Positions 1 to 64,000 of a DNA stretch of 64,000 nt are shown here, piece after piece. The position numbers and the translations under genes were made by a program. Below the pieces are notes generated by a model. It saw nothing but the letters and a program-made list of their open reading frames with translations. It had not been told where the DNA came from and did no database searches. Origin of the DNA: Phycisphaerae bacterium (GTDB taxonomy: Bacteria > Planctomycetota > Phycisphaerae > UBA1845). Numbering within the stretch: the stretch's first letter is position 1; each line of letters begins with the position of its first letter. The stretch is from contig DAORAL010000003.1 of NCBI GenBank assembly GCA_035344155.1, forward strand, positions 132,402 through 196,401, read 5' to 3'.

Positions 1-1
1 C

Positions 2-769
2 CTGTCTGAGGACTTCGACGGCGAGATTCCGGATGGGAATGCACGCTCGATATCCAACGACGGGCAGGTCATCATCGGCAGCATTTCAACATCAATGGGC
101 ATGCGGATGTTCCGGTGGCAATCGGATGTGATGGAAGCAATCGCAAATCCAACCGGCGGTACTGCGCCATTCGCACGTTCTCTCTCCGCCGATGGTTCGG
201 TCATCGTGGGTCATGCGACGATTGCACCGGGGCACGTTGAAGCGTTTCGCTGGGCAGACGGCGCGTATCAGTTTCTCGGCGATCTGCCTGGAGGTGCGAT
301 GGACAGTCGAGCGATTGACGTATCAGCCGACGGTTCGGTGGTCGTGGGGGCGTCGAGTGGTTCAAATGGGCTTGCGCCGTTTGTCTGGGATGCCGGGCAT
401 GGGCTGCGCGATCTGGACGAGGTGTTGCGCGTTCGATTGAAACTCGATCTTGACGGTTGGACATTGTCAGAGGCTGTCGGTGTCAGCGGAGACGGTCGAA
501 CCATTGCGGGCAAAGGTCTCAACCCACTCGGAAAGTCCGAGGCATGGATCGCGCATGTCGGCTGTGCCTTGGGCGACTTTGACGGATCGGAATCCGTGAA
601 CCTTGCGGACTACTCAAGCTTTGCGGATTGCCTCGGTGGTCCAGCGTTTGCTCCCGATCCCAACGCGGCTGACGTGACTGCGCAGGCTTGTGTCGAAGCG
701 TTTGATTTCGACTGCAACGACCGCGTTGACCTGCTCGATGCCGCCATATTTCAGCGGGTATTCAACTAG
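2..769 (+). CDS. HAF-type extracellular repeat protein (5' end outside window) with C-terminal dockerin/EF-hand-like two-Cys module
   Basis: The frame of ORF 95..769 stays open back to base 2 (LSEDFDGEIPDGNARSISNDGQVIIGS...). It has repeated S(A/N)DGSV(I/V)VG ... AF(R/V)W units. The tail reads GDFDGSESVNLADYSSFADCLGGP...FDFDCNDRVDLLDAAIF. Confidence 0.6.
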   Translation: MSEDFDGEIPDGNARSISNDGQVIIGSISTSMGMRMFRWQSDVMEAIANPTGGTAPFARSLSADGSVIVGHATIAPGHVEAFRWADGAYQFLGDLPGGAMDSRAIDVSADGSVVVGASSGSNGLAPFVWDAGHGLRDLDEVLRVRLKLDLDGWTLSEAVGVSGDGRTIAGKGLNPLGKSEAWIAHVGCALGDFDGSESVNLADYSSFADCLGGPAFAPDPNAADVTAQACVEAFDFDCNDRVDLLDAAIFQRVFN

Positions 770-790
770 AAACGCACCGGATGCGCCGGG

Positions 791-830
791 CAATTCATCC
801 ACTGCGCAATTCATCCACTGAACAATTCGA
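791..830. repeat. 2.5 copies of a 16-nt tandem direct repeat (CAATTCATCCACTG+2 nt) in a convergent intergenic gap
   Basis: CAATTCATCCACTG occurs at 791..804 and again at 807..820. A partial third copy CAATTCGA lies at 823..830. Confidence 0.8.
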
Positions 831-844
831 TTGCTTTGATTCAA

Positions 845-1150
845 CTATGAATTCGCACCGATGTATTCGGCGCCAATGAGAAACAGATCGGCGTGGAGGC
901 GGTTGATCCTTCGAACGAAAGCGCACTTCTTATCTGGTTCAACATCTTTGGAGTTCTGGATGATCGTTTCGATGTCCATGCCTTCGATCGGGGCGTGTCC
1001 GCTACGGGTGACAAACGCCAGTCCTTGAGATGAAGATTCAAGCAACCACCCACAATGCGTATTGGACGCGAGCGGCGAATTCCAGAAGACTGACTCACTG
1101 CGAAACTCGCGATCGGCGCTGCGCTTCTCATGAACGGTTTGACGATTCAT
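845..1150 (-). CDS. Small PilZ-like protein (variant motifs)
   Basis: 101 aa. KRSADR (RxxxR) is followed about 22 aa later by ESSSQG, a (D/N)xSxxG motif with E in the first position. Its start overlaps the upstream stop as ATGA (1147..1150). Confidence 0.4.
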   Translation of the reverse strand: MNRQTVHEKRSADREFRSESVFWNSPLASNTHCGWLLESSSQGLAFVTRSGHAPIEGMDIETIIQNSKDVEPDKKCAFVRRINRLHADLFLIGAEYIGANS

Positions 1151-1473
1151 TTACTTTCCCCACAATCAGGTGCGCCTTTGAATTCAGCGGCTACGATCAC
1201 ATCGCGGCTTGAGATTTCATCGATCCGCACGACTTCGAGTTGTCGGTTCCACGGTCGACCATGAATCTTGAGATCGAGAAACGCGCCGAGTTTCGGTGCG
1301 GTACTACGATAGGTCATAAGAGCCGCTCCGCTGTCTGAGTACTCGATCAGGCGGCACCGGCCGGTGTCTCCGTCGTGCTCACAAATCCACGTCACCCACG
1401 ATTTAATGAAGCTGCGCAGCCCCCGGCGGCGTCCCGGCTCCCTGCGTATGTGATTTCGTCGATCAATCGGCAT
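1147..1473 (-). CDS. Small PilZ-like protein (variant motifs)
   Basis: 108 aa. RRNHIRR (RRxxxR) lies near the N-terminus and EYSDSG about 34 aa later. It is translationally coupled to the next gene. Confidence 0.4.
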   Translation of the reverse strand: MPIDRRNHIRREPGRRRGLRSFIKSWVTWICEHDGDTGRCRLIEYSDSGAALMTYRSTAPKLGAFLDLKIHGRPWNRQLEVVRIDEISSRDVIVAAEFKGAPDCGESK

Positions 1474-1484
1474 TTTGCGTGCTC

Positions 1485-1703
1485 CTAGGATTCAATCTCA
1501 GCCACAAACTTAAATGCGGGGGCGGTTGCATCGACGATGCGCCGAACGATGGCGGTTTTGCATCCCAGTCGTTCAGCCAACTCCGGTGAAATTCGAATCC
1601 GTGAATCCAGCTTGGGCTTCCTGCCGTTTTCAACCAAAATCATGAGGCCATTCAGCGATCGTTCTTTGAGCAGTCCAGTGCGTGTCATTTGACCTCGATT
1701 CAT
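1485..1703 (-). CDS. Hypothetical small protein, possible HTH (ISPELAERLGCKTAIVRRIV); start uncertain
   Basis: ORF 1485..1910 lies directly upstream of the two PilZ-like genes on the same strand. The N-terminal 70 aa look non-coding, so internal Met70 was taken as the start. Confidence 0.25.
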   Translation of the reverse strand: MNRGQMTRTGLLKERSLNGLMILVENGRKPKLDSRIRISPELAERLGCKTAIVRRIVDATAPAFKFVAEIES

Positions 1704-2029
1704 TCGCCAACGGATGACCTTGTTTGTCGACCACCGCGCCGAATGACGACGTTCATCGTTGCTGCAACTGACATGTGCCGGAATCCACTGCATGACGTTG
1801 ATCAATCTCACTGTGACAACCCGTCGGTCCAAGCGACTATTCTTTCGGTGCCCCAATCCGGCATGCTTTATGAATAACCCTGTGCGGACGGAGAGTGAAC
1901 TCTGTCCCAAAATCGTTTCGACACGTTGGATCGCAAAGCAGAACTTATCAACCCGGGGTTTTTGAGACGTAAGGGGACCGACTTCGAGGGAATCTGGTCG
2001 CGCGAACGTTGATCCTGGTTCAATAACTC

Positions 2030-3172
2030 TTAGATCAATAGCTGACGAGTGACGGGGGTGCGGTTGCGGACGGCGTCGACGAACTTGGCGAAGACGTATG
2101 CTGCATCGTGCGGGCCCGGACTTGCCTCCGGGTGAAACTGCACCGTCATGATCTGCTTGTCGGCGTGAATGAAACCCTCGACGCTTTGATCGTTGAGGTT
2201 GATGTGGGTAATCTCCGCGCCAACGCCCTCCAGGGACGCGGCGTCAACCGCGAATCCATGGTTCTGGCTGGTGATTTCGACGCGGTCTGCCGGCTTGTTC
2301 AATACGGGCAAATTCCCGCCATGGTGCCCGAAATTCAACTTGAACGTCTTCGCCCCCAGCGCCAACGCCAACATCTGATGACCGAGGCAGATGCCCAATA
2401 TCGGAACATCACCCGCCAATTCTGCCAGCAACTCGATCGTCGTACCGACAGCCGCAGGGTCACCGGGCCCGTTGCCCACCAGGATTCCATCGGGGGCCAA
2501 CTCCCTGACGCGCCCAGCCGACACGTTCGGCGGGGCGACGGTGACTTGGCATCCCAATTCTGCAAGATGCCGAAGGATGTTGTGTTTGATCCCGCAATCC
2601 AGTGCCACGACGTGACACGTTTTCTCGCCGGCATTGATCTCCGAGGCTGTCGGTTCGCCGAGGCGTTCGGTCCACTCGCGTTCGGTTTCCGATGCGACGC
2701 GTTCGGCCAAGTTGGCGCCTTCCATCGACGGCGCTTCGCGGGCGAGACGCACCATCTCGGCTTCGTCGCTGATTTCCGTCGAAATCACGCCGCGAACCGC
2801 GCCTTGCGAGCGAATGCGCCTGGCGATGGCCCGCGTGTCGATGTTGCTGATGCCGATGACGTTGTGCTCGATGAGAAATTCTTCAAGCGCGCCCGTCGCG
2901 CGGAAGTTACTCGGACGTCTGGGCAAATCCTTGACCACAAATCCCGAAAGCTGCGGGCGAAGCGACTCGAAGTCCTGCGGATTCACGCCATAGTTGCCGA
3001 TCTGCGGAAACGTCATCGTCACAATCTGACCGCAATACGACGGATCGGTGAAGATCTCCTGGTACCCGGTCAGTGATGTGTTGAAGACGACCTCACCCAC
3101 GCTCGTGCCCGTCGCGCCGAACGATTGACCCGAAAACACAAAGCCGTTTTCCAATGCCAGCTTGCAGATCAT
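2030..3172 (-). CDS. carA: Carbamoyl-phosphate synthase small (glutaminase) subunit
   Basis: Motifs [31 protein letters not shown] and [12 protein letters not shown] are present. The start [10 protein letters not shown] at 3172 overlaps the carB stop as ATGA. Confidence 0.95.
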
Positions 3173-6100
3173 CGCATGCGCTCCCCTGCCGCCACCAGAT
3201 TCGCGTGAATCGCGAGGTAATCCTGAAGCGCTTTGACGGTGGATTTGCCTTCTTTCAGCGAGCGGATCGCGCCGACAACCGCTTTCGCGCCGGCCAGCGT
3301 GGTGATTAGTGGAATTCCGCGCCCAATCGATGCCGCCCGCCATCGCCCTTCGTCCGATGCACTGCCGGTATGGATCGGCGTGTTGATTAAGAGGTCGAGC
3401 GCCCCGGATTTGATCAGGTCGAGCAGGAACGGATGTTCGCCATCGGCGTATTTGGAAACGATCGCCGTCTCGATGCCCTGCTCAGCCAGCACGTTGTGCG
3501 TGCCAATCGTTGACACCAGTTCGAATCCCAATTCTTTCAATTCGCGGGCCACCGAGATAATGCGCGGTTTGTCGGGATCATTGACGCTGACAAGGGCTTT
3601 TCCCGATGTGGGCAGTCTAGTGCCAGCCGCCAGCATCGCTTTTGCAAAGGCGGCTGGAAATGTTTCGTCGATTCCCATCACTTCACCGGTGCTGCGCATC
3701 TCCGGTCCGAGCACGCAGTCAACCCCGGCGAATCGGTTGAACGGGAAGACCGGCGCTTTGACGGCCACGTGGCGTGGTGCGAGCGGTTCACCAACGCCGA
3801 CATCCGCCAGCGCTTCGGTAAGCGTGCGGCCCAGCATCAGTTGCGTCGCGATTTTGGCCCAAGGGATTCCAGTGGCTTTGCTGACGAACGGGATGGTGCG
3901 CGACGCCCGCGGATTAACCTCGATGATGTAGACCACGCGACCCTGCACGGCGAACTGCACGTTCATCAAACCGCACACGCCTAGGCGGCGCGCGAGCAGT
4001 TTGGTCTGGTGCTTGATTTCGTCGACGAGCGAAGGCGACAGGCTATAAGGCGGAAGCACGCAGCAACTGTCACCGCTGTGGATGCCGGCTTCTTCGATGT
4101 GCTCCATGATGCCGCAAATGTCGCAGCGGGCTTCGGCTGGATCGCGATGCGGCTGACCGTAATCGCTGACCGCATCGACATCGACTTCGACGGCATCGAG
4201 CAGGAACTTTTCGACGAGGATCGGATGCTGCGCGTTGGATTGCGGGTCGCGATCGGTCGCCTGCAAGGCATGGTCGATGTAGCGCTCGAGGTCTTGCGGG
4301 TTGTTGCAAATCTCCATCCCGCGCCCGCCAAGGACATACGATGGTCGGGCCAACACCGGGTAACCGATTTCCTCCGCGATCGACATCGCTTCGTCTTTGG
4401 AGAGGGCGATGCCATTGGGCGGTTGGCGCAGACCGAGTTCGTGGAGCACCTGCTGGAAGTGCTGGCGATCCTCGGCTGAGTGAATGCTTTCGGGCGTCGT
4501 GCCCAGAATCGGAACGCCCGCATCTTTTAACTTCTGTGCGAGGTTCAGCGGTGTCTGCCCACCGAACTGCACGATCACACCGCGCAGGTAACCGGTGTGC
4601 TCCGGAGAAAACGGACCGTTGTTGAGTCGTTCGCAGATGTTAAAGACATTTTCATGCGTCAACGGTTCAAAAAAGAGCAGGTCGCTCGTGTCGTAGTCGG
4701 TGCTGACGGTTTCCGGATTGGAGTTGACCATCACCGACTCGAACCCCAGCCCCCGCGCCGCCTGCGATGCATGCACGCAGCAATAGTCGAACTCAATTCC
4801 CTGTCCAATGCGATTCGGTCCGCCGCCCAGCACGATGACTTTCGGGCGATCGGTTACTTTCAACTCGTCGTCGTGCGATTCGACAAGGATGTGTTCATCA
4901 TCGATCGCCCGGCAGCGATACACCGAGTCGACGCCGTTTTCGCGCAGGGCTTGCTGGAGTGCGCCGTTACCCGTACCGCTAGGTTGCTTCAATTCGGCGG
5001 CGGCGCTTCTGCTCTTGATCACCTGCGCGATCGGTTTCTCGTGCGTTGAATAGAAGTAGGGCGTGTACGCTTCAAACTCAGCCGCACACGTATCGACCTG
5101 CTTGTACTTTGCCCGGTCGAATCGATTCTTGATGAGTGCCAGCGTGGACGAGTCGATCCGCCAGATGCTTTGCAGTTGGGCGTCGTCGTATCCGAAGCGC
5201 TTGGCCTGTTGGAAGATATCCTCCAACTCGACCGTCATGCGAAGCGCGGGCAGGTTGCGCACCTCGAAGGCAGCTAGCTTCTGCTCGAATTGGACCAACT
5301 CATCAAATTGATCGAGGAACCATGGATCGATTCCAGACAATTCATGAACGCGCTCGACCGACCACCCTTGCTTGAGTGCGTATCGAATGTAATAGATGCG
5401 ACCCTGACATGGCGTCTTGATCTTCGCGATGAGCACCTCATCGGGCACCGGCCACTTCGTCCACGCTTGCTCAAGCCAATCGCCCGGCGCTTCCGCGAGT
5501 GAACTCGATTGGACTGCAGCCTGCCGGGGCGACGCATCCTGTCCGAAGGCATCCAGCCAGACCGCGCCATCGTCAGCCGCGTTCGATGGCGCTTCCCCTT
5601 CGGCCATCAACCACTTGTCATTGACGCCAAGGCCATACCCGACGCGCTTGATTTCCATCGAGCGGATGCATTTTTGGAACGCTTCCTTGAACGTGCGACC
5701 GATCGCCATCGCTTCACCGACCGACTTCATCGATGTGGTGAGCGTCTCGTCGGCATCGCGGAATTTTTCGAAGGCGAAACGCGGCATCTTCACGACGCAG
5801 TAGTCGATCACCGGTTCAAAGCTGGCTGGCGTTTCGCGGGTGATGTCGTTGGGCAGTTCGTCGAGCGAATATCCGATCGCCAACTTGGTTGCGATCTTGG
5901 CGATGGGAAACCCCGTCGCTTTCGACGCCAATGCCGACGATCGCGACACCCGCGGGTTCATTTCGATCACGACAAGCCGGCCATCTTTCGGGTTGACCGC
6001 GAATTGAATGTTCGACCCGCCGGTTTCGACGCCGACGGCGCGGATGATCTTGATCGCCGCGTCGCGCATCCGCTGATATTCCCGGTCCGAAAGCGTCATC

Positions 6101-6873
6101 GCTGGGGCGACAGTGATGGAGTCGCCGGTATGAACCCCCATTGGATCGAGGTTTTCGATCGAGCAGACGACCACCACGTTGTCCTTGTGGTCGCGCATCA
6201 TCTCGAGTTCGAATTCCTTCCAACCCGTCAGGTCCTCTTCGATGAGCACTTCGCTGACCCGCGATTGATTCAGTCCGTCTTTGACGATGCGCTCGAATGC
6301 TTCGAGTGAGCTGGCCATCCCGCCGCCCACGCCCCCGAGCGTATATGCAGGTCTTATGCATACGGGTAGTTGCACGTCTTTGAGGATTTCGAGCGCTTCG
6401 TCGAAGGTGTGGGCGATTCCGGATCGGGGCAGACCGATACCGGCTTGGATCATGGTCTGCTTGAATGCGTCGCGGTCTTCGGCCCGATGAATCGTCTCGC
6501 GATCGGCGCCGATGAGCCGCACGTTTTGACGTTCGAGGACGCCATGTTCTGCGGCTTCCATCGCGCAGTTCAAACCGGTTTGCCCACCGAGCGTTGGCAG
6601 GATCGCGTCGACCGGTGTGCCACGCTTGGCTTCGATTGTGAGGATTTCTTCGAGGACTTCCCAGTTGATCGGCTCGATGTAGGTTCGATCCGCCAACTGG
6701 GGGTCGGTCATGATTGTGGCTGGATTACTGTTTAGAAGGACAACGCTGACGCCTTCTTCGCGAAGCGCCCGGCATGCCTGCGTTCCGGAATAGTCGAATT
6801 CACAAGCTTGGCCAATGACAATAGGACCACTTCCGATGATGAGTACGCGGTTGATGGACGGGTGCCGGGGCAT
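3169..6873 (-). CDS. carB: Carbamoyl-phosphate synthase large subunit, with extra segments in the oligomerisation region
   Basis: It has [24 protein letters not shown] and a second half with [23 protein letters not shown]. An MGS-like tail is present. Start taken at [14 protein letters not shown] (6873). Confidence 0.95.
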
Positions 6874-7379
6874 GGCGTCGGCGTTCCTCGCGTTTGGGCT
6901 TGACGTGCGACTTGTCGCACAAGTTGAGGGGAACATAGCAAAGTCTGAGGATGGTTCAACGCCTGAATTCTCAAAGCGATGTTGAATTGTTCCGAATGCA
7001 CCGGTGCAAACGCGCAAGCGTCAGTTGGTGTTGCATATTACGCTTGCGACGAATGAGCAGGACAACGCGCGGAATGACCCGAACCTGACCGCGCGGCTTG
7101 GGATGCAAACGACGGTGTCATATTTTCAACCGGACAAATTGATTTCAAATCGCGCAAGTTTTTTCTCTGCCAACTGTTTTGATCGATGCGATTCCGATGG
7201 CGGAAGCGCGTGGTCGGAAAACTCACAGCCGACGACGTGCGGGGGCTGTGAGTTGTTCGTCACCGCTTCTTGGGCAGAATCCGATGGGTTGGAACTGATA
7301 GGGTAGCCGTCGAAATCGGTGATTTTGTGATGGACTCGGTTTTCGACTACAGTTGCGGCTGGCAGCGGAAATAAAGGCA

Positions 7380-7393
7380 TGCAAGCGCTTTCA
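7380..7393. promoter_or_regulatory. LacI/CcpA-type operator TGCAAGCGCTTTCA
   Basis: 14-bp near-palindrome 15-28 nt upstream of the GH3 start. It differs by one base from the perfect palindrome at 13806 and is the reverse complement of the site at 20281. Confidence 0.7.
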
Positions 7394-7407
7394 TCAGGCT
7401 CCTGGAG

Positions 7408-9693
7408 ATGCACCCCATGAACAAAGGCTTTCGTCATCGCGCCGGGCGGCTGAGCGCATTGCTGGCATTGGTACTGCTCGCTGGATACGTGTCGCGTGCA
7501 GAGGCTGACGCCCCCCAAGCCGGGCAAGTGGCGGCATCGAAGCGCGTTGAAGAATTGCTGGGCGCGATGTCGCTTGAAGAAAAGCTCGGGCAGTTGACCC
7601 AGCGGCCCGGCGGCATGCGTTCAGACGACAACCCCGAAGTCGCCCGCACCAAACTTGAAGATCTCAAAACGGAAATTCGCGAAGGTCGGGTTGGTTCGCT
7701 CCTCGGCGCGTTCGGCGCGGAATACATCAACGACCTGCAACGGGTGGCTGTCGAAGAATCGAAGCACGGCATTCCGCTGATCATTGGTAACGACATCATC
7801 CATGGCTGCCGAACGACCTTCCCCATCCCGCTGGCGGAAGCCGCGAGTTGGGATTTGAAACTTGTCGAACGCAGTGCGCACATCGCTGCCGTCGAAGCCG
7901 CTGCCTCCGGAACCGATTGGACCTTCGCCCCGATGGTCGACATCTGCCGCGACCCGCGGTGGGGACGGGTGGCTGAAGGCTCGGGCGAAGACCCATACCT
8001 TGGCGCGCAAATGGCAGCTGCCCGCGTTCGCGGGTTTCAAGGGCGCGATCTGCGAGCGCCCGATTCGCTGCTTGCCTGCGCGAAACACTTCGCCGCGTAC
8101 GGTGCGCCGGAAGCGGGGAAGGATTACAACACCGTCGACATTTCGCTCGCAACGTTTTTCGAAGTGCATCTGCCGCCGTTTCGAGCGGCTGTCGATGCGG
8201 GCGTTGGAACATTGATGAGCGCGTTCAACGAAATCAACGGCGTGCCCGCAACCGCAAACCGATTCCTGATGACCGACATACTGCGAAGGCAATGGGGATT
8301 CGACGGATTCGTTGTCAGCGACTGGACAGCCGTCACCGAACTTGTCGCGCATGGTTATGCCCGCGACGAAGCCGATGCGGCCGCCCTTGCGATTCATGCC
8401 GGTGTGGACATGGACATGACGTCGCAGGCGTTTCGCACGCATCTCGCGAAAGCGGTTGACGAAGCCCGCATCGATATCCGCACGATCGATGAAGCCGTCC
8501 GCCGCGTCTTGATGGGCAAGGAATCGATCGGGCTTTTTGAAAACCCGTACACCGATACGACGCTACACGACAAGGTGATACTCTGCGACGAACATCGCCA
8601 TGCCGCGCGCGAGTCCGCCGGGCGCTCGATGGTCCTTCTCAAAAACGAGGGATCCGTTTTGCCCTTAAATTCCAGCGTCAAGAAGATCGCGCTCATCGGT
8701 CCATTGGCTGACAACCAGCGCGAGTTACTGGGTACGTGGGCGTCTATCGGGAAGGCTGAAGACGTCATCGCGATCCGCACCGCGCTAACGGAAGCCGTTG
8801 GGGACGGTGTCGACGTTGCCTACGCAAAGGGGTGCGAAATCGAAGGCGGTTATACGTCTGGTATCGCAGGCGCTGTCGAAGTCGCCAACGAAAGCGACGT
8901 TGCGATCGTGGTCGTGGGCGAGACGGCTAGCATGAGCGGTGAAGCCAGTTGCCGATCGAACATCGACCTGCCGGGACATCAACTGGAACTCGTCAAAGCG
9001 ATTCAAGCGACCGGCAAGCCGGTCGTTGTACTCGTTGCGAGTGGGCGGCCTTTGGCGATTCCTTGGGTGGCAGCAAATGTTCCTGCGATTGTGCAGATCT
9101 GGCATCCGGGTGTGGAAGCTGGGCATGCGGTGGCGGACGTTTTGTTTGGCAAGATCAATCCGTCGGCGAAGTTGCCGATCACGATTCCGCGCAACGTCGG
9201 GCAGGTTCCGATTTACTACGCCCACAAATCGACGGGTCGGCCTCCCACCGATTCCTTCTTCACGTCCAAGTACAGCGATGTGCCATGGACGCCGCTTTAT
9301 CCGTTTGGGTTTGGATTGAGTTACACAACGTTTGAATACGCCGACCTGGCATTGTCGCAAAGCAAAATGAAACCGGGCGAATCGATCACCGCCAGCGCGA
9401 CCATCACCAACACGGGCAAGGTCGCCGGCGAAGAAATCGTCCAGCTCTACATCCGCGACAAAGTGGGTTCACGCACGCGGCCGGTCCGACAGCTTCGCGG
9501 TTTCAAACGCGTGTCACTCGCACCGGGCGAATCGCAAACGGTTGAATTCAAGCTGACCGAAAATGACCTCGCCTACTGGGACAACAAGTTCGGATTCGAA
9601 GCCGAACCAGGCGATTTCACCGTATGGATCGCTCCGAACTCAGCCGACGGGTTGTCCGCGGAATTTGAACTCATCGGACAACAAAAGAACTAA
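7408..9693 (+). CDS. bglX: Secreted GH3 beta-glucosidase
   Basis: EEKLGQL, the GFDGFVVSDW nucleophile region, a fibronectin-like C-terminus and a signal peptide (LSALLALVLLAGYVSRAEA) are present. GGAG at 7404..7407 favours the second ATG at 7417 as the true start. Confidence 0.9.
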   Translation: MHPMNKGFRHRAGRLSALLALVLLAGYVSRAEADAPQAGQVAASKRVEELLGAMSLEEKLGQLTQRPGGMRSDDNPEVARTKLEDLKTEIREGRVGSLLGAFGAEYINDLQRVAVEESKHGIPLIIGNDIIHGCRTTFPIPLAEAASWDLKLVERSAHIAAVEAAASGTDWTFAPMVDICRDPRWGRVAEGSGEDPYLGAQMAAARVRGFQGRDLRAPDSLLACAKHFAAYGAPEAGKDYNTVDISLATFFEVHLPPFRAAVDAGVGTLMSAFNEINGVPATANRFLMTDILRRQWGFDGFVVSDWTAVTELVAHGYARDEADAAALAIHAGVDMDMTSQAFRTHLAKAVDEARIDIRTIDEAVRRVLMGKESIGLFENPYTDTTLHDKVILCDEHRHAARESAGRSMVLLKNEGSVLPLNSSVKKIALIGPLADNQRELLGTWASIGKAEDVIAIRTALTEAVGDGVDVAYAKGCEIEGGYTSGIAGAVEVANESDVAIVVVGETASMSGEASCRSNIDLPGHQLELVKAIQATGKPVVVLVASGRPLAIPWVAANVPAIVQIWHPGVEAGHAVADVLFGKINPSAKLPITIPRNVGQVPIYYAHKSTGRPPTDSFFTSKYSDVPWTPLYPFGFGLSYTTFEYADLALSQSKMKPGESITASATITNTGKVAGEEIVQLYIRDKVGSRTRPVRQLRGFKRVSLAPGESQTVEFKLTENDLAYWDNKFGFEAEPGDFTVWIAPNSADGLSAEFELIGQQKN

Positions 9694-9718
9694 TCGCGCG
9701 ATCCATTCGAGAAACAAT

Positions 9719-11167
9719 ATGTCACAGATGCGACAAACCGCCGAGTCCGATCGAATTCCTTTTGCTCAGAAGCTGGCGTTTGGATTCGGGATGGCCACCC
9801 CGATCGCATTTGTAAACTCGGTCAACCAACTCACCAACCTTATCTACAACATCGCGCTCGGCGTCAGCCCCGTTTTGCTGGGCGTCGCTCAAATGATCCC
9901 GCGCCTTTGGGATGCGATTTCCGATCCGTTGGCTGGTTATCTTTCCGACAACACCCGAAGTCGATGGGGTCGAAGAAAACCGTACATCGTCATCGGCGGG
10001 ATCAGTGTTGCGCTGACGTACGTGCTCGTCTGGACGGTTCCCAGCGGGCTGAGTGAAAACGCTGTATTTGCTTACTACCTCGGGATGAGTTTGCTCTTTT
10101 ACACAGCCGTCACCGCCATGTCCGTCCCATTGGTTGCACTCGGTTGCGAAATGAGTGCGGACTATCACGAGCGGACTCGTCTCTTTGCATACGGAGGATT
10201 CATTGGCAACGTCTTTGCAATCCTGACGCCGTGGATGTACTGGCTCGCGACGCAACCCTATCTGTTCGACGACGAGGTCGAGGGGATGAAAGTTGTCGCG
10301 ATCTTTGTCGCTGGCATCATCCTGGCATCGGCGCTGGTCTCCGGAATTGTCTGCCGCGAACCAAAGATTGAGCAGGTTCGCAAGCAGCGGAAGATCAAGT
10401 TCTGGGCCAGCATCGCCGCGACGATGAAGAACAAGACGTACCTGCGCCTTATTGGCATCGTGTTCTGTGTGACTGCCGGTTTCAATCTCGTGAACAGTTT
10501 CGCCAACTACATCATGATTTACTACCTGTTCGACGGCGTGAAGGACAAGGCATCATTTATCATGGGCGTCAATGGAACCGCTTGGGCAATCGCCGCATTG
10601 ATCGCGGTTTTTCCAATGGCTTGGACAAGCAAACGCCTCGGCAAGGCGAAGACCGTGCAGATTTCCGCGTTGATTATGTTGATTGGGTGCCTCCTCAAGA
10701 TCGTCTGCTACAACCGTACTTATCCCTGGTTGACGTTGATTCCCACCGTGTTGATCGCGATCGGCATGCTCGTGTTGTACACGATGGCTGGCGCGATGAT
10801 CGCGGACATTTGCGACGAAGATGAACTGGAAAACGGCGTCCGGCGGGAAGGCAGCTACTCCGCGGTATACAGCTGGTGGCTGAAGTTCGCGGTGTCCACA
10901 GGAATTCTGATCGCGGGATTGTTGTTGGAATCAACGGGTTATACGAACGTCCTGGACCAACAGCACTCGTTGACACTGTTCTGGTTGCGGGCGTTTGAAA
11001 TCGGTTTGCCAGCGATCTTCTGCGCGATCGGATACCGCTTGTTGGCCAACTACCCGCTGACCGAAGACCGCGTTTACGAAATCAAAGAAGCGTTGGCCCG
11101 GCGGCATAAATTGGAAGATGCAGCCGAGGCTAATGGGCTTTCGGACAACCACACGACTGACGCGTGA
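9719..11167 (+). CDS. Glycoside-pentoside-hexuronide (GPH)/MFS sugar:cation symporter
   Basis: It is a 12-TM-like protein with QKLAFGFGM and DAISDPLAGYLSDNTRSRWGRRKPY (the MelB/GPH signature). Start taken at MSQMRQ, after the bglX stop. Confidence 0.85.
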   Translation: MSQMRQTAESDRIPFAQKLAFGFGMATPIAFVNSVNQLTNLIYNIALGVSPVLLGVAQMIPRLWDAISDPLAGYLSDNTRSRWGRRKPYIVIGGISVALTYVLVWTVPSGLSENAVFAYYLGMSLLFYTAVTAMSVPLVALGCEMSADYHERTRLFAYGGFIGNVFAILTPWMYWLATQPYLFDDEVEGMKVVAIFVAGIILASALVSGIVCREPKIEQVRKQRKIKFWASIAATMKNKTYLRLIGIVFCVTAGFNLVNSFANYIMIYYLFDGVKDKASFIMGVNGTAWAIAALIAVFPMAWTSKRLGKAKTVQISALIMLIGCLLKIVCYNRTYPWLTLIPTVLIAIGMLVLYTMAGAMIADICDEDELENGVRREGSYSAVYSWWLKFAVSTGILIAGLLLESTGYTNVLDQQHSLTLFWLRAFEIGLPAIFCAIGYRLLANYPLTEDRVYEIKEALARRHKLEDAAEANGLSDNHTTDA

Positions 11168-12146
11168 CGAGTTCGGGGCGCAGGGCGATGTGGCGTTTGG
11201 GCAGGGTGGGGTCGTCGAGGCGCTGACAGACCAGTTCGATTGCGGTCGCGCCCATCTCAGCCAGCGGAACGCGCACGGTGGTCAGTTGCGGGCGGGTCAT
11301 GCGGGCGATGCGCGTGTCGTCGAAACCCACCACCGCGATATCCCGAGGCACCCGCAGTTGCAGCGCGTGGGCCGCATCGATAAATCCGCAGGCCATCTCG
11401 TCGTTCGCCGCAAACACACAGTGCTTTTCACCCTTCCAGTTGGGCAGATGCTGAATCGCGAATGCGTACGCGGTGTCGTAGTCGTAGTCGAGGTGGTGCA
11501 CATCTTCGTTGCGAAATGGTGTACCCGTTTCGGCGAGGATTTCCTGATACGCCTTGAAACGTGCGATCGAGTCCATGTTCGTTTCCCAACCACCGACGAA
11601 GAAAATCCGCTTGGCATGGCAGGTGTTGATCAGGTGTCGCATCATCGCTGACGCGCCAGCCCGCTGGTCGATCACAACGCTGTCGTGCGATGTACCCGGT
11701 ACGTCGGTGTCGATCAGCACGAGCGGCAGGTGAAGGTCGGCCAACGCTTGCTCAATGTGGTCGGTGACTTCCGCAACCATGATCGCGATGCCGTCCATGA
11801 ACTGGCGCTGGCGCAAACTGCCGACGAGTCCGCGCGTATCCAGTGGATCGTGAGCCGACGACAACACGAGGCTGTACCCAAGCTCATGCGCCCGCAGATT
11901 CGCCCCACGGATGATCCCGGAATAAAACTCACCGTGCATGTCGGGCAGGACCAGACCGATCATCTCGCTCTTGCGAAGCATCAAGCCGCGGGCGAAGGCG
12001 TTGGGGTGGTAACCGAGTTCGCGGATGGCGGCTTCGACGCGCTCGCGCGTTTGTGCGTTGACCAGTGCGGGGCGGTTGATCGTGCGCGAAACGGTGCTGA
12101 TCGATACGTTTGCCCGAAGGGCGACGTCTGAGATTGAGGCGGCCAT
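11130..12146 (-). CDS. LacI-family transcriptional repressor
   Basis: It has the HTH SISDVALRANVSISTVSRTINRP and a periplasmic-binding-like core. GGAAGGAA lies 6 nt upstream of the ATG at 12146. Its 3' end overlaps the symporter by 38 nt. Confidence 0.9.
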   Translation of the reverse strand: MAASISDVALRANVSISTVSRTINRPALVNAQTRERVEAAIRELGYHPNAFARGLMLRKSEMIGLVLPDMHGEFYSGIIRGANLRAHELGYSLVLSSAHDPLDTRGLVGSLRQRQFMDGIAIMVAEVTDHIEQALADLHLPLVLIDTDVPGTSHDSVVIDQRAGASAMMRHLINTCHAKRIFFVGGWETNMDSIARFKAYQEILAETGTPFRNEDVHHLDYDYDTAYAFAIQHLPNWKGEKHCVFAANDEMACGFIDAAHALQLRVPRDIAVVGFDDTRIARMTRPQLTTVRVPLAEMGATAIELVCQRLDDPTLPKRHIALRPELVTRQSCGCPKAH

Positions 12147-12212
12147 GCCGTGTTCCTTCCTGAACCACTGGTCTGTTGACATAGCCAGCGGGCCCTAGTA
12201 TCTGCTGACAGG

Positions 12213-13619
12213 ATGAATCGTCAACACATGTTATCGTTGCTGATAGGAACGTCGGTGTTTGCGGCCAATCCTTCGCCCGACATTTTGCGGTCTGACGACA
12301 CGAAATCCGTTGCATCGTATCGTTTTTTGGGCGCGGACGAGAAGCTGCTCGACGACGTTCAGCGGGGTTGCTTCGAGTATCTCTGGCACGAAGTAAGACC
12401 GCCCGCATATGTGGTCAAGGATCGCAAGAAAGCGCCGGTCGCGAGCGTTGCAGCCGTCGGGTTTCAGCTTTCGGCGATACCGATCGGCGTCGAACGCGGT
12501 TGGATCACGCGCGACGAGGGAGAGACGCGGGCGCTGGCGATTCTCGATGCGCTGCTTGGTCGAGACGACAACCGCCATGAAGGCATCTTCCTGCATTTCG
12601 TTGATCTGGAAACTGCCGGCCTGTCGACGACTGCTTACGAAGTGCTCGCGAGCACGATCGATACGTCGCTGTTGCTGCCCGGCGCGATGACCGTGTCGGA
12701 ATATTTTGGCGGTAAGGTGCGTGAGCGTGCGGACCAGATGCTGCGTGAGGCGAACTGGCGCGCGTTTGTCGACAAGGCGAGCGGGCTGGTCTGCATGGGG
12801 TGGCGGCCCGACGATCGCAGCAAGATGAACGGTTCGGGTAAATATCACAAATCGCTGTGGCAACTGTCCAGCGCAGAAGAGCATCTGGTCTATTGGTTGG
12901 CGATTGGTTCACCGGTCGAAGCACACGCCGCCGATCCCAAGTCATACTACAAGCTTCGTCGCGAAATCAAGCAGCACGGCGACATGCAGCCGTACGTGGT
13001 GTCATGGAGTGGCACTTTGTTTCACTACTTCTTCGATCACTGCTGGATTGATTACCGATCGTTGGCGGCTGACAATCCCAAGGAATTTGGCGTTGACGCG
13101 CCGCGGGTGGATTGGTTTGAAAATTCGCGCCGGGCGGTCTTGACCCATCGGCAGCGATGCATCGAAGCCGCGAAGCAATTCAAGACGTTCGGTCCCAATG
13201 TGTGGGGGCAAAGCGCGTGCGACGGTCCGGACGGATACGCGGTGCCCCATGTCGGGCCCAACATCTCGAACGACGACAAGTGGTTCGGTGGAATTGTCGC
13301 GCCTTATGCCGCGGCATCGGCGATCATGTTCACACCGGAAGAAAGCATGGCCGCCATTCGCGAAATGCGATCGTTGAAAGATGAGAACGGAAATCCTTTG
13401 ATCTGGCGCGACCCGGCAAAGGGCGGATACGGGTTCGCCGACAGTTTCAATCTGGATCGCGGTTTTGTCAGCGACGATTACGTGGGTATCGATGAAGGGC
13501 CGATGATCCTGGCGATCGAGAACGCGCGGACGGGTTTGATCTGGCGGTTGTTCATGCAGCATCCAGCCAGTCAGCGGGCGGTTGGGCGGTTGAAGCTCTC
13601 AAAGGCGGCGGACCGTTAG
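12213..13619 (+). CDS. Secreted COG5368 'glucoamylase-like' protein (GH144/DUF3131-like, candidate endo-beta-1,2-glucanase)
   Basis: It has a signal peptide, the internal motif CFEYLWHEV, and the C-terminal motif DYVGIDEGPMILAIENARTGLIWRLFM, which is shared with the ORF at 16434..18728. Confidence 0.65.
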   Translation: MNRQHMLSLLIGTSVFAANPSPDILRSDDTKSVASYRFLGADEKLLDDVQRGCFEYLWHEVRPPAYVVKDRKKAPVASVAAVGFQLSAIPIGVERGWITRDEGETRALAILDALLGRDDNRHEGIFLHFVDLETAGLSTTAYEVLASTIDTSLLLPGAMTVSEYFGGKVRERADQMLREANWRAFVDKASGLVCMGWRPDDRSKMNGSGKYHKSLWQLSSAEEHLVYWLAIGSPVEAHAADPKSYYKLRREIKQHGDMQPYVVSWSGTLFHYFFDHCWIDYRSLAADNPKEFGVDAPRVDWFENSRRAVLTHRQRCIEAAKQFKTFGPNVWGQSACDGPDGYAVPHVGPNISNDDKWFGGIVAPYAAASAIMFTPEESMAAIREMRSLKDENGNPLIWRDPAKGGYGFADSFNLDRGFVSDDYVGIDEGPMILAIENARTGLIWRLFMQHPASQRAVGRLKLSKAADR

Positions 13620-13805
13620 CGATTGAAACGTTGACGGTAGTTCGCATAATCAGGGCATATGCATTCGGGCCAAAGCATTAACGGAACACAAGTTAAGGGC
13701 CAATTCGGGGTGACCTGCCCGAGCGGGTTTGCGTGGAGACGGTTATAGGACGCCATCTTGCGATAGCGAGTTTGCGATTGATCGTATCCGGCGGATGGGT
13801 TAGGA

Positions 13806-13819
13806 TGAAAGCGCTTTCA
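13806..13819. promoter_or_regulatory. Perfect LacI/CcpA-type operator TGAAAGCGCTTTCA
   Basis: Perfect 14-bp palindrome 113 nt upstream of the GH94 start. Confidence 0.75.
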
Positions 13820-13931
13820 GTATGCCCAGCGATGGGGCGGCAGAAACCTCGATCCACCTCGCTTCAACTGACGTTGCGACGGGCGGTTTCGATTTGGGTT
13901 TGGGAGACCCGCCTCGGAAAGGATCCGTTCC

Positions 13932-16355
13932 ATGACCATTGCAACAACCCCGCATTCCCATCTGGGCGGTGCGGTTGATTTGAAAAATCTCTTGCCCAAT
14001 CGATACGGTCATTTTTCACCCGATGGTCGGGAATACCAGATCACCGACTGGCGCACACCGCGCCCATGGGTCAACATCATCGGCAACACGCGGCAGGGGT
14101 TGGCCGTCAGTCAAACCGGCAGCGGTTTCAGTTGGATCGACAACTCGCAACTCGGCGTCATCACCCGTTGGCAGCAGGAATTCGTTCAGGATTCGTCCGG
14201 CAAGTTCCTTTACGTGCGCGATGCAGACAAGAAAGATGTGTGGTCGCTCGCGCCCGCACCATGTTGGCCGGCGTATGACGAGTTCCTCTGTCGTCACGGA
14301 CTCGGCTACACCGTTTTTGAAACCACGATCAAAGGCATCAACGCAAAGTGGACGCTGTGGGTCGATCCGGTCACGACGGCTGAGCTTTGGCTGGTCGAGT
14401 TAAAGAATCTTTCCGATGGTCCGCGACGACTCGAGTTGTGCGGGGCGCTGGAGTGGAATTGTGGTGTCGCACCGTCGCCGCGCCGCGAGTTCCACAAGCT
14501 CTTTCTCGAAACGCATTACGACCTGGACCGCCGCGCAATCATCGCCCGCAACCACATGTGGGAAGTGAATCACAAAAAGTATGGCCACTGGAATCGCCCC
14601 TGGCCTTTTGTTGCTGCGTTTTCCGCGACCGAACCCGTGCAAGCCGCACAAGGCGACAAAGCTGAGTTCGCCGGGCGCTATCGCGGGATGGACAAACCGG
14701 CAGCGCTTGAAGCCAACAACTGGCAGCCGCGTTTCGGACGGCATCAGGATCCGATCGGGGCGCTGCGCTGTGAGGTTGAACTTCGCGGCGGCGAGTCGCG
14801 CACGATGGGCTTCGTGATTGCGGCGGCTGACGATGACGATGCGTTGGCGAATGTGCTCAAGCAGTTTGAATCGTGCGACGCGATCGCCAATTCGCTCGAA
14901 AGCGTGAAGCAGGATTGGGTCGAGCGGTTGTCGGAGCATCGCATCGAAACGCCCGATCCCAGCATCGATCTGTTGACCAACGATTGGCTGCGCTATCAAG
15001 CGATCGTCGGGCGCATGTGGGGGCGCGGTGGATATTATCAGCAGAGCGGGGCGTATGGTTTCCGCGATCAGTTGCAGGATTCGCAGGTCTGGCTGACGAT
15101 CGATCCGGAGAAGTGTCGCGAGCAAATCAACCTGCACGCGTCACATCAGTTCAAAGATGGATCGGTGTATCACTGGTGGCATCCGCTTAGTGAAGACGGT
15201 TTGATCACGACGATGACGGATGACCTGCTGTGGCTGGCGTTTGTGTCGGCCAACTACATCCGCGAAACTGGCGATGTTTCGATCCTCTGCGACGAAACGC
15301 CGTTTCTCGATGACAAGAATCCCGCAACGCTTCGCGAGCACGTGTTCCGTGCGTTCGAGCGCGTTTTTCGCAGGACGAGTCCGCGCGGTTTGCCGTACAT
15401 CGGCGCCGGCGATTGGAACGATGGATTGAGTGCGGCTGGCTTGCAGGAAAAAGGCGAGTCGATTTGGCTTGGGCATTTCTTTGCGGGCATCCTTGGTGAC
15501 TGGGCGCACATCCTGACGTCATTGGGCGAGCAGGATGAGGCCAACGTGCTCCGGCAGCGTCGGGCGAAGTTGGTTGCGGCGATTAATGAACACGGGTGGG
15601 ATGGCGAATGGTATTCACGCGCGACGCTCGACGACGGTTCCAAACTCGGTAGCGCCGAATGCGATGCCGGTAAGATTTTCCTCAACGCGCAGACCTGGGC
15701 GATCCTCAACAACATCGCCGATGCACCGCGGGCCGAGCAGTGTTGGAAAGCTGTCTGCGAAAACCTCGTCAGCGAAGCCGGCGCGTTGCTGTTGGCACCT
15801 GCATTCACCAAGCCGGCAGAGCAGATCGGTTACATCACCCGTTATGCACCGGGGCTCCGTGAGAATGGCGGGGTCTATACGCACGCGGCGACCTGGGCGA
15901 TCGCAGCCGCTGCAAAGATGCGCGATCACGAAACGCTTGGGCAACTGCTAACTGCGATCAATCCGACCAACAAGGATCCGGAGCGTTACTGGGCTGAGCC
16001 TTACGTGACGCCGGGCAATGTGGACGGACCCCTTTCGCCGAACTTCGGCCGCGGTGGTTGGACGTGGTACACCGGATCAGCGGCTTGGCTCCACCGGGTG
16101 ATTTGCGAGTGGGTGCTTGGCGTGCGTCCGACCTGGGAAGGGTTGCTCGTCGATCCGTGTATGCCGAAGGGTTGGACGACCGCGAAGATCACGCGCCCCT
16201 ATCGCGGCAACGTATACGACATACAAATCGACGTGACGAATCAAAACGGCAAGCAAGCGAAGTTGACGCTCGACGGCAAAGAGATTTCCGGAAATGTGAT
16301 CCCGCCAACGAAGGTGACGGGTCAGCGACACCAAGTCAAATTGCAATACGTGTAG
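13932..16355 (+). CDS. GH94 glycoside (beta-glucoside disaccharide/oligosaccharide) phosphorylase
   Basis: 807 aa. The N-terminus reads YGHFSPDGREYQITDWRTPRPWVNIIGN. GYYQQSGAYGFRDQLQD and the GGVYTHAATW catalytic region are present. Its size matches cellobiose-phosphorylase-type members. Confidence 0.85.
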   Translation: MTIATTPHSHLGGAVDLKNLLPNRYGHFSPDGREYQITDWRTPRPWVNIIGNTRQGLAVSQTGSGFSWIDNSQLGVITRWQQEFVQDSSGKFLYVRDADKKDVWSLAPAPCWPAYDEFLCRHGLGYTVFETTIKGINAKWTLWVDPVTTAELWLVELKNLSDGPRRLELCGALEWNCGVAPSPRREFHKLFLETHYDLDRRAIIARNHMWEVNHKKYGHWNRPWPFVAAFSATEPVQAAQGDKAEFAGRYRGMDKPAALEANNWQPRFGRHQDPIGALRCEVELRGGESRTMGFVIAAADDDDALANVLKQFESCDAIANSLESVKQDWVERLSEHRIETPDPSIDLLTNDWLRYQAIVGRMWGRGGYYQQSGAYGFRDQLQDSQVWLTIDPEKCREQINLHASHQFKDGSVYHWWHPLSEDGLITTMTDDLLWLAFVSANYIRETGDVSILCDETPFLDDKNPATLREHVFRAFERVFRRTSPRGLPYIGAGDWNDGLSAAGLQEKGESIWLGHFFAGILGDWAHILTSLGEQDEANVLRQRRAKLVAAINEHGWDGEWYSRATLDDGSKLGSAECDAGKIFLNAQTWAILNNIADAPRAEQCWKAVCENLVSEAGALLLAPAFTKPAEQIGYITRYAPGLRENGGVYTHAATWAIAAAAKMRDHETLGQLLTAINPTNKDPERYWAEPYVTPGNVDGPLSPNFGRGGWTWYTGSAAWLHRVICEWVLGVRPTWEGLLVDPCMPKGWTTAKITRPYRGNVYDIQIDVTNQNGKQAKLTLDGKEISGNVIPPTKVTGQRHQVKLQYV

Positions 16356-16361
16356 TTGTCG

Positions 16362-16378
16362 GGTGGGCCATGCCCACC
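16362..16378. repeat. REP-like hairpin GGTGGGC-CAT-GCCCACC right after the GH94 stop
   Basis: 7-bp perfect stem with a 3-nt loop. A second copy lies 55 nt away. Confidence 0.75.
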
Positions 16379-16416
16379 ATGTCGTTGGCGTTTGAGAATG
16401 TTGGCAATCAAACGGC

Positions 16417-16433
16417 GGTGGGCACGGCCCACC
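16417..16433. repeat. REP-like hairpin GGTGGGC-ACG-GCCCACC abutting the stop of the minus-strand gene
   Basis: It has the same 7-bp arms as the hairpin at 16362 and ends 1 nt before the stop codon at 16434..16436. Confidence 0.75.
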
Positions 16434-18728
16434 CTACGGTGTGTCGTATAGCGTGATGAAGGTTACCGCATCGTAAAGATCGACGTCCCCATCATTGTCC
16501 AGATCCGAATCGGCGAATTCGCCGGCAGAGCATCCGGCGGGCGGCGTCGTCGTGTTGGGCCCACCAATACACTCGGCAAACACCGCGTAGTCCGCACCAT
16601 CGATGTCGCCATCGGTGTCGAAGTCCACTTCAAAGTACATCCCGATCGCCGTCATCATCGGGCGAATCTCGGGGTTGGACATGAAAACCCGCCAGCACAA
16701 ACCGGTGCGGTAGTTTTCGATCATCGGCGCGATGGGCCCCTGGTCGATCGCGATGTAACCCGGTGCGATCCAATTCTCACCGGGATGGTACGCGTCATAG
16801 AAGCCGGCTGGTCCGAGCAGCGATGACCCGTAGGTGTCGTAGAAGTATCGCATTGTCGCCAATGATTCTTCCGGCGTGTATGGCGTGGCGCTCGCAGCCG
16901 CTGTCGGTGAAATCGTTCCGTTGTCGTTGGTCGGTGAGTGAGCGCTGTACCCGAACGGATCGAAGCTTGCGGTCAAGCCCCATCCGAACGCATTGTACCC
17001 GACGAAGTCGTTGGGGTTGTCGATCGCGTATTCGCGATGAAGCAGGGAGATGTTGCGGGCGTTCTCGAAATAGTTGGTGTGGCTGTCACGCTTGTATCGT
17101 GGGTCGAAACCGAGATTGGAATAGTGCGTGAAGAACAGCGGTCCGCCGCCGATCGGTCCAACATCCTGCGTGATACCGTAGAACGTGTTGCCATTGTCAT
17201 ACCCGCCGACGCCTGCCCAGCCCGACGTATACGCCGCTGCCGGCATGGGGTGGGTCGGTGATGCAACCGCGAGCAGGTACACCATCATCGCCTCATTGTA
17301 GCCGCGCACCTGATGATTCAGCGCGAAATCAAAATCGGGCGACCAGTGCCAGTACAAGATATTGCTGCCCGGGAAGCGGCGATACCAATCCCATTCGACG
17401 CCTTCCCACATGCTCGTCGCCCGCGAACGAATCTCAACTTCAACCGGATCGACCGGATCATCGAAGTACTGGCGAACGGACAAAATGCCTTCGACGAGAA
17501 ATGCCGTCTCGACCAGGTCGCCACCGTTGTCCATCGCGCCTGCGAATGCAATGGTTGCACCGGTGACGCCGTTGTAGTGATGCGACCATGCACCGTGATA
17601 TCGCGGTGTTGTGTCTTCAAGGAACGTGAGGATTTGAAGGACGCGGGCTGCGATGTCGGCGCGGGTTTCGTATCCGCGTTCAGCCCCAACGATGAACGTG
17701 ATCAAACCCATTCCAGTGCCACCAGTTGTCACTGTGTTGAGCGAATGGCCCATGTTGATGCCTTCGCGGGCCAACCCGCAATTGGGATGACCGAAGTTCC
17801 AGAAATAACGGAAGTGGCTTTCCTGGATCAGGTCAAGCAGGGCGTCATCGGTCAGTCCGTTGTAGGCGGCTTCGACCACCGTGCTGTTGGCCAACTCGTT
17901 ACCACCGACTTGCGTGGCGACGTAGTAATAGCCGGTCGGTGCGCCCGGTCCGACGTTGTCGCGGTAGCTGGTGGTGGTCAGCGGTGGGCCATTGAGTTTA
18001 ACGAATGGTCCGCCGACATTGTCGCCGCGGTAGACGTTGTAGCCGTCAAGCCCGGGTTCATCCGACGCATTCCACGCGAGGTCGACATGGTCTTCGAATG
18101 CGACCAATGCGAGTTCGCTTGGTTGTGGTGGGTCTTGCGGATTCCGCAGTCGCATGTTGTCGACGAAAACCGTTCCGGTTGAGCCGGCTAAGTTCTCAAA
18201 GACGAACGCGAAGATGTCATTCAAGCCGGTTTGCGATCGGTTTGAAACGTCGAGTGAAACCGTAGTCCACACGTCGGCTGTGATTGGAAGTGACGTGGCT
18301 TGTTGCCAGTTGTCGGGCGGGTTCCAGGATGGACTCCACACGCCCATGATGCCGGGGATCATTGACGGGGTAACCGCGTAAACGTCTACGAGCAACTCAT
18401 CGTTGCCATCGAGGTCATACGTGGTTGAAGACCAGTTGTGGCGAATCTCGAACTTGCCGTCGAGTTCGTTGACGAGGTCCAACCGCAGCATGAATCCGCC
18501 ATCGGTCGCAGTCGGTGCGCCCCCGGTGCCCGACGCGACGATCGAAAGAGACAAGCCGGCATCACCCGCATTGGGCGTGACGGTGAGGTCGGTTTCAGAG
18601 GGTTCGTAGCTGGCCAGCGGCGTGAAGATGTCGGCGCGTGCGAATGTCGTGAAAATCGCCAAGACGCATCCGACCAACGGGACGAGGCGCGCGTGATGCC
18701 GTGTTGAAGTGTTTATGATTCCATGCAT
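16434..18728 (-). CDS. Secreted multidomain COG5368/GH144-like glycosidase with N-terminal CBM/FN3-like region and C-terminal dockerin-like module
   Basis: It has a signal peptide and the motifs FRYFWNFGHP, GWGLTASFDP and YIAIDQGPIAPMIENYRTGLCWRVFM. The tail reads DFDTDGDIDGADYAVFAECIGGP...DLDNDGDVDLYDAVTF. Confidence 0.7.
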   Translation of the reverse strand: MHGIINTSTRHHARLVPLVGCVLAIFTTFARADIFTPLASYEPSETDLTVTPNAGDAGLSLSIVASGTGGAPTATDGGFMLRLDLVNELDGKFEIRHNWSSTTYDLDGNDELLVDVYAVTPSMIPGIMGVWSPSWNPPDNWQQATSLPITADVWTTVSLDVSNRSQTGLNDIFAFVFENLAGSTGTVFVDNMRLRNPQDPPQPSELALVAFEDHVDLAWNASDEPGLDGYNVYRGDNVGGPFVKLNGPPLTTTSYRDNVGPGAPTGYYYVATQVGGNELANSTVVEAAYNGLTDDALLDLIQESHFRYFWNFGHPNCGLAREGINMGHSLNTVTTGGTGMGLITFIVGAERGYETRADIAARVLQILTFLEDTTPRYHGAWSHHYNGVTGATIAFAGAMDNGGDLVETAFLVEGILSVRQYFDDPVDPVEVEIRSRATSMWEGVEWDWYRRFPGSNILYWHWSPDFDFALNHQVRGYNEAMMVYLLAVASPTHPMPAAAYTSGWAGVGGYDNGNTFYGITQDVGPIGGGPLFFTHYSNLGFDPRYKRDSHTNYFENARNISLLHREYAIDNPNDFVGYNAFGWGLTASFDPFGYSAHSPTNDNGTISPTAAASATPYTPEESLATMRYFYDTYGSSLLGPAGFYDAYHPGENWIAPGYIAIDQGPIAPMIENYRTGLCWRVFMSNPEIRPMMTAIGMYFEVDFDTDGDIDGADYAVFAECIGGPNTTTPPAGCSAGEFADSDLDNDGDVDLYDAVTFITLYDTP

Positions 18729-20113
18729 GATTCGCGTTCCCCTGCCGAGTTTGAGTCAAGATGTTGTGGTGATTCGATAGCGTTCCAACCTCCACGGGCG
18801 ATCCAGTCGGCATACCAGAGTCCGCTATCTTTGATTGTACGCACCTGCGTTTCGAAATCGCAATGAACCAAGCCGAATCGCTTGGCAAAACCGTGCGCCC
18901 ATTCAAGGTTATCGATCAACGACCACACAAAATATCCGCGTAAATCGACGCCTTTTTCTACTGCCCTGCGAGCGGATTCAAAGTGCGTCCGAATATAGTC
19001 GATGCGCTCGGGGTCGTGGACGAAGCCGTCCTCGACGATTTCGTTCTCTTTGGCCATCCCGTTTTCCGTGAGATACACGGGAAGGTTGCCGTATCGTTGA
19101 GTCAGCCAGATCAGCAGCGATTCAAGACCTTCCGCAACGATGGGCCAACCCATCGCGGTTTTCGGTCGATTCGGATCCGACCTGCGGATGTAACCCATCG
19201 GATTCTCACCGGGGGCTGCGCTGACGAGATCGCTGAAGTAGTAATTCGTCGCGATGAAGTCGATCGATTGCTTGACGAGCTTTTGATCTTCATCGGAAAA
19301 CTGCGGGATCAAATCACCGTATGCGCTACGCATTTCATTCGGGTAGTCACCGAACCAGACGGGGTCGCCAAACCAGCCGGCCATGTCGATCAAAGCCCGC
19401 TGCGCTGCGTCGCGATCATCGATCGTGTCGCTGGCGGGATACATGAACTCGCAATTGAGATTGATGCCAATTTCGCCGCGGTATCCACCGGCCCGAAACG
19501 CTGCGACTGCAAGTGCGTGGGCGCGGAGCAGTTGATGACCGACCTGAAATCCGCGTCGGCGATCCTGAACTCCTGGCGCGAATGCACCATTGAAGTAGCC
19601 GAAATATGCAACGCACCACGGCTCGTTGATGGTAAACCAATGCGACACACGATCGCCGATGCGATCAAAGATGAGTCTTGAGTAGTCTGCAAAGTGGCGG
19701 GCGGTGTCGGGGTGTTCCCAGCCGCCAAGTTTCATTTGCAATGCTTGCGGAAGATCCCAGTGATAAAGCGTGACGTATGGGGCGATGTCGGCTGCGATGA
19801 GTTCATCAACGAGACGGTCATAAAAATCGAGACCGGCTTGGTTGACCGTGCCGGTACCTTCCGGCAGGACGCGGGGCCAACTGATGCTGAACCGGTATCC
19901 CTGAAGGTTGAGCGCCTTCATCAAGGCGACATCATCGCGGTAATGGCTGACATGGTTGCAGGAGCGCAATCCGTTTGCACCGCCCGCGATCTTGCCCGGA
20001 ATTTCACAGAAAACGTCCCAAATACTGGTCCCGCGCTGCCCGATTTCGCCTGATCCTTCGATCTGGAAGGCGGAGGTGGCTGCCCCCCAGGTGAATGGTC
20101 TTTTGGTCGTCAT
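18713..20113 (-). CDS. GH1 beta-glucosidase
   Basis: FTWGAATSAFQIEG, FTINEPW (acid/base) and VYLTENGMA (nucleophile) are present. Start taken at MTTKRPF. It overlaps the downstream gene's start by 16 nt. Confidence 0.95.
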   Translation of the reverse strand: MTTKRPFTWGAATSAFQIEGSGEIGQRGTSIWDVFCEIPGKIAGGANGLRSCNHVSHYRDDVALMKALNLQGYRFSISWPRVLPEGTGTVNQAGLDFYDRLVDELIAADIAPYVTLYHWDLPQALQMKLGGWEHPDTARHFADYSRLIFDRIGDRVSHWFTINEPWCVAYFGYFNGAFAPGVQDRRRGFQVGHQLLRAHALAVAAFRAGGYRGEIGINLNCEFMYPASDTIDDRDAAQRALIDMAGWFGDPVWFGDYPNEMRSAYGDLIPQFSDEDQKLVKQSIDFIATNYYFSDLVSAAPGENPMGYIRRSDPNRPKTAMGWPIVAEGLESLLIWLTQRYGNLPVYLTENGMAKENEIVEDGFVHDPERIDYIRTHFESARRAVEKGVDLRGYFVWSLIDNLEWAHGFAKRFGLVHCDFETQVRTIKDSGLWYADWIARGGWNAIESPQHLDSNSAGERESCMES

Positions 20114-20280
20114 TATTGGAGTTTTCCGAAGCCCTGACAGGGGGTTTGACCAATTCGATGACAGATCTAAGATCTTTTCTAGAATAAAGTTGCGCGATAC
20201 ATCGTGGCCCATTGAAACCGGGGCGCGAATTCAATGTGATCATAGGTCAGTTCGGCGCTAAAATACATCGTAACAAGGTA

Positions 20281-20294
20281 TGAAAGCGCTTGCA
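20281..20294. promoter_or_regulatory. LacI/CcpA-type operator TGAAAGCGCTTGCA
   Basis: It lies in the divergent region between GH1 (minus strand) and the PEP-CTERM gene (plus strand). It has one mismatch to the perfect palindrome. Confidence 0.7.
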
Positions 20295-20437
20295 ATGGTG
20301 GGTCGGCGCGTTTATGATGGACTATAGTCCGAGGGCGTCTCTACCGCTGCACCGGACTCTCTTCCGCGGCAGCGATTATTGTGAGCAAATGTGGCTCTGC
20401 GGCGACTTTTCAAATCTCTCATTTTGGAGGAGTAAAG

Positions 20438-21247
20438 ATGCAACAAAGGAAAGGCACAAGCTATTCACTGCTGGTCGCAGTGGCTACGGTCACCGCGCTG
20501 GGTGTTGCGGTTGAGGCCATGGCGGCTCCAACGGTCACGGGTGCGCTGCTCAATACCCGCGTCTTCAATGACGATGGCGGTTCAACGCTCAACACAATCA
20601 ACAACTTTCCCACTCAGGTGCAGTTCGACGACACAACGAATTCAGGTGCCGGTTTCGCAAATCTGCACAACTTCCACCTCGCCAGCGATTTCATCACCGA
20701 AGCCGTGTTCAACAACGGCGACAGCTTTGACTTCTCAGCCGACCTGACAATCAGCGGCGACGGTCAAGGCGAAGGCGGTCTTCAAGTCGCACCCTGGTGG
20801 TCGCACAATGTCGACGGCCGCTTCAACTTCCGGACCACCGATGGCGAAATCGCCGTTTTCGGTGGTCGTCTTCCTTTTTACAGCTTCACCGGTTCGCAGG
20901 GCCTGACCTACACCAAGGGTGACACGGTCAATGTCGGCGTGAAGTATCGCGCGAATGGCCTCAGCTCAGGTTCACCCGCGACGATTGAGTATTTGCTGAC
21001 CCTCGGTGGAAATGATTACACCAGCGGCCCGTTGGCATTCGATGAAGGCAATGCAGCTGAAGGCATGGGCACGTGGGGCATGCTCGATGACGCCCGCGTT
21101 GGTGGTTATGTCCAGTACTTCACCGGTGGCAGTGGTGCAGGCAACGGTCTGGTCGCGAACTTTGGCAACATGAGCTTTGTACCTGAACCGGCAAGTCTCG
21201 CGCTGTTGGCGATGGGTGCCGTGACGATGCTTCGTCGTCGTCGCTAG
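20438..21247 (+). CDS. PEP-CTERM-anchored secreted protein (lectin/jelly-roll-like)
   Basis: GGAGG lies 7 nt upstream of the ATG. A signal peptide is present. The C-terminus reads FVPEPASLALLAMGAVTMLRRRR. Confidence 0.8.
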   Translation: MQQRKGTSYSLLVAVATVTALGVAVEAMAAPTVTGALLNTRVFNDDGGSTLNTINNFPTQVQFDDTTNSGAGFANLHNFHLASDFITEAVFNNGDSFDFSADLTISGDGQGEGGLQVAPWWSHNVDGRFNFRTTDGEIAVFGGRLPFYSFTGSQGLTYTKGDTVNVGVKYRANGLSSGSPATIEYLLTLGGNDYTSGPLAFDEGNAAEGMGTWGMLDDARVGGYVQYFTGGSGAGNGLVANFGNMSFVPEPASLALLAMGAVTMLRRRR

Positions 21248-21327
21248 TCAAATGAAGTTTGAATGCTGCGCGTTGACGCGCCTGATCCAATGGCGCGATG
21301 CGTGCGGACGATTGTTTTCCTTCATTG

Positions 21328-21359
21328 CGATGCGGCAGCAGCGAATCGCTGCCGCATCG
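21328..21359 (+). terminator. Strong hairpin downstream of the PEP-CTERM gene
   Basis: CGATGCGGCAGC pairs with GCTGCCGCATCG as 12-bp arms. No clear T-tract follows. Confidence 0.5.
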
Positions 21360-21404
21360 GACTGAGGGGAATACGCAGATGAATTCGGGGGAACACGGGG
21401 ACGT

Positions 21405-22304
21405 ATGAAGCAAGGGATGGCCAACATGCGATTGAGAAGAAACCGAGCTGGATTCACGCTGGTCGAACTGTTGGTGGTGATATCCATCATCGCTTTGCTT
21501 GTCTCGATCCTGCTGCCTTCCCTCAAGAAGGCGCGCGATCAGGCGAAGGACACATTGTGCAAGGCGAACATGCATCAACTGGGTCTCGCGGTTCAATACT
21601 ACGTGCAAGATTCCCAAGATCACCTGCCATGGATTCCGGGCGTTCCGATTGGCGGTGGCAGCCCGTACCACAAAGCCCCCTTCAAACAATACCGACATAT
21701 CCTGCAACTCTGGCCTTACCTTAAAGATCTGAAAATCTACGAGTGCCCAAAGGCGAAGTCGGCCAACGCAAAAGGTGGCCAACCCGGTGCTCGGTCAATC
21801 ACGGCAGAAGAATTCGTTTCGATGCAGGATAGTGCCAGTCCTTCGATGACCCAGTACTTCGCGGTCAAGAGCGACCCGCTCGTCAAGAAGTTTGTTCAGA
21901 ATCGTGAATTCTCGTTCGTCAGCGTGCAGGAGTTTCAGGACCCAAGCACGAAGTTGCTGAAGAATGTGTACACAGAGTATTGGTTCAACGATTGGAATGA
22001 CGGAGCCGGTGACATTCCGGCGATCAGCGGAAATCTGATCAACATGATTCCGTTCCCCGATTTGTCGGTGATGTTCAGCGATGCATTGCCACAGCGTCCG
22101 CGTCACAACGGCGGGCATCACATTCTCTTCCTCGACACCCACGTCGAGTGGTTCAAGCAAGAACGATATTTCGACTACGAAGCCGGCAGTTATCAAGAGG
22201 CGAACGATAAAGATCGGTTTGGTAATCGCCCGTATTGGTCGTGGGGTTTGAGCAAGGGCGGAAACAAGGTCGTGGACGGTTCGACGGGTCAGTACTCGAA
22301 CTAG
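21405..22304 (+). CDS. DUF1559 protein with prepilin-type N-terminal cleavage/methylation domain
   Basis: It has [27 protein letters not shown]. The C-terminal [16 protein letters not shown] is an H-X9-DT variant of the H-X9-DG motif. Confidence 0.85.
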
Positions 22305-22468
22305 GCGGATTGCGCATTCGGCGGATCAGGTCGAAAGCCAATCGCGCGTGGTTGCGGTCCAAGAGGTTGAACGAAGTCAACAGGTTTGATTGAAGATCAA
22401 AACGTCGCACGAGTGCAGTCCACTTGGGCGGAAAGCGGCAAAGTTCAAGAGGCGGAAGGAAAGCAGTG

Positions 22469-24289
22469 ATGAAAGCTCAAAAAACATTGGTATTGGCGAT
22501 GCTTGCGTCGCTGATTTCGTTCGGAGCAGCAAATGCAGCTCAAAATATCTTGCTCAACGGCAGCATCGAAGACAGCGACGCAAATGCGCTGGATCCGTTT
22601 GTTCCCGGTGGATGGGAACTCAGCGGCAACGTGATTGAACGCTCGTCGGAGGCGAATCTCGTCCCGGTCGGCGCAGGACACGCGCTGAAGGCATTCCAAA
22701 GCAACCCGACCGAACTGGCGTTCCAGGATATCCCGGTCGCGGGTGGCTCGGACAGTGTCACGGTCAGTGCTCAGTTGTATACCAGAACAGGTGACAAAGT
22801 CGGCGGGAACGCGATTGCGGGTATCGCACTCGGATTCTTCGACAACGGAGGCAATCAGGTCGGCGGTGCCACGCAGTTTAACTTCGTGATGGATGCGTCT
22901 TCGCCGGCTGACACCTGGATTCCGGCGTCAATCGGCCCGGTGGCGGCGCCTGCGGGAGCAACCAAAGCCAGAATGACCTGCGTCTGGATTGCAAGCTCCG
23001 GTTCCGGTGCTGCGTTTTGGGACGACGCACGGTTGACCCTCAACGGCGATCCGACCAACCTCCTCGCCAACGGTGATTTTGAGTTGGCTGGTCCCGGTGA
23101 AGCGTCCCCCAATGCAGTGGCTGAATGGGGCGGATTCGGTGATCAGCGTCCTTCAGAAGATCATTCGCTTCACGGTGATGTCAGCTTGAAGATCGGCACC
23201 GATTCGGCGTTCAGTGGACTGTTCCAGAACATGACCGAGGTCTTTGAAGGCGAACGCGTTTTGCTCAAAGGACGCGTGTTGCACACCTCGACCAACGGTT
23301 TGACGAACAACGCCCTTGCCGGTTTGAAGCTTGAATTCTCACCGCCCGGTGGTTCATCGCTGCCGCCGCCTTCGGAAAACTTCCCATTCGGTGCGGACTC
23401 GACGTCCAACGCGTGGGTGATGATCGACATCGGTACCATTGGTGTTGAAGTTCCGGATGATGCCGGTCTCGCCCGTATTACGATGATCATGTTCCCCGAT
23501 GCGTCGACCAACAGCGTCGTTTATTTTGATCAGGCGTTCGCGGCATTGTCCCGCGCCCCGTCAACGAACCTGTTGACCAACTCGAGTTTTGAAAACGGAT
23601 TCGGTGGTCCCAACGGAATCGACGATTGGCAGGAGTTTGGTCCGGAAGCACAGCTTTCGTTTGAAGTCGGTGGGTTGGAGAACAACCTGGTGGATGAAGA
23701 TGTGTTTGGTGCCAGTGCGAAGATGGCTGGTTCCGATTTCACCGGTATCTCGCAAGAAATTTCGCTGCCATCGACGCTTCTGCCAAATGAAACGTTGTAC
23801 GTGCGGGCTTTCGTCAGGCAGCAGGATGTCGAAGCCCAGCAGCTTCACGGTACCGCAAAAGCCGGCGTCAAGATCGAATGGATCGCGGGAACGCTTCCCG
23901 GCGTTATCGATATTGGCAGCAGTGCCGATGATCATACGATTGACTCCACCAGTCCGACCGATGTCTGGATTCCATTGGAAATCGACTTCACGATGCCAGC
24001 CGGCAATGCCGCGTTGACGCGAGCTGTCTGCATTGTGTCAGCCGGCACGGGAACGGGCGAAGTCTTCTTTGACAATCTTGAAGCCGTCATCACCAATCGT
24101 TTCGATGGCGCAGATGCCGACGGCGACGACGACGAAGACCTGTTCAACTTCGGCGAGTTCCAACGGTGTTTCACCGGTAGCGGTGCGGGCGATCTCGATT
24201 GGAATTGCACGGTGTTCGACAACGACGAAGATATCGACATCGATCTGGTTGACTTCAACTACTTCCACCCGAGAATCACGGGCCCGTAA
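22469..24289 (+). CDS. Secreted protein with repeated CBM4/9/22-like modules and C-terminal dockerin-like module
   Basis: It has a signal peptide (MKAQKTLVLAMLASLISFGAANA). Module starts recur as NILLNGSIED, NLLANGDFEL and NLLTNSSFEN. The tail reads DADGDDDEDLFNFGEFQRCFTGSG...FDNDEDIDIDLVDFNYF. Confidence 0.6.
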   Translation: MKAQKTLVLAMLASLISFGAANAAQNILLNGSIEDSDANALDPFVPGGWELSGNVIERSSEANLVPVGAGHALKAFQSNPTELAFQDIPVAGGSDSVTVSAQLYTRTGDKVGGNAIAGIALGFFDNGGNQVGGATQFNFVMDASSPADTWIPASIGPVAAPAGATKARMTCVWIASSGSGAAFWDDARLTLNGDPTNLLANGDFELAGPGEASPNAVAEWGGFGDQRPSEDHSLHGDVSLKIGTDSAFSGLFQNMTEVFEGERVLLKGRVLHTSTNGLTNNALAGLKLEFSPPGGSSLPPPSENFPFGADSTSNAWVMIDIGTIGVEVPDDAGLARITMIMFPDASTNSVVYFDQAFAALSRAPSTNLLTNSSFENGFGGPNGIDDWQEFGPEAQLSFEVGGLENNLVDEDVFGASAKMAGSDFTGISQEISLPSTLLPNETLYVRAFVRQQDVEAQQLHGTAKAGVKIEWIAGTLPGVIDIGSSADDHTIDSTSPTDVWIPLEIDFTMPAGNAALTRAVCIVSAGTGTGEVFFDNLEAVITNRFDGADADGDDDEDLFNFGEFQRCFTGSGAGDLDWNCTVFDNDEDIDIDLVDFNYFHPRITGP

Positions 24290-24334
24290 GGAAGACGCCC
24301 AGTACGCTGAATGTCAGCAAAACAAAGACAACCG

Positions 24335-24370
24335 AATGCCCTGCCGGATCTTCCGCGCAGGGCATTTTTA
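24335..24370 (+). terminator. Rho-independent terminator
   Basis: AATGCCCTGC pairs with GCAGGGCATT (10-bp stem, 12-nt loop) and is followed by TTTTT. Confidence 0.85.
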
Positions 24371-24412
24371 TGCGCAGACGACAACTCTTGCAGAATTCGA
24401 GGCAAATCAATA

Positions 24413-27400
24413 ATGCGTAAATCCAAATTGGCCGTCGATCGCAGCACCTGGGCTTTGATTACCGCGCTTCTCATCGCAACATCCCTCGCCAATGCCGCAC
24501 CAACTATATTGGATGACTTTGAGACGTTGGATCGGTGGACCGTCAACGCGAATGATGGAGTCGTGGCCTCCATCAAGCCGGCGCCCGGCGTTGATGGCAA
24601 GTGCATGCAGCTGGATTTCGATTTTCGCGCGGGGGCGGGGTTTGTTGTGATCCGTCGCGTCGTTGACTTTGAACTGCCGGAAAACTATCGGTTCGCATTT
24701 GCGCTGAGGGGGGAAGCGCCTTCAAACAATTTGGAATTCAAACTTGTCGATCCGTCGGGTGACAACGTTTGGTGGGTCAATCGACGGAACCTGACCTTCC
24801 CCAAAACATGGGAGACCACACGCTACAAAGCCAGACACTTCGAGTTCGCATGGGGACCGGCTGGCAATGTCCCGATGAAGCGACTCGGCGCCATCGAATT
24901 CGCGGTGGCGGCTAGCAGCGGTGGGAAAGGGCGCGTGTTCATCGATTCACTCACTTACGAAGCCCTGCCCAAACCCAAGCCGGTCACGACTGCGCCGGGC
25001 ATCCGGTTTTCTTCAAATACCAGCGTCGACTCCGCGAAACTCAAGACGCTTCCGCAAGACGGTACTGTTCACTGGCGACCGGCTGACGATGACGAATCGC
25101 GTTGGCTCGAACTCGACTTTCACGATGTGCGCGAATTGGGCGGTATCGTCATCGATTGGGCGGCTGACAATTATGCACGCAACTACGACGTTGAATTGAC
25201 GCTCGACGGTTCGACTTGGGAACGCGCGGCGAGCGTTCGTGATGGCAATGGCCGACGTGACTACATACCGACGCGCGACGCCGAGGCGCTGGGCGTGCGC
25301 GTGGTGATTGCGGATGACGGACCGATCGAGATGCGCAGCGTGACCGTGCGCGATGTTGAATTTTCGCAGGATCAGAACCGGCTCTTTGAATCGATCACAG
25401 CCGAGTCGCCTCGCGGAAATTTCCCGGCGTACTTTCTAAGAGAGCATGCGCCCTGGACGATCGTCGGTGTATCCGGTGATACGAATGAAGCGCTCGTTGG
25501 TGCGTACGGACAGGTGGAGGTCAAACGCAGCGGCTGGTCGCTCGAACCGTTCTTGAATATTGGGGGCAAACTGCAAACCTGGGCGGATGCATCGATCAAA
25601 CAATCGTTGGTGGAGGGCTACATTCCGATCCCGTCCGTCACGTGGGGCATCGACGGTTTGCAACTGACAACGACCGCGTTTGCGGATGGCGACGCCGAAT
25701 CTTCGGAACTCGTCGTGTCATACGCGATACAAAACCAAAGCGCCGAGTCGGTCGAAGGCAATTTTTTCCTGGCCATCCGACCTTTTCAGGTGTTGCCACC
25801 GTGGCAGAATCTGAACATCACCGGGGGCGCGACATCCATCGATGCGATTTCAAGAGATGGTACAGGCGTTCACGTCAATGAAGATCCGCCGCTTGAACTT
25901 TGGACAACACCGGACGGATTTGGAGCGACCACTTTCGATGGCGGCGATATCAGCGAATACCTGGCCGCCAACGAACTGCCTATATCGCAAATGGTAGCGT
26001 GTAGCGATGGCAGTGCGTCGGGGGGGCTGCGCTATGCGTATGAACTTGCGCCCGGTGAAGACAAACTTGTCGTCGTCTCGATTCCGATGCATAAGGCGGC
26101 TAAGGCGGTGGCAAGTGGGGTCTCAGATCGCGATTACGCAAAACGCCTAACCAAGGCCGCTGATTCCTGGCGGACCATGCTCAATCGGGTGCGTTTGAAG
26201 CTCCCGCAATCACTGAAGCAATTGGAGGACACGTTCCGCGCGACGCAGGCGTATATCCTGATCAATCGCGACGGGCCAGCGATTCAGCCGGGTTCGCGGA
26301 CGTACGAGCGCAGTTGGATTCGCGATGGATCGGTGACATCCACGGCGCTGCTGTCGTGCGGACATACGGATGCGGTGCGCGAATATCTGGATTGGTATGC
26401 GGGCAATCAATACCCCGATGGCAAGGTGCCATGCGTGGTTGATCGACGCGGTCCGGACCCGGTTCCGGAGCATGACAGCAGCGGCGAGTTGATCTACGCG
26501 ATCAACACCTTCTATCGATTCACGCACGATCGAGCGTTTCTCGAATCCAAAGTCTCGAATGTGAAGCGAGCGGTGGACTACGTCGAAGCGCTTCGCAATC
26601 AACGCACCACCGATCATTACAAACACGGTGAAGGCGTGACCCGGGCGTGCTATGGCCTCGTGCCCGAATCGATCAGTCACGAGGGATACAGTGCCAAGCC
26701 CATGCATTCCTACTGGGACAATTTCTTCGTTGTCAAAGGTTTTAAGGATGCGGCTTCGATCGCAAATGAGTTGCAGGATTCTGAATTCGCGAAGCGTTGC
26801 ACGAAGCTACACGATGCCCATCGCGACGCCCTGTATGACTCGCTCGATCTGTCGATGAAGCTGCACGACATCAAATACCTTCCTGGTTGCGCAGAGTTGG
26901 GCGACTTCGACGCGACGTCGACCGCGATCGCGGTCTTCCCATGCGAGCAACTTCAACACCTGCCTTCGGAGGCACTCGCGTTTACATTTGATCGCTACTT
27001 CGATTTCTTCCAGAAACGTGCGTCTGGTCAGGTGGAGTGGAACGATTACACGCCGTATGAGATTCGGATTGTCGATGCGTACGTGCGGATGGGGCAGCCG
27101 AAGCGGGCCCGCGCACTGCTTGATTTCTTTTTGAAGGATCAGCGACCAAACGCATGGCGACAGTGGGCCGAGGTGGTCTGGCGCGATCCGAAGGCGCCGC
27201 GATTTCGCGGCGACATGCCGCATACCTGGGTGGGAAGCGCGCTGATCAATTCGGTGCGATCGATGTTCGTGTACGAACGCGATGGTCAATTGGTGTTGCT
27301 AGCCGGCGCGGGCGAGACTTGGCTCGCCGAAGATTCGGGCGTGGAGATTGAAGGTTTCCCGACGTACTTTGGAACACTGAATCTGCGCGCGTCTATGACC

Positions 27401-27580
27401 GGTAACACGATGACTGTCGAACTGGCCGGTGATGCTCGCCCACCGAAAGGATTCGAGTTGACACTACCGCGCAAAGCCGCGCCAACCGATGTCGTGGTAG
27501 ATGGAAAACCCGTTGCTGTTCCAACCGGTCAGCGTATCGCTCTGGACAGCGCGCGGCGCATTGTTGTCACTTGGCGCTGA
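24413..27580 (+). CDS. Secreted protein with two F5/8 type C (discoidin)-like modules and a C-terminal six-hairpin (alpha/alpha)6 glycosidase-like domain
   Basis: It has a signal peptide. NYARNYDVELTLDGSTWERAASV is discoidin-like. The C-terminal half carries YERSWIRDGSVTS, GNQYPDGKVPC and PHTWVGSALI. Confidence 0.55.
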   Translation: MRKSKLAVDRSTWALITALLIATSLANAAPTILDDFETLDRWTVNANDGVVASIKPAPGVDGKCMQLDFDFRAGAGFVVIRRVVDFELPENYRFAFALRGEAPSNNLEFKLVDPSGDNVWWVNRRNLTFPKTWETTRYKARHFEFAWGPAGNVPMKRLGAIEFAVAASSGGKGRVFIDSLTYEALPKPKPVTTAPGIRFSSNTSVDSAKLKTLPQDGTVHWRPADDDESRWLELDFHDVRELGGIVIDWAADNYARNYDVELTLDGSTWERAASVRDGNGRRDYIPTRDAEALGVRVVIADDGPIEMRSVTVRDVEFSQDQNRLFESITAESPRGNFPAYFLREHAPWTIVGVSGDTNEALVGAYGQVEVKRSGWSLEPFLNIGGKLQTWADASIKQSLVEGYIPIPSVTWGIDGLQLTTTAFADGDAESSELVVSYAIQNQSAESVEGNFFLAIRPFQVLPPWQNLNITGGATSIDAISRDGTGVHVNEDPPLELWTTPDGFGATTFDGGDISEYLAANELPISQMVACSDGSASGGLRYAYELAPGEDKLVVVSIPMHKAAKAVASGVSDRDYAKRLTKAADSWRTMLNRVRLKLPQSLKQLEDTFRATQAYILINRDGPAIQPGSRTYERSWIRDGSVTSTALLSCGHTDAVREYLDWYAGNQYPDGKVPCVVDRRGPDPVPEHDSSGELIYAINTFYRFTHDRAFLESKVSNVKRAVDYVEALRNQRTTDHYKHGEGVTRACYGLVPESISHEGYSAKPMHSYWDNFFVVKGFKDAASIANELQDSEFAKRCTKLHDAHRDALYDSLDLSMKLHDIKYLPGCAELGDFDATSTAIAVFPCEQLQHLPSEALAFTFDRYFDFFQKRASGQVEWNDYTPYEIRIVDAYVRMGQPKRARALLDFFLKDQRPNAWRQWAEVVWRDPKAPRFRGDMPHTWVGSALINSVRSMFVYERDGQLVLLAGAGETWLAEDSGVEIEGFPTYFGTLNLRASMTGNTMTVELAGDARPPKGFELTLPRKAAPTDVVVDGKPVAVPTGQRIALDSARRIVVTWR

Positions 27581-27604
27581 GACTTGGCATCACCGGAGCG
27601 GAAC

Positions 27605-28093
27605 CTATTTCACCGGCTCGAAGATCTCGCGGGCAAACGGCGGACCATCTTCAGTCGGTGTAAACTCGAAGCGATAGGTTTTGCCTTCCGAGACCTTCGG
27701 CGTGTAGTCAAAGACGTATGGCTTACCGATTTCAAGGCGGCCGGTCAGATACGAATCGGGCGTGCCGACTTTGTGATCGGGAATCAAGCTGGCGAAGTGG
27801 CCGCGTTCGAGTACGACCGGTTCGGATGACCCTGTGCGGAGGTTGAAGTGCTCGGGAATCCACTCATCCCAAAGCTCCACGGATGAGTTTCCAACGAATT
27901 CGACTTTGGGCGGGTCGATGCGTACCATGGCAATCGGAATGGCGATTTGAATTTCGACCGTTTGTCCATCGGACTTGCCGCAGGCGAATGCAACCATGTG
28001 ATCCGGGCCACTCGACAGCATCGAGCCCAATCCGTAGTAACCACCCAGTACGAGGATGCCCGCGATGACGGCAAAAGTAACCAGCCCCTTCAT
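27605..28093 (-). CDS. Hypothetical membrane-anchored protein
   Basis: 162 aa with an N-terminal TM (LVTFAVIAGILVLGGYYGL). No recognisable motif. Confidence 0.5.
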   Translation of the reverse strand: MKGLVTFAVIAGILVLGGYYGLGSMLSSGPDHMVAFACGKSDGQTVEIQIAIPIAMVRIDPPKVEFVGNSSVELWDEWIPEHFNLRTGSSEPVVLERGHFASLIPDHKVGTPDSYLTGRLEIGKPYVFDYTPKVSEGKTYRFEFTPTEDGPPFAREIFEPVK

Positions 28094-28151
28094 GATCTAT
28101 CCTTTCCGTTTCGGTTTGATTAATTCGTTTATTATGGTACGGATCGAGCAA

Positions 28152-29600
28152 ATGACTACCATTGTCCGCAGGATTAGTAGTGAATTCCAGTTGGCTCTCA
28201 TTGTAGCCATTACAGTAGTAGGATGCACGCCTCCGGCTGACAACGTTGGAGACTCTGGTGGCTCGGGCGACTCCGGCGATCTGGGTGGGGTGGATGGGGC
28301 TGGCGCTGCACAGCTTGTGGACAATGAATTGGTATTGAGTGTTGCGAGTTCGCGTGAGGGCGAGATTCTCAAGACGGTGGTGACAGATGGCAATGGTGAT
28401 GTTCAATTCGATCTTGAGGTCGGACGGGAGCGTGTCATATTTCTGCGTCATCGTGACAATACGGAAGCCGAGCTAGAGTTCCCCGAGCCTTTGACTGATC
28501 TTCCATCGGAGGCAGCGGCTGACGCTCTTGGACGCTTTCTTGCAGCACAGGACTATGAGGCAAGCCTCGCCGAGCGGGGTAGGATCATCGATAATCCCGG
28601 ATGCGATTGGGTGCCGAACGATCCGGCATGCATGGTGCGGTGCTGTGCAGCCCACGACGAGTGCTACTACAACGATGACTGTTCGGCATTGTCGTGGATC
28701 ACCGGGCCACTGGATTTTGACTGCTACTTGTGCAATGTGCAGGCGATCCTGTGCATTCTAAGCCGCTGTCCATTCTCCGAAGGCGACCCGGATGAGATTG
28801 GTTGCTTCGACGCGGCATGCGGCGCGGGATACGCGTGTCCGAGCTTGGACTGTGACGAGTGCGAGTCACCGTGTGTTGGTGATGACTCAACATGCGAGGG
28901 GAGTGAAAATGTCCGCCATATAAGCAGTTCTGCGTATTGGGATATGGGCGTGGGCTCGTTTGGAACCGGTCAAGATCTCCTCGGTGATAAAGCGTTTGTC
29001 GAGGGCGAGTTATTCCGTGTGCCTGAAGTGTTCACAGATGAACTCCCCTGTTCGGACGATCTGTCGTACTCGACCGCGGGTCGACTTGAGATTATTGGAA
29101 TGAACACCAGTCCGTGTTCTGGGCAAATTGCGATGAATTACGATCGCGAGCTTTCAACTCTGCCGTTCTCGGGGATTGGAGCCCTCGGCGGTGCCGATTA
29201 TTGTCGTGCGCCTGGCCGGTCAGTTCAAATTAGCATTTTCTACGAAGTCGAACTCTTTCCCTGGCAGACCTTGCATCTTGACAGTTCGTACGATCATCGG
29301 ACGGATAAAACGGCGATGATTGATCAGTTGAACATCCATGTGGCGGACTTTGATATCCGGTATGTGAACGGGCTTACAAGCGGGTGCACATTCGGACCAG
29401 GACAGAGTCCTTATACGGAAGAGTTCTGCGTCGAGGGTTCAGATTCGGTTGAGCGAGAATGGGCCTATGCGGATTTCGGCGGTGGTTCAGTTGACGAGCC
29501 GATTACCGTGCACATCACAGTGTCCTTTGTGACCTCTGCTTATCCAACTGAACCGTCGCAATCGTCGAATCTCGCCCAATGGCAGATCAGCGTCAGGTGA
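28152..29600 (+). CDS. Lipoprotein with a Cys-rich secreted-phospholipase-A2-like module
   Basis: Its lipobox is LIVAITVVGC. CCAAHDECYY at nt 28641..28670 matches the sPLA2 His active-site pattern C-C-x-x-H-D-x-C. About 20 Cys fall within about 100 aa. Confidence 0.5.
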   Translation: MTTIVRRISSEFQLALIVAITVVGCTPPADNVGDSGGSGDSGDLGGVDGAGAAQLVDNELVLSVASSREGEILKTVVTDGNGDVQFDLEVGRERVIFLRHRDNTEAELEFPEPLTDLPSEAAADALGRFLAAQDYEASLAERGRIIDNPGCDWVPNDPACMVRCCAAHDECYYNDDCSALSWITGPLDFDCYLCNVQAILCILSRCPFSEGDPDEIGCFDAACGAGYACPSLDCDECESPCVGDDSTCEGSENVRHISSSAYWDMGVGSFGTGQDLLGDKAFVEGELFRVPEVFTDELPCSDDLSYSTAGRLEIIGMNTSPCSGQIAMNYDRELSTLPFSGIGALGGADYCRAPGRSVQISIFYEVELFPWQTLHLDSSYDHRTDKTAMIDQLNIHVADFDIRYVNGLTSGCTFGPGQSPYTEEFCVEGSDSVEREWAYADFGGGSVDEPITVHITVSFVTSAYPTEPSQSSNLAQWQISVR

Positions 29601-29912
29601 GAGAATCTTTTTCGCCTTTGTTTGCCCATTTGAATAACTGTGTTAGACTTTAAGAACAATCGATGTCCGGTAGCTCTGGTGGCGGTACAGGCCGACCTAG
29701 TCGCTTGGGACAACGCATTTCAGTCTGCCCAAGCCGGGCCCATACTTCACAAACACTCTAGCTACCAACCATAGCAATTGTGGACTCACGGCGCGTCGGT
29801 CCTACGGGGCCAGACGGGTTGGCCGATGCCGTCTGCTGCACGCCAACCGACCCCACTCTGCACCCCGCCCCAAGGCCCACCATTTGAAACCATCTTGAAA
29901 TGGGGACGGCCA

Positions 29913-31379
29913 ATGTTCAGGCGATTGATTCTTGTTGTGGTCGCGGCCGCGCTGGTTCTCGCGCTTTGTGGCGGATGCCCACCGGATTCTACCGGTGACA
30001 ACGGTGGCGGCGCGGGCGGTAACGTCGATGACAACAACGTCGACAACAACAATGGCGATGACGTCAATTCCAACGGGGCAAACGGCAGCAACGATTCCGG
30101 CGCGGGTGGAAGCGGGTCGGGTAGTTCGACCGCAATCGGGGCGGTGGTTGGAGAGCGTCTTCGCGCCACCGACTTTGCGTATCAAGGGGCATTTCGATTG
30201 CCCGACGAATTCAATTGGGGGGCACGGGGATTGTCGTTTTACCCTGATGGCAGCGATGGGGCGGGATCGCTCTTGGTCACGGGATTCGAGTTGTTGATGG
30301 ATCCCGCGCACCCGAACGAGACTTGCGGAGATCCTTCCTGGGGGTGCGGCGCCTACTATGGCGAAGTGACCATTCCCGCCCCAACTGCTGCCGCCAACTG
30401 GGAAGACCTTCCGGTGGCTACGTTGTCCGCGCCCCTGATTGAATTTGACGGTGGACTCGCGTCGTCGGTTCATCGCGAATACGTCTTCGTCAGTGATCTT
30501 GAGTACGTGCCCCAACGCGGCAGTCAGACCAGCCCCAAACTCTACGGTTCCATCGACGTCTGGTACGCCGAAGGCGTAGCCGGTGAAGATACGTTTCCCA
30601 CGGTCTGGCTGGCCAACATGGACGGGAGCGGTGCGGCAGGGATGTTTCACGTTGGACCTGAGCAAGAACCTTACCATGGCCGCAAAGTCGGGTCTTACAT
30701 GTTTACCGTGCCCAACTGGTACGCAGATCAGTATCTCAACGGGCGCACGTTGGTGACGGGGCGATCCAGGGGCACGCCAGCTGACGGCGCTGAACCCGTT
30801 ACCACGCGCGGCGGTTCACAAGGTCCGACGCTTTTTGCATTTCAGCCGTTCGATAGCGATGCGCCGACTGGCAACCTCGATGCGATGCCGTTCTTGTACT
30901 ATCGAGTGAGTTTTCCGGGATGTGCGGGGCCCAATGTAGGCGACGTCGCCAATTGTGACTATCCGAACTTCACGATGTGCGACGATTGGTCCGGCGGCGC
31001 GTTTGCCGACACCGGTACGCGGCGGGCGATCATGCTCCTTGGATACAAAGGGCTCGGGCCGAATTGCTACGACGAACCACCTGTCGAATGCAACGATCCA
31101 TGCAGCGATTCGCATGGTTATCACTGTCAGCCGAACGAACGGCAGATCATTTTCTACGATGTCCACGAACTGGGGCAGACGGCGCTCGGTGCGCAGGACC
31201 CGTGGGTGGTTCTGCCGTACGAGATCTGGCGTCCCGATGAATTCTATCTGGATGGAAGTCCGTGCTGGAATGTTGGCGGCATGGCGTTCGACGCAGTTGG
31301 ACGCCGGTTGTTTGTTGTCGAACGCGGTTTGGGCGACGGCGAAATGAACGCGGCTGTGGTTCACGTCTGGTCGCTATAG
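29913..31379 (+). CDS. Hypothetical lipoprotein with N-terminal G/N/D/S low-complexity linker
   Basis: It has a signal and lipobox (LVLALCGGC), followed by GGGAGGNVDDNNVDNNNGDDVNSNGANGSNDSGAGGSGSGSS. The 400-aa globular part has no motif I recognise. Confidence 0.5.
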   Translation: MFRRLILVVVAAALVLALCGGCPPDSTGDNGGGAGGNVDDNNVDNNNGDDVNSNGANGSNDSGAGGSGSGSSTAIGAVVGERLRATDFAYQGAFRLPDEFNWGARGLSFYPDGSDGAGSLLVTGFELLMDPAHPNETCGDPSWGCGAYYGEVTIPAPTAAANWEDLPVATLSAPLIEFDGGLASSVHREYVFVSDLEYVPQRGSQTSPKLYGSIDVWYAEGVAGEDTFPTVWLANMDGSGAAGMFHVGPEQEPYHGRKVGSYMFTVPNWYADQYLNGRTLVTGRSRGTPADGAEPVTTRGGSQGPTLFAFQPFDSDAPTGNLDAMPFLYYRVSFPGCAGPNVGDVANCDYPNFTMCDDWSGGAFADTGTRRAIMLLGYKGLGPNCYDEPPVECNDPCSDSHGYHCQPNERQIIFYDVHELGQTALGAQDPWVVLPYEIWRPDEFYLDGSPCWNVGGMAFDAVGRRLFVVERGLGDGEMNAAVVHVWSL

Positions 31380-31423
31380 CAGTGTGGCAGTCTTGTTCGA
31401 GGCGCGACTCGCTTCCAAGCCGG

Positions 31424-31465
31424 CGATGGGATGACGTTGAGGATTCGCGTCATCCCATCGTTTTT
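31424..31465 (+). terminator. Rho-independent terminator
   Basis: CGATGGGATGACG pairs with CGTCATCCCATCG (13-bp stem) and is followed by TTTTT. Confidence 0.85.
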
Positions 31466-31481
31466 CAATTGGCCACATGAG

Positions 31482-31829
31482 CTACTTCTTGCTTTCGAGG
31501 TAATCCAGCGCGTGGATCACCTCGGGCATGTGCGTGTACGCCGGTCCGCCCTGCATCACCACCACGACGCCAGCCGCTTCAATGATCTGCTCGCGGGTCG
31601 CGCCGGCTTTTAGGCATTTGTCGATGTGCAGGTTCATGCACTGCTCGCACCGGACTGCCAGCCCGATGGAGAAGGCGATCAACTCTTTTTCGCGAACGCT
31701 CAGCGCGCCCTCTTTCATCAGCGCCTGAAACATTCCGCCGAAACCGCGCATGACGTCCGGCGTCGATTCCTTCATTTCACGCTGATTCGTTTCCCATTGC
31801 TCAAAAAACGTCGCAACATCTCTGGACAT
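31482..31829 (-). CDS. Carboxymuconolactone decarboxylase/AhpD-family protein (CxxC)
   Basis: 115 aa with ELIAFSIGLAVRCEQCMNLHIDKCLKAGAT, the AhpD-core pattern. Confidence 0.8.
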   Translation of the reverse strand: MSRDVATFFEQWETNQREMKESTPDVMRGFGGMFQALMKEGALSVREKELIAFSIGLAVRCEQCMNLHIDKCLKAGATREQIIEAAGVVVVMQGGPAYTHMPEVIHALDYLESKK

Positions 31830-31878
31830 GTTTCTCTCCTTTATGGTTTCAAGATGACCTCGCCGTGATACGTGTTTA

Positions 31879-32292
31879 TTAGCTGAGCAATCGCTTCAGT
31901 TCGTTCGCATGCCCGTCTTCATCCGCGGCTTGCTCTTCCATTTTCATTTTCAGGCTGAAATAGCCTTCTTTTTCCGCCAATTGCGAAAGCTTGATGTAGT
32001 GGGCAACGTCGATGCGTTCCTGCTCGATGTCGTTGGCCAGCATCGTCTTGACGTCTTCGGGTGGAGCCGTGAGATCGGGTGCAAGGGTTGGCTTTCCACC
32101 GAGCGCGCGAATTGCGTTGGCGAGCAGTTGGGCGTGTCCGACTTCGTCCTGCACTTCGCTGGCGTAGAGAACGCGAACGGGTTCCCACTGCGCCCCTTTG
32201 ATCGAAGCGGCTTGCAACATGTATCGAAGAAACGTGCCCACCTCGCGATTGAGTGCGTGGTTGAGTCCATCAATCAGTTCTTGTGATGCCAT
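31879..32292 (-). CDS. Ferritin-like/bacterioferritin-family protein
   Basis: Di-iron-type ligands are present in NREVGTFLRY, EVQDEVGHAQLL, EQERIDVAHY and EEQAADEDGHANEL. The ATG at 32292 is preceded by AAGGA; the longer ORF would need a TTG start. Confidence 0.6.
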   Translation of the reverse strand: MASQELIDGLNHALNREVGTFLRYMLQAASIKGAQWEPVRVLYASEVQDEVGHAQLLANAIRALGGKPTLAPDLTAPPEDVKTMLANDIEQERIDVAHYIKLSQLAEKEGYFSLKMKMEEQAADEDGHANELKRLLS

Positions 32293-32340
32293 CGGAATTC
32301 CTTTCAAAAGCTTGTCATGGGTGTACGTCAAAATATCTGC

Positions 32341-33780
32341 CTAGGTCGACGCGGTCGCGCAGGCAACGTGAACGCTTTCGCCCTTTGAATTTAGTGCGGG
32401 GTAGCCAGCCGCCGACCATGCCGACATGCCGCCATCGACGTTGGCGATGTCGGTGTAGCCTTCTCGTTTCAGCAATGATGCGGCGATCGATGCGCGGTAT
32501 CCCGATCCGCAGATCACCGCCACCGGTTGATCGCGTGGGACGCGGTCGAAATGCTGCGGAAGCGTTCCGCCGTGAACGTGGATGGCGCCGTCGAGGTGAC
32601 CGTTGTTCCATTCCGATTCGGTGCGGACATCGAGCACGATCATGTTGCCAATCCGATCGTGAAGTTGTTGCGCGGTCATCGTGGAGAGCTTTGCCGTCGC
32701 GTACCCGCGCTTCTCCCAATCATCCATGCCAATCAGAAAACCCTGAACGTCGTCGAATCCAACCCGCACCAGGTGCGTCGCGACAGTTGGCATTTGCTCG
32801 ACGTCATCGGCGACGACGAGAATCGGGCGATCATAAGGCAGGATCCAACCCGCCCACGTCGGGAGCATCGGACCGAGGGGAATGTTGATCGCGCCGGGAA
32901 TGTGGCCGCCTGCAAATGCTTCCTTGGAGCGAACGTCGAGCACGAGATGGCTGACATCTTTTCGCCCGTGGACTTCGTCGACAGTGAGAACGCATTGACC
33001 GGGAAGTTCAGACCCGAGAACTTTGGGGCCTTCCTTGTTGATGCGTTTCATCCGCGCGAAGTAGGGCGGTGACAGCGGCATCTGGTCCATCAGGTCGCCG
33101 ATCCACTGCGATTCGGGTTTTTCGATCAGGGCGGCATTGAAGTGCCGTTCGTAACCCACGGTTGAAGAACCCCTCGAACCGATGGCCTTGCCGCAGAGCG
33201 AACCGGCACCATGCCCCGGGAAAATCTCGGCGAATTCGGGCCAATCCGGCATTCGATTGAACACGCTCTTGTAAAGCTGACTGGCAAGCACCTTGCGCGC
33301 CTCCTCACCAAGCAGGTCGGGACGCCCAACGTCACCAACAAATGCAAAGTCACCGGTGAAGATCAGCCAGGGGGACTCATTGCTGCGTTGGTCGTCAAAC
33401 AGCGCCCATGAAAGATGCTCCAGCGTGTGACCGGGTGTGTGCATCGCAACAAGCCGCAAACTCCCCATGACCACGGGGTCGCCATCCTGGACGATGTGGT
33501 CGGCATAGGTCGGCGTCCAGTCGGGGCCACCCATTCCCGATGCGTGAACGGTGACCGATGAACCCAGGCGGGCTTTCAATTCCCGCGAACCGCTGACGAA
33601 ATCGGCGTGGACGTGCGTCTCCAAGACGTGTTTGATTTGCAGGCCATTCTGTTTGGCGATGTCGATGAATTCGTCCACGTCGCGGGTCGGATCGATGATC
33701 GCCGCTTGTTTGGTCCTTTCGTCGCCCACGATGTATGAATAGATGGCCAATCCTGGCACGAATTTTTGATGAAAAAACAT
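32341..33780 (-). CDS. MBL-fold persulfide dioxygenase fused to two rhodanese domains (Blh/CstB-like)
   Basis: It has ETHVHADFVSG (HxHxDH). The C-terminal rhodanese domain carries the active loop CGSGYR. Confidence 0.8.
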   Translation of the reverse strand: MFFHQKFVPGLAIYSYIVGDERTKQAAIIDPTRDVDEFIDIAKQNGLQIKHVLETHVHADFVSGSRELKARLGSSVTVHASGMGGPDWTPTYADHIVQDGDPVVMGSLRLVAMHTPGHTLEHLSWALFDDQRSNESPWLIFTGDFAFVGDVGRPDLLGEEARKVLASQLYKSVFNRMPDWPEFAEIFPGHGAGSLCGKAIGSRGSSTVGYERHFNAALIEKPESQWIGDLMDQMPLSPPYFARMKRINKEGPKVLGSELPGQCVLTVDEVHGRKDVSHLVLDVRSKEAFAGGHIPGAINIPLGPMLPTWAGWILPYDRPILVVADDVEQMPTVATHLVRVGFDDVQGFLIGMDDWEKRGYATAKLSTMTAQQLHDRIGNMIVLDVRTESEWNNGHLDGAIHVHGGTLPQHFDRVPRDQPVAVICGSGYRASIAASLLKREGYTDIANVDGGMSAWSAAGYPALNSKGESVHVACATAST

Positions 33781-33794
33781 ATTGAGTCTCCTCT

Positions 33795-34604
33795 CTAAGC
33801 CAGCGTCTTTCCAATGACAAACAGCGCAACGGCGACAATACCCACGGAAAACACCCGTTGAAGTCTTACCGCCGACATGCGCCGCGCCACGCGCCCTCCT
33901 GCGGTCATTCCGAGTATTCCTCCTGCAATAAACATGCCAGTGATCGAGGGTGAAATACCCCGCCCGGCGACAAAATGCGATGAAACACCTGAAACACTCA
34001 CCAAGACGATCACCAAGAGTGACGTCGCGATCGCCTTGTGAATGGGCATCCCCGCGAACATCACCAATGCCGGGACAATCACGAACCCGCCGCCCACGCC
34101 AAACATCCCAGAGAGGACACCGGTCAAAAGTCCCAGTGCAATCAGCAGCAGCGTACAGCGTGAAGTGAGCCGGATCGCGCCAGCCGGCGATCGTTCGCAG
34201 TTGGCCGGTCGGCGATTGGTGTCACCTTGTGGCACTTGCCTGTCGTTGGCGGCTGACCGCCACATGCTCTGCGCGATTAGCAGCATCAGTGCGGCAAATA
34301 GCGTCAAAAGAACCGGTTCCGCGATCATGCCAGCCAACCAGGTCCCTGCCGGCGCCCCGACCATCCCGCCGGCTGCGAAAATCAGACCCGTGCCAACTTC
34401 GGCTTGTCCGGCGATGATGCGCGGAACCGCCCCAACCAGCGCCGTCGCCCCGACCGCGGCCAGCGAAATGCCAAAGGCCTCGCGCGGTGCGACCGAAAGC
34501 CCGTAAACCAGCAGCGGAACCGCCAGCAGCGACCCACCACCACCGGTCATCCCCAGGGCGAACCCGACCAAGGCGCCAAAAAGTACACTTAACGCGTACA
34601 ACAT
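33795..34604 (-). CDS. TauE/SafE (DUF81) sulfite/anion exporter family membrane protein
   Basis: Start taken at MLYALSVLFGALVGFALGMTGGGGS. The protein is polytopic and has a second GVGGGF repeat. Confidence 0.8.
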   Translation of the reverse strand: MLYALSVLFGALVGFALGMTGGGGSLLAVPLLVYGLSVAPREAFGISLAAVGATALVGAVPRIIAGQAEVGTGLIFAAGGMVGAPAGTWLAGMIAEPVLLTLFAALMLLIAQSMWRSAANDRQVPQGDTNRRPANCERSPAGAIRLTSRCTLLLIALGLLTGVLSGMFGVGGGFVIVPALVMFAGMPIHKAIATSLLVIVLVSVSGVSSHFVAGRGISPSITGMFIAGGILGMTAGGRVARRMSAVRLQRVFSVGIVAVALFVIGKTLA

Positions 34605-35149
34605 GAGGGGGCCTCTTCCTTGACCTGGTTCCACGGCATTTTTGCAAGCATCATGGCCATCCCGCACGTGTCGGTGATGCCCGCGAACGTCAAACCCGCG
34701 CCGACGAACGCCGACAGACCGATGAAGTAGCGGTGAACGAAGTACCCGAGCACCGCACCGGTCAAGACGAGTAAGCCCGCAACGATCCGCACCTGACGTT
34801 CGAGCGAGATCGCACCCTTTCCGCGATTGACCGGTAAGCCGAGTTTGTCCCAGGCTTCGGTTCCCCCGACGACACTGACCACGTTGGCGTAACCGCTTTT
34901 GATGAGCTGTTCGCACGCCTTGGTCGATCGCGTACCGCTTCGGCAAATCAGATAGACGGGCTCGTCTGATTGCGTGCTTCCGTTTTGGCAGACGGCGTCT
35001 GGTTTGATGGCATCGAGCGGGACATTGCGGGCGGGCGTCGCGTGAACGGAGCGGAACTCAGCCGGCGTGCGCACGTCAATGAGGTTGATCGGTTTTCCCT
35101 GACGGATGAGTTCATGAAGTTCGGTTGGGGTGATCGTTTTGGGGTTCAT
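34589..35149 (-). CDS. YgaP-like membrane rhodanese (rhodanese + DUF2892)
   Basis: The active loop is CRSGTRS. The C-terminal 2-TM tail ends in TDTCGMAMMLAKMPWN. Confidence 0.8.
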   Translation of the reverse strand: MNPKTITPTELHELIRQGKPINLIDVRTPAEFRSVHATPARNVPLDAIKPDAVCQNGSTQSDEPVYLICRSGTRSTKACEQLIKSGYANVVSVVGGTEAWDKLGLPVNRGKGAISLERQVRIVAGLLVLTGAVLGYFVHRYFIGLSAFVGAGLTFAGITDTCGMAMMLAKMPWNQVKEEAPSCCTR

Positions 35150-35166
35150 GATTCAACGGCTCCTTG

Positions 35167-35198
35167 AATATCGAAATATCGCGAACTTTCGAGATATT
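35167..35198. promoter_or_regulatory. AT-rich imperfect palindrome AATATCGAAA-N10-TTTCGAGATATT upstream of the ygaP-like gene
   Basis: The arms pair with a 1-nt bulge. The ATCTCGAAA element recurs at 35614..35622 in the bigR promoter region. Confidence 0.4.
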
Positions 35199-35241
35199 GG
35201 GTCAAAATAAAATCGCCCTGACGGCTATGTGATATCGACGG

Positions 35242-35562
35242 TCATTTTGAAAACCGACTTTCGATGCAGTTGATGATGTCGGCAAGGTGGGGTTCAGCCA
35301 CCTGGTAATAGACCTTTCGCCCGTCGCGTTCGCTGGTGAAAAACCCGCACCGCTGCATCAGACGCAGATGCTCGGAGGCGACGTTATCGGGGATGCCGCA
35401 GTCCTCGGCCAACTCACCGACGGTGTACCGCCCGGAAAGCAGCATCTGCACCATGCGAATCCGAGCGGGATGGGCGAGCACCCGCAAGCACTCAGCCGCC
35501 TGCCCCAAGGACTCGGCCCCAAGCTCAACAGGCTTCCTGGATTTTCGGACCGCCCTGGCCAT
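35242..35562 (-). CDS. ArsR/SmtB-family repressor, BigR-like (two-Cys sulfide/persulfide sensor type)
   Basis: It has the winged HTH LRVLAHPARIRMVQMLLSGRYTVGELAE. One Cys lies in AAECLRV and a C-terminal Cys in INCIESRF. It heads the operon that contains the blh-like gene. AAGGAG precedes the ATG. Confidence 0.7.
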   Translation of the reverse strand: MARAVRKSRKPVELGAESLGQAAECLRVLAHPARIRMVQMLLSGRYTVGELAEDCGIPDNVASEHLRLMQRCGFFTSERDGRKVYYQVAEPHLADIINCIESRFSK

Positions 35563-35583
35563 CCTAAGCTCCTTAATGTCAAT

Positions 35584-35603
35584 ATATCGTAAGATGACGA
35601 TAT
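35584..35603. promoter_or_regulatory. Inverted repeat ATATCGT-N6-ACGATAT in the divergent promoter region
   Basis: It lies 22-41 nt upstream of the bigR-like ATG, in an unusually AT-rich stretch. Confidence 0.4.
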
Positions 35604-35764
35604 GTCAAGTGGAAATCTCGAAATATTGATCGCGTGGGCAAAAACACGGATGGGGGCCTGTTGTGGGCTGTCGCCAGCGGGAAATGAACCGATGCTTTCG
35701 AGGCCCACTACATGAGCGGACCAATTCGGTGCATGGCCCATTGGGGTGGTCTATACTCAACGTG

Positions 35765-36229
35765 ATGACGCTGATACCAAGATCAATCAAGCGGTGGCTG
35801 GGGGCTCGATCTGTGTTTCGGATGTTTATGTTGCTCGGGGGATTGGCAGCATGTCTGTTCGTTGTGACTGCGTGGTTGGTGAGTTTGTACTGGCGAATAG
35901 GATACGCGTCTTTAGAAATCGAATTCCAACTTCATGCGGGTGTGGTGTGTTTCTTGTACCTACCGGGAGGAGACATACTGCACGAGGGCGGTTGGTCAAT
36001 GACGCACAGCGAATCGAGCTTGGCCAAGCACTGGTGGATCAAAACGTTGGACTACAATCCATCATCCATGTGGATGATCCCGCTATGGTTGTTCATCGTG
36101 CCGTTCCTACTCGCGACATTGGTCGCATGGCGAAGCAAACCTGTTCGACTGAACGGCTGCATTCGATGTAATTACGATCTAACGGGCAACGAATCCGGCA
36201 TCTGCCCAGAATGTGGCGGGAAAATATGA
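35765..36229 (+). CDS. Zn-ribbon membrane paralog 1 of 5
   Basis: TM1 is FMLLGGLAACLFVVTAWLV and TM2 is MIPLWLFIVPFLLATLVAW. The C-terminus reads CIRCNYDLTGNESGICPECG. Confidence 0.7.
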   Translation: MTLIPRSIKRWLGARSVFRMFMLLGGLAACLFVVTAWLVSLYWRIGYASLEIEFQLHAGVVCFLYLPGGDILHEGGWSMTHSESSLAKHWWIKTLDYNPSSMWMIPLWLFIVPFLLATLVAWRSKPVRLNGCIRCNYDLTGNESGICPECGGKI

Positions 36230-36639
36230 TTCGCAATTCGATCATTGTGCTATCGATTCTTCTGGTTGTGCTTGCGGGCGGCATGTGGATTGCAAGTTTC
36301 GGTAGCAGAATAACGGCACATAGTTCAAGAGTAGGTGACTTTCAATACTTGGTGTATTTCGAGTCGGGGCATTGCTATTTGGAGAAAAGCAACATCTGGG
36401 TTTGCTCGTTTTGGTGGCCGGCTTCTTGGTATTGGGAGAACAGGGGGCTTGCGGGGGCAATGATCAAGTTTCCTCTTTGGGCTCCATTCCTCATGTTTTG
36501 CATCCCCCCGGCCGTCGCATTCGTCCAGGGCCCACTGCGTCGTTACCGTCGGCGCAATCGCAATCAATGCATCCAGTGCGGCTACAGCCTTACGGGAAAC
36601 ACATCGGGTATTTGTCCGGAGTGCGGGATGCAGGCATGA
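36226..36639 (+). CDS. Zn-ribbon membrane paralog 2 of 5
   Basis: It starts MIRNSIIVLSILLVVLAGG and has ...FPLWAPFLMFCIPPAVAFVQGPLRRYRRRNRNQCIQCGYSLTGNTSGICPECG. It overlaps gene 1 as ATGA. Confidence 0.75.
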   Translation: MIRNSIIVLSILLVVLAGGMWIASFGSRITAHSSRVGDFQYLVYFESGHCYLEKSNIWVCSFWWPASWYWENRGLAGAMIKFPLWAPFLMFCIPPAVAFVQGPLRRYRRRNRNQCIQCGYSLTGNTSGICPECGMQA

Positions 36640-37256
36640 TCCGAAAATCTGCAATCATATTTCTCACTTTGTGTTTCATCGCCTCGGCTGGATTGTGTGT
36701 GGCGAGCTACGCAACCGCAATCAAATGGAAAATTGGCGATCCCGTTCTTTTGTTCGATCGTCAGGCATTGGTCGTGTCGATCGATTCGGGAAGAATGGTG
36801 GTCAATTGGGGACGGCGCGATGAATGGAAATCCGAGGACGGGCGTATCATTCACTGCTATTTCTCATTCGGCGAATACGTGCCGCCAAACAATCCGATTC
36901 CAGGCGTCCGCTACGGTCTTCAGCAAATCTACATCACGGGTAGGACGTCATTCAGGACGGAAAAACCAGAGCGAGCAACCTTTGTTACTCGACCGGGCGG
37001 CATCAATACAAATGGAATAGTATTCGAATTGCCAACCTTAATCCCCATGCAGGATCGGGCAACAAGAACGGAACTCACGATTTGGATTGCGATGTGGCTT
37101 CCAATTGCACTATTCGGAATCTTCCCTCTGTTCGCTTTCATCTACGGCCCGCTGCGTCGTCGCCGTCGTCGCAAACACAATCAATGCCTTCGTTGCGGTT
37201 ATAGCCTTACGGGCTTAACTGAGCCTCGATGCCCGGAATGCGGTGAAGAAATATGA
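36636..37256 (+). CDS. Zn-ribbon membrane paralog 3 of 5
   Basis: It starts MIRKSAIIFLTLCFIASAGL and has ...WLPIALFGIFPLFAFIYGPLRRRRRRKHNQCLRCGYSLTGLTEPRCPECG. It overlaps gene 2 as ATGA. Confidence 0.75.
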   Translation: MIRKSAIIFLTLCFIASAGLCVASYATAIKWKIGDPVLLFDRQALVVSIDSGRMVVNWGRRDEWKSEDGRIIHCYFSFGEYVPPNNPIPGVRYGLQQIYITGRTSFRTEKPERATFVTRPGGINTNGIVFELPTLIPMQDRATRTELTIWIAMWLPIALFGIFPLFAFIYGPLRRRRRRKHNQCLRCGYSLTGLTEPRCPECGEEI

Positions 37257-37807
37257 TCCGGAAGGCGATCATTCTGGGACTCACGACGGTTGGTGCTGCG
37301 AGTGCATTATTCTGGATCACCAGCGCAGTAGTTGGCCCTCTTCGGTAGGAATTTGCAGGCACCGAACGAGGCGTCTTGTTCGAAATCGACGGTGGACGAT
37401 TCGAATTGGCATACTTCGACAATCATCATTCTGGACAACACAGATACCCGCATGTGGTCCCCAGAATCAAGCTCGACATTCCCGCATTCAGAGGCCAGGA
37501 TTTGTGGCAGAGAAGGTATCGTTATCGTGTCAATTCCAGGTTGCACGAAAGCCTCTACTTCTTCAGATTCGATGAAACAACTCATCATCCTTATCCGGCA
37601 TTCTCCTCGCTTTCGTTCGTCGCTGGCGTACCTGCTTGGTTGGTGCAACTGACGTTCACGCCTTACCCACTTATTGCCTTCATTCGTGGCCCATTGCGTC
37701 GTTTTCGCCAAAGTCGTCGTCGCAAACGCAATCAATGCGTCCATTGCGGGTACAACCTGACGGGATTGCCTGAACCCAGATGTCCCGAATGCGGTGAGAA
37801 GACGTGA
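37253..37807 (+). pseudogene. Zn-ribbon membrane paralog 4 of 5, interrupted by an in-frame TAG at 37346..37348
   Basis: MIRKAIILGLTTVGAASALFWITSAVVGPLR is followed by TAG. The same frame then continues EFAGTERGVLFEIDGG...GPLRRFRQSRRRKRNQCVHCGYNLTGLPEPRCPECG. It overlaps gene 3 as ATGA. Confidence 0.65.
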
Positions 37808-38328
37808 TTCGAAGAACGGTTATCATTGCCTTGACGGTGGCAACCGCAACCACGGGCATCGTGGCTATTGTCGGCGCTTGTCATCCAACCCATTGGGGCT
37901 TCGTATCGGGAACGCACCTATTTTCATTTTGCGCAACTGGCATGAAGGGCGGATTCATATGGGAAGACCACGACACACATTCAAACGCAATGTCGCTTGC
38001 GGGGCTGCACAACCTTTGGCGCCCCATGGGGCTGGATGGTGAATTTAAATTCATCTGGCGTCGGAAGATAACGAGAGATGACTCTTCGCATTCAGGGCGA
38101 TACTCTGTGCGTTCATTTGTTAGGACTTGGATAATCATGCCTCTTTGGATTCCGTTCCTGGCATTTGGCATCTTTCCCGCGATTGCTTTTGCGCGCGGAC
38201 CATTCCGCAGATGGCGCCAGCCCGGCGATGGATATTGCATTCGCTGCGGTTACGACCTAACGGGAAACGTCAGCGGTGTTTGTCCTGAATGCGGTTCGCC
38301 TGTCAGTTCAACAATTTCCCATCTTTGA
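37804..38328 (+). CDS. Zn-ribbon membrane paralog 5 of 5
   Basis: A GTG start overlaps the gene 4 stop (GTGA). It begins (M)IRRTVIIALTVATATTGIV and has ...MPLWIPFLAFGIFPAIAFARGPFRRWRQPGDGYCIRCGYDLTGNVSGVCPECG. Confidence 0.75.
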   Translation: MIRRTVIIALTVATATTGIVAIVGACHPTHWGFVSGTHLFSFCATGMKGGFIWEDHDTHSNAMSLAGLHNLWRPMGLDGEFKFIWRRKITRDDSSHSGRYSVRSFVRTWIIMPLWIPFLAFGIFPAIAFARGPFRRWRQPGDGYCIRCGYDLTGNVSGVCPECGSPVSSTISHL

Positions 38329-38783
38329 ATCGGTCGCTATTACATTTATTGCGTCTTGCCTGCTCACAACCGTGACAGTTGAAATCGGAGCGGTCATGTC
38401 GATAGCGTAATCCGGTACCGGGTTACCAAGCGAATCTCTAACCTGTTTCCGTTTACTCACACAAAACGGATTCGGTGATTCTGCGATTTATGGCATGCCT
38501 ATTGATTGCCTGTGAACCCGTCTGGTCGGACGGAATGCACGCTTATTTGTCTTGCTCCATTGCACCGGTTCAATTCGGTGGATTGGATGTGCGGCTTTTG
38601 GTGTCCGTTCGATTGCGTATGCATTGCGGCGTGGTTGCGCATGGTTTCGGACCTTGCGGGCGGCGTTCACGTTTTCAATCGGTTTGCCCGCTTCACCGAT
38701 AGTTCAAGGGATAACGGTTCGGTATATACCGCAGGACGTGAGAAACTCCCATCGCCAGTCAACGCGCACAATCGAATGATGGC

Positions 38784-41495
38784 TTGAACCACAGTCAGCC
38801 GCGTCACGGTGTTTCTAGCGGTAACACAGGCGCTGCGCCCATCGATCAGCCGGCGGCACCGAGTCGTCGTTGGCCCGTTCATTTCATCGCGATCGCCGTG
38901 TTGATCATCGGGCTGACGGTCACGATGCTGGCCGTCGACACGACGTCGCGCAATGCAGATCGCATGGCCAAGTCCCGCTTTGATCGACTCTCCGACCATC
39001 TCGTCAACGAAGTGCAGCGACGTTTGCAAAGACCGGTTTACGGGCTCTTTGGTGTGCGTGGATTGTTTGCGGCAAGCACATCGGTCGAACGGCGCGAGTT
39101 CGATGCGTACGCGGCATCGTTGAAAATGATCGTGGAGTTTCCCGGCGTTCATGCGTTTCAGTTCATCAAGCACGTCAACCGCGATGAATTGGAGGCATTT
39201 GTAGCCGATGAGCGAGCCGACGATGCGCCGAATTTTTCGGTTCACGCAATGGAACCAGTCGACGCAAACGTCAAACCGGATGACGATCTCTTCGTCGTGA
39301 CCTACACCTACCCGCTGGAGAACAACGAGAAGGCTTGGGGTCTCGACAACGGGAGTGAACCGCGTCGCAGGGCAACGGTCGAACGGGCGGTGCGGTCGGG
39401 CCAGCCTGTCATCAGTGACCAAATCATGCTCGTTCAAGGCGATGGACCACACGCCGGGTTTCTGTACTACTTGCCCGTTTACAAGAACGGGGCAAAAACC
39501 GACACGCCCGAAGATCGTGAAGCCGCGCTGTTGGGTCTTGCGTGTGCGCCGATCGTATTGGACGAAGCGATGGCTGGCGTCGAGCGGGCAGCGGGCATCG
39601 CCGACGGTACGTTGGATTTCCACTTGTTCACGGACAAGTCGCTGTCGTCGGAGTATCTGCTGTATCGCAACCACCGCGCTAGCGAATACACACCCAAGGC
39701 ATCACCCCAGGGTTCATCGAGTCATAAGTTCGAAAGCCGAGCGACGCTCAATGTGGCCGGGCAACTGTGGATCATGGTCACAAACACCACGCCCGTTTTC
39801 GACGCGGGAGTCAACGGTTCGTCGCATTGGACGCTCGGTAGTGGTGGGACGTTGATGAGTTTGCTGGTTGCGGGAATCATCTGGTCGTTCGGTACCGGCA
39901 GAATGCGGGCGATCAATCTTGCCCACCGCATGACCGCCGACCTGGCCAAAGCCAAAATCGCAGCTGAGACGGCCAACGACACGAAGACGCGATTCCTCGC
40001 CAGCATGAGCCACGAAATCCGAACACCGCTCAATGGAATCATTGGTTTTGCGGACCTGCTGCGCCGACACGCCGACGACGGAAATCCGGACACGCGCGAA
40101 GAGTGGATCGGTGTGATCCACGGAAGCGGAACCCATCTCTTGACTCTCATCAACGACGTCCTGGACATTTCCAAGTTGGACGTCGGAAAGATGGACATGG
40201 CCCTTGCGCCGTGCAGCCCGCGCGAGGTCATTTCGGGTTCGGTAGCTGTGCTAACGTCACGGGCCAAAGAGCAAGGGATCGCGTTGGATCTGGCGTTTGA
40301 TCCGAGTGTGCCCGACGCGATTCGCACAGATGGCACCCGATTGCGTCAGATCGCGATGAACCTCGTGGGCAACGCCGTGAAGTTCACGCAGCTCGGCGGC
40401 GTCAAGGTGGCGGTAAGATACGACCCGGGTTCAGGCAGCAAAGGCTCCAATTCCGACGACAAGAATGCGTCGGCAATGCTCAGAATCTCCGTGACCGACA
40501 CCGGTATTGGCATGTCGCCCGAGCAACTCGGTAATCTATTCAAGCCATTTGAACAAGCCGATCAAAGCATCGCGGCACGCTTCGGCGGAACGGGACTCGG
40601 CCTGTCGATCAGCAAAAGCATCGCCCAGCGGTTGGGTGGTGACATCACCGTCACGAGTACCCTCGGAGCCGGCAGCACGTTCACCGCAACGATTGCAGCC
40701 AACCCGTTGTTGCCTGGTGAGTCGTTGCCGCGTGCCATGCCGACGGTTGAGGCATGGGACACGGGTGAGCCGGGTGCGAAGGCGCCACTCGGTGGGCGCA
40801 CGATCCTGGTCGTCGATGATGTCGAAACCAATCGCAAGGTCTGTTCGATTTTTCTGAAACGGGCTGGGGCGCATGTCGATTTGGCCTGCGACGGTACCGA
40901 AGCGATCGAAATTTGCAGTAAGCAGCTGTTCGACCTTGTGCTGATGGACATTCAGATGCCGACGATGAGCGGACTGGAGGCGACCCGTGCCATCCGCGCC
41001 AACGGATTTACGGCTCCGATCATAGCGTTGACCGCATTTTCGACGGGGGCCGATCGGGAAGAGTGCCTTGCGGTGGGCATGAACGATTTTCTAAGTAAAC
41101 CGATTGTGCCTGCCGTCATGATTCAGACTGTTGCCCGGTGGACAAAACTTGCGGTACCGGATGAAGGGTCGCGGGAAACGGGTAATGAGTTACCGACCTG
41201 GGCGTCCGATCCGGAACTGGAGCCCATCGCCCGGAGTTGGTTGACCGATTTGCCCCACAAGCTGGACGTGATCGAAGAAGCGCTCACATCGAACGATGGG
41301 GAAAACGCAGCTCGGGAAGCCCATGCCATCAAGGGCGCGGGCGGTTCGTTGGGGATGTCGGAATTCACGAATCCGGCTGAAGTGCTCGAATCCGCAGCCC
41401 ACGCGAAGAGTTTTGACATTGCCCGCATGGCACTGGTCAAGATGAGAAGGCTGCACGCCGAGGCGTGTGCCCGCCTGGAAGAACGGGCGGCTTAA
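38784..41495 (+). CDS. Hybrid sensor histidine kinase: TM-CHASE-TM, HisKA, HATPase, receiver, HPt
   Basis: It has FLASMSHEIRTPLNGIIGF (H-box), GTGLGLSISK (G2), ILVVDDVETNRKV...LVLMDIQMP (REC) and AHAIKGAGGSLGM (HPt). The only in-frame start upstream of TM1 is the TTG at 38784. Confidence 0.85.
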   Translation: MNHSQPRHGVSSGNTGAAPIDQPAAPSRRWPVHFIAIAVLIIGLTVTMLAVDTTSRNADRMAKSRFDRLSDHLVNEVQRRLQRPVYGLFGVRGLFAASTSVERREFDAYAASLKMIVEFPGVHAFQFIKHVNRDELEAFVADERADDAPNFSVHAMEPVDANVKPDDDLFVVTYTYPLENNEKAWGLDNGSEPRRRATVERAVRSGQPVISDQIMLVQGDGPHAGFLYYLPVYKNGAKTDTPEDREAALLGLACAPIVLDEAMAGVERAAGIADGTLDFHLFTDKSLSSEYLLYRNHRASEYTPKASPQGSSSHKFESRATLNVAGQLWIMVTNTTPVFDAGVNGSSHWTLGSGGTLMSLLVAGIIWSFGTGRMRAINLAHRMTADLAKAKIAAETANDTKTRFLASMSHEIRTPLNGIIGFADLLRRHADDGNPDTREEWIGVIHGSGTHLLTLINDVLDISKLDVGKMDMALAPCSPREVISGSVAVLTSRAKEQGIALDLAFDPSVPDAIRTDGTRLRQIAMNLVGNAVKFTQLGGVKVAVRYDPGSGSKGSNSDDKNASAMLRISVTDTGIGMSPEQLGNLFKPFEQADQSIAARFGGTGLGLSISKSIAQRLGGDITVTSTLGAGSTFTATIAANPLLPGESLPRAMPTVEAWDTGEPGAKAPLGGRTILVVDDVETNRKVCSIFLKRAGAHVDLACDGTEAIEICSKQLFDLVLMDIQMPTMSGLEATRAIRANGFTAPIIALTAFSTGADREECLAVGMNDFLSKPIVPAVMIQTVARWTKLAVPDEGSRETGNELPTWASDPELEPIARSWLTDLPHKLDVIEEALTSNDGENAAREAHAIKGAGGSLGMSEFTNPAEVLESAAHAKSFDIARMALVKMRRLHAEACARLEERAA

Positions 41496-41551
41496 CAGCG
41501 CGTATTTCTTATTGATTCTGATGTCGTTCGATTCCATATGTTGCATCCGAC

Positions 41552-41586
41552 TTGACAAATCGGATATGTATGGCATAATTGCCATA
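41552..41586 (+). promoter_or_regulatory. Sigma70-like promoter (TTGACA-17-ATAATT) overlapped by the 18-bp palindrome TATGGCATAATTGCCATA; predicts a leaderless arsR mRNA
   Basis: The -35 element is at 41552..41557 and the -10 at 41575..41580. The palindrome spans 41569..41586. The arsR ATG is at 41586. Confidence 0.6.
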
Positions 41587-41915
41587 TGGCCATGAAGCGA
41601 AAAACATTGCGGCATTACGAATCGCGGGCGGAGATTGCCAAAGCCCTTGCCCATCCGACCCGTCTGCTCCTTCTGGATGCCCTGCAGAAGTCAGAAACCT
41701 GTGTCTGCGATCTGACGGATCTTGTCGGTGCTGACCAATCCACCGTATCGAAGCACCTGGCGATTCTAAAGAACGTCGGACTCATTGCGTGTCGCAAGGA
41801 AGGACCGATGAGTTTCTACCGCGTGACATGTCGGTGTCTGGATGGTTTCTTCACGTGCATCGAGACCGTGCTCAAAGCCAATCTCGATGCGCAGCGGGCA
41901 GCGGCTGGCGTTTGA
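41586..41915 (+). CDS. arsR: ArsR-family metalloregulator with CVC motif
   Basis: It has LAHPTRLLLLDALQKSETCVCDLTDLVGADQSTVSKHLAILK, which is like the ELCVCDL As(III) site. Confidence 0.8.
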   Translation: MAMKRKTLRHYESRAEIAKALAHPTRLLLLDALQKSETCVCDLTDLVGADQSTVSKHLAILKNVGLIACRKEGPMSFYRVTCRCLDGFFTCIETVLKANLDAQRAAAGV

Positions 41916-41948
41916 TGCCCACCTTTTTCGCTAGTTTCTCTTTTCGGG

Positions 41949-41973
41949 TTGACATGGCGATATGGCCATGAAG
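41949..41973 (+). promoter_or_regulatory. Second TTGACA box plus a duplicated 15-mer ATATGGCCATGAAGC (copy of the arsR start region)
   Basis: The 15-mer occurs at 41584..41598 and at 41959..41973. It is followed by the hairpin GTGGTT-GCGG-AACCAC. Confidence 0.4.
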
Positions 41974-42034
41974 CCAAGTGGTTGCGGAACCACGTCGCCA
42001 TGATCGGCTGCGCACTTCAAACAGGACGCACGTC

Positions 42035-42853
42035 ATGAGACGAAACACGTTGAACTTCACGGTCGATACCCTCGCGCTGATTGGCATGGTCGCGATGGCC
42101 GTCACCGGTCTGGTCATTCGTTACACGCTTCCACCGGGCACGGGCGGTCGGGAGGGGGGCCGGGCCTTGAAGCTCTGGGGCCTCTCGCGACACGGCTGGG
42201 GTGATGTTCACTTCTGGATCGCAGTCGGGATCGCGGCGATGTTGCTGCTGCACGTGTTTTTGCACTGGCAGTGGGCCTGGAAAACGGTCCTTCGGTTCTT
42301 CTCGACGCCGACGCGTTTTCGCCAACACCTGAGCCCCCTCGCCTCAAAAGTCTGGGGACTCGGATTCTTCCTGTTCGTTGCCGCCGTGATTGCCGCGTTC
42401 GTCTGGTTCGCCCAGTCGAGCGTTCAAGTCGTCAACGCCCAGCGACCGATCGCGACCGACGTTGCCGCGAGTCAACCAGTGGCCGCCGCCGATGCGCCCG
42501 AACAGGTTGACGCGGTCGAACCCAAGAAAGCAATCGGACGCAAGGGGCCGGCTGAACAAAGCGAAGGTGTCGGACGAAACGAAGCGGAGGGTCACGATGA
42601 GACGGAGGATCACATCGTCGCCGGCGTCGAGATCCGCGGCTCGATGACACTGCGGGCAGTCGCGACCGCAACCGGCGTGGACGTGGAGGCCATCAAGGAG
42701 CGGTTCGGAATCCCCAGCCGCGTGTCGTCCGATGAGCAATTGGGCCGGCTGAAACGCGCGTATGGTTTTGAGTTGTCCGAACTGCGCAGCTTTCTGTCGA
42801 GTCAGTTGAAATCTCCGAGCCCCGCACCGTCAAGTGCGGAAGGCATGCCGTAG
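42035..42853 (+). CDS. DUF4405-like membrane protein with a long soluble C-terminal extension
   Basis: It has MRRNTLNFTVDTLALIGMVAMAVTGLVIRYTLPPG...HFWIAVGIAAMLLLHVFLHWQW. Confidence 0.6.
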   Translation: MRRNTLNFTVDTLALIGMVAMAVTGLVIRYTLPPGTGGREGGRALKLWGLSRHGWGDVHFWIAVGIAAMLLLHVFLHWQWAWKTVLRFFSTPTRFRQHLSPLASKVWGLGFFLFVAAVIAAFVWFAQSSVQVVNAQRPIATDVAASQPVAAADAPEQVDAVEPKKAIGRKGPAEQSEGVGRNEAEGHDETEDHIVAGVEIRGSMTLRAVATATGVDVEAIKERFGIPSRVSSDEQLGRLKRAYGFELSELRSFLSSQLKSPSPAPSSAEGMP

Positions 42854-42871
42854 AAGGAAGGACGAAAGTCT

Positions 42872-44176
42872 GTGAAGCAGTGGAAGATATTTGTTGTCTT
42901 CGTCGCGATTTTTCTGATCGCATACTTTCTACCCCTTTCAAATTCGAAAGTGACGGGCGCCATCCTCGAAGCGTTCAAAATGCTTCAGTGGTACGCCCGC
43001 AACCACACGCTCGCATGCGTCGTACCGGCGTTGTTCATTGCCGGCGCGATCATCACGTTCTTGTCGAAGGAAGCCGTGCTTCGACATCTCGGTCCGAGAG
43101 CGAACAAGGTCGAGGCTTACTCTGTAGCGTCGGTGTCGGGGACGGTGTTGGCCGTCTGCTCTTGCAGCGTGCTGCCGATGTTCGCAGGCATCTATCGCGT
43201 GGGGGCGGGGCTTGGTCCGGCGTCTGCATTTCTCTATTCCGGTCCGGCGATCAACATCCTTGCACTTTTTCTGACGGCTCGCGTGCTCGGTTTTCAAATC
43301 GGCATTGCGCGGGCGGTGGGCGCGATCGTGTTCGGCGTCGTCATCGGGCTGCTGATGGCCATCATCTTTCGCAAGGATGAGCAGGTCCGCGCGGAAAACG
43401 CGATGACGGAAGCCGTACCGCAGAAGCCGCGGCGCTCCCTTGGGCAAACGGTTCTCTATTTCGCGTGCATGATGGCGTTTCTCGTGTTCAGCGATTGGTA
43501 CAACCCGGGCAACGTCACCGTGGAGACCGTTGACGGGACGGTCATGCGGGCCGTCCTCATGCAGGAGACGCGCGACACGGTGGTCGTGCAAGTGGAAAAA
43601 CCGGTGGACGGTCACGCCGTCGGCGACAAGCTCACACTGGCCAAGTCCGACATCGTTTCGCTGGAGGATACCGGCGGATGGGTGATGACCATTTTCCACG
43701 CCAAGTGGTACCTCGCCGGCGCGATGGGGTTGGCCGTCCTGCTGATGGTGTGGCGCTGGTTCGACCGCGACGAAGTCGGCGAATGGATGCACAACACCTG
43801 GGAGTTTGCGAAGTTGCTGGTGCCGCTTTTGTTCGGCGGCGTGTTCGTGGTTGGATTTCTCGGGGCGCTGCTGCCGGATGAACAGGTTGCGGGGTTGGTG
43901 GGCGACAACTCGCTGCAATCGAACGCGGTAGCCTCTGTGGTTGGCTGTCTGTTCTATTTTGCGACGCTGACGGAGATACCGATTCTGCAGGCACTGATGG
44001 AACACGGAATGCACGAGGGGCCGGCGCTCGCGCTGCTGCTTGCCGGTCCGGCGTTGTCATTACCCAGCCTGCTCGTGATTCGTACCGTGGTCGGGAATAC
44101 CAAGACGATCGTGTTTACCTTGCTGGTGATCGTGATGGCTACGGCCGCCGGCATGGTTTACGGCGCGTTCGTTTGA
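42872..44176 (+). CDS. COG0701/ArsP-like permease
   Basis: It has a GTG start and is polytopic. It carries the LAVCSCSVLPMF motif and has a roughly 60-aa soluble insert in the central loop. Confidence 0.75.
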   Translation: MKQWKIFVVFVAIFLIAYFLPLSNSKVTGAILEAFKMLQWYARNHTLACVVPALFIAGAIITFLSKEAVLRHLGPRANKVEAYSVASVSGTVLAVCSCSVLPMFAGIYRVGAGLGPASAFLYSGPAINILALFLTARVLGFQIGIARAVGAIVFGVVIGLLMAIIFRKDEQVRAENAMTEAVPQKPRRSLGQTVLYFACMMAFLVFSDWYNPGNVTVETVDGTVMRAVLMQETRDTVVVQVEKPVDGHAVGDKLTLAKSDIVSLEDTGGWVMTIFHAKWYLAGAMGLAVLLMVWRWFDRDEVGEWMHNTWEFAKLLVPLLFGGVFVVGFLGALLPDEQVAGLVGDNSLQSNAVASVVGCLFYFATLTEIPILQALMEHGMHEGPALALLLAGPALSLPSLLVIRTVVGNTKTIVFTLLVIVMATAAGMVYGAFV

Positions 44177-44195
44177 ATCGTTTAGGAGCGTAGGA

Positions 44196-44432
44196 ATGAA
44201 GGTCGAAATACTCGGAACCGGGTGTGCCAAATGCCAGGCGCTGGACGCCAACGCCAAAGCCGCGGCGGCGAAACTGGGCATCGATTGCGAATTCTCGAAA
44301 GTCACCAGCCTCGCCGAAATCGCCGGTCGCGGTGTGATGATGACGCCGGCATTGTCGATCGATGGTCAGGTCATGGTGGCCGGCAAGGTGCCAAGCGAAG
44401 ATGAAATTGCGGCGCTGCTGAGCGGACGTTAG
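44196..44432 (+). CDS. Thioredoxin-fold 'redox-active disulfide protein 2' family protein
   Basis: 78 aa with MKVEILGTGCAKCQ (CxxC). Proteins of this type commonly partner COG0701 permeases. Confidence 0.8.
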   Translation: MKVEILGTGCAKCQALDANAKAAAAKLGIDCEFSKVTSLAEIAGRGVMMTPALSIDGQVMVAGKVPSEDEIAALLSGR

Positions 44433-44540
44433 TTGGCGTGCCAAGGTGCCGGCTGGGCGCTTTGGATGAACGCTGGCATCCTGTCTTTCGAATTCCGTAG
44501 GAAACACAGGCTGTCTATCCACCAACGCGCCATCGTCGGG

Positions 44541-44732
44541 TCAGCTTGTGGCTCCCTGATCGCACGAAACCAGTCGTTCCGACAGGCTGCGGAGTTGATC
44601 GCGATAGGTGTTTAGATCGGCGCGGTAGTCGTGCGTGTTGGTGTGTCGGATTTCCGCGCTTAGATCGGTCACTTCCCGATCGATCAGCTTGACCAGCAAT
44701 TCGCGTTCATGATCATTGACTTGCAGGTTCAT
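44541..44732 (-). CDS. Hypothetical small helical protein
   Basis: 63 aa with charged, coiled-coil-like composition. No motif recognised. Confidence 0.35.
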   Translation of the reverse strand: MNLQVNDHERELLVKLIDREVTDLSAEIRHTNTHDYRADLNTYRDQLRSLSERLVSCDQGATS

Positions 44733-44973
44733 ATGTCACCTCCAACGTGATTCTATGCGCCGTGCCGGGTGTGCTTCAAATTGTTAAAAGAAAAAGCCGA
44801 TTACGCGCGTGTTTGGGCGTACGATTGCAGGTGGCGTCGCGACGTGTTCACGTCGTTTGGAATTGACTTGATCGAGTCAAATCACTGTGGAGCGTGCATC
44901 CGGCTGACTCGGGTCCGGCTTCGCTTCGTCGCGGTCTAGTTACGATTGTGTGACGCCAGTTGCGGCGTGGAGC

Positions 44974-45162
44974 CTATTGATAGAGGCTCCATTCTTCAAA
45001 GGCGTTGAGGTGCAGGTTGGGTTTTTGAACGGCGACCAACCGCAGGATTTGTGGCAGCCCCAAGATGATGCGGTCGCCTTTGCTTTCGGGTTCATCTTCG
45101 CTTGATGATTTGGAAGATTCTCTGTTGGTTTCCTTGCGCTTCTCAAACGTCGTCTGTTTCAT
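44974..45162 (-). CDS. Hypothetical small protein
   Basis: 62 aa, a lone ORF in a 1.1-kb gap. A hairpin, GGAGCCT-N8-AGGCTCC, overlaps its stop. Confidence 0.25.
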   Translation of the reverse strand: MKQTTFEKRKETNRESSKSSSEDEPESKGDRIILGLPQILRLVAVQKPNLHLNAFEEWSLYQ

Positions 45163-45818
45163 CTTGGCGTTCTCAATCCTGAGTGTTTCGTTGTGTCGCC
45201 CAAAAACCGTCGACGCTCCTCCCCCCTACAGCATACGATATCCAAATCGTTTTGGTTCACATATCTGAGAATCTATCGGCCTCTAATTCGTGAGTGGGGT
45301 GTAAAAAATACGACGGATGGCACGGCTGAGTCTATCCCTGCGAGTGCAAACGCGCGCGCAGTGTGTTGTCACCGGTTTCGAGATCGGTATGTGGAAGTCC
45401 CGTGGTTTCATGGCTGTTGCCAACGATTGGGAGTAGTGCGCAACGCAGCACTTGTTGTTATCGACCATAAAGGGCACGTCATCGATTTATTTTCATTCGC
45501 ACTTTCTGTCTGCAATGCCTCAACAGTGCGCGTTCAGTAGTACTGACGCACGAAGGGGCGTGTGCTTTCCCACATGGCCAAGCGGTATTCAAAAGGGCCA
45601 ACACGGCCTGCGTGCACCAAGAGCGCTTTCAGAAGATTGTGATCAGACTGGCAATCTCATCCAACCCGCCGGTTTGGCACGCAACGTGCACCCGTTTTCG
45701 GGGGACGGGCGCTTCGATTCGTTCGTGAAAAGGGCGCGTACATTTTCGTTGAATCGAGGCGCGGTCAGGCATCCCAATCCATGAACGGTGAGATCCACAG
45801 AAACGAGAAGACACCCAA

Positions 45819-46694
45819 ATGAACAGAATCCTCGACGCCAAATGGCTCGCTTCGGACGTGAAGTGGTTTCATTTGCAGGCACCGCTGGTTGCCCGTCATC
45901 GTCAGCCGGGCCAATTCGTCATTGTCAGGGTCCAGGAGACCGGCGAGCGCATACCGCTTACTGTCGCGGACTCAAATGCGGAAAGCGGAACCATCGACCT
46001 GATCGTCAAGGTGGTTGGTAAGACCACGACCTTGCTTTGTACGAAGGAAGCGGGCGATACGATCGCAGATATCGCCGGACCTCTGGGGCGCCCAACTGAG
46101 ATCTGCAGCGACGCCCGCGTGATCGTCATCGGCGGGGGCGTGGGAACGGCTGTCATCTACCCGCTGGCCCGCGCTCTGCGCGACGCCCGTTGCCACGTGA
46201 CGGCTATCATTGGCGGTCGAAACCGTGAACTGATCGTGCTGGAGTCCGAGTTGGCGGAGGTTGCCGATGAAGTCCAGCCATGTACGGATGACGGCAGCTA
46301 TGGCTTCCGCGGAACCGTCGCCGACCGACTTCGGGAATTGATCGACCGAGCAAACACGCCCTTCGACATGATTTATGCGGCTGGTCCGGTTCCGATGATG
46401 CGGGCGGTCGCCGAATTGACGCGGGAAGCGGGGATCAAGACGGTGGTCTCGCTCAATCCCATTATGGTTGACGGGACGGGAATGTGCGGCGGGTGCCGGG
46501 TCAACGTCGGTGGAGAGGTTCGCTACGCCTGTGTGGACGGACCGGAGTTTGACGCACACGACGTCGACTACGAGTCGTTGTCGAATCGCCTGACCGCTTA
46601 TCGAACGCAGGAACAAGTCGCCACCGAATCACTTCAACATCGGTGCAGAGCTGAATCAACCCTTGAGAATATGGATCAAGCGAAATGCCACTGA
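45819..46694 (+). CDS. nfnA: Sulfide/dihydroorotate dehydrogenase-like FAD/NAD-binding [2Fe-2S] subunit (NfnA/SudB-like)
   Basis: It has QPGQFVIVRV, RIPLTVAD, VIGGGVGTAVIYP and the C-terminal DGTGMCGGCRV cluster. Confidence 0.75.
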   Translation: MNRILDAKWLASDVKWFHLQAPLVARHRQPGQFVIVRVQETGERIPLTVADSNAESGTIDLIVKVVGKTTTLLCTKEAGDTIADIAGPLGRPTEICSDARVIVIGGGVGTAVIYPLARALRDARCHVTAIIGGRNRELIVLESELAEVADEVQPCTDDGSYGFRGTVADRLRELIDRANTPFDMIYAAGPVPMMRAVAELTREAGIKTVVSLNPIMVDGTGMCGGCRVNVGGEVRYACVDGPEFDAHDVDYESLSNRLTAYRTQEQVATESLQHRCRAESTLENMDQAKCH

Positions 46695-48130
46695 CGCCCA
46701 AAGAGCGAATGAAAATCGTCCGTCAGCAGATGCCCGAACAAGACGCGCAGCAGCGAGCCACCAACTTTGGCGAGGTAAACTCGGGTTTTACGATCGAGTT
46801 GGCGCGGCTCGAAGCCGAGCGATGCTTGCGCTGCCGCGATGCCAAGTGTATCTCCGGATGTCCCGTGGGGATCGACATTCCCAAATTCATCGAACACATT
46901 GCAGACGGGGACTTGCACTCTGCAGCGGACGTGCTGCTGCGCGATAACGCGCTTCCAGGGATTACCGGTCGGGTGTGTCCGCAAGAAGAACAATGTGAGC
47001 AACAATGCGTGCGCAGCAAAGGAGCTGGGTGCTCGGTTGCGGTTGGGCATCTGGAGCGATTCGTCGCCGATTGGGCCCGCGATAATGTCGCCGCGGCGTC
47101 GCCGTCGAACGTGAAACATACGGGATTCCGCGTCGCGGTTGTTGGATCTGGACCAGCCGGATTGACGGCGGCTGGCGAACTTGCCCGGCGCGGCCACGCG
47201 GTGACGATCTTTGAGGCGTTGCACGCGGTGGGTGGCGTGTTGCGTTATGGCATTCCCAATTTTCGACTGCCCAATGAAATCATCGAGTCAGAGGTGGCCC
47301 GCCTGGTCGCCTTGGGCGTCGTCATTAAAACGAATGTGATCGTGGGGACCACGATGACCGTCGATGAATTGATGACCACCGAGGGATATGACGCAGTCTT
47401 CATTGCGAACGGGGCTGGCCTACCCGTATTCATGAACATTCCGGGCGAAGATCTAAACGGTGTGTATTCGGCGAACGAATTCCTCACCCGCGTGAACCTG
47501 ATGGAGGCCTATCGGTTCCCCGATGCGGATACGCCTGTCGTCGAAGCTGACCGGGCTGTGGTCATCGGTGGAGGAAATACCGCCATGGACTCCATCCGAA
47601 CGGCCCGTCGTCTCGGCGCCAAGGAGGCCACGTTGGTGTACCGGCGCGGACGTACTGAAATGCCTGCCCGCCAGGAAGAGATTCACCATGCGGAGCAGGA
47701 AGGCATCGAGTTTCGATTGCTATGCAGTCCAGTTCGAATTCTTGGAACGGAATCCGGATGGGTTCGCGGGGTGGAGTGCGTCGAGATGGAGCTTGGCGAT
47801 GCGGACGCGTCCGGACGGCGCCGGCCCGTTCCCATCCCCGAATCCGAATTCACCATCGATTGCGACATGGTCATCGAAGCCATCGGTACGCGGGCCAACC
47901 CGCTATTGACCTCGACGACCCCGGACATCAATGTCAATCGGTGGGGCAACATTGAAGTTGATGAGGATGGCATGACCAGTCGGCTGGGTGTTTTCGCGGG
48001 CGGAGACATCACCCGCGGTGCGGCGACGGTGATTCTCGCCATGGGAGACGGTAAACGTGCGGCTGCCGCCATCGACCGGTACCTGCTTCGAAATCCCGCG
48101 CACAGTGAAGCGATTTTACCAGCGCGGTAA
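46685..48130 (+). CDS. nfnB: Homotetrameric-type glutamate synthase small-subunit-like NADPH oxidoreductase (NfnB/SudA-like)
   Basis: It has CLRCRDAKCISGCPV, VCPQEEQCEQQC, VAVVGSGPAGLTAA and VFAGGDITRGAATV. It overlaps nfnA by 10 nt. Confidence 0.8.
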   Translation: MPLTPKERMKIVRQQMPEQDAQQRATNFGEVNSGFTIELARLEAERCLRCRDAKCISGCPVGIDIPKFIEHIADGDLHSAADVLLRDNALPGITGRVCPQEEQCEQQCVRSKGAGCSVAVGHLERFVADWARDNVAAASPSNVKHTGFRVAVVGSGPAGLTAAGELARRGHAVTIFEALHAVGGVLRYGIPNFRLPNEIIESEVARLVALGVVIKTNVIVGTTMTVDELMTTEGYDAVFIANGAGLPVFMNIPGEDLNGVYSANEFLTRVNLMEAYRFPDADTPVVEADRAVVIGGGNTAMDSIRTARRLGAKEATLVYRRGRTEMPARQEEIHHAEQEGIEFRLLCSPVRILGTESGWVRGVECVEMELGDADASGRRRPVPIPESEFTIDCDMVIEAIGTRANPLLTSTTPDINVNRWGNIEVDEDGMTSRLGVFAGGDITRGAATVILAMGDGKRAAAAIDRYLLRNPAHSEAILPAR

Positions 48131-48253
48131 CAACAACTCATCTGGCACAGCGCATGTTAGTTGAAGAACCGATGGACGTTCATCGGAACTTGTGCGGACT
48201 GAGCGATCGAGCCAACCCTCAATCCGTTTGCGTCCTCGCTCAGGCGAATTGAC

Positions 48254-48706
48254 ATGAACGAGTCAAACATTGAGTCATCTGACTCATCGGCCGCAATTCG
48301 GTACAGCGCTTTGAGTGCGACTTGCCATCCGGATTGCGTGGCGTGTCGGGACACCGAGGTCGGTGGCTTGGGGCTTCGTTTCAATTTGCGCGATGATGGT
48401 ACGGTTGTCACCCGGTTTTTCTGCGAGGAAAAGTATCAGGGGTATCCTGATCGCATGCACGGTGGAATCATCGCGACGTTATTGGACGCAGCGATGACGC
48501 ACTGTTTGTTCGCCCACAACAAGCGGGGGGTGACCGCCAAACTCGCGATCCGATACAATCGCCCGGTGCTCATCGGCGCTGATGCGACCATATCAGCCGA
48601 AGTCGCATCCGACCGAGGCATGCTGGTTGAATTGAATTCGGAAATTCACCAGTCCGGTCAGCTATGTGCCTCATCAAAAGCGACCTTCTTCATCCAGACA
48701 CCCTAG
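48254..48706 (+). CDS. PaaI/hotdog-fold thioesterase
   Basis: It has MHGGIIATLLDAAMTHC. An N-terminal CHPDCVAC motif is also present. Confidence 0.7.
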   Translation: MNESNIESSDSSAAIRYSALSATCHPDCVACRDTEVGGLGLRFNLRDDGTVVTRFFCEEKYQGYPDRMHGGIIATLLDAAMTHCLFAHNKRGVTAKLAIRYNRPVLIGADATISAEVASDRGMLVELNSEIHQSGQLCASSKATFFIQTP

Positions 48707-49049
48707 CGCATCGACCGCCGAACGGTATGACAATAGGAGGAGATCGCTGCCTCCTGCACGCAGGTGCCCTCAAAAGAGTCGAAACGAAAACGGTGGATGG
48801 TGCCACCCTCTGCGTGATTTCGCCCATGGGCGGTGCCAGAAGCAAGTCGCAGTCATGGATTGGCGCGATGAGGCACGGTTGACTCGTCTTAATCTCACTT
48901 AAACGACCCCAGTGCATGATGCGTGGAAAGCCAATTTAGGCGTCGTTTGGCATGCGGTTTGCAACGTGTCCTTGGTCCAGCGGTCTTCGGTGTGCCAGCG
49001 CCGATCCTGAGGCTGATCCGAGAACCTGGCGAACGTGGAAGGCAACAAC

Positions 49050-50261
49050 ATGCTTGCTCCTGACTCGTTGGTCGTGCATGCCGGAATTGGGGAAAACGAG
49101 TACTTGGCCGTCGTTCCACCGATTTACCAAACGTCGACATTTGCGTTCGATTGCGCCGAGCAGGGGGCTGATCTGTTTGCCGGTAAGCGCGACGGTTACA
49201 TCTATTCGCGCATGGGCAATCCAACCGTGCGCGCTCTGGAAGATGCCGTCGCGGCGCTTGAGGGCGGACACGCGGGACTTGCCTGCGGAAGTGGAATGGC
49301 GGCAGTGCACACGGCGCTGGCGACGCTCCTAAGCGCCGGTGACCACGTCATCTGCTCGGAGTCCGTCTACGGACCGACCTGCACCCTGCTCGAAACGGTT
49401 CTGTCGCGATTTGGGATCGAGTCAACGATTGTCGATTCGTCCGACCTCAATGCGGTTCAGGACGCATTTCGCCCGAACACGACGGTGGTCTACATCGAAA
49501 CCCCGGGCAATCCGACCTTGGCGATTTGCGATCTCGAACCGCTCTGCAAGATGGCCCACGAACGCGGTGCGAAGGTGATCGTCGACAACACATTCATGAC
49601 CCCGATTCTCCAGCAGCCGTTTCGCTGGGGCGCCGATGTCGTCGTCCACAGCCTGACCAAATTCCTTAACGGTCACGCCGATGTGGTTGGCGGAATGGTG
49701 GTGGTCAAGGATGAAGATCAATATTCGTTGTTCCGCAAGTCGCTCAATCACCTGGGCGGTGTGCTTGGGCCTTTTGATTCCTTCCTTGTTCATCGCGGCA
49801 TCAAGACGCTGTCACTTCGGATGCAGCGCCATTGCGAAAGCGCTTTGAAAGTGGCGACCTATCTGGAGCAGCACCCGTCCGTTGAGTGGGTTCGCTATCC
49901 CGGGCTTGAAAGTCATCCGCAGCATGAAGTAGCCGAACGGCAGATGGCTGGCGGCGGTGGGGTGATCAGCTTTGAGCTTGCGGGTGGAATCGAAGCCGGG
50001 CGGGCGATGATGAACGCGGTTCGACTTTGCGGTTTGGCGGTCAGCCTCGGCGGTGTGGAGTCGCTCATTCAGCACCCAGCCAGCATGACCCACGCGATCA
50101 TGGGGGCTGAAGCCCGCCACCGGGCGCACATCACCGACGGTCTGGTGCGCGTATCGGTCGGTATCGAAAACCCCAATGACATCATCCACGATCTGGACCA
50201 GGCCATTGCCCAGTCGAATTCCATGTCCAACACTGCAAATGCAGGAGAAATTCACGCTTAA
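49050..50261 (+). CDS. Cys/Met-metabolism PLP-dependent enzyme (methionine gamma-lyase / O-acylhomoserine sulfhydrylase family)
   Basis: It has YSRMGNPT and the PLP-lysine region HSLTKFLNGHADVVGG. GGAAGG lies 7 nt upstream of the ATG at 49050. Confidence 0.85.
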   Translation: MLAPDSLVVHAGIGENEYLAVVPPIYQTSTFAFDCAEQGADLFAGKRDGYIYSRMGNPTVRALEDAVAALEGGHAGLACGSGMAAVHTALATLLSAGDHVICSESVYGPTCTLLETVLSRFGIESTIVDSSDLNAVQDAFRPNTTVVYIETPGNPTLAICDLEPLCKMAHERGAKVIVDNTFMTPILQQPFRWGADVVVHSLTKFLNGHADVVGGMVVVKDEDQYSLFRKSLNHLGGVLGPFDSFLVHRGIKTLSLRMQRHCESALKVATYLEQHPSVEWVRYPGLESHPQHEVAERQMAGGGGVISFELAGGIEAGRAMMNAVRLCGLAVSLGGVESLIQHPASMTHAIMGAEARHRAHITDGLVRVSVGIENPNDIIHDLDQAIAQSNSMSNTANAGEIHA

Positions 50262-50273
50262 CGTTGGTGCTCC

Positions 50274-51983
50274 ATGAAAAACTTGATTAGCGATTCACTC
50301 GCCGGGGATCGAGTCATCAACACCCGCAAGTCGGGTATTTGGCTCCTCCATAACCCTTCCACAAACCAGGGCTTGGCATTTGGCCGCGAGCAGCGCGACG
50401 AATTGCACGTTCGAGGCATGCTTCCCCACGCGGTCAGCACGATCGACGATCAAGTCAAACTGGTCCTCGCGCAACTGCGGGCGAAAAATTCCAACCTCGA
50501 AAAGTACATTCACCTCGCCAGCCTCCAGGATCGCAACGAAGTCCTGTTCTACCGCGTGCTGGTGGAAAACCTTTCCGAATTGATGCCCATCGTCTACACG
50601 CCGACGGTCGGTGAAGCCTGCCAGAAGTTCTCGCACATCGTGCGCTCGCCGCGTGGTATCTGGTTGACGCCCGATGATGTTGACGACATGCCATCCGTCC
50701 TGCGCAACGCCCCATTTCAAGATATTCGCCTCATTGTTGTGACGGACAACGAGCGCATCTTGGGCTTGGGCGATCAGGGTTGCGGCGGCATGGGCATTCC
50801 GGTGGGTAAGCTCGCGCTCTATACGGGAGGGGCGGGGATTCACCCGTCCAAATGCCTGCCGATCAGTCTCGACGTGGGCACGAACAACCCCAACCTGTTG
50901 GACGATCCGCTCTATCTGGGCTATCCGCATCGACGTTTACAGGGGCGCGACTATGACGATTTCATTGAATCGTTCGTGCATGCGGTGAAAGAGGTTTTCC
51001 CGCGTGCGATCATTCAGTGGGAAGACTTCCAGCGCGACCGTGCGTTTGCACTGCTCGAAGCGTATCGCATGCGAACGCCTTGCTTTAACGATGACATTCA
51101 AGGGACGGCTGCGGTGACGGCCGCAGGCGTGCTCGCGGCGCTGCGCAAGACCGGTCAAACGATGGCCGAACAGCGCATGTTGTTTATCGGTGCGGGTGAA
51201 GCGTGCACCGGTATTGTGCGGTTGTGCAGTTTGCTCATGAGGCAGGACGGCGCATCCGAAGACACGATCCGCCGATCGATGATGGCGTTTGACTCGCGCG
51301 GGTTGCTGCACGATGGACGCCAACGCCTCGACAAGTACAAAGCCGAGTTGGCCGTCTCAAAGAAGGTTCTCGATGAATTGAAGCTCGATGCGAGCAAGGA
51401 GCTTACACCGCTCGATGTCATTTCCGCATTCAAGCCAACGGTGCTGATCGGTGCGACGGCTCAACCCGGTTTGTTTACCGAAGAGATGCTTCGCGAAATG
51501 AGCAAGCACGTCGAGCAGCCGCTGATCATGCCGCTCAGCAACCCCAACAGCAAATCGGAATGTTCGCCATCAGAGGCCATCCGCTGGACCGAAGGGCGGG
51601 CGATTGTCGCAACGGGCAGCCCATTCCCCGATGTCGAGTACGAAGGAAAGCATCACATCATCGGGCAGGCCAACAACGTGTTCATTTTCCCGGGTCTGGG
51701 CCTTGGAGCGGCTGTCTCCGAAACAACGCAAATCACGGATGAGATGTTCGCGATCGCGGCGAGGACGTTGGCCAACATCGTCAAGCCCGAGCGGTTGGAA
51801 TCCGGTGCGATCTATCCTTGCCAGAATGACTTGCGGGTCGTGAGTCAGAAGATTGCGTGCGAGGTGGTCAAGTACGCAGCCGCCAACAACCTGGGCCGCC
51901 ACATTTCACCGGAAGACACCGAGGAAGCAGTCCGGCAGGCATCGTGGTATCCCAATTACGTGCCGGTGCATCGAAAGCTGTGA
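50274..51983 (+). CDS. maeA: NAD(P)-dependent malic enzyme
   Basis: It has YTPTVGEAC, VVTDNERILGLGDQGCGGMGIPVGKL, FNDDIQGTAAV and FIGAGEA. Confidence 0.9.
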   Translation: MKNLISDSLAGDRVINTRKSGIWLLHNPSTNQGLAFGREQRDELHVRGMLPHAVSTIDDQVKLVLAQLRAKNSNLEKYIHLASLQDRNEVLFYRVLVENLSELMPIVYTPTVGEACQKFSHIVRSPRGIWLTPDDVDDMPSVLRNAPFQDIRLIVVTDNERILGLGDQGCGGMGIPVGKLALYTGGAGIHPSKCLPISLDVGTNNPNLLDDPLYLGYPHRRLQGRDYDDFIESFVHAVKEVFPRAIIQWEDFQRDRAFALLEAYRMRTPCFNDDIQGTAAVTAAGVLAALRKTGQTMAEQRMLFIGAGEACTGIVRLCSLLMRQDGASEDTIRRSMMAFDSRGLLHDGRQRLDKYKAELAVSKKVLDELKLDASKELTPLDVISAFKPTVLIGATAQPGLFTEEMLREMSKHVEQPLIMPLSNPNSKSECSPSEAIRWTEGRAIVATGSPFPDVEYEGKHHIIGQANNVFIFPGLGLGAAVSETTQITDEMFAIAARTLANIVKPERLESGAIYPCQNDLRVVSQKIACEVVKYAAANNLGRHISPEDTEEAVRQASWYPNYVPVHRKL

Positions 51984-52140
51984 CACTTGCCCCAAGGCGG
52001 TAACGTTGGCGGCGATTTTCTGCGAAGCGCCACGGCTTCGATTGCGCTTCGGAAATTGGACCGAGGTTTCTGGTAGTCCAGTGTCTACGCAGGACTTTCG
52101 GTTAACAGAATATGTGCAGCAATCGGTGTCGATTCTGAAT

Positions 52141-52791
52141 ATGGGCAAAGTGCCTGCGCCTCACGACAAACCATCGATGAATACGCCCCATGAACACGAA
52201 CTCAACGAACTGATCAGTCGCGCGCAAGGTCGCGATGAGGATGCGCTGAACAAGTTGTTCGATGTATACTCACAGCGGTTGCTGGCGTCAGTGCGGTCTG
52301 AGTTGGGCGATCGGTTGCGACAGCGGCTTGAGTCGCAGGACGTTATGCAACAGGTATACGTCGACGCGCTGGACAACATTCAGAAGTTCGTGGATCGCGG
52401 CCAGGATAGCTTCTTCGCCTGGCTGCGGCGTATCGCGGTTAATCGAATCTGCGATGCCGATCGCAAGGCGTTTCAAACCGTCAAACGCGGCAAAGAAGTC
52501 CGGGCAGCCGACGTCGCTGGGGACGAATCCATGATGGGCCTGCTCGACGTTCTGACCGCCGACATCACCAGCCCCAGCCTGGCCGTCGATCGCCAGGATC
52601 GGATCCGACTGCTCACCAAAGCCCTAGACGAATTGGGTGATGATCAGCGAGAAGTGATCACTTTACGCTACCTAAATCAGTTGAATGTTACCGAGACAGC
52701 CGCGAAAATGGATCGCTCCGAGCGCGCTGTACGCAGTCTTTGCGTGCGTGCGTTGATCCGGCTTCGGGAGCTGCTCGGTGATGCCATCTGA
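52141..52791 (+). CDS. ECF-type sigma-70 family factor
   Basis: Region 2 contains DVMQQVYVDALDNIQKF...FAWLRRIAVNRICD. Region 4 contains REVITLRYLNQLNVTETAAKMDRSERAVRSL. The start is uncertain (52141 or 52177). Confidence 0.8.
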   Translation: MGKVPAPHDKPSMNTPHEHELNELISRAQGRDEDALNKLFDVYSQRLLASVRSELGDRLRQRLESQDVMQQVYVDALDNIQKFVDRGQDSFFAWLRRIAVNRICDADRKAFQTVKRGKEVRAADVAGDESMMGLLDVLTADITSPSLAVDRQDRIRLLTKALDELGDDQREVITLRYLNQLNVTETAAKMDRSERAVRSLCVRALIRLRELLGDAI

Positions 52792-55411
52792 CCATGCCCA
52801 ATCCGACCACACCCAAACCAACAGGGGTGATGCAGGGGATTCACTGCCACCCACGCAGGCGTTGATCGAAACAGTCCTCGACGAATACCTGGAAGAGTTG
52901 GCGGCTGGTCTCCATCCCGATCAAGAATCGTACATTCGCAAGAATCCTGAGTTGGCCGACGCGCTTCGCGGTGTGTTCAAGACGCTGGACTTTGTTGAGG
53001 CGACGAGCACGACGCTTCGCGCCGGACAGCTTGGGCATGGTTCGCGCCTCGGTGAGTTTCGAATCATTCGAGAAGTGGCGCGCGGGGGGATGGGTGTGGT
53101 GTACGAAGCTGTGCAGACGCCGCTCAATCGGCGGGTTGCGCTGAAGGTCTTGCCCGCCGCCGCGATTCTCTCTCCTACGGCGGCTGAACGATTTGCACGC
53201 GAGGCGGCGACGACCGGTCAGTTGCATCACACCAACATTGTACCGGTGTACGCGGTGGGTGAGGCGGACGGCGTACATTACTACGCGATGCAATTCATCG
53301 AAGGTCAATCGCTCGCGGGGCATCTCAAGACCATCAAGGAAAATCCGCAATCGCTCGATCGCAGCTACTACCGCCGCGTTGCGCGGTGGGGTATGCAAAT
53401 CGCGGAAGCCCTCGCGCACGCCCATAGCCAAGGCATCGTTCATCGCGATATCAAACCGTCGAACCTTTTGCTCGATGAACGCGATGACGTGTGGATCAGC
53501 GACTTTGGACTCGCCCGCGTGGATTCAATGGCCAGTCTGACGTTGTCCGGTGACATCGTCGGAACCACGCGCTACATGTCGCCCGAGCAGGCGCGCGGTG
53601 AGGGGCGCGTGGACGGTCGCTCTGATATTTACTCGCTGGGCGTCACCCTCTATGAACTGCTTGCACTTGTTCCTGCGTTTGACGGTGCGTCTCGCGATGA
53701 GGTCTTAAGTCGGATCGCGTCAACTGATCCGCCGCGCTTGCGGAAGACCAATGCGGCGATTGCCCGCGACCTGGAGACCATCGTCGGAAAATGCATGGAG
53801 CGAGAGTTGGAGAGTCGCTACGCCAGTGGGGAACAAGTTGCCAACGACCTGCGCCGGTTTCTCGATGGGGCGCCCATCCGCGCTCGGCGCACGCCGTTGA
53901 TCGTCTGCGCGGGGCGATACGTTCGAAAGCACCGTGTCCATGCAGCCGGCGTAGCACTTGCGCTCACACTGACTGTGGCGACGGTACTGCTCATACGCCA
54001 GGTGCGACGGGTCGAGGGTGACCGCCTGTTGGAGCAGGGGTATGCGGCAGTATTGTTTGACCGGGATTTCGAACGGGGCGAATCGTTGCTCGATGACGCC
54101 GAGTCGCGAGGAGTCGACGACGCAAGACTCTGGATTTATCGCAGCTTGATTCCGTTGCTCGACAACGAACCGAATCAAGCGATTCCATTTCTTGAGTCCG
54201 CGCTGAGACACGACCCGCAATCGGTGGAGGCGACGCTTGGGATGGGGCTTGCGTATGCAGCCAACGGTGATTTCTTCAACGCCCAGCGCAAACTCGCCGC
54301 AGTCGAACCTGACCAAATTAAGACGGCGTTGGGGTGGTACCTGCGAGGACTGGCGTTGAGCAAGACGACCCGCACCGAGGCGATCGATGCGTACAATCGC
54401 GCCATCGAAGTGCGGACGGACTTCACGCCTGCGATCGAGGCGCGGGCCCATTATCGCGGTATTCGTCTGCTCACCGAATCGGCGAGCGATCAGTTGGACC
54501 CGATGCTCGACGATCTGGATGCATTGGTCGTGTTTCGTCCGAACGATGCGATGGCATTCTGTGCGCGGGGAAGCGGTTGGTTGATCGCGGCTGCCCATGC
54601 CAAACGCACGCCGTCGCTGCATGAACGTGCGGATCAATGGCTGGCGAATTCCGCCGTTGATTACGACAAAGCGCTCGATCTCGCGCCGTCGAATTTGGCA
54701 CTTGTGTTGGTTCGGCAGGGCGTTCATGCGCGTTATACCGGTGACTTTGACAGTGCCGCGACGGCATTCGAAAAGGCCATTGCCGCGGACGGGGCGGCGG
54801 GCCGAACCCCACATCCGTATCGGATTCATGAACTGGCGACGGCACGCTACGCGCTGGGAGAATTCGACTCAGGTTTGCGACTGATCGAACCGGCTTGCAA
54901 GTCGTCGCCCGGGTATTGTCCGTTGGTATTGCAGCAGGCGTTGCTCCTTGCGGAAGTCGGGCGACTTTCCGAAGCGCGCTCGGTGGCAGCGGTTTCGATT
55001 GAGCGTCAAGCCGCCAACGCCAACGGTTTGTTTCTTTCCACGGTGATTGCCGAATTGTTGGGCGAGCGCGAGTCGGCCCGTCATGGCATTGAGCAGTTTG
55101 CCGAATCGGCGCGGCTGGAGAATGGGTCGGCCTCTAGCGATGCGCCGCCCGAATTGGCATTGGCGTTTCTGAATCGGGACATCGATGCGAGCACTCTACG
55201 TGCTTCGGTTGGTGATGCTCCAGGGCGGCGCTGCGAAGTGATGTTTCTAATCGCGATTCGGGCGTTGGCTGACGGGGATCGTTCGGCTGGCCGCGATGCG
55301 CTGTTCGAATGCGTCGATACCGGCGTATTTGTTTTCGCCGAATACCGATTCGCCCAGATGATGCTGGCCCGAATGGACGCTCAGCCGGACTGGCCTGCGT
55401 GGAATCACTGA
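52778..55411 (+). CDS. Ser/Thr protein kinase with TM helix and extracytoplasmic TPR repeats
   Basis: It has GRGGMGVVYEA, VALKVL, HRDIKPSNLL, DFGLA and the TM segment AAGVALALTLTVATVLLI. Its start overlaps the sigma gene by 14 nt. Confidence 0.9.
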   Translation: MMPSDHAQSDHTQTNRGDAGDSLPPTQALIETVLDEYLEELAAGLHPDQESYIRKNPELADALRGVFKTLDFVEATSTTLRAGQLGHGSRLGEFRIIREVARGGMGVVYEAVQTPLNRRVALKVLPAAAILSPTAAERFAREAATTGQLHHTNIVPVYAVGEADGVHYYAMQFIEGQSLAGHLKTIKENPQSLDRSYYRRVARWGMQIAEALAHAHSQGIVHRDIKPSNLLLDERDDVWISDFGLARVDSMASLTLSGDIVGTTRYMSPEQARGEGRVDGRSDIYSLGVTLYELLALVPAFDGASRDEVLSRIASTDPPRLRKTNAAIARDLETIVGKCMERELESRYASGEQVANDLRRFLDGAPIRARRTPLIVCAGRYVRKHRVHAAGVALALTLTVATVLLIRQVRRVEGDRLLEQGYAAVLFDRDFERGESLLDDAESRGVDDARLWIYRSLIPLLDNEPNQAIPFLESALRHDPQSVEATLGMGLAYAANGDFFNAQRKLAAVEPDQIKTALGWYLRGLALSKTTRTEAIDAYNRAIEVRTDFTPAIEARAHYRGIRLLTESASDQLDPMLDDLDALVVFRPNDAMAFCARGSGWLIAAAHAKRTPSLHERADQWLANSAVDYDKALDLAPSNLALVLVRQGVHARYTGDFDSAATAFEKAIAADGAAGRTPHPYRIHELATARYALGEFDSGLRLIEPACKSSPGYCPLVLQQALLLAEVGRLSEARSVAAVSIERQAANANGLFLSTVIAELLGERESARHGIEQFAESARLENGSASSDAPPELALAFLNRDIDASTLRASVGDAPGRRCEVMFLIAIRALADGDRSAGRDALFECVDTGVFVFAEYRFAQMMLARMDAQPDWPAWNH

Positions 55412-55603
55412 TTCTAGCCCAATCCCCGCCCTCAAGCCCGCCGCAACCCGGCGATTTTCAACGCGAATCGATTTTCTTCTGATTTTTTTACGCCATGCGA
55501 AGCGCGGTTGGTCTTTCCCCGCTTGAGTATTGGCGAGATATGGCGGAATGATGGAAACGCGGCTCGCCGAGGACAAGCGAACTCGAACACGAGGAGACAT
55601 ACG

Positions 55604-55795
55604 ATGAACGCCCTTCGCAAATCTTTGATGATCACGCTGGTCACCGCGGGGTGCTGCCTGACCTTTTCGACCGGATGCGACTATGTGGACTACGTGATGC
55701 CCGGCGACTTCTTGACGCCCAACGTCGAGCCGATGGACTTCTCGCCGTACGGATACGATTACGACATGTACGACATCTTCACCGAGGACATTTGA
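55604..55795 (+). CDS. Small acidic/aromatic lipoprotein
   Basis: GAGGAG lies 7 nt upstream. The lipobox is LTFSTGC. The tail reads DYVDYVMPGDF...YGYDYDMYDIFTEDI. Confidence 0.55.
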   Translation: MNALRKSLMITLVTAGCCLTFSTGCDYVDYVMPGDFLTPNVEPMDFSPYGYDYDMYDIFTEDI

Positions 55796-55816
55796 GCAAG
55801 ACTCTTGTAACCACCC

Positions 55817-55845
55817 GCCCCGGAAGATTTACCCACTTCCGGGGC
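55817..55845 (+). terminator. Hairpin terminator candidate
   Basis: GCCCCGGAAG pairs with CTTCCGGGGC (10-bp stem, 9-nt loop). A weak T-tract follows. Confidence 0.55.
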
Positions 55846-55891
55846 ATCTCCCCTTTTACGAATGACGCTGGCAGGAAGGAAGTGTGACATC

Positions 55892-57148
55892 ATGTGGCAT
55901 GATCGCGGATTCAAGTGGTGTATTGCGTTGGTGGCGATGACCCTTGCCGCTCAATTTGGTTGCAACGTGAACATTCCGGCGCTTGATTCACTGATCGACG
56001 GGCTCGATCTTGATTTCGATTCGCAAGATCCGTCCGGCGAAGATGAACCGGACTGGACAGACACGTTTCCAGACGATGGTCTCCCAGGCGATGATTTTCC
56101 AGACGACGGTTTTCCAGACGACGGTTTCCTGGACGATGACTTTTTCCCAGATGACGACTTCTCGGATGACGGCGCACAAGACGGCGGTTCGGAATCGACA
56201 ACCGGCGCACAGGTTTTATTTGACGAACTTTGGCGCACATTCGACGAGAACTATTCCTACTTCGAATACAAAGGGATCGACTGGGATGACGTCCGCACGC
56301 GCTATCGTCCCCGGTTTGCATCAGACCTGTCCGACGATGAATTCGTCGATGGGCTCATCGAGATGCTGGGTGAGCTGTCGGACTTTCACGTGGAGATCAT
56401 GCACCCGGACGGAACGTGGTATGGGACCGACATGCAGGAAGTCGAATTGAACTACACATCGACGCCGCGCAATCGCTACACGCTTGACGACAACGGATAT
56501 CAAACCCTCGGCGACGGGGTTATCCATCATGCGTGGTTCCAGGAGTCTATCGCGTACATCCGCGTAGACACGTTCGGGACGGGCGCGTTCGACAACATCA
56601 GCGATGAGGACATCGAGAATCTGTTTGCCGCCTATGCCGATGCCGACGGGATCATCTTCGACGTGCGACCCAACAATGGCGGCAATGAAGACATCGCGAT
56701 GAAGTTCGCATCGCACTTTACCGCCGACGAGGTGATCTACGGATACACCGAGACGCGCGACGGACCCGCCCACGATGACTTCGGTCCATTGAACGAGAAG
56801 TCGCTTGTGCCCACGCAGCAGAATCGCTTCGATGGTCCGGTGGCTTGTCTCATCGGTCAGCGCTGCCTGAGTTCGGCTGAATGGTTCACGCTGATGATGC
56901 GGGCGTGCCCGAATGTGACGCTGGTTGGCGACACGACGCGCGGCGGATCGGGCTTTCCGCGTGAGTTTGAATTGGCCAATGGCGTGCGATACACCGTGCC
57001 GCGCTGGATCGCCTACACCGACGACTTCGAGGGAATCGAAGACTTCGGGATTGAACCTGACTCTTGGATTCCTGCGGACGAGAGCTTTGACGAATCCCAT
57101 GACTACGTGGTCGAGTTCGCCTTGACGTTGTTGTTGCCAGGCGAATAG
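55892..57148 (+). CDS. S41-family peptidase lipoprotein with N-terminal acidic D/F/P repeat linker
   Basis: The lipobox is AAQFGC. It has FDELWRTFDENYSYFEYKGIDWD, IIFDVRPNNGGN and LSSAEWFTLMM...GDTTRGGSG. Confidence 0.75.
   Translation: MWHDRGFKWCIALVAMTLAAQFGCNVNIPALDSLIDGLDLDFDSQDPSGEDEPDWTDTFPDDGLPGDDFPDDGFPDDGFLDDDFFPDDDFSDDGAQDGGSESTTGAQVLFDELWRTFDENYSYFEYKGIDWDDVRTRYRPRFASDLSDDEFVDGLIEMLGELSDFHVEIMHPDGTWYGTDMQEVELNYTSTPRNRYTLDDNGYQTLGDGVIHHAWFQESIAYIRVDTFGTGAFDNISDEDIENLFAAYADADGIIFDVRPNNGGNEDIAMKFASHFTADEVIYGYTETRDGPAHDDFGPLNEKSLVPTQQNRFDGPVACLIGQRCLSSAEWFTLMMRACPNVTLVGDTTRGGSGFPREFELANGVRYTVPRWIAYTDDFEGIEDFGIEPDSWIPADESFDESHDYVVEFALTLLLPGE
56066..56125 (+). repeat. 15-nt in-frame tandem repeats TTTCCAGACGACGGT (encoding FPDDG)
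   Basis: Perfect copies lie at 56096..56110 and 56111..56125. A 1-mismatch copy lies at 56066..56080. Confidence 0.8.
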
Positions 57149-57179
57149 GTCTGGTGAGTTCGCACGGGGCAAGTCCAAT

Positions 57180-57215
57180 CAAAAAGGGCATGCAGCCCGG
57201 TTGAGCTGCATGCCC
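57180..57215 (-). terminator. Rho-independent terminator for the giant minus-strand gene
   Basis: GGGCATGCAGC pairs with GCTGCATGCCC (11-bp stem). AAAAA on the plus strand gives a U-tract on the minus-strand transcript. Confidence 0.8.
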
Positions 57216-57243
57216 CGCGTGTATTTACGGATCGAATAACTTG

Positions 57244-60200
57244 CTACGGCACGAAGACTTTCGTCAATTCTGAGAAGTCACTCAGATCGATCAAATCGTC
57301 ATCGTTGAAGTCAGCCGCCCAGCAACTGCAACTGGTGACCGTCGCGTCGGGACCGGCCAGGCAACCTTCGAATTCGTCGTAGTCATCGATGGTTGCGAAT
57401 CCGTCGCCGTTGAAGTCACCCTTGGTCACGTATCCGAGGGTGATCGGGACCGTGCAAGTGTTGCCCGCACAGTCGGCGACCTCGACGCCACCCGTACCAC
57501 CGCATTCACCGCCAGCAATGGCGACCGAGTAACGCACGATCTTGTCGCCGGCTGTAAACGGATCGACCGTCAGCGCCAGGTTTGACGACCCGCCCGTCAG
57601 CGTGATCGAGCAAATGCCCATATCATCTGGAGCGGAGTCTTCTGCGCGACCGTCGTAACGTTCGGGGAACGTCGCCGATTCGATCGTCACGGACCAACTG
57701 TCGAATGTTCCGCCCGAGTAGCTGGACGAATCGTCAGCGACCTGGAGCGAGTAGGTGCCGACAGCCGGTGAGCCATCGAGCGCGCCAAGCGCCGGTCCGC
57801 CTTCCGGCTGATATGAACCGGTGAACGGTCCTTCGGACGACGAGTTGGGAATCGGTGCGGCGGCTTCGTCATCGAGCGTGGTGTCGATGAAGTCGTTGGC
57901 CGTGCTTCCAATGTCTGAGAGCAACGGAATCACGACCGGGCTGGTCAGCGACATGTCGATGTCGGCATCGTTCGCGTGCGTGATGTTGAACGTGATGTTC
58001 ACGTCGCTGACGATATCGAGATCCGTCACCGCAATGCTCGACGTAACGCCGGCAGCATTGTTGTTCGGGATTGTCTGCGGAAGGTCGGTGCTGACATACC
58101 GCTTGGTGTTTCCGACCGAGCCGGTGCAGACCGGATCGACGACGTCGATGTCCACGAGGACATGGCTGCGATTACCGCATGAGTCGGTCACGCGAACATA
58201 ACCGCGGCCATTCTCTGCCGGGTTGATCAAGCCCACGACGAAATCAACACTGCCTGCACCGCTTGGTGGATCAGGCGTGACGGAAACGATTTGCAGGTTC
58301 GCGCCGTACGGTGCAATTTCGACCGATGCGATTCCGGTGTCGGTTCCGAGGTTGTCCGTCGCGCTGCCTTCAAACTTGTCGGCGGCTGGATTGACGCTGC
58401 CGGTAACGACCGGTTTATCCACGTCACCGGAGGCGGCGGCCAACGCAATCGGTACGTTGGTCACGTTGCCGGCAAGGTCGGTGATCTCAACGGTTCCGCT
58501 GCCGGGTGACATCGGGTCGGTGAGTTCGACGCGATAGTCAACGACATCGTCGCCAGAGGTGTATGACGCCACCAGCGTGAGGTTGACGTCGCCCGGTGCG
58601 AGTGCAACCGAAAGGATACCGGTTTCGGCGCCGGCGTCCTTCGCGGTACCGACGTAGTATTCCGGACCGCACGGGTTCTTCAACGTCAACGACCAGCGTC
58701 TGAAGATGTTGCGGGCTGACGACGCACTGAGTTCTCTAGCGTCAATCACCTGCAGGTCCCAGTCGCCTGATGACTCAGCACCGTCAAAGACGAACAGCAT
58801 GTTGTCGCGATCGTCGGTGGTGATGCCGTCGCCGAAGAAGGCGCCGCGTCCGTCGGGCTGATGCAGTCCGAGGGTGGCTTCTGACCCGAGTACGTTTTCG
58901 TTGTGGATGTCGTCGGCTTCGGGCGCGTCGTCATCGAGAATCACGTCGAAGCTCGTCTTGGAGTTACCCAGTGCGTCGCGTTCGTCCATGCCGATTCGGT
59001 TGACGAGCATTGCTTCGTTGACGCCATGCGTCAGCCGTGCAGCAATGCGACCCTGATCGGTTGCATCCACGTTGAGGGCAACTTCGACCTCGGCCACGGT
59101 GAAGCTTTCGGGCACGCTGATCGTCGAGGTTACGCCGATCAGGTCAAAACCGTTGACAATCTGTTGAACATCTTGCGAGTAAGTCAGGCTGGTCGTGACG
59201 CCACCGGTGTTCTGCGGGGCGCTGTTGTCAGCATACCCGGACAGATTGATGATGCTCTGGCACGTATTGAACGACGTATCGGTGACAGTGACGGTCGCAA
59301 TACCGTCGGTCGTGCTGTCGATTAGTGTGACGACGTAGTCGGCGATTTGATCGCCTGGCGTAAAGCCGTCCGCAATCGTCAATTGCGTGTTGGTCCCGCT
59401 CGAAATCACGATCGAAGCGATACCGCCGCCATCGCCAAAGTCGGTAACGTTTCCAGCAAAGAATTCCGGACCCGAGAATGTCGCGTCGATATCGAGCGAC
59501 CACGAAACGAGTGAACCGCCGAAGCTCTCTGATGAACTGTCGTCAACCACCCGCAGCTTCCAGACGCCTTGTGCGTCTTCACCATTGAGCTTGGCCAATC
59601 CGTCTGGATCTTCCGGCAGCCAGACGCCGGTGTATGGTGCGTCGCCGCTCAAGATTGGAATGATCGTGTCACCATCATCATCGAACGTCGTACCGGTGAA
59701 GTCGGCGGCGCTGCCGCTTCCGCGGTCGGTCACAAGTTCTACCGATGTTCCGCTCGGGCTGATCAGGAACAGATCAATGTCGCCCGTGTCCAGCGTTTCG
59801 ATATTCACCGTGACATTCACGTCCGTGATGATTCCGGAATCGGCGATTTCGATCATGCCGTTGGTCGTGCCATCCGGGCTGCTGTTGTCGGGAATGTGCA
59901 GCCGCGGATGCATGCTGACTGGCGACCGATTTGAAACGTTCATGCCCATGCAATTCGGACCGTTGATGTCGATGGCCACAACGGCACACGCGGTGTTGCC
60001 GGCACAGTCTTCGACGACCAGTTTCGCGGAACCGTTCGTACCCATGTCAACGAGTTCAATGGTCAGGTTCGCGGATGGGTCGCCGGGGGTGAAGCTTCCG
60101 GTCAACGTCAGGTTGGTGTTGTCGTACAAGGTGACGTTGCAGACGCCCGAGTCGCCGACGGCCATATCCGTTGCAACAATGTCGATGTCGTCGTTGACAA

Positions 60201-62088
60201 AGTCCGGCGTGACAGCGACGAGCGGATCGATGACTTCGGAAAGTGCTGGAGCTGCATCGTTGCGGAAGATCGCCAACTCGTAGGTTTCCTTGGGACCGAC
60301 GCCCGATGCGCTCTGCTGCTCGACCGACACGTAGTGTGTCCCTGTGGTTCGTGCGATAAAGAATGCAGCTTGTGCGGGGTAGTCCTCAGCCCCTTGCACC
60401 GTGTTCGAATCGCTGGCGTCGGAAATCAAAACGTCTTCTGCCGGGTCGTAGACGGCCAACTTGCCGTGGAATCCATTCGTATTCACGCTTGCGCTTTGTG
60501 TCGGATCTGAGTCACGCTCAGGATCGCCGTCGAGGGAAATGAAGATGCGATCACCGGCCGTCGCTTCAAAGGCGTAGAAGTCGACATCGCCGTCGGTATC
60601 CACAACGCCGCCGAAGAAGTCTTTACCGCTGCGGTCGGCGGCTGCGATCGTGTTGTTCGGCTCGCATTCGGCGAGTGCATTGCGATCGGCTGGTTCGACG
60701 CCGACGTGCATGCGGTAGCGGTGAACCGTGCCTGTCGCGCTTTGCGCATTGACTTGCAGGTAGTGTGAAGCATCCGACGTGAACCGCGCACCAGCAATGG
60801 TCGGTGCACTTGTCGAATAGATGAAGTAGAGATCGTCAATCGGTGAATCAAGACCGTCGGCGTCCTCGTCATCGAATTCGATCAGCGTCGTGCCGTCCGC
60901 GGCGAAAAAGCTCATGTCGGTATCGATCGTGCTGTTCGAGCTACCGCCGTTGTTTGCCCACGCGTACACGCGGTCGCCGGTCAGACCGGGAATTTCCCAG
61001 TAGTCCGAATCACCGGGACCAACGATCTGACCACCGTTCAGCGGCGTGTCGATCGGTGTGGCCGTGCCAGGCGTATCGTTCGGTTCGACCTCGTTGACTT
61101 CATAGTTGAAGGCGTCGTCGATGATAAGGGCATAGAAACCGGAGTTCAGCGTCGTGCTCTCATTGTCCACGAAGATCCAGTAGTCTTTGTTCTGTTCAAG
61201 CTGAACGACGACAAACTCGTGTTTGCCGCTTCCGGTTCCGCCGGCGCTGTGATTGGATGCGCCCATGCAGCCGTCAAGGAAAAACGGATCGCACGAATCG
61301 TCGATGTACAACAGCGCGTCGAAGCCACTGCCCACCAGTTCAATCGCATAGAGTCCATCGGCGGGTGCGGTGAATTTGTAAACGTGATCGATACCTGGTG
61401 CGGTGGCTGTTGATGTCGCCACGGCACAAACCCCGGTATCCTGGGCGAACGCGAAATCGTTTGTGGCGCCGTCGATGTCATTGAGGACCACGATCGGAAG
61501 TGAATTGGTCGTGATGTCAATGTCGGCACCGGAGCAGTTGTCCACGTCGCGGGCGATAAGGTGGTCAACCAAAAGCGTAAACAGGAATTCATCACGGGTT
61601 TGCAGATTGTGATCCACGCCGATGAGGTATTCGACGCCGGCAAGCAATTCGACATCGAGAATGAGCGGGCGTGCATTACCAGGCGCTCGCGATGCACCGA
61701 CCAAACCGTTGGTCGATACTTCAAATACATAGACCGAAAACCTTCGGTCAGAGCTGCGAAGCGGTGCATGGTGCCACGGATTCAATTGAAAGCGATACGT
61801 GTCGGTGGTGTCGGGTGTGAACGAATAGAACACGTCCGGTCCATCCGCGTTCGGGTCAATCGATGGGTCACCGATTGTCGTGATGCTGTCATCGGCGCTG
61901 GTTGTTGTTCCCAAAATAAGCTGAGGCAAGTTGGTACTGATTACTTCGGCGTCCATGGGGCGATCGTTCGCCGGGGCTGGTGGTAGCGCGGTTGCTATCG
62001 ATGGATACACCAATAGCGCCAAAGCGGCAGACGCCACCACAATCTTCATCGATCGGATGGCAATGGGGTTGGGGCGGGAGTTGTGCAT
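57244..62088 (-). CDS. Giant secreted protein: four PPC (pre-peptidase C-terminal)-like domains, three proprotein-convertase P-domains alternating with five copies of an unnamed ~80-aa repeat, and a C-terminal dockerin-like module
   Basis: GGAGGAGG lies 7 nt upstream of the ATG at 62088, and a signal peptide is present. EPND/EPNN...DxDFY motifs mark the PPC-like domains. DVNVTVNIETLDTGDIDLFLISPSGTSVEL...GVWKLRVVDD...SWSL is P-domain-like and occurs three times. The tail reads DFNGDGFATIDDYDEFEGCLAGP...DFNDDDLIDLSDF. Confidence 0.7.
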   Translation of the reverse strand: MHNSRPNPIAIRSMKIVVASAALALLVYPSIATALPPAPANDRPMDAEVISTNLPQLILGTTTSADDSITTIGDPSIDPNADGPDVFYSFTPDTTDTYRFQLNPWHHAPLRSSDRRFSVYVFEVSTNGLVGASRAPGNARPLILDVELLAGVEYLIGVDHNLQTRDEFLFTLLVDHLIARDVDNCSGADIDITTNSLPIVVLNDIDGATNDFAFAQDTGVCAVATSTATAPGIDHVYKFTAPADGLYAIELVGSGFDALLYIDDSCDPFFLDGCMGASNHSAGGTGSGKHEFVVVQLEQNKDYWIFVDNESTTLNSGFYALIIDDAFNYEVNEVEPNDTPGTATPIDTPLNGGQIVGPGDSDYWEIPGLTGDRVYAWANNGGSSNSTIDTDMSFFAADGTTLIEFDDEDADGLDSPIDDLYFIYSTSAPTIAGARFTSDASHYLQVNAQSATGTVHRYRMHVGVEPADRNALAECEPNNTIAAADRSGKDFFGGVVDTDGDVDFYAFEATAGDRIFISLDGDPERDSDPTQSASVNTNGFHGKLAVYDPAEDVLISDASDSNTVQGAEDYPAQAAFFIARTTGTHYVSVEQQSASGVGPKETYELAIFRNDAAPALSEVIDPLVAVTPDFVNDDIDIVATDMAVGDSGVCNVTLYDNTNLTLTGSFTPGDPSANLTIELVDMGTNGSAKLVVEDCAGNTACAVVAIDINGPNCMGMNVSNRSPVSMHPRLHIPDNSSPDGTTNGMIEIADSGIITDVNVTVNIETLDTGDIDLFLISPSGTSVELVTDRGSGSAADFTGTTFDDDGDTIIPILSGDAPYTGVWLPEDPDGLAKLNGEDAQGVWKLRVVDDSSSESFGGSLVSWSLDIDATFSGPEFFAGNVTDFGDGGGIASIVISSGTNTQLTIADGFTPGDQIADYVVTLIDSTTDGIATVTVTDTSFNTCQSIINLSGYADNSAPQNTGGVTTSLTYSQDVQQIVNGFDLIGVTSTISVPESFTVAEVEVALNVDATDQGRIAARLTHGVNEAMLVNRIGMDERDALGNSKTSFDVILDDDAPEADDIHNENVLGSEATLGLHQPDGRGAFFGDGITTDDRDNMLFVFDGAESSGDWDLQVIDARELSASSARNIFRRWSLTLKNPCGPEYYVGTAKDAGAETGILSVALAPGDVNLTLVASYTSGDDVVDYRVELTDPMSPGSGTVEITDLAGNVTNVPIALAAASGDVDKPVVTGSVNPAADKFEGSATDNLGTDTGIASVEIAPYGANLQIVSVTPDPPSGAGSVDFVVGLINPAENGRGYVRVTDSCGNRSHVLVDIDVVDPVCTGSVGNTKRYVSTDLPQTIPNNNAAGVTSSIAVTDLDIVSDVNITFNITHANDADIDMSLTSPVVIPLLSDIGSTANDFIDTTLDDEAAAPIPNSSSEGPFTGSYQPEGGPALGALDGSPAVGTYSLQVADDSSSYSGGTFDSWSVTIESATFPERYDGRAEDSAPDDMGICSITLTGGSSNLALTVDPFTAGDKIVRYSVAIAGGECGGTGGVEVADCAGNTCTVPITLGYVTKGDFNGDGFATIDDYDEFEGCLAGPDATVTSCSCWAADFNDDDLIDLSDFSELTKVFVP

Positions 62089-62870
62089 GGTCGTTCCTCC
62101 TCCAAACGCAAGATTGGTCAGTTGCCAGCCGCGTCGACTCCTTAACTTACGGAACATCGGGCGCGTACATCTGGCAAATACGAGTGGTTGAATTAATCTG
62201 CATCAAGCCATCTTGTCATATCGCTACGTCTTGACGGCATCGCATGTTGTGGTTGTTGATCATTAGAATCGCGCCTTGATAACCGCTCGGCGCTTTGCAG
62301 CCCGGGGCGGAAGCGGAACATTGACGCCTGGACATGCGCCTTGACTGAAATGCTTTACCACCTTCGCCTTCTCAACCACTAAGTTGAGCAAAACGCGAGG
62401 GGTGAATCAAGCCTGTTGCCAAATGTGTCCGCTGCGATTTCGGTTGAATTTGGCGCCTGGACGATCGCGGCCGATCGTAACTTTGAATGGGACAAACTGT
62501 TAGTCCGAACAGTCGATTCGAAGTCGACCTGGACGCACCCGAGTTGCGTAGTGTCTTCCTGTTTTAATGTTTTCCCAACTTAACACGTCATGGCTTATTG
62601 GTGTTAATTTGAGACAAGTCGAAAGCGGTACTGAGTCAAGCCTGAATGGGTGGTGTTGGCATGCGTTGGTCGCTTCCGACGAATCGTGCAAGTCATGGGC
62701 TCCTATCGGGCGGGCGGATGCGCATCGGTAATTCACCGCACGAATTTTTTGACATTGAACTGCCGCTGGCCAATTCCTAAGCTGGTGGTTCGCGTGTCAT
62801 TTGCACACGGCGAACCTCATCACTTGTATCGCTGCGGAGGGGCAGCCGATTCTCAGTTACCAAAGCTCGC

Positions 62871-62910
62871 TTCACGAAAGTCAGGAAAGTTTCACGAAGG
62901 TCAGGGAATT
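62871..62910 (+). promoter_or_regulatory. Two 20-bp tandem direct repeats upstream of the S8 protease gene
   Basis: TTCACGAAAGTCAGGAAAGT and TTCACGAAGGTCAGGGAATT match at 17 of 20 positions. They end 60 nt before the ATG at 62971. Confidence 0.5.
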
Positions 62911-62970
62911 CGTGCAAGAGTTACGTATCGAGCAAAGAACAGAATTGTCTCTAAGGTTGGAGTATGCCTG

Positions 62971-64000
62971 ATGATCTACAGCGCATCCAAACTACCGCGC
63001 ATTTTCCTCGTTCTGCCAGTCGCTTTTTGCATTGCCTCGGCGTCGGCTGACAATGCCGCAGCGCCGAATGAGTTTCCGCAACTTTCAACCCTGCCGGATT
63101 ATTTCCATGATGCGGCTGGCACGAAACCACTTCGCGCTGCAACCGATCAATTCATTGTGCGAATGCGACCTGCATCGGGTCGCGATGTGAGTGTGCGGCC
63201 GACGGCACTGGGCGGGTTGCCTGACCCGGAAAAGTTTCCGAAGTTTCTGGTGGAACACGAACGCCTCATGGCCCAGCGCGGACTGCACGTCGTGCGCAAC
63301 ATGGATGCGCAGCGCATCCGTGCCTCAGCCGACGTGACCGATGTGATGCCCGTTCTCTATCATGGCGACAGCGATGTGCCGATTTATCCGACCAATCGTG
63401 TGGTCATTCGGCTTAATGACATCAACCGGCTCTCAGAGCTAAAGCAGATTGCCACGCACTACGGATGTGATCTTGTTGAAAAGTCGCGCGGAACCAATCG
63501 TTTTGTCCTAGTCGTTCAGGATACCGAGCTGGTTAATCCGGTCGCGTTGGCGAACTGGTTGGATGAACGCGGCAACTTCGCCGACTACGCTGAACCGGCA
63601 TTTCACCTGCCGAAGATCGCGCTGTCGCCCGACCCGATCAATGATCCCATCTATCCGCAGCAGTGGCATCTCGACAACGATGTCGCCAACGGCGCGGCAG
63701 CGGGCAGCGACCTCAACATGGAAGCGGCATGGGATTCAAGCTATGGCGCGACGGCGCTCGGTTCACCAACCGTGCGCGTATCCGTTCTCGACGAATGCGT
63801 TGAAAAGTTTCATCCGGATCTGTTTCCCAACTGGGCAGCCGGTCTCGACCTCGACCCCGATATTCCTGACGACGATCCGAGTCCCGATGCCGGTCAGCGA
63901 CACGGTACCGCGTGTGCAGGGCTCGCGGTCGCAGCGGCCAACAACATCGGCGTCCGCGGAACCGCGCCGAATTGCGGACTGATTGGCGTCAAGTTTTTCG
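62971..64000 (+). CDS. Secreted subtilase (S8), kexin/proprotein-convertase-like; 3' end outside window
   Basis: This frame is not in the ORF track because it has no stop inside the window. It has a signal peptide (MIYSASKLPRIFLVLPVAFCIASASA) and a propeptide. It carries DPIYPQQWHLDN, VRVSVLDECVE (catalytic Asp) and HGTACAGLAVAAANN (catalytic His). Confidence 0.85.
   Translation, partial: MIYSASKLPRIFLVLPVAFCIASASADNAAAPNEFPQLSTLPDYFHDAAGTKPLRAATDQFIVRMRPASGRDVSVRPTALGGLPDPEKFPKFLVEHERLMAQRGLHVVRNMDAQRIRASADVTDVMPVLYHGDSDVPIYPTNRVVIRLNDINRLSELKQIATHYGCDLVEKSRGTNRFVLVVQDTELVNPVALANWLDERGNFADYAEPAFHLPKIALSPDPINDPIYPQQWHLDNDVANGAAAGSDLNMEAAWDSSYGATALGSPTVRVSVLDECVEKFHPDLFPNWAAGLDLDPDIPDDDPSPDAGQRHGTACAGLAVAAANNIGVRGTAPNCGLIGVKFF

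Follow-up and report, generated by a model that had tools for sequence, protein, structure and literature searches.

We analysed a 64-kb window, the whole of this stretch of Phycisphaerae DNA. At positions 35765–38328, on the + strand, direct reading and translation reveal five consecutive units of one family (g1–g5). An earlier interpretation of the letters, the sequence-only reading, had described them as five paralogs. Five units do lie there, but codon 32 of g4 is an in-frame TAG, and the array therefore counts four intact copies and one interrupted copy. The features are as follows.

35765–36229, + strand: g1, 154 aa counted from the ATG at 35765
36158–36217, + strand: zinc-ribbon knuckles of g1, CIRCNYDLTGNESGICPECG, N-type loop
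36226–36639, + strand: g2, 137 aa, the smallest, minimal family member
36568–36627, + strand: zinc-ribbon knuckles of g2, CIQCGYSLTGNTSGICPECG, N-type loop, modelled at pLDDT ~90
36636–37256, + strand: g3, 206 aa, with the largest periplasmic insert (127 aa between TM segments)
37185–37244, + strand: zinc-ribbon knuckles of g3, CLRCGYSLTGLTEPRCPECG, L-type loop
37253–37807, + strand: g4, 184 codons with an in-frame TAG
37346–37348, + strand: in-frame TAG stop, codon 32 of g4
37736–37795, + strand: zinc-ribbon knuckles of g4, CVHCGYNLTGLPEPRCPECG, L-type loop
37804–38328, + strand: g5, 174 aa, GTG start, short Arg tract
38236–38295, + strand: zinc-ribbon knuckles of g5, CIRCGYDLTGNVSGVCPECG, N-type loop, modelled at pLDDT 79–89

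Neighbouring units share the 4-nt start/stop overlaps claimed for them, ATGA at 36226, 36636 and 37253 and GTGA at 37804. A single transcript with coupled translation, as had been proposed, is predicted from three observations: no terminator-like site was found on the + strand within the array, the overlaps recur in other genomes, and stop-free fusions of family units exist. Upstream of g1, a TATACT hexamer at 35752–35757 is conserved in relatives. The flanks are as originally described: to the left lie ArsR, rhodanese/YgaP, TauE and Lactamase_B–rhodanese genes, and to the right the gene of a CHASE hybrid kinase. Neither side of the array in the window has a sigma gene next to it.

Three of the copies have peculiarities. 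The start of g1 is uncertain, as gene callers choose upstream starts that give proteins of 166–188 aa. It has TM1, a periplasmic region, TM2 and the ribbon, with neither a MIR start nor an Arg run: its basic N-terminus of 20 residues deviates from the MIRK pattern, and it retains the P-L-W of TM2 followed by WRSKPVR instead of G-P-[LF]-R-R and the Arg run, so that its tail reads WRSKPVRLNG where the other copies have that run. We regard g1 as a divergent founder copy. In g4, the uninterrupted reading frame begins only at TTG 37376 (143 aa) and lacks TM1. The same TAG recurs in the NCBI assembly GCA_002338715.1 (L088) and the Logan assembly of SRR609198 (L089), two sources that may share reads; g4 is probably a pseudogene-like, decaying copy. 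In g5, the Arg tract is reduced to RRWRQ.

Two membrane segments had been assigned to every copy. Hydropathy supports this for g1, g2, g3 and g5, but not for g4, which has no TM1 and in whose TM2 region no 19-residue window reaches the threshold of 1.4. Basic residues occur at the N-terminus and again after TM2 in g1, g2, g3 and g5, and the predicted topology, with both termini inside and the variable part outside, fits the hydropathy, the charge pattern and two AlphaFold models. The g2 model (mean pLDDT 84.4) has a helix at 2–24, strands at 29–36, 39–46, 49–56, 67–70 and 76–83, a helix at 85–111 and then the ribbon; that is, TM1, a periplasmic beta-meander with a variable insert (strands 29–56 at pLDDT ~88–90), a TM2 running on into the Arg stretch, and the ribbon last. 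In the g5 model, helices span 2–26 and 115–131, and the periplasmic region is poorly modelled (pLDDT 44–65). A Foldseek search found no analogue of the periplasmic fold, the best match having E=0.07 and a TM-score of 0.25.

The sequence motifs described for these segments largely hold. The MIR[KNR] start is found in genes 2–5 (MIRN in g2, MIRK in g3 and g4, IRR after the GTG start of g5), and among 108 homologs M1, I2, R3 and K4 are 89–99% conserved. The TM2 pattern P-L-W-x-P ... [YF]-P-x-[IV]-A-F followed by G-P-[LF]-R-R is present in g2, g3, g4 and g5; across the same homologs TM2 contains four near-invariant prolines, and P113, W115, P125, A128, G132, P133, R135, R136 and R138–140 are 88–99% conserved. 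The Arg/Lys run, which in the family comprises five to seven residues directly preceding the ribbon, was confirmed in g2, g3 and g4, but is short in g5 and degenerate or missing in g1. The middle region had been called highly divergent and indeed shows no detectable similarity between paralogs, yet a conserved beta-meander forms its scaffold, and a Gly that follows TM1 is nearly invariant (G46, 89% conserved in the 108 homologs).

All five copies end in C-x2-C-[GN]-Y-x-L-T-G-x5-C-P-E-C-G, the near-invariant C-terminus noted at the outset. A six-frame scan of the window found this motif five times, always within the array. The same kind of pattern gave 130 matches in 1.2 Mb of related loci vs none in reversed translations. 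The four cysteines are 100% conserved among the 108 homologs, as the sequence-only reading required, and the ribbon residues overall 91–100%; AlphaFold models the ribbon of g2 and g5 as paired short strands (pLDDT 79–93). Arranged in two knuckles, the four cysteines presumably bind zinc. The loops are of two discrete types, N-x-S-G-h and L-P/T-E-P-R. The ribbon also sits, in N-terminal, internal or C-terminal position, on many unrelated multi-TM proteins of the phylum, one of which is ordered ribbon–TM–LRR and looks receptor-like; N-terminal versions often have no adjacent Arg run. To judge from these occurrences, the ribbon is a phylum-wide portable cytoplasmic module, not specific to the 2-TM architecture.

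Database comparison places the ribbon in no named family. Its sole PDB-sequence match over the whole length is 6ydh_A (E=4e-4). Scores against Pfam fell short of the curated cut-offs (DZR PF12773, 19.0 bits/27.3; Zn_Ribbon_1 PF13240, 18.9/25; DUF7129, 16.9/30), as did those against NCBIfam (rubre_like_arch, 18.1 bits/32; HVO_2753, 19.1/80), and membership in a generic zinc-ribbon family was rejected because every score lay under its threshold. A zinc-binding anti-sigma factor (ZAS) was rejected as well, since the array proteins have no H-x3-C-x2-C motif and no zf-HC2 match in Pfam, and no sigma gene adjoins them.

We define the family here as the Planctomycetota 'MIRK / 2-TM / Arg / zinc-ribbon' proteins. 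A profile of the TM2–Arg–ribbon segment, which matches homologs at E-values of 1e-25 to 1e-65, retrieved 8,621 clusters at 50% identity with a cut-off of E<=1e-10; relaxing it to E<=1e-3 brought the number to 66,770. Nearly all of the matches come from Planctomycetota MAGs. Among more than 2,228 homologs, those with a named source are without exception hypothetical proteins of Planctomycetota or Phycisphaerae, including the NCBI ortholog of g3, MEZ6083210.1 ('hypothetical protein [Phycisphaerae bacterium]'). The statement that this architecture has no characterised function was borne out: Pfam, NCBIfam, PADLOC, PHROGs, PDB sequences and Foldseek give nothing beyond a generic zinc ribbon, full-text literature searches found no paper on the family, and no Pfam or NCBIfam model covers it. 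We then compared 80 genome loci with family members, almost all from Planctomycetota MAGs. The family gene is a singleton in 35 of the 80. Where family genes are adjacent in other genomes, 16 of 28 pairs overlap by ATGA or GTGA, and two to four units share one stop-free ORF in about 30 of the top 150 profile matches, although such metagenomic fusions may partly be assembly or sequencing errors. No neighbour gene is conserved across the 80 loci, the most recurrent being a sulfatase (8/80), an ABC ATPase (7/80) and an ECF sigma factor (6/80).

The array is made up differently in strains that are 93–97% identical in the flanks. Between these flanks a related strain has g1-g3-X-Y; it lacks g2, the breakpoints fall in the conserved modules, and homology resumes at 38245, inside the ribbon codons of g5. 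A third relative holds a different trio. The protein encoded by the g1 ortholog of the related strain shares 84% identity with g1, with dN=0 over codons 1–78 and dS 0.67 over codons 101–154, the latter therefore being a recombination tract. The g3 ortholog is 97% identical (dN/dS 0.18), and that of g5 in a more distant relative (L087) 75% identical. The proposed comparison of variable and constant parts gave, for g5, a dN/dS of 0.13 in the periplasmic part and 0.17 overall, which is purifying and not diversifying. Retained orthologs are thus under purifying selection (dN/dS 0.13–0.18), and the flanking genes give values (0.08–0.20) similar to g3 and g5. Among ~320 family members, no periplasmic region matches anything but its own orthologs, and the periplasmic domains appear to be functional and specific.

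The interpretation we favour, tentatively and with somewhat less than even confidence, is that the array is a co-expressed, strain-variable operon of hairpin membrane paralogs, members of a very large family restricted to Planctomycetota, that act as transmembrane adaptors or receptors docking to a shared cytoplasmic partner. Its computational basis comprises the architecture, the size and distribution of the family, the coupling signature, the fusions, the selection pattern and the turnover of the array. We infer zinc binding, the in vivo topology, docking, oligomerisation and ligand binding as follows. Each protein would be inserted in the inner membrane with both ends cytoplasmic, and would run from a four-residue basic N-terminus (MIRK) through TM1 and a small periplasmic beta-meander with its paralog-specific insert to a TM2 rich in proline and aromatic residues (P-L-W-x-P...Y-P-x-I-A-F), an Arg-rich helix (R-G-P-L-R-R-W-R-R-R) and the four-cysteine ribbon. 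The constant Arg-helix and ribbon would be the docking handle for one common cytoplasmic partner, a protein scaffold or nucleic acid, and each periplasmic domain would bind a different envelope or external ligand; it is this combination of variable periplasmic domains and a constant docking tail that suggests adaptors or receptors. The 4-nt overlaps would ensure stoichiometric co-translation, and neighbouring paralogs therefore probably form hetero-oligomers. The repertoire would change as copies are duplicated, lost or recombined, the conserved 5' and 3' modules being the sites of recombination, rather than by fast point mutation. Counted against this reading are the fact that no partner gene emerges from the neighbourhoods, the absence of an Arg tract in g1 and the broken state of g4, the fact that Pfam and NCBIfam link the proteins neither to ribbons of the ZitP/GltJ family nor to a signalling domain of any kind, the failure of Foldseek to find an analogue of the periplasmic fold, and the poor periplasmic model of g5.

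A bolder version, which we think unlikely though not negligible, is that the ribbon is a Planctomycetota-specific 'address tag' recruiting tens of membrane proteins per genome to one unrecognised cytoplasmic machine, with the MIRK arrays as combinatorial hetero-oligomeric periplasmic receptors reshuffled between strains. The machine might be a scaffold responsible for the organisation of the invaginated cytoplasmic membrane, or a membrane-bound tether for ribosomes or the nucleoid, and the two loop types could then encode two docking specificities.

Five other explanations were weighed. The run of basic residues immediately ahead of the ribbon would suit membrane tethers for nucleic acid or ribosomes, in which the Arg helix and C4 ribbon bind RNA or DNA (rRNA or ribosome, mRNA, nucleoid) and anchor translation or the chromosome, or serve as membrane-bound regulators, the periplasmic part modulating binding. 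There is weak likeness to ribosomal L37e, RNA polymerase subunit P and HVO_2753-type fingers, and the basic C-terminal tails of some marine YidC proteins, one planctomycete included, bind ribosomes. All such matches are, however, under family thresholds, g1 and g5 are conserved although they have no full Arg tract, N-terminal ribbons often do without a neighbouring Arg run, and no conserved target gene lies near family loci; we give this reading a small but appreciable probability. The variation of the array between 93–97% identical flanks, its GC content (0.50–0.54, below the 0.57–0.63 of the flanks) and its tandem paralogs with orphan variable domains, as is typical of immunity arrays, might instead reflect a conflict repertoire, that is, immunity, exclusion or decoy proteins directed against phages or toxins from other cells, with arms-race turnover of the periplasmic face. 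This seems improbable, as the retained orthologs are under purifying rather than diversifying selection, toxin, Rhs and secretion genes are not recurrent neighbours at the 80 loci, PADLOC gave no matches and PHROG only matches at E>=0.11, and no relatives were found in IMG/VR, GenBank (INPHARED) phages or PLSDB plasmids. A known anti-phage defence or phage family was rejected on these database searches.

The predicted hairpins, with both termini inside as in MscL and other two-TM channels, could also assemble into a hetero-oligomeric ring in which TM2 lines a pore gated by the Arg/ribbon collar. The unusually conserved TM2 with its four prolines, the stoichiometrically coupled genes and the fused subunits are as a channel would have them; with no sequence or fold similarity to any channel in Pfam, NCBIfam or Foldseek, so many singleton loci (35/80) and a ribbon shared with unrelated multi-TM proteins, we consider a channel distinctly improbable. 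We place still less weight on a C-terminal processing or sorting signal, in which P-L-W-x-P, TM and Arg cluster mimic an exosortase/sortase signal and a protease cuts near TM2, releasing or transferring the periplasmic domain and freeing the ribbon into the cytoplasm. The proteins do have the motif–TM–basic cluster layout, under strong conservation; their first hydrophobic segment could be a signal, uncleaved or cleaved, and the family comprises many paralogs whose passenger domains vary. A conserved ribbon of 25–30 residues nevertheless follows the basic cluster, as in no known sorting signal, and PEP-CTERM and related NCBIfam models are unmatched at E<=10, on which two grounds a PEP-CTERM-type signal was rejected. 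Nor is a sortase-like gene a recurrent neighbour at the 80 loci, and MIRK and TM1 are conserved as strongly as TM2, which suggests a stable, retained hairpin. Least probable of all, in our view, is that the Cys4 ribbons are zinc-thiolate redox or persulfide sensors whose release of zinc, when they are persulfidated or oxidised, reports sulfide stress in the envelope. Zn-Cys4 sites can serve as redox switches, and the array adjoins a divergent ArsR–rhodanese–TauE–persulfide dioxygenase-like operon in the window, the related strain and L087. None of the 80 loci of other genomes, however, shows this neighbourhood; the dioxygenase cluster is confined to the window and the close relative. The operator-like repeat for ArsR is located in the promoter of the ArsR gene itself, ~160 nt from g1, and one would not expect so large a family to serve a single stress.

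The envelope of Planctomycetota is unusual, their membrane is invaginated, and a very large fraction of their genes lacks annotation. Counting at least 8,600 clusters at 50% identity in the core module, and with the ribbon in wider use, these proteins rank with the larger groups of uncharacterised membrane proteins in the phylum. If the tail does prove to be a shared docking handle, finding the partner would uncover a mode of organising or wiring membrane proteins that is specific to the phylum, and tens of thousands of proteins would be annotated at once. The family-wide ATGA signature and the Rosetta-stone fusions predict hetero-oligomers, and the locus illustrates clearly how, in nature, cassettes can turn over while the 5' and 3' gene modules on either side stay conserved. 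Should the proteins be simple structural anchors, the family definition would still be useful, and the biological interest modest.

Among known systems, the ribbon resembles the Haloferax C(P)XCG micro-proteins (HVO_2753, PDB 6YDH) and Pfam DZR, Zn_Ribbon_1 and DUF7129 in its two C-x2-C-G / C-P-x-C-G knuckles. The micro-proteins are, however, soluble, shorter than 70 aa and devoid of TM segments, Arg helix and periplasmic domain, and the invariant Y-x-L-T-G with its fixed 5-residue loop is specific to the planctomycete module, unlike C(P)XCG or generic ribbons. Among the haloarchaeal C(P)XCG zinc-finger proteins covered in one report, most bind zinc and several do not (PMC11241148). With exosortase and sortase signals (PEP-CTERM, LPXTG) the array proteins share a Pro motif, hydrophobic helix and Arg cluster at the C-terminal end, as well as large paralogous families with variable passengers. 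They differ in the 25–40 residues of zinc ribbon added after the basic cluster, in having no sorting enzyme near family loci, and in a conserved N-terminal anchor that suggests a retained hairpin.

ZitP of Caulobacter crescentus, whose ribbon binds PopZ (PMC5182065, PMC5182063), and GltJ of Myxococcus xanthus, whose ribbon binds MglB (PMC11135422), are different in sequence type and layout. Their ribbon is N-terminal, whereas that of the array is C-terminal, and they have a single TM segment instead of a hairpin; each occurs as one copy, and Arg tract, tandem arrays and variable-cassette behaviour are all absent. A homologous N-terminal ZnR domain was rejected because of the C-terminal position of the ribbon here and because Pfam ribbon families of the ZitP/GltJ type gave no match to the array proteins even at E<=10. 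In both systems, nevertheless, a small four-Cys ribbon is TM-tethered at the cytoplasmic face with a periplasmic domain opposite, and a docking role has been shown for ZitP and GltJ, which are the best analogues of how the array proteins would work.

Reading and translation of window 35400-38500 gave five tandem units on one strand, at the coordinates that the sequence-only reading had proposed:

35765-36229, + strand: g1
36226-36639, + strand: g2
36636-37256, + strand: g3
37253-37807, + strand: g4, with an in-frame TAG inside
37804-38328, + strand: g5

Every junction had been described as a 4-nt start/stop overlap, and direct reading placed them exactly, with ATGA at 36226, 36636 and 37253 and GTGA at 37804. 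The zinc-ribbon motif C-x2-C-[GN]-Y-x-L-T-G-x5-C-P-E-C-G ends all five units, as expected from the near-invariant four-cysteine C-terminus claimed for them, and a six-frame scan found it five times in the 64-kb window, every time within the g1–g5 array. A similar ribbon pattern gave 130 matches in 1.2 Mb of related loci and none in the reversed translations, which rules out chance as its source. When g1–g5 were aligned, both ends aligned and the middle did not; similarity in pairwise BLAST was confined to the last 50–70 residues, with a weak contribution at the N-terminus, in agreement with the high divergence ascribed to the middle region.

The view that the five genes share one architecture held for the ends, which align across all five, but not for g4, which is interrupted at codon 32 by an in-frame TAG (37346-37348). 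Its uninterrupted ORF, 143 aa from a TTG at 37376, lacks TM1, and TM2 falls under the hydropathy threshold used. The identical TAG is found in two further assemblies, GCA_002338715.1 (locus L088) and a Logan assembly of SRR609198 (L089), both of which may share reads. Gene callers either pass over g4 in favour of a 93-aa antisense ORF or report the 143-aa remnant alone. A poly-Arg stretch had been assigned to each protein; it is absent from g1, which also lacks the MIR start, and is short in g5. The start of g1 is uncertain, with gene callers picking upstream starts that give products of 166–188 aa. With these corrections to g4, to the Arg run of g1 and g5 and to the g1 start, the earlier interpretation was supported overall.

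A TATACT hexamer at 35752-35757 lies 7 nt upstream of the ATG at 35765, in a block kept in relatives (TATAGT in the more distant relative, L087); should it serve as a −10 element, g1 would have no leader or almost none, and the upstream starts of the callers would be wrong. The sole strong sigma-70-like promoter of the region (minus strand, 35608-35581) drives the neighbouring ArsR gene. Between its −35 and −10 sits a perfect 7-6-7 inverted repeat, ATATCGT-AAGATG-ACGATAT (35584-35603), which is probably an ArsR/BigR-type operator, because it is kept in both the close relative and L087. GC content is 0.49–0.54 across the array and downstream spacer (35750-38750) and 0.56–0.64 in the flanking genes; for the array by itself the values are 0.50–0.54, against 0.57–0.63 on either side. 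The spacer itself, 455 non-coding nucleotides between g5 and the CHASE hybrid kinase (38329-38783), is 95.7% conserved in a related strain; a simple scan of it gave no terminator-like site and Rfam no match. Neither Rfam families nor tRNAs were found in the window.

Kyte-Doolittle profiles of g1, g2, g3 and g5 each showed two hydrophobic segments separated by loops of 62–127 residues, with basic residues ahead of TM1 and behind TM2, in keeping with the predicted two-TM topology with a basic N-terminus. AlphaFold models, fed with family alignments, agreed. The g5 model (mean pLDDT 70) has TM helices at 2–26 and 115–131 and a ribbon at pLDDT 79–89, and is poor in its periplasmic part (44–65). 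The model of g2, the minimal paralog, was built with an alignment of short members and has a mean pLDDT of 84.4, TM helices at 2–24 and 85–111, the second of which extends through the G-P-L-R-R-Y-R-R-R stretch, and a ribbon at about 90. Its periplasmic part consists of long strands at 29–36, 39–46, 49–56 and 76–83 and a short one at 67–70, with a low-confidence insert at 58–64. Because of these strands, the supposedly variable domain is better described, on the model, as a conserved beta-meander scaffold carrying a variable insert; the paralog-specific insert thus survives from the sequence-only reading, but not the idea that the whole domain is variable. Among 108 homologs, the periplasmic-scaffold Gly is 89% conserved, the initial M-I-R-K 89–99%, R-G-P-L-R-R-x-R-R-R 88–99% and the ribbon residues 91–100%, and TM2 has four near-invariant prolines together with aromatic residues. 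Of 261 inter-knuckle loops, 258 are five residues long. The loops fall into two distinct types, N-x-[ST]-G-h (∼79%) and L-[PT]-E-P-R (∼15%), and the window has examples of both. Strict alternation of these types along arrays was rejected (LL 13, NL 12, LN 7, NN 4, in a sample biased towards the L type).

We then compared the locus between relatives. In metagenome contigs of a close relative, the flanks are 93–97% identical to the window and a different array lies between the ArsR and CHASE-kinase genes: a g1 ortholog is followed directly by g3, g2 being absent, and then by two further, unrelated members, 151 and 157 aa long (L004 3118-5157; also L001–L003, L005 and L006), with the ATGA overlaps kept. 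The final 25 residues encoded by its fourth gene match the g5 tail exactly, and homology with the window restarts within the g5 ribbon codons. The two g1 orthologs are protein-identical over codons 1–78 (dS 0.055), and dS rises to 0.67, ten times background, over codons 101–154, indicating a recombination tract. An origin of this chimeric g1 by g1/g2 recombination was rejected, its 3′ end being still g1-like. L087 keeps the left-flank ArsR/rhodanese/TauE/dioxygenase operon and a g5 ortholog (75% amino acid identity), preceded by two other members in a three-gene array (6839-8513). The first of these encodes a 243-aa multi-TM protein that has two ribbons, the internal one degenerate (CDHDLTGSISGACCECG) and the C-terminal one intact; polysaccharide-synthesis genes, not the CHASE kinase, form the right flank.

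The retained orthologs are under purifying selection: dN/dS was 0.18 for g3 and 0.17 for the whole of g5, with 0.13 for the periplasmic part of g5 when computed separately, and 0.08–0.20 for the flanking ArsR and YgaP genes. When some 320 family members were compared, each periplasmic region matched its own orthologs and no others. Because of the purifying dN/dS, these ortholog-only matches and the array differences between relatives, diversity presumably arises by paralog gain, loss and cassette exchange via the conserved ends, and not by rapid point substitution. The data also indicate that the periplasmic domains are functional yet paralog-specific.

With a profile built from g1–g5, more than 2,228 proteins were recovered, mostly of 130–210 aa; all those with a source name are called ‘hypothetical protein’ and come from MAGs of Planctomycetota or Phycisphaerae. 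The g3 ortholog found by exact-sequence look-up, MEZ6083210.1, has the same name, and such look-ups assign the organism of the window to Phycisphaerae. An HMM of the conserved C-terminal segments, a check suggested beforehand, was searched exhaustively as a 59-position TM2-Arg-ribbon module, and matched 8,621 clusters (50% identity) with a cut-off of E<=1e-10 and 66,770 when this was relaxed to E<=1e-3. A single narrow ribbon pattern, run against GTDB representative genomes, hit 80 loci, nearly all in Planctomycetota MAGs. Per 20-kb locus, one copy was present in 35 loci, two in 17, three in four, and four and eight in one each; further separate ribbon clusters occur at ∼14 per Mb in the seeded loci, a rough and biased figure suggestive of tens of loci per genome. 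The largest array, on a Phycisphaerae MAG contig (L025 4362-9833), has eight family ribbons in 5.5 kb, all but one of them on the same strand, with mixed N-type and L-type loops and MKRR-start variants. One family locus (L017, JANQQE010000024.1) belongs to a contig assigned to an Alphaproteobacteria MAG, possibly through mis-binning or rare transfer; all other labelled loci are from Planctomycetota. No relatives were found in IMG/VR viral contigs, GenBank phages or PLSDB plasmids. Nor was any neighbour gene conserved across the 80 loci, the best being sulfatase (8/80), ABC ATPase (7/80) and ECF sigma factor (6/80); these recurrent neighbours belong to families generally abundant in planctomycetes, and a fixed operon partner is ruled out.

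Among 28 adjacent same-strand family pairs from other genomes, 16 show the start/stop overlap by the same four bases. Such an overlap demands that codon 2 begin with A, and position 2 is indeed I, K, T or R in all 16. C-P-E-C-G is followed by exactly three residues in 27 of 92 ORFs, the commonest tail length. The ribbon C-G codons, being G-rich and situated 10–14 nt ahead of the following start, could serve as a Shine-Dalgarno-like element. About 30 of the best 150 module matches are single ORFs with 2–4 complete units (P0121, P0124, P0128 and P0214 among them), and Pfam scans of long family matches revealed fused units only. Since each unit is predicted to be N-in/C-in, fusion would keep the topology; by the Rosetta-stone argument, it suggests that neighbouring paralogs work together.

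The ribbon also occurs on other membrane proteins. In fetched loci it is found with TM segments on either side, ends an unrelated multi-TM protein (L063), and stands at the extreme N-terminus of multi-TM proteins of 155–290 aa, often in tandem (L054, L057, L084). These N-terminal-ribbon families (e.g. MSTLHCPECGYNLTGLPENRCPECGKDFDP...) continue into 3–6 TM segments, are often tandem triplets, and are represented at L052, L054, L057, L060, L073, L076, L077, L080, L082, L084 and L085; a Pfam scan of them gave no known TM family. In one case, an L068 ORF with CRHCGYSLTGLPEARCPECG, the order is ribbon, one TM and leucine-rich repeats (LRR_6 E=1.7e-13), a layout predicted to be receptor-like with the ribbon as its sole cytoplasmic part; in another single case the ribbon precedes a NUDIX-like domain, a weak match. 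Because the same knuckle sequence occurs at these other positions, we take the window array to be one subfamily of a wider Planctomycetota set of membrane proteins with a common zinc ribbon, which seems to face the cytoplasm.

The sequence-only reading knew of no characterised function for this architecture, and our searches concur. Pfam and NCBIfam scans of g1–g5 gave sub-threshold generic ribbon matches alone, and PADLOC and PHROG scans nothing significant. When the module profile was run against PDB sequences, one entry aligned over the ribbon, 6YDH (E=4e-4), a haloarchaeal finger protein of the C(P)XCG type; the profile's TGEKPYKCPECG matches to C2H2 fingers were rejected as linker coincidences. 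Foldseek against the PDB returned no analogue (best E=3.3 for g5; 0.07 for g2, with a TM-score of 0.25), and full-text literature yielded no relevant paper on the CPECG motif, planctomycete zinc ribbons or this family. Judged by homology, the g1–g5 proteins belong to no characterised family.

What the data show is a co-oriented, overlap-coupled operon with a hairpin membrane architecture, a strongly constrained constant module and array turnover between strains. Several functions may be weighed against these properties. A direct tether for RNA, DNA or the ribosome seems unlikely, as all matches in that direction are sub-threshold and g1 and g5 are without a full Arg tract. We consider a conflict or immunity repertoire less probable still, given the purifying selection on retained orthologs and a search in which neither defence models nor toxins nor links to mobile elements turned up. 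A hetero-oligomeric two-TM channel, lacking similarity to any channel and confronted with many singleton loci, we regard as improbable. An exosortase-like processing signal is more doubtful again: the ribbon comes after the basic cluster, and no model match was obtained. Least probable of all is a Zn-thiolate sulfide sensor linked to the adjoining BigR-like operon, a neighbourhood that is lineage-specific and occurs at 0/80 other loci.

The reading that we favour, tentatively and at somewhat less than even odds, is that g1–g5-type proteins act as transmembrane adaptors or receptors, in which the Arg-rich helix and ribbon would dock to one common cytoplasmic partner, the periplasmic beta-sheet domain would supply binding specificity, and neighbouring paralogs would co-assemble. 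The family is very large, phylum-restricted and unannotated, and its genetics are unusual in the coupling signature, the fusions and the turnover of cassettes; the docking hypothesis can be tested directly. The closest likeness found is one of design: membrane-tethered ribbons serve as docking modules in ZitP, for PopZ (PMC5182065, PMC5182063), and in GltJ, for MglB (PMC11135422). Both are membrane-anchored zinc-ribbon adaptors, as proposed here, whereas the g1–g5 ribbon is not homologous to theirs, lies at the opposite end of the protein and is accompanied by an Arg tract.
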